Part shown: positions 1 through 20,000 of the stretch, piece by piece
How positions within the stretch are numbered: the stretch's first letter is position 1
How the letters are laid out: each line of letters starts with the position of its first letter
Assembly (NCBI RefSeq): GCF_000372725.1
Contig: NW_005201403.1
Coordinates: forward strand, 384,031 to 404,030
Length of the DNA: 20,000 nt
Direction: 5' to 3'
Source: Emiliania huxleyi CCMP1516
Lineage: Eukaryota
The notes under the pieces: model-generated
What the model was told of the DNA's origin: nothing
Database searches by the model: none
What the model saw: only the letters and a program-made list of their open reading frames with translations
Made by a program: the position numbers and the translations under genes

Positions 1-974
1 GACCTCGTCGTGGCTCTTCCACGCGCCGCCGCTTCTCGTGTGGACAGCTGGTTCGGCTCGGACGCAGTGGACAAGAGGACCACCACATTCGCTGGCACAC
101 CGCGGCCGACGCTGTCTGCGCTCCCACGCAAGCGCCGGTATCCAAATCGAATGCATGCGTTACTGCGCTTACTGCGCGCCGCCGCCTACCTCAGACTCTC
201 AATACCAATGCGCACGCTCCGGCATCGACTACATTGGTCTGCGCGAATTCGAGGCGCCGTGCGACGTTTGAGGCGGACAGCCCTAGGCGACACGGCGTCT
301 GTGCTCGTGTTGATTGTGCTCGTGTTCAAGCAAGAAGCATCAGTGCGGGTACATGCGGTCCTACCACTGCACACAGTGCTTCCCGGACCCGAGCCAGGTT
401 GGCTACGCGATCTGCAGCCCTGTCGGGACAAAAGCTGGCGACCCTCACCGGCTTTGCCAAGCACCTGCTCGAAGAGGAGCCGTCGCATCGGGCACAGCAG
501 CGCCCCCCCGCCGCGACGCGGCGATCGTCCATCGCCGTACCGGCGACCTGAGCCTGCGCCTGCGCCGGCAGCGGCGGCGCCGGCCGCCGCGGCGCCGGCA
601 GCCGCAGTGCCCCGTGCGCGCCGCCGCATCATCTAGAGGTGAGACGGGGTGAGTGGCGAGTGTGCGGCGGCCGGAGGGCGCGTCAGACGACCGCGAGGGC
701 GGCCCACATGCGGAGTGACTTTTAGAAGTCACCCCGTTTCGGGCGTCTCACCGGCGTACTTGAGGTGCTTCAGACGGACGCAGGGCTGTCGGCAAGGTGG
801 GTGAGTGTCTAGGGGTCATCTCTAGGCTGGTTAGCCTTGATTTTGATCAAAGATCGGCGCAAGAAACGGTCGCGATGCCTCGTGTGAACGCTTGGAAGAG
901 TGACTTCTCGAAGTCACTCGGTCCTACGGAGAGACACTAGCTGCGCAACCCTGAGCCGAGCTCCAGTTTGCTCA

Positions 975-2161
975 ATGCCGCAGCACACCCTCTTCATCGC
1001 CGGCCCACGCCGCGCGCCCGCGGTGAGCGAGGCTGTCCGCGGATTGGCCGGCGCGCGCTCGGCAGACGACTGGCGCGTCGCCTTTGCGTGCGGCGAGGCC
1101 AGCGCTGCAGCGTGGCAGCCGGCGAGCGAGTGGCCGGCCGAGGCTGCGTCGTCGGCGGGGGTGGATGCGCGGGGTATGATCGCGAGGATCGCGCGCCTCC
1201 TCCAGCTCGTCCCCGCCGGCTCCTCGCTCGTGGTGAGGTGGGCCTTCGAGGGCGACGCGCCGACCGACGAGGCGCTCGGGTTGGGCGTGCACGCGGCGGT
1301 CAGCTTCTCCGAGGGCCTGGGCATCAAGGACTGCCGCACGCTGGTAGTCGAGTGGCTCGACGACGGCCGCGCCGCGGACTCGGCCGCGCTCGACGTGTGG
1401 GCCGACGTGCTGCGCGCGCGGAGGGTGGCAGTCGCTGCAGACGCACCCGAAGAGGAGGCGCCGGCGCAGTGTCACGCACCCGGCCGCCGCCCGCGTCGCA
1501 CGGTCTCTGACGCGGCTCCCGCTCCCCCCTCTCCTCCTCGCCGCAGGCCGCCCGGCTGATCTCGGGCGCGCCTCCGGACGGCTCCGCCCTGGGCGAGGGT
1601 TGCGTAGAGGCGCCAGGGCGAGGGCCAGGGAGAGGGTCGCGCAGAGGCGGAGGAGGCGCGGCCGCGCAGAGCCCGGTCGCGCCGCGGGCTGGTTCGGTTG
1701 CCGCCGCCGCCGCTTCAACGAGCAGCTCGTCCGGCGCACCAGGGCAGGCGCCAGGGCAGGCATCAGGGCTCGCCCTCGCTGCCGGTAGCGAGGGCGGCTT
1801 GCAGCACGGCGGAGGGAGCAGCGACGGGCGAGGGGCAAGCCCTCGCTCCCGGCTGCGCCGCGCCGGCAGCAAGGAGCGGCCGCAGGAGCGGCAGGCGGCG
1901 GCGGGCGCCTCGCAGCCGCAAGCCGCCGCCGCCGCCGCCGCCGCCGCGCCCGCGCCGGGCGGGCGCACGGGCGCGGGGCCGTGCTTGCAGCGGGGGCAGA
2001 GCCTGGTCCGCGGCCAGAGCCTCGTGCAGGGCTGCGGCGGGACGAGGGGCGAGGCATGCCCAGGACACGTCCAGGACACGTCCGAGACACGCCCCTTCGG
2101 CGGCGGCGGGACGAGGGGCCAGGCGGCGGCGCGGAGAGGCGGGGAAGGGGGAGGGGTGGGT
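975..2161 (+). CDS. Hypothetical multi-exon protein, 5' part (exon structure only partly resolved)
   Basis: ATG at 975 opens a GC3-rich frame (MPQHTLFIAGPRR...DVLRARRVAVAADAPEEE). Probable GC-AG introns at 1458-1546 and 2054-2122. No recognisable domain. It may be the same gene as 2481-3661 across the gap. Confidence 0.45.
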
Positions 2162-2249
2162 TGGATCAAATTCCAATACTTGTTTCTGGTAGGCCTTCTA
2201 TTTTTCTATTTTTTTATTCTAATCTCTCTTTTCTACTCCTTTTCGTAGC

Positions 2250-2349
2250 NNNNNNNNNNNNNNNNNNNNNNNNNNNNNNNNNNNNNNNNNNNNNNNNNNN
2301 NNNNNNNNNNNNNNNNNNNNNNNNNNNNNNNNNNNNNNNNNNNNNNNNN
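2250..2349. other. Assembly gap (100 N)
   Basis: Run of 100 N. Confidence 0.99.
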
Positions 2350-2480
2350 GGCGCTCTCGGAGGCACAGTCGTCGCCGCAGTAGGACTGGTAGTTGTAGTG
2401 GCTGTACGAGCTGGTGCTCGCCCCCCCCTTGGATACGAGCAGATCAGTCCGTGGTCGCTGGCCCTGTGAGACAGGTGGGT

Positions 2481-3661
2481 CGAGGAGGGGGTCGAGGAGG
2501 CGGGGGGGAGGCGAGGCCAGCGGCGAGTCGGCGCGGCGCGGTTGTCTCGCGCGAGAGGCTGGCGGGGCTGCTGCGCGACGCGGTGGAGGAGGAGGCGCGG
2601 CGGAGCGGGCAGGCGGGCGGCGTGGACGGCGCGGACGGCGGCGGCGGGGCTGGCGCCGCGGCAGCGGGCGGGTGGGCGACGCTGCCCCCGCCGCAAGACG
2701 TGCCGCGTGTGGGCGGTGCGCATGTGGCGTACGAGAACGAGGCCCAGGCAAAGGCGGTGGAGGCGCGGCTCCTCGTCGTCCTGCTCGCACCTCCCTCCCT
2801 CTCCTCTCCTCTCCTCCCTCTCCTCTCCTCTCCTCCCCCTCCCCCTCCTCGTCTCGCCAAACAGCGAGCGAGCGCAGCTTCTCGGCACTTTCCCGGCAGT
2901 TTCCCGGCACCTTCGCGGCACCTTTGCGGCACCTTCGACCGCAGGCGCGACTCAAGGCGCACACCCTCAAGCCAAAGGCTGAGCACGGCTCCATCCTCGC
3001 CCTGCTGCTGCCGGCGCTGTCCAGGACACGTCCATGACATGCCCGAGACTTGTCCACAGGCTCCATCCTCGCCCTGCTGCTGCCGGCGCTGCCGTGCGCA
3101 CGCGCCGGAGGGATGCCGCCCGAGCAAATCAGCCTGCAGCAGCCGCGCCGGACCGAGGCGCCGCCCGAGCAAGCGCCGCTTGGGCGGGGCGGTGCAAGCA
3201 GCAGCACGGGCGGTGCAAGCAGCAGCACGGGCGGTGCAAGCAGCAGCACGTGCGGCGCAGGCAGCGGCGTCGGCGCGGGCAGCGGCAGCGGCGTCAGCGC
3301 GGGCAGCGGCAGCGGCGTCGGCGGGTCATCGCCGCGCAACGACAGCTCCGAGCCGTCGGCAGCCCAGCCGGCCGTCCACGCCGACTTCGCCACGCACACC
3401 CTCGGCTTGGCGAGGAGGCTGGTGGCGGAGAAGGTGTGCGGCGGTCCCGCCGGAAGCGAGGAGCAGGGCGAGGCGGCGAGGTTGGCCGCCAGGCTGCAGA
3501 GCGCGCTTCACGCTCGCATGCGGCAGCGGCACACGCTGGGGGGGCAACGCCCGCCGCTTCGGAGCGCATACGATGCGGCCGAGGAGAGCCTCGCTGCCGT
3601 GTTTCGCGACGTGGTGCGAAAGGGGCTCGCAGCGCTCGAGTCGGAGCAGCACGCCCCGTGA
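2481..3661 (+). CDS. Hypothetical protein, 3' exons (..2762, 2945-2987, 3060-3661)
   Basis: Removing GC-AG introns 2763-2944 and 2988-3059 gives a continuous frame ...YENEAQAKAVE/ARLKAHTLKPKAEH/GSILALLLPALP...LAALESEQHAP*. Contains Gly/Ser low-complexity repeats. The 5' boundary is uncertain. Confidence 0.6.
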
Positions 3662-4039
3662 GCCTTGGAGTGTGGAGATATCACTTTTGAGTATTGAGAG
3701 AGTAGAGTGGGTCTCGTACTCTCGTCCAAACATAATATTAATATATAACAAAAGGTGATCGGCGTGTGTGTCAAGACGGGGCCCACCAATATCGCAGCGA
3801 ACCGGAACGAGACACATCGGCGAGAGTTTCGGACTCGGGACTGCAGCGCGTGTACATCTTGCGTACTACTCTCACGGAGAGCGGGAGAGGGGAGTGGGCG
3901 CGGAGAGAGCAGCAGTGAGAGAGCTGTGGAGTCGCTGGAGGGAGGTGTCAGGTTAAAGAGAGAGAGCATGGGCAACAGAGCCGGGCTATGGACCTAGGCT
4001 TAGTCCTCAGAGCTACATGGGGACGGCCGCGCGAGACGG

Positions 4040-7000
4040 TCACTCCTCGGACTTGCCCGCCTGCTGCTCTTTCCACTTCTTGACCATCAGCTCGGTCTTG
4101 TCGCGCGGCGCGGGCACGTGCGCCTTGTACTCCATAGTGTACTCCCCCTTGCCCTGCGTCACGCCTCGCAGGTCGGACGAGAAGCCAAACATGCTCTCGA
4201 GCGGCACGTCCGCGTCGATTGTGACGAACTCGGCGCCCTCCATGCTGTTGACCGTGCCCTTGCGCTGCGAGACGAGCGCCACCGCGGTGCCCTGGAACTC
4301 GGCCGGCACCGCCACCTCCGTCGACATGAGCGGCTCCAGCAGCACCGGCTTCGCCGTCGCCATCGCCTGCTTGAAGGCGCCCTGCGCGGAGGGAAAGGAA
4401 GGGACGGGACGGGACGGGAAAGTGCGGCACACTTCTCCACTCACACGCTGCTAGTGCCAGGGCCGGGCAACCCTCGCGTCTCCACACCTGCGCGGCGGCG
4501 CGGAAGGCCAGCTCGTTCGAGTCGACTGCGTGTGCAAGCCCGTCCTGCAGCACCACCCGCATCCCCATCACCTGCGGGAGGCGCCAGCGACGTGTCGGGG
4601 ACGTGTCGGGGCCATGCGCGCAGGACTACTCGCAGGCCGTGTCACCGGCGAGCCCGTGAGAGTCCCCTTGAGCATCGCCTCGCGGAAGCCCTGTTCGCAG
4701 CTGCAGCCGTGAAGAGACGGTGCGCTGCTTCCTCGCGATTCGGATGGAGGGTGAAGGTGGCGGTGTGGTGCGGTGGCGTGTAGACGAGGGAACGGCAGCT
4801 GACAGCGGCGCCTTGTCGATCGCGGTGACGAACTCGGGCGGGATCATGTTGCCCACGAGCTGGTTGTCGAACTCGTACGCGCCCTGGCCGAGCGCGTCGG
4901 AGGAGATCGGCTCCAGGTAGCCCTCCACCTGCTCTCGGTCAATCTCGGGTCATCTCGGGTAGCCCCGGGTATCTCGACACCGCCTCGGGGTCCATCTGCA
5001 CCCGCCCAAACTGGCCCGAGCCGCCGCTCTGCTTCTTGTGCGTGTAGGCAAACTTGGAGCGCGTCGACGCCGTCTCGCGGAAGGCAACCTTCGGGTTGCC
5101 CGTCGAGCACTCCACCCCGTACTCGCGCTTGAGCCGCTCCACGTAGATCTCGAGGTGGAGCTCGCCCATGCCCGAGATGATGGTCTGGCCCGACTCGTCG
5201 TCGGTGTGCACGCGGAAGGTCGGGTCCTCCTGGGCGGCATGGTTTGGAGGAGGTGTGAGACGAGGCTCAGACGAGGCTCAGACGGGGTTCTGACGGGGTT
5301 CAGACGGGGTTCAGACGGGGTTCAGACGGGGTTCTGACGGGGTGCTCCCCGCTGCCGCGAGGGGCGGCGGGCGGCGCTCCTTGGTGAAGCGGCCGAGCGC
5401 CTTTGAGAAGTTTGGCGCGTTCTTGTCGGCAGGCACCAGCGCGAGCGAGATGACCTGACGGACATGTCATGAACGTGTCCTGGACGTGTCCTGGACGGCA
5501 CCAGCGCGAGCGAGCTGACCGGATCGGGGACAAACATCGACGTCATCGACAGCTTCGTCTTGCCGTCGGTGAAGGTGGTGCCCGAGGCGCAGTCGACGCC
5601 GAACATGGCGACGATGTCGCCCGCGCCGACCGACTCGACGTCCTCCATCTCGTTGGCGTGCATGCGGACGAGCCGCGGGATGCGAACCTTGCGCCGGACC
5701 CGAGATTACCCGAGATTGCCCGAGATTATCCGAGATTTCCTGAGATTGCCCGAGATGGCGGGGGGGCGAACCTTGCGCCGGTCCGCCGCCATCGACTGGA
5801 TCGTGTCGCCGCGGCCAACCTTGCCCTGGTAGATGCGCATGTACGTCAGCTGGCCGAACTTCCCCTCCTCGAGCTTGAAGGCGAGCCTATGGTCATGTCT
5901 CGGACGTGTCATGCACGTGTCCTCGACATGTCCCCTCCTCCAGCTTGAAGGCGAGCCTATGGTCATGTCTCGGACGTGTCATGCACGTGTCCTCGACATG
6001 TCCCCTCCTCCAGCTTGAAGGCGAGCCTATGGTCATGTCTCGGACGTGTCATGCACGTGTCCTCGACATGTCCCCTCCTCCAGCTTGAAGGCGAGCCTAT
6101 GGTCATGTCTCGGACGTGTCATGCACGTGTCCTCGACATGTCCCCTCCTCCAGCTTGAAGGCGAGCCTATGGTCATGTCTCGGACGTGTCATGCACGTGT
6201 CCTCGACATGTCCCCTCCTCCAGCTTGAAGGCGAGCCTATGGTCATGTCTCGGACGTGTCATGCACGTGTCCTCGACATGTCCCCTCCTCCAGCTTGAAG
6301 GCGAGCCTATGGTCATGTCTCGGACGTGTCATGCACGTGTCCTCGACAGGTCCCCTCCTCCAGCTTGAAGGCGAGCCTATGGTCATGTCTCGGACGTGTC
6401 ATGCACGTGTCCTCGACATGTCCCCTCCTCCAGCTTGAAGGCGAGCCTATGGTCATGTCTCGGACGTGTCATGCACGTGTCCTCGACATGTCCCCTCCTC
6501 CAGCTTGAAGGCGAGCCTATGGTCATGTCTCGGACGTGTCATGCACGTGTCCTCGACATGTCCCCTCCTCCAGCTTGAAGGCGAGCCTATGGTCATGTCT
6601 CGGACGTGTCATGCACGTGTCCTCGACATGTCCCCTCCTCCAGCTTGAAGGCGAGCCTATGGTCATGTCTCGGACGTGTCATGCACGTGTCCTCGACATG
6701 TCCCCTCCTCCAGCTTGAAGGCGAGCCTATGGTCATGTCTCGGACGTGTCATGCACGTGTCCTCGACATGTCCCCTCCTCCAGCTTGAAGGCGAGCCTAT
6801 GGTCATGTCTCGGACGTGTCATGCACGTGTCCTCGACATGTCCCCTCCTCCAGCTTGAAGGCGAGCCTATGGTCATGTCTCGGACGTGTCATGCACGTGT
6901 CCTCGACATGTCCCCTCCTCCAGCTTGAAGGCGAGCCTATGGTCATGTCTCGGACGTGTCATGCACGTGTCCTCGACATGTCCCCTCCTCCAGCTTGAAG

Positions 7001-9536
7001 GCGAGCCTATGGTCATGTCTCGGACGTGTCATGCACGTGTCCTCGACATGTCCCCTCCTCCAGCTTGAAGGCGAGCCTATGGTCATGTCTCGGACGTGTC
7101 ATGCACGTGTCCTCGACATGTCCCCTCCTCCAGCTTGAAGGCGAGCCTATGGTCATGTCTCGGACGTGTCATGCACGTGTCCTCGACATGTCCCCTCCTC
7201 CAGCTTGAAGGCGAGCCTATGGTCATGTCTCGGACGTGTCATGCACGTGTCCTCGACATGTCCCCTCCTCCAGCTTGAAGGGTAGCCTATGGTCATGTCT
7301 CGGACGTGTCATGCACGTGTCCTCGACATGTCCCCTCCTCCAGCTTGAAGGCGAGCCTATGGTCATGTCTCGGACGTGTCATGCACGTGTCCTCGACATG
7401 TCCCCTCCTCCAGCTTGAAGGCGAGCCTATGGTCATGTCTCGGACGTGTCATGCACGTGTCCTCGACATGTCCCCTCCTCCAGCTTGAAGGCGAGCCTAT
7501 GGTCATGTCTCGGACGTGTCATGCACGTGTCCTCGACATGTCCCCTCCTCCAGCTTGAAGGCGAGCCTATGGTCATGTCTCGGACGTGTCATGCACGTGT
7601 CCTCGACATGTCCCCTCCTCCAGCTTGAAGGCGAGCCTATGGTCATGTCTCGGACGTGTCATGCACGTGTCCTCGACATGTCCCCTCCTCCAGCTTGAAG
7701 GCGAGCCTATGGTCATGTCTCGGACGTGTCATGCACGTGTCCTCGACATGTCCCCTCCTCCAGCTTGAAGGCGAGCCTATGGTCATGTCTCGGACGTGTC
7801 ATGCACGTGTCCTCGACAGGTCCCCTCCTCCAGCTTGAAGGCGAGCCTATGGTCATGTCTCGGACGTGTCATGCACGTGTCCTCGACATGTCCCCTCCTC
7901 CAGCTTGAAGGCGAGCCTATGGTCATGTCTCGGACGTGTCATGCACGTGTCCTCGACAGGTCCCCTCCTCCAGCTTGAAGGCGAGCCTATGGTCATGTCT
8001 CGGACGTGTCATGCACGTGTCCTCGACATGTCCCCTCCTCGAGCTTGAAGGCGAGCCTATGGTCATGTCTCGGACGTGTCATGCACGTGTCCTCGACAGG
8101 TCCCCTCCTCCAGCTTGAAGGCGAGATAATATATATATATACCCGACGAACGGGTCCGACGACACACCCGTGAGCCCCACCTGCTCCTCGTCCTTGTCCA
8201 AGTCGAGCGCGCAGTTGGTCACCTCGGTCGGCGCCGGCAGGTAGCTCACCACGCCGTCCAGGAGCGGCTGCACGCCCTTGTTCTTGAAGGCGCTCCCCAT
8301 GAAGACGGGCGTGATCGCATTCGCGATCGTCTGGCGCCGGATCGCGGCACGCAGCACCCCGAGCGGCGGCTCCTCCTCGGCGAGGTAGAACTCTGCTATC
8401 TCCTCGTCGGCGTCTGCGAGCTTCTCGAGCAGCTCCGCGCGCTTCTCCTCCATGGCGGCCTGCAGCCCGGCAGGAACCTCCCCCTCCTCCACCTCCTCCC
8501 CGCCAGGCCCAGAGAAGCGGAGGGCCCTGCGCTCCAGCAGGTCGACCACACCCTCGTGGTCGCCGCTCACGCCGATCGGGATCTGCATTGCCACCGCGTT
8601 GAGCCGCAGCTTATCGCGCAGCTGGCCGATCACCGCGTCTGCACGGCGGAGGATGGCCCGAGATGGCCCGAGATGGCCCGAGATGGCCCGAGATGGCCCG
8701 AGATGACCCAATCACTGCGTCTGTGCGGCGGGTGCGCGAGGGTCGTCGAGGAGTGTCTGGGAGGTGCCTGCGCAGTGTCCAGGCAGTGCCATCCCAGTGC
8801 CGTCGCAGCGTCCAAGCCACTGTCTCGGCGGGAGAAGTGTCCCGGAAGTGTCACCCCACCTGGGTCGGAGCCCTCGCGGTCGAGCTTGTTGATGAAGGCG
8901 AGCCGCGGGACAGAGTACCGCCTGAGGAGGCCGGGCGCCGGCGACACTCCGGCGGCAGCGCAGCGGGGCGGGCGCGGCTACTCGCGGCGGAGGCGAGGCG
9001 AGGCGAGGCGAGGCGGCGGAGCGTGCCTCATCTGCCGGTCGACGGTGATGGATTGCGATTGCACGCCGGCGACGCCGCAGAGGACGAGGATGGCGCCGTC
9101 GAGGACGCGCAGCGCACGCTCCACCTAGTGTGCACACGGCCGGCGGAAGTTGGCGCCGCCCGCAAGGTTCGCTCGGCCGGAGGGCCGCCGCCTCGATGGT
9201 GAAGTCGACGTGGCCAGGAGTGTCGATCACGTTGATATCGTGGTCGCCCCAGGCGCAGTGCGTTGCGGCCGACTGGATGGTGATGCCCTTCTCACGCTCC
9301 AGCTCCATAAAGTCCATCTTGGCGCCCACGCCGTCCTTTCCGCGGACCTCGTGGATGGCGCCGATACGTCCCGTATAATACAAGATTCGCTCAGTGAGCG
9401 TGGTCTTGCCAGAATCGATGTGCGCGCTGATGCCGATGTTTCGCACGCTCTGTGGCTCGCTGGAGCTGGAGAGCCTCCTCGTGAAGGCGAGCAGCCGCCG
9501 CGACGCGGCTGCTCTCCTGCCGACAGGACACAGCAT
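4040..9536 (-). CDS. GFM1: Mitochondrial elongation factor G (EF-G1), 12 exons, 724 aa
   Basis: Exons 9536-9192, 9124-9027, 8921-8860, 8638-8143, 5886-5772, 5687-5520, 5454-5380, 5229-5002, 4928-4812, 4690-4646, 4571-4488 and 4381-4040 sum to 2175 nt in frame. Motifs: [78 protein letters not shown]. The Arg/Ser-rich N-terminus resembles a mitochondrial transit peptide. Confidence 0.96.
5861..8125. repeat. 70-bp tandem array (~32.4 copies) forming EF-G intron 4 (5887-8142)
   Basis: Near-perfect 70-bp period. Variants: CAGG for CATG in the units at 6341, 7811, 7951 and 8091; GGTAG at 7281; G for C at 5871 and 8041. Confidence 0.98.
8651..8709. repeat. (GATGGCCCGA)n 10-mer repeat in EF-G intron 3
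   Basis: About 5.5 copies. Related (CCCGAGATTN)n repeats lie at 5699-5757 and (CCGAGATGTG)n at 18931-18998. Confidence 0.9.
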
Positions 9537-9919
9537 TTGCCTACGCGGCAAGTTCGCGAATTTTCGCGCGTTTCTTTTTATTTTCGTGCTTACATTCTAC
9601 ATACATACTAACTCCAATCGCCAGGCTCCGTGTCCCACCTACCTACCTATTCCCAGGCCGCGCAGCGAAGCGAAAAAATACCCGTCAGCCCTCTGTGAAT
9701 AGGCTCCCAGCGCCCGCCGCGCGTCGCGAGCCCCAGAGCATGGCCCCGTTCGCGGCTAAACGCGCCGTATGCCGCGGGTTTTTTCACGGCCCCGCCCCCA
9801 CACACAACCGTGGTGCCAGCCCCTCTGGCGAGGACTGTGGCGACGCATCTGCTTTACTCGTTCGCCGCCCGCGCCCAGGCCCAGTGGGGGTTCCCAGGGC
9901 ATTTTCAAGTCGTAGCAGT
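9537..9919. promoter_or_regulatory. Probable bidirectional promoter region (EF-G / Nudix head-to-head)
   Basis: 383 bp between divergent start codons, with an AT-rich patch at 9560-9620. Position-based inference only. Confidence 0.4.
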
Positions 9920-10418
9920 ATGAGGCTCCCGCCATACGTCTGCGCCATCCTATCCTCCCCTACCGGCCACCTGCTGGTGGAGGAGCGGCCCGCCGACGCC
10001 CGCACCGCGGCGGGTCAGCTGACCTGTTTCGGCGGCAAGCTGGAGCCAGGCGCCGCATCACCCAACTGATGCCACAGCGCAGCGCGCAAACCCCACGCGT
10101 CGCACCGCCAATGCTGCAGGCGAGACCGGCCTCGACGGCCTGCTGCGGGAGTTGCGCGAGGAGCTAGGCTGGCAGCCGGCCGAGCCGCCGCGGCGCGCCG
10201 TCGATCTCCACGTCGACGGCGATCTGATCGCCTGGTTCTACGAGGCCGCCGCGCCGTCGACCGACGCGGCGCTCGCCTTTGAGCCGGGGAGGAGAGGCGT
10301 GTGGATGAGCGAGGCGGAACTGCTCGTCCACCCGCGCCTGTCAGAGTGGCACCGGGCTGTACTCAACTCGTGGAGAACGGGACGGGACCGTGCTGATTTT
10401 GTGACGAGGGGAGCCTAG
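9920..10418 (+). CDS. Nudix hydrolase, 2 exons (9920-10049, 10120-10418), 142 aa
   Basis: Removing the 70-bp GC-AG intron 10050-10119 restores a canonical Nudix box GKLEPGETGLDGLLRELREELG (GX5EX7REUXEEXG). Confidence 0.9.
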
Positions 10419-10659
10419 GGCGGCTCTATGCCCCACCGCTGTGGACTCAGGCCTGGCGGTTTTCGACCAACGTGTGATGTGATACATTGATCCGATTGTG
10501 CACCACACACTTGTGTCTGCAGCCCCAGAGAGTGGCTGCAGAGAATCCCTCATCAGGCAGCGGGGCCCTCACGTCACCGACGTGCGGACTGTGCTCTCTC
10601 TTTTCTACATGTCGTAAAAGGGAACAAGCTACAAGGCATGTAACAAAAATTCTTTAAAT

Positions 10660-12260
10660 TTCTCTCTGCGAGAGCCCCGGCTGTCGCACACGCCGCTGGG
10701 GTGACGGGGCCGCTGTGGAGCGATGTGGTCAGGGGAACGACGACAAATATGGGACAAGCGCCAGCGGATCAAGGATCAGCACGGCGAGCGTGAGATACAA
10801 TTCGCCGACGTGGATGATCACAACGTGGACAAAGACGGTCGTGGGAGCGCGTGTGCGGCAGCAGGCGGGGGTGCCACACGGAGCGCGCCACGAGAGGATT
10901 ATGCGGGGAGAGGCGAGGAGAGAGACCCCGGGCGCCGCCACAAGGAGCGAACTCAGGGGCTGCCTCGTCTGTAAGGCCGCGAGGGACGCGGCGAGGAGGG
11001 CGGCACTAAAGCGAGACCCGCTGTGTCCGATCGTGCGGAAAGCCGCGCAGCAATGGACCGAGGAAGATGAGAACCCGCCTAGAGCGACGATGGCGCACTT
11101 GCTTAGCGGCGCCTGCCTGGGGAATAGGGAGCAGGCCAGATGGTTCCTCAGAGTAGCGCGAGCGCAGACGGGGACGGCGATCAGCAAAGTAGCACAGGCG
11201 GCGCCCGACTCCAAGCGTCCAAGGATACGCTGAAGACGCTGAGGATAGCGCATGTCGCTGCGCTGAAGGGCTCACGCTATAGGGTGCTGGATGAGGACGG
11301 GTACGATGCACTAGCCCCAGCCGTCGGGGGGGGGTTGCCGGCGCTGGTAGATGATCTCTCGGAGAAGAGCCGGAGGGACCTTGGCGCCGGGGTCACGAGG
11401 AACTTGCAAGTCGTGGCCGAGGCGGCGACGGGCGCGGTGCAGAGGTGGATCCGGCTCAATGATGAGGCTACGGCGCGCATAATGAAGAGAGAGGAACACA
11501 TCGAGTGGCTGAGGAAGCTCTTCACTGGGTGGAAAGAGGCTCGGCCGGCCTTGAGGGAGTCGCAGAGGAGGGATAACGCAGGCAACGCAGGGACGGGCCA
11601 ACAGCCAGTGGGACGAACGAGGGCCGCGACGGCGGCTCAAGCGGGAGGGAGCGGAGACGGTGGGCAGAGAGCGAAGTGGGTGAGACTGATGATGCTCCTT
11701 CGACTTAGGGAGCGGTTCAGATGCTGGGCGGGCTTCAGGCTGGTGCTCACGCGAAAAGGAATCGAAGCGATGTACAAAGCATACAAGAAGGGGAGAAGGA
11801 AGAGGAGAGACGCCGGTGAGGACGAAGCAGAAACTAGCGCAGACGAGAGCAGGGCAGACCCGGGGACTGGGGAGCCGGAGCAGACGGCATCGGCCGCCGA
11901 GGGAACGTTGGGAAGAGGCACGAGGAGGGCGGCGACCTCGACCGACTATGGAGGACCCGTCGCCAGACGACGCAGGGCAGAAGACGGTGAGGCGGAGCAG
12001 ACGCGCAGGGCGAGACGAGGGAGGGAGCAGGACTTTGCGGAGATCAGCAGGAGGATGTACGAAGAGATTAGGAGCACAGCAGGGACCCGAGGGACCATGT
12101 AGATGGAAGACGGCTAGTGCTAGTCCCCCATCGGGAGGACGACCCCGGCTAGTCGCCGACCACACCCACAAAGAACCCTGCACAAAGATCGCAAGGGCGG
12201 GGACCTGTTCCTTTTTACCCATCTCACAGTAGAGAGGTGTCCGTTTTTATTTATTTATTA
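10660..12260 (+). mobile_element. Probable 5'-truncated, frameshifted non-LTR retrotransposon remnant
   Basis: Intronless purine-rich ORFs 10715-11233 and 11140-12102 join by a 1-nt frameshift near 11216. CLVC...TMAHLLSGAC resembles the C-terminal CCHC zinc knuckle of LINE ORF2. A (TTTA)n tail lies at about 12244-12260. No RT motif or TSD was seen. Confidence 0.4.
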
Positions 12261-13181
12261 TCCCGCAGCCGCACGCAGCCGTAGCCGCAGCCCCAACTCG
12301 TGCTGCTCTTCTAGTGTCGGGTAGTGACCAGCACCAGGGGTGAGGGGACGGATTGAAGATCCCTCACACCAAGATCGTGCAGGGCGGGGACACATGTCCC
12401 TAAATCCCATCTCGTCTCAGAGTTTGACCGTTTTTGTTTTGTTTTTGCGTTCTCGCACATGGTCATGGATAGTGCGAGGTAAATCTCGACTGTTGCGGGG
12501 GGGCCATCCCAAACTGTCCCGGCCGGAGTGTGCGGGATGTCTGAGAGATTTTTGGAAACCAACAAGAAATCACGACTCTCACAGTGATTTGGGCTCGGCA
12601 GCTTGTCAGCCCTCAGCCGAAGCTGGGGCCGGTCCACCGTAGCCGAGAGAGCCCGCGCCGTTGAGTTCGACGCGGTCGGGGGGCCTTGCGGAGAGGCCAG
12701 CGAGTTGGTGATCGCTGTACTTCATGGCGCCCTCAAAGTGGGGCTGGCTGACTCGCCAGAGGTCGATACTCTGCGGGGGACGACCCTAGGATGCCACGAA
12801 TGCCTGAAGGAGAGGGAGGCGAGGCCAGAGGCAGACTCAGTCAGCTGCTCTCGGGTGATCTCGCTTTGGTGGCTGAAGGACCCGATGTGGCTGCGGGATC
12901 GAATCGCGGAAGGCTCATGCCCTCGCGGAGCGACGCGGGTCGCGCGGCGCGCGCGTGTGCGAAATGCGACAACAGACGACAGACGACAGACGCCTGAGCG
13001 CTGAACGACTGAACGAACGACCGTCGCCGCGATCGCCACCGCCGCCCTTTTGACGAGCAGCGCGAGCGCGCTCGTCGGCCGTCACGGGCCGGGAAAGAAG
13101 AAAAACGCGCGCATGGACGGCCGCTGCACCCCTGGACGGCCGCCAAGAGAAGGCCGGCGAGACGCCCCACCAGTCCCCGAG

Positions 13182-13928
13182 ATGCTGCTCGCAGTGACCC
13201 TGGCCGCCGCGCTGGTGCCACTGCCGTCCACGACTGTGCCGCTGCAGACGTTGGCCGCTGCAGCACCACCACTCTTGCGCTGCACGCTCCCGGAGATGGC
13301 TGCAAAGCTCCCGAGACGCATGGCCACTCGGCTCCCGAGACGGATCGTCTTCAGGCCGCGCCGGCTTGCGCCGCACGAGCTGGCGCTCGCGGTGCTCCTC
13401 GATGTCGAGCTGACCAACGCGATCGTGGCGCGTGCGCGGAAGCAGAAGAGCCTCGGCCAGGCGGAGCACTGCATGGCGGTCTACGTCAACGCGCCGTTGG
13501 CGGAGAAGGCTGAGGTGCTGGAGCGGTGGGCGAGGCTCGTGCTCGACAATGTAGAGGTGGGCGCGATTGCGGAGGACGCAGCGAGCGCGACGATCAGCGA
13601 CAGCGGCTCTGGACTGGTTCAGCTCGTGTTTGACAGGAGCAAGTACCCGAGCCCGCGGGAGGAGGCCGAGGCGGCGCTGGGCATGGCCGCCAAGCTGCGC
13701 AGGCAGCAGGCCAAGGTGGACTCGCTACGGCACCGCAACGAGGGCGCGGCGGCCGCGCTGGCAGGCTGGCAGAAGCGCGTGCGCATCGCTGCGGCGCGCG
13801 GGGAGGCGGAGGCGCTGCGAGCGCTGCGCGTCAAGCTGCTGCGCTCGAGCAAGCAGCTGGGACTCCGCCACGCCAAGATAGCAGAGTTTGGCCAGAATGA
13901 CGAGTGGGAGAACACGCTCGGCATCTGA
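13182..13928 (+). CDS. Hypothetical protein with N-terminal signal peptide (possibly plastid-targeted), 248 aa
   Basis: Single exon with strong GC3 bias. Starts with hydrophobic MLLAVTLAAALVPL and has a coiled-coil-like C-terminus. An alternative upstream ATG is at 13113. Confidence 0.65.
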   Translation: MLLAVTLAAALVPLPSTTVPLQTLAAAAPPLLRCTLPEMAAKLPRRMATRLPRRIVFRPRRLAPHELALAVLLDVELTNAIVARARKQKSLGQAEHCMAVYVNAPLAEKAEVLERWARLVLDNVEVGAIAEDAASATISDSGSGLVQLVFDRSKYPSPREEAEAALGMAAKLRRQQAKVDSLRHRNEGAAAALAGWQKRVRIAAARGEAEALRALRVKLLRSSKQLGLRHAKIAEFGQNDEWENTLGI

Positions 13929-14172
13929 CGAGCAGGAGGAGCAGCCCTCCCCAACGCAGCTTGCAGTTGCAGGCGTCGGCCGGCTGGCAGCGCTCGCCTC
14001 CCACAGCCGACGGCGGCCTGTTCCCCCCCGGGGGGGGGGTCTTGTGCCTAAGATTCTTTTGGAAAGAGAGTCACGCCAGTCGCCACGCGTGAGTTCGCCG
14101 CGTGAGGCGTCTGCATAGTTTCTGACGTAACTTAACACCGGGTTTCGCGCCACGCGCTTTCGCCACTTCTGC

Positions 14173-15132
14173 CTGAGCCCTAGCTGTCAGGCTGTCAGAT
14201 ATTGCTGTCAGGTGATCTGTCGGGCTGTCGGGCACTGTCAGGCACTGTCAGGTGCCTCTGTCAGACCAGCTGTCAGGTGCTGTCAGTGCTGTCGGGTGCT
14301 GTCCGGTGCTTGTCTGACAGGCGAGGTGCTCTGGTGCTGTCAGGTGCTGTCGGAGCTGTCGGGTGGTGCTGTCAGACGCTGTCGGAGCTGTCAGAGCTGT
14401 CAGGCTGCTGCTGCTGTCAGACGTAGGGCCGGTACTGTCAGGTGCTGTCAAGTGGTGCTGTTGGGGTGCTGTCAGGCTCTGACACTCACCAGCCACACTT
14501 ATGACACTATCAAGAGGAGACCGCAGCCAGTGAGAGTAGATCCACACAGTATAGGTCTCCCGGGGAGCGCAGATGGCGGCGCAGGCGCAGACCGCGGCGG
14601 CGGCACAAGCGGCGGCGGCCACCCCCACCCAGACGCCGTAGGCACATACTGTAGGGCCCCAGAAGGCTAGCTGGTAGCTTCATTTGTAGTAGCACAGCCG
14701 CCGGTGCTAGGGGTCCGCAGAGGTGAGGCGGGAGGGTTAAGAGTCAGAGAGCGCCCATGAGACCATCCCATGACCACATGGACCACACTCACATGCACAT
14801 GCAGTAGTTTTGTTAAACTCTCATGGGGCACAAGAAAGAGGCTGTATACGGTCTGTGTACGGTCTGTGCTGCTGTCGGGCTGGTCGGGCTGTCGGGCTGT
14901 CAGCGCTGCTGTCAGGCCACTGTGTGCTGTCGGGCTGTCGGGCAGCTGTCAGGCTGTCACGTTAGGGCCTGACAGCGACGGAGCACCTCGCCTGTCAGAC
15001 TCTGCTGTTCAGGCTGTCAGATACGTGCTGTCAGGCTGTCGGAGAAAGTGCTGTCAGCGCTGTCAGGCTGTCGGGCACTGTCAGGCGCTGTCCGGGCGGG
15101 GTTTGCTGTCAGGCTGTCAGACCAGGGCTCAG
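14173..15132. mobile_element. Non-autonomous DNA transposon (MITE-like), 960 bp, 8-bp TSD
   Basis: TIR CTGAGCCCT (14173-14181) / AGGGCTCAG (15124-15132). Identical flanking ACTTCTGC at 14165-14172 and 15133-15140. Dense subterminal CTGTCAG/CTGTCGG repeats at both ends. Confidence 0.85.
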
Positions 15133-15305
15133 ACTTCTGCTTATACGCATGTTGAAATATGTACACGTACGGCGAGAGCACGGCCTCCAGCTCGCAGCGC
15201 GAGGTGGGTGGGTGGGGGGGGGGGGTATCCCCCGGGGCGTGTGACGGGTCGTTCGCAAGCACGAGAGGATCCGACACGGCCCTAGGTCCTTTCCCACGAC
15301 CTTCG

Positions 15306-16608
15306 ATGATGAACGCGACGCCTGCCGACGGCCTCGCGTCGCTGATCCAGAACTCAGAGAGGCTCCTAGCCCTGCGGGCGAAGCTTCCGACGGCCGGGTT
15401 GCTGCAAACGCCGACACCAAGAGACTTCACCGACTTTGTTGCCGTCGCGGCGTGCTTCCTCATCTTCAACCTTCTCGTCATCCGCTTCACCGCTCCAGCA
15501 CCTGATGTTTTGCGCCGCATAGACTACGCGATGCGACAGTTCTCGATGCTCTGCTTCACCATCCTTGCTCGCTGGGGCTGGATGACGCTCGCGGTCTACT
15601 ACAGCCCTTGGGCGGCGATCGCCGCCTGGCCGCTTGCAATCTTTGAGACATGGTCCGTTCAGTTCAACGCCGACGTATACGAAGGACGTGCCATGAAGGG
15701 AGTAACGTGGCGTCACGCGAGCAAGGCTCGTGTCCCCGCTCGCGCCTCGCTGCCACCGCGCCAACCCGCCACCGCGGGCTCTCTAGCACCTCCCAACCAG
15801 CGCCTCGCTGTACTCGTCTCACTCACGCCCCCCCCCGGCCTCAGTGCCTCGTCGTGCTCGTGATGGAGGGGTTCGGCGTCTTCGCCGGCTTCCCGCTGGT
15901 AGTCAAGCTGCTCGGGTGGCGCCAGATGAGCTCGGGCGCGCCGACCGGGGCGATGCTGCTCCACGGAGCCGCGGGCATGACGCTCGCCTACGACCTCGGC
16001 CTGGACTTTGCCTTCTACCTCTTTCACCGCGCCTGCCACGAGAACAGGCGCCTCCCGAGAGAAGCGACCCCCGCCGCCAGCCAGGTCCCTGACCACTTCC
16101 CGTATGCCCGCACCCTGCCCCCGAGGCTCCTGTACCGCTGGATCCACAAGGAGCACCACACCGACACGGGCAAGGCGTTCGGTCCGCTCGTCGCCTTTGA
16201 GACGTGCGCCTGCAGATCGATCACGGATTGAAGTTTGCCCCGCTCATGCGCCGCAGAACCGCTGACGCACATCCCCAACGCGCGAGGCAGGTACACAATC
16301 ACCTGGTCCGAGGCGTCCTTCATCATGGTGGGGTACGTGCTTGGGCTCGCGCTCGCGGGCATCGTTGCCGCCGTCTTTGGCAGCGACGTGACACTTTTTC
16401 ACCTCGCTCTGCTCTTGTCATGGGGTTGCCGCCCATCCCCTCGCAACAGCCCTCGCTGCCTCTCCGCCGCCGCCCTCATGACACCTCTGCCCCCCCTTGG
16501 CCCTCGCACCCTCACTACCGCCTTCACCCCAGTCGCCTCGCCCCCACCCTCGCCCCCACCCCCAGGCCACTTGGTCGAGCTGCTGGGCCACTCGACCATG
16601 AGCTGGTC

Positions 16609-16660
<52 letters not shown>

Positions 16661-16998
16661 ACGCGTCCGCCTGTGACGCCCCTCCACTGTGTGGCTCATA
16701 GGACGATCAACGGCAACCCCCTCCGGCTGCTGCACGAGACTCTAGGCATCGAGCTAAAGGCGACTGCCCCTCCTCTCCCTCACGAGAAGGCTGTCTACGC
16801 GTGTGCTCACTCCCCACCCCGCGCGCCCCCGCACCGCTTCAGGTTCCCGACCACACCATGCACCACATCAAGCCCCTGTCCAACTACGGCAAGCGCACTG
16901 TGGTGTGGGACAAGCTCTTTGGCACTTACACCGCGCCTCCCGCCGCTCTCTACGACGCGCGGTGCGTGTCTGCCGACGGGAAGCCCAAGGCGCCCTGA
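15306..16998 (+). CDS. Fatty acid hydroxylase / sterol desaturase family membrane protein, 7 exons, 362 aa
   Basis: Exons 15306-15725, 15845-16047, 16126-16203, 16291-16424, 16566-16605, 16702-16759 and 16843-16998 sum to 1089 nt. His boxes FYLFHRACH, WIHKEHH, GHS and DHTMHH are followed by NYG...WDKLFGT, plus hydrophobic segments. Confidence 0.88.
16611..16659. repeat. (GA)n microsatellite in desaturase intron 5
   Basis: Direct observation. Confidence 0.95.
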
Positions 16999-17080
16999 CG
17001 CCGCCGTTGAGTACCGTTGTTCAAAGAGTGCTGGGGGCGGCCGCTCCAACGGCGGCTTCGGACCGTGGGCACGCGTACTT

Positions 17081-17485
17081 CTCGCGCCACGTGTGCTCTC
17101 TGCCTTGACTAGCTAGTGCATGCCTGCATGCCGTACGCTGCGCCGCCCGCCACACGACTTGTGGCCAGCGGAGTACCTTTGTCGACCGTAACATGATGTG
17201 CGGTGCACGTGTACTAGAACGCGAACCCACGTGCGACCACTCGTGCACTCGTCTTTGTGGTTGTGTCTTTTGCTGAGTAATGAGGTACTCGCGCCACGTG
17301 TGCTCTCTGCCTTGACTAGCTAGTGCATGCCTGCATGCCGTACGCTGCGCCACCCGCCACACGACTTGTGGCCAGCGGAGTACCTTTGTCGACCGTAACA
17401 TGATGTGCGGTGCACGTGTACTAGAACGCGAACCCACGTGCGACCACTCGAGCACTCGTCTTTGTGGTTGTGTCTTTTGCTGAGT
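17081..17485. repeat. Tandem duplication, 2 x 198 bp (period 207)
   Basis: 17081-17278 and 17288-17485 differ at 2 positions that I could see, with a 9-bp spacer AATGAGGTA. Confidence 0.93.
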
Positions 17486-18214
17486 GCCGTGTGTGCATAA
17501 AGGACAACGCCCCCAAGAATTGTTCGCTTCGACACCCCTTCGACGCCAGCCCTTGCGCCAGCGTTCGCGCCAGTCGCCAGAGTCGCCTCCCAGCCGACTC
17601 TATGTATCGCTCTCATTGCTGCTGGCGCGCGCGCGGTCGTTTGCGTGCTACCCTTCCCCACGCTGCGCTACACGCTCACGGCTCCCGCCGCCTTCGTACA
17701 CATCTCTTCCACCCTCAGCGCTCGCCCCTCTCCCGCGACCGGGAAGGCGTTGCCCGCACCGGTGTGTGCTTTTTAGCACGCGCGAGGAGCCTCGCGCGGT
17801 GAGCTTTCGCAGGTCGCGCGAGGAGAGGCGAGAGGGGCCCGGGTGCCGGGACACAAAGAGCCACAAAACCGCCGAGATCCAAGTACCAAGAACGCACAAA
17901 AGTGGAAGAGTGCCCCCCTTAGGCTTAGGTCATTCACGATGGTGTGCGAAAGCCGAAACCGATAGGCGATACCGAAAGGCCGCTCAGTCTGCCCGCCACA
18001 GACAGTCTGGAGAGAGAGTCCCTGCACCCTGGTCTAGGCACAAGGGGCACACCCTCGTCTTTTTGAAGCGACAACAAGCGTCGGAGTGGGATGCGTGTAC
18101 TCTACCTGAGGCTCTGCTTCGATATGACCGCCTAAAGCCTCTACATTCCTATCTTCCTAGTACCAACGCGCGCCTACGGCTCTAGGCTACTGGACCTGCC
18201 GAGAGGCAGCACTG

Positions 18215-18319
18215 CCCGCCACTCCTCCTTTATCTTTCAGCGTCGGGCGAGCGCGGGCCGGGGGTCAGCGACCGTTCCGGCTTCCCAGCGCCGCCGTCAT
18301 CCGCGGAGTTTGGGGCGGG
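18215..18319 (-). promoter_or_regulatory. SECIS element (type II-like)
   Basis: On the minus strand: AUGA (18300-18297), 13 nt of helix II (CGGCGGCGCUGGG), AA (18283-18282), mini-helix GCCGG/CCGGC, CCGCGCUCGCC, then C-GA (GA at 18244-18243). Outer helix CCCGCC..ACUCC / GGAGU-GGCGGG. Begins about 45 nt after the stop codon. Confidence 0.8.
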
Positions 18320-18363
18320 TACTGCCACAACTACGAGGCGCACACACTGCCGCTGGCGCCTGC

Positions 18364-19597
<1,234 letters not shown>

Positions 19598-20000
19598 CGC
19601 AACCGGAGGTGTGTGAGCTCTTCTTTTTCAGGTTACAGTGGGTTGCGGGCATTAAGGTCCCTCGGGCCAGTTGGGGGGGGCAAACCCTGCCCGCCCCCTA
19701 GAGCTCCAGGTAAGGCCCAGGTGTGGCCTAGGGCATGAGAAGGGACCAAGAGGAGTCCAGTCTGAGCCATAGAGCCCATGTCTTTGCCCCCGAAGGTCGC
19801 GTTCAAATGCCCGGAACGGCCGTCTCAGTGGTGTCCGGCCGGCGCGATCACCGAGCTGTGACGCTCAGGGAAGCCCGATGAGGTACTGGTTTCTTTGCCC
19901 AGGGCTGGCCTTCCCCCCAGGCTGGATCAGCTGAGCAAGGTTTGGGGAGAATCCCCCGGTCAGATCTTCAGATATTTTGACGGATGACCGAAATCACCCC

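Follow-up and report, generated by a model that had tools for sequence, protein, structure and literature searches.

The fourth intron of the mitochondrial elongation factor G (EF-G) gene of Emiliania huxleyi is built from intron-like units placed back to back, and this raises the question whether such an intron is removed in one splicing step or in several. The window, i.e. the whole stretch of DNA analysed here, comprises 20,000 nucleotides. We hold with moderate confidence that the intron is an array of complete GC-AG introns, whose copy number apparently varies, and that it may well be excised in several splicing steps and not in one.

The EF-G gene and its introns

4040..9536, minus strand: mitochondrial EF-G gene of Emiliania huxleyi, 12 exons, 724 aa
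8143..8638, minus strand: exon 4, 496 nt, 3' end ...GTCGG
5887..8142, minus strand: intron 4, 2256 nt (32 x 70 + 16), flanking exons joined in the RNA of X11 and X13
5772..5886, minus strand: exon 5, 115 nt (a length not divisible by 3), with the duplicated segment at its start (26 nt, 5886-5861)
5688..5771, minus strand: intron 5, 84 nt, GT donor, 16-nt direct repeat at its flanks
5455..5519, minus strand: intron 6, 65 nt, built like one array unit

The gene is a mitochondrial EF-G. Its top PDB matches are mitochondrial EF-G proteins (E 3.6e-42), and exon 4 shows 100% identity to P0001, which is annotated as an E. huxleyi putative mitochondrial elongation factor. The assignment of the array to intron 4 is right, because the 12-exon model yields an open frame of 724 aa which matches P0003 without gaps (99.7% identity, aa 31-724). 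Introns 5-11 were seen joined in RNA contigs. The other 10 introns measure 65-221 nt each, so that intron 4 with its 2.3 kb is 10 times longer than the next-longest. A run of N lies near positions 2250-2349 of the window, the assembly of which is therefore scaffolded.

Structure of the array

8057..8142, minus strand: first unit, 86 nt, donor GG/GTATAT
8126..8141, minus strand: TA-rich 16-nt insert within the GC donor, between its G and its C, which turns it into a GT donor
5887..8056, minus strand: 31 tandem 70-nt units, GC...AG each, with a 26-nt copy of the exon-5 start and a 44-nt filler
7987..8056, minus strand: unit 1, first 26 nt exactly as exon 5, with the exon-type base at position 16
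7217..7286, minus strand: unit 12, variant start GCTACC, without the G at +5

The division of the intron into one 86-nt unit and 31 units of 70 nt, as given in the initial annotation, leaves no remainder (86 + 31 x 70 = 2256), and TRF reports a period of 70 with 32.4 copies, 99% matches and a score of 4474. Without its 16 TA-rich bases the 86-nt unit would be one of 70 nt. The described unit borders were recovered as well: all 31 units end with CATAG and 30 start with GCTCGCC, the sole exception being unit 12 (7286) with GCTACCC. Identity to the consensus is complete in 26 of the 31 units; A>C at position 28 occurs in units 2, 4 and 25 as well as in the 86-nt unit, and unit 1 deviates by G>C at position 16. 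The filler is rich in GACACGT/GACATG. That the units begin with a copy of exon 5 also holds, with 25 of 26 nt matching in the consensus (chance approximately 1.5e-13) and 26 of 26 in unit 1.

The decoy acceptors and the true acceptor have the 70 nt upstream and 25-26 nt downstream in common. As claimed earlier, stopping at a decoy gives a premature stop, since exon 4 joined to unit 1 runs to a TGA, which falls at approximately 354 aa. A coding repeat was considered and rejected: the array contains stops in every reading frame, because the unit length of 70 is not divisible by 3.

The array in other samples

We compared six of 20 listed runs, namely the genomic-type samples X1, X3, X4 and X9 and the RNA samples X11 and X13, all as assembled contigs. 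The initial annotation had considered an assembly artefact with just 1-2 real units. Unit-unit joins, however, are present in all four genomic-type runs. Circular 100-nt contigs of the unit were found in X1, X4, X9 and X11, and in X3 the join is visible as a loose end; among the pieces listed for X13 the circular contig is absent. The circular contigs occur although 14/70 of the 31-mers of the unit cycle are missing from L001, a marine contig with one unit only, and on this ground a pure artefact is rejected.

The depth ratio of circular contig to flank is 36-57 in X1, 20-26 in X3, 3.8 in X4 and 2.7 in X9, which is a rough sign of varying copies, as the depth of contigs cannot be equated with copy number. 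The array thus appears to be a minisatellite whose copy number varies between samples. The high ratios in two samples, together with the window, suggest that long alleles are not rare. A metagenome scan gave one locus, and an exact scan for the unit-unit join gave none in genome contigs and none in viral contigs, as expected for a eukaryote.

The TA-rich insert is found in the window sequence only and is not confirmed in the samples. It is absent from L001, and no contig covers it in any of four runs (X1, X4, X9, X11). In X1 and X4 alike, the contigs of exon 4 end exactly at 8142. X9 and X11 have zero cover of 8141-8262, and this gap, which is no proof of the absence of the insert, probably arises because the 93% likeness cut excludes contigs which a 16-nt gap brings down to 91.7%. 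X1 and X3 depart from the window sequence at several bases, and its source haplotype is therefore probably neither of them. At the intron start, X1 and X4 appear to be heterozygous.

It is conceivable, if very improbable, that the assembler joined a TA-marked short allele to a long GC allele, in which case the array would be real and its arrangement not. The 86-nt unit together with the 26 nt that open unit 1 looks exactly like a single-intron allele, the insert shows up in no run, and the window is scaffolded (the N run near 2250-2349). However, one unequal crossover or gene conversion gives the same layout, and the array itself, being present in other samples, would remain in any case.

The unit as a complete intron

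L001 carries its one unit as a GC-AG intron, although it may be a collapsed array. The mRNA contigs, at a depth of 325 (X11) and 16 (X13), omit exactly 70 nt of L001 and at position 16 retain the base of the exon type. L001 offers four registers with an AG acceptor, of which shift 0 (GCTCGC) alone combines a GT, GC or GA donor with the exon-type base of the mRNA. Shift 13 was rejected for its CT donor, shifts 19 (GA) and 22 (GG) because they would place the unit-type base in the mRNA, contrary to X11. From the single-unit GC-AG allele and the clean mRNA join it follows that the unit amounts to an entire intron. Among the donors of E. huxleyi GC is the most common, being used at 56-65% of junctions according to the available text of PMC4028052.

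The initial annotation had noted that the GCTCGC behind each AG resembles GC donors. As the sole fitting register in L001 it very probably works as a donor; inside the array it may do so as well. Splicing to a decoy leaves a donor identical to the exon-intron boundary of L001. A decoy is therefore not necessarily a dead end, as a splice to it restores the donor of the single-unit allele.

Splicing of the array

Both RNA runs (X11 and X13, related samples whose alleles may differ from that of the window) contain the clean join of exons 4 and 5, and the only splice sites seen in use are the outer donor and the last acceptor. X11 contains the unit-unit join (depth 74.8) next to clean mRNA (325-382), so that the array reaches 0.20-0.23 of the mRNA depth, summed over copies. 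The unit-unit contig could be pre-mRNA or DNA. On the GC allele a splicing intermediate is indistinguishable from a shorter pre-mRNA.

Stepwise removal would proceed as follows. As the other introns of the gene are 65-221 nt long, spliceosomes would pair each donor with an acceptor close by. A splice within the array would leave a shorter array with the same G/GCTCGC donor as the single-unit allele, and splicing could thus be repeated. It would halt at exon 5, since the first acceptor past the final exon 4-exon 5 join, that of intron 5, lies at a distance of 199 nt, and a GT donor of its own stands 84 nt from this acceptor. In a simulation which left out the acceptor of intron 5, splice paths inside the array reached the correct join in 500 of 500 runs in each of two modes. 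Such self-correction would explain why expansion is tolerated, and we read the array as tolerated, not adaptive. The earlier caveat that the true junction regenerates the same GC sequence is correct, as the finished mRNA has an identical donor. Among the joints listed there is no re-splicing of finished mRNA, and the donor sequence alone is therefore insufficient. In Drosophila, regenerated splice sites are blocked by the exon junction complex (PMC8184009, as far as the available text goes), which counts against stepwise removal.

The array could also be an ordinary junction-spanning minisatellite which is removed in one step, a reading we consider possible but rather doubtful. The first donor would be joined to the last acceptor, picked by definition across exon 5 with the GT donor of intron 5 and perhaps aided by self-folding of the array, while the internal sites stay silent. 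The mRNA contigs show the clean join only. In the parts available of the respective papers, amphioxus 'mirage' minisatellites leave splicing undisturbed (PMC3087553), the human CBS 844ins68 duplication prefers the distal copy (PMC2630376), and F7 uses one among several identical donors, the first (PMC1557585); the two human cases, with one site chosen, at the same time count against stepwise removal. These analogues, however, are all animal. Pairing between units is predicted, and the unit folds more stably than shuffled sequences (z -2.0 to -2.7), which by this model could loop the array out. Local folding, on the other hand, does not mark the last acceptor: the predicted unpaired fraction is 0.37-0.47 at the decoys versus 0.41 at the true site, i.e. 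accessibility is equal. Moreover, a donor-like site also lies 70 nt downstream of every decoy, and exon definition therefore fails to single out the last acceptor. One-step removal would also have to deal with an intron 10 times as long as the next longest of the gene. For the species, the available part of PMC4028052 gives 478 of 535 introns with intronic reads versus 8 exon skips, which is read as intron definition.

Finally, long alleles may be partly spliced to early acceptors, the premature-stop RNAs being degraded or retained, and normal mRNA may be supplied for the most part by a short allele of the other chromosome, or else by the correctly spliced fraction. We regard this as unlikely. 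It agrees with the TGA at approximately 354 aa, with the array sequence in X11 RNA, with the apparent heterozygosity of X1 and X4 at the intron start, and with the frequent intron retention in E. huxleyi (PMC4028052, available part). Against it stand the long alleles, which judged from the high depth ratios are apparently not rare, and the count of 0/120 homologous proteins with decoy read-through, a weak test.

Comparison with known systems

Repeats that span splice junctions form a class described before (mirages, UBC, CBS, F7), for which the papers report normal mRNA or the use of one site. The comparisons below follow the available portions of these papers.

The amphioxus mirages were described for Adh3 and the globins BflGb6 and BflGb9; their units of 10-160 bp contain splice signals, and a link to intron gain was proposed (PMC3087553). 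As in the EF-G array, a tandem repeat lies over an intron-exon boundary, haplotypes differ in copies (6 vs 3) and the mRNA is normal. The period-70 repeat likewise extends 26 nt inside exon 5, and alleles range, as a rough figure, from 1 copy in L001 to 32 in the window, with depth ratios of 2.7-57 over four runs. In contrast, the mirage unit consists of an intron end and an exon start, whereas the EF-G unit is an entire intron which is found singly on another allele. The EF-G array also differs by a GC donor and an acceptor per unit, by 32 copies at 99% identity and by its haptophyte host.

Dual-specific splice sites were described in tandem repeats of human UBC and VCX3A, with 77 introns being multiples of the repeat unit, and the authors propose that expansions are tolerated through being spliced out (PMC10809524). 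The EF-G array shares the unit boundary that is potentially donor or acceptor and the intron length as a unit multiple (2256 = 32 x 70 plus the 16-nt insert, exactly 70 in L001). UBC, however, has an AGGT motif, which is AGGC at the EF-G boundaries, and keeps a variable number of coding monomers, whereas the EF-G unit is non-coding, out of frame and contains stops, and therefore all copies must be removed.

Recursive splicing at ratchet points regenerates a donor (PMC8605326). Drosophila ratchet points and vertebrate RS-exons resemble the EF-G array in the abutting acceptor and donor, here AG/GCT at all 31 unit boundaries with GC instead of GT, and in the short out-of-frame cryptic exon after each site. 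They differ in being conserved, isolated, situated in long introns and proven by intermediates (PMC8605326), whereas the 31 EF-G sites are identical, polymorphic, spaced 70 nt apart and known from sequence. Conservation of sites in a long intron is absent here, with 1 unit in L001 and ratios of approximately 3 to approximately 50 within the species.

CBS 844ins68 (PMC2630376) and the 37-bp VNTR in intron 7 of F7 (PMC1557585) have duplicated junctions, identical decoys and normal mRNA as well, but there a single kind of site is repeated, one copy is selected and no unit is a full intron. Among the matches listed in the literature search, we found neither an account of an array of this kind for E. 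huxleyi nor one of recursive splicing within a tandem repeat, and the available part of PMC13196383 contains no description of such an array.

If removal is stepwise, recursive splicing occurs here outside animals and at a very high density. It would show that regenerated donors can be used many times and that their use still halts at the real exon, which bears on how re-splicing of finished mRNA is avoided. The natural alleles of very different length make stepwise removal open to PCR and long-read testing, and the TA-marked allele is useful because a join of exon 4 to a unit start cannot derive from its DNA. If removal takes one step, the array is another mirage-type repeat and a good strain marker.

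Origin and related introns

2988..3059, plus strand: 72-nt GC-AG intron-like insert in a neighbouring reading frame, an exact 32-nt copy of the following sequence plus filler, same build as the unit

The intron may have arisen when 26 nt of the exon-5 start were duplicated and filler was added, with the donor coming from the duplicate and the acceptor from the filler. The direct repeat so formed would permit the gain of whole units via unequal crossing-over or slippage. We tentatively extend this to new E. huxleyi introns in general: they might be modules of a next-exon-start copy and GACACGT filler which regenerate a donor and multiply like minisatellites, and a housekeeping pre-mRNA might thus undergo up to approximately 32 serial splicings at one position. 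If so, strains with 1 to approximately 50 units would be a series of natural alleles for the study of recursive splicing in a eukaryote with short introns.

Intron 6 likewise consists of a copy of the next exon (22/23 nt matching) and GACACGT-type filler, and the insert at 2988..3059 is absent from L001. The shared build of three introns within 20 kb, one of them missing from another allele, points to ongoing intron gain via local duplication. Introners, which are transposon-derived introns, occur as near-identical copies dispersed genome-wide; the three introns of the window have a common build and common filler motifs, yet they are not near-identical.

The EF-G gene and its fourth intron

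The array lies in a gene for mitochondrial EF-G, which is required for mitochondrial translation:

9536-4040, minus strand: mitochondrial EF-G gene, 12 exons, open frame of 724 aa

Exon 4 shows 100% identity with P0001, a public gene model named as a putative mitochondrial elongation factor of E. huxleyi; for exon 4 the best matches among solved structures are mitochondrial EF-G. The 12-exon model aligns gap-free with the database proteins P0003 (99.7% over aa 31-724) and P0002 (99.7% over aa 147-724), and the joins of introns 5-11 are present in RNA contigs. P0001 has the correct exon 4-5 join; it departs from the transcript-like proteins in several short segments that apparently lie near non-GT introns. 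The ten introns besides intron 4 measure 65-221 nt; three of them have a GC donor and one has a GA donor. For E. huxleyi, GC donors are reported at 56-65% of junctions (PMC4028052). The apparent GA donor AAG|GAGCGC belongs to intron 7 (5230-5379, minus strand), whose join is backed by RNA contigs and whose 11-nt repeat has one unit more than in L001, a marine metagenome contig.

Intron 4 (minus strand, 8142-5887, 2256 nt) is composed of a single 86-nt unit plus 31 units that are each 70 nt long, as the initial annotation had described; TRF gives a period of 70 with 32.4 copies at 99%. The ends of the units were also described correctly: CATAG closes 31 of 31, and GCTCGCC opens 30, the one exception being unit 12 (GCTACCC). 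The length of 86 nt comes from an insert of 16 TA-rich bases (8141-8126), which separates the G and the C of the donor in an otherwise 70-nt unit. Each unit is composed of a 26 nt exon copy and 44 nt of filler. Compared with the first 26 nt of exon 5, the consensus unit is identical at 25 positions (probability by chance about 1.5e-13) and unit 1 at 26/26. The decoy acceptors, which are the AG ends of the units upstream of the true acceptor, have the same sequence as the latter over the upstream 70 nt and the downstream 25-26 nt, and their predicted accessibility is similar. Translation bore out the premature stop expected at the first decoy, as exon 4 joined to unit 1 encodes 20 residues (not shown) and then TGA.

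Occurrence in other samples

In L001 the gene is present with intron 4 as a single 70-nt GC-AG intron that lacks the TA insert. A short-read assembler could have collapsed several copies into this single unit, but even then the boundary from exon 4 to GC had to be in the reads. Six of 20 sequencing runs were compared, all in the form of contigs. The library type of X1, X4 and X9 is unrecorded; they were taken as genomic from contigs of 84-292 kb, X1 also from cover through introns. Each of these three contains a 100-nt contig in which the unit runs back into its own start (70 + 30 overlap). L001 lacks 14 of the contig's 70 31-mers, so these circular contigs require unit-to-unit joins. In X3 such a join is present as a loose end. 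The assembly artefact considered in the initial annotation is contradicted by these joins in X1, X3, X4 and X9, and the array is a real feature.

Relative to flanking single-copy contigs the depth is 36-57 in X1, 20-26 in X3, 3.8 in X4 and 2.7 in X9; since depth is no copy number, we claim only a more than tenfold spread in depth. The array length appears to differ between samples, and X1 and X3 show several base differences from the window.

No contig over the TA insert (8141-8126) was found in four of four runs. In X1 as in X4, the contigs of exon 4 stop exactly at 8142; X1 contigs also break at L001:1626, a site variable between runs. The ends at 8142 hint at two alleles at that base, though the TA insert itself is not visible in them. 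A layout of the window that is itself a haplotype mosaic seems highly improbable.

Transcripts and removal of the array

The join of exon 4 to exon 5 is found in contigs of both RNA runs, at a depth of 325 in X11 and 16 in X13, with the 70 nt of L001 skipped. The X11 mRNA retains the exon-type base at position 16, and as GG|GCTCGC is the sole register fitting that base, it is the donor on a GC allele. X11 also contains the circular unit contig, at a depth of 74.8 or 0.20-0.23 times that of the mRNA. Mostly clean mRNA is therefore made in a sample that has two or more units. The circular contig may be pre-mRNA, an intermediate, retained intron or DNA. In E. huxleyi, intron retention far exceeds exon skipping (PMC4028052). 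That the long allele is leaky in splicing we consider quite unlikely. The decoy read-through peptide occurs in 0 of 120 homologous proteins.

We see about an even chance that the array is excised in several splicing steps. Where introns are short, as in this organism, the donor would most likely be joined to a near acceptor, and any such splice would restore G|GCTCGC, which is also the exon-intron boundary on the single-unit allele. In simulations within the array the correct join was reached in 500/500 runs when the nearest acceptor was chosen (32 steps) and in 500/500 when the choice was random (mean 6 steps); the model permits stepwise removal, which is not to say that it occurs. A stop rule would be available: once the last unit is gone, the following acceptor would lie 199 nt off and have a GT donor of its own at a distance of 84 nt, and re-splicing to it would remove exon 5 (115 nt) and change the reading frame. 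Recursive removal is plausible. Weighed against it were the exon junction complex of flies, described as blocking regenerated splice sites (PMC8184009), the favoured distal copy in CBS 844ins68 (PMC2630376), the use of the first donor alone in the F7 VNTR (PMC1557585) and the folding of the unit, which is more stable than that of shuffles (z -2.0 to -2.7), so that the array might be looped out. Excision in one step is possible but somewhat doubtful.

Comparable repeats and probable origin

Of four features considered for mirages (PMC3087553), the array as DNA shows three. It is also similar to the dual-specific-site repeats in UBC and VCX3A; for expansions of that kind, the authors propose that removal by splicing makes them tolerable (PMC10809524). 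If removed stepwise, the array would work like ratchet-point splicing, but the conserved sites of such systems (PMC8605326) are not found in it. For this reason, and because no RNA intermediates were seen among the contigs, we do not class it as a ratchet-point system. A literature search that did not extend to the species' genome paper gave no account of the EF-G array or, for E. huxleyi, of arrays made of whole introns. In the array a complete GC-AG intron serves as the unit of a minisatellite, which apparently varies in length; related samples give clean mRNA.

The build of the unit recurs at two places:

5455-5519, minus strand: intron 6, a 22/23 nt copy of the next exon's start with similar filler
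2988-3059, plus strand: 72-nt GC-AG intron-like insert, a 32-nt exact copy with similar filler

The insert has a stop in the apparent reading frame and is missing from L001 (between 539 and 540), which suggests a candidate intron presence/absence polymorphism; collapse in L001 is the candidate alternative. Duplication with filler would leave direct repeats at both intron ends, and unequal exchange between them would add whole units. The exon-type base of unit 1 looks like a trace of such an exchange. Intron 5 (5688-5771, minus strand) lies between direct repeats of 16 nt; of the direct repeats at introns 5 and 6, one copies the next exon's start, and in the second the end of the previous exon is copied as well.

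Other features

Motifs of 10-11 nt fill introns and spacers (8652-8709, 5698-5756, 18931-18994, 14203-15120). The intron 5 motif (5698-5756) draws contigs of more than 1000x flank depth and therefore belongs to a family very abundant genome-wide. A run of N at about 2250-2349 is a scaffold gap. At about 15300-17000 (plus strand) a gene of several exons shows His-rich motifs on visual inspection and a GC donor-like site at 15726; it is perhaps fatty-acid hydroxylase or sterol-desaturase like. Directly past a gene's stop codon, 17081-17485 (plus strand) is a tandem duplication of 207 nt with 98% identity. In a neighbouring reading frame, a 21-nt repeat (3192-3239, plus strand) is 42 nt longer than in L001 and stays in frame, which is a coding repeat-length difference.
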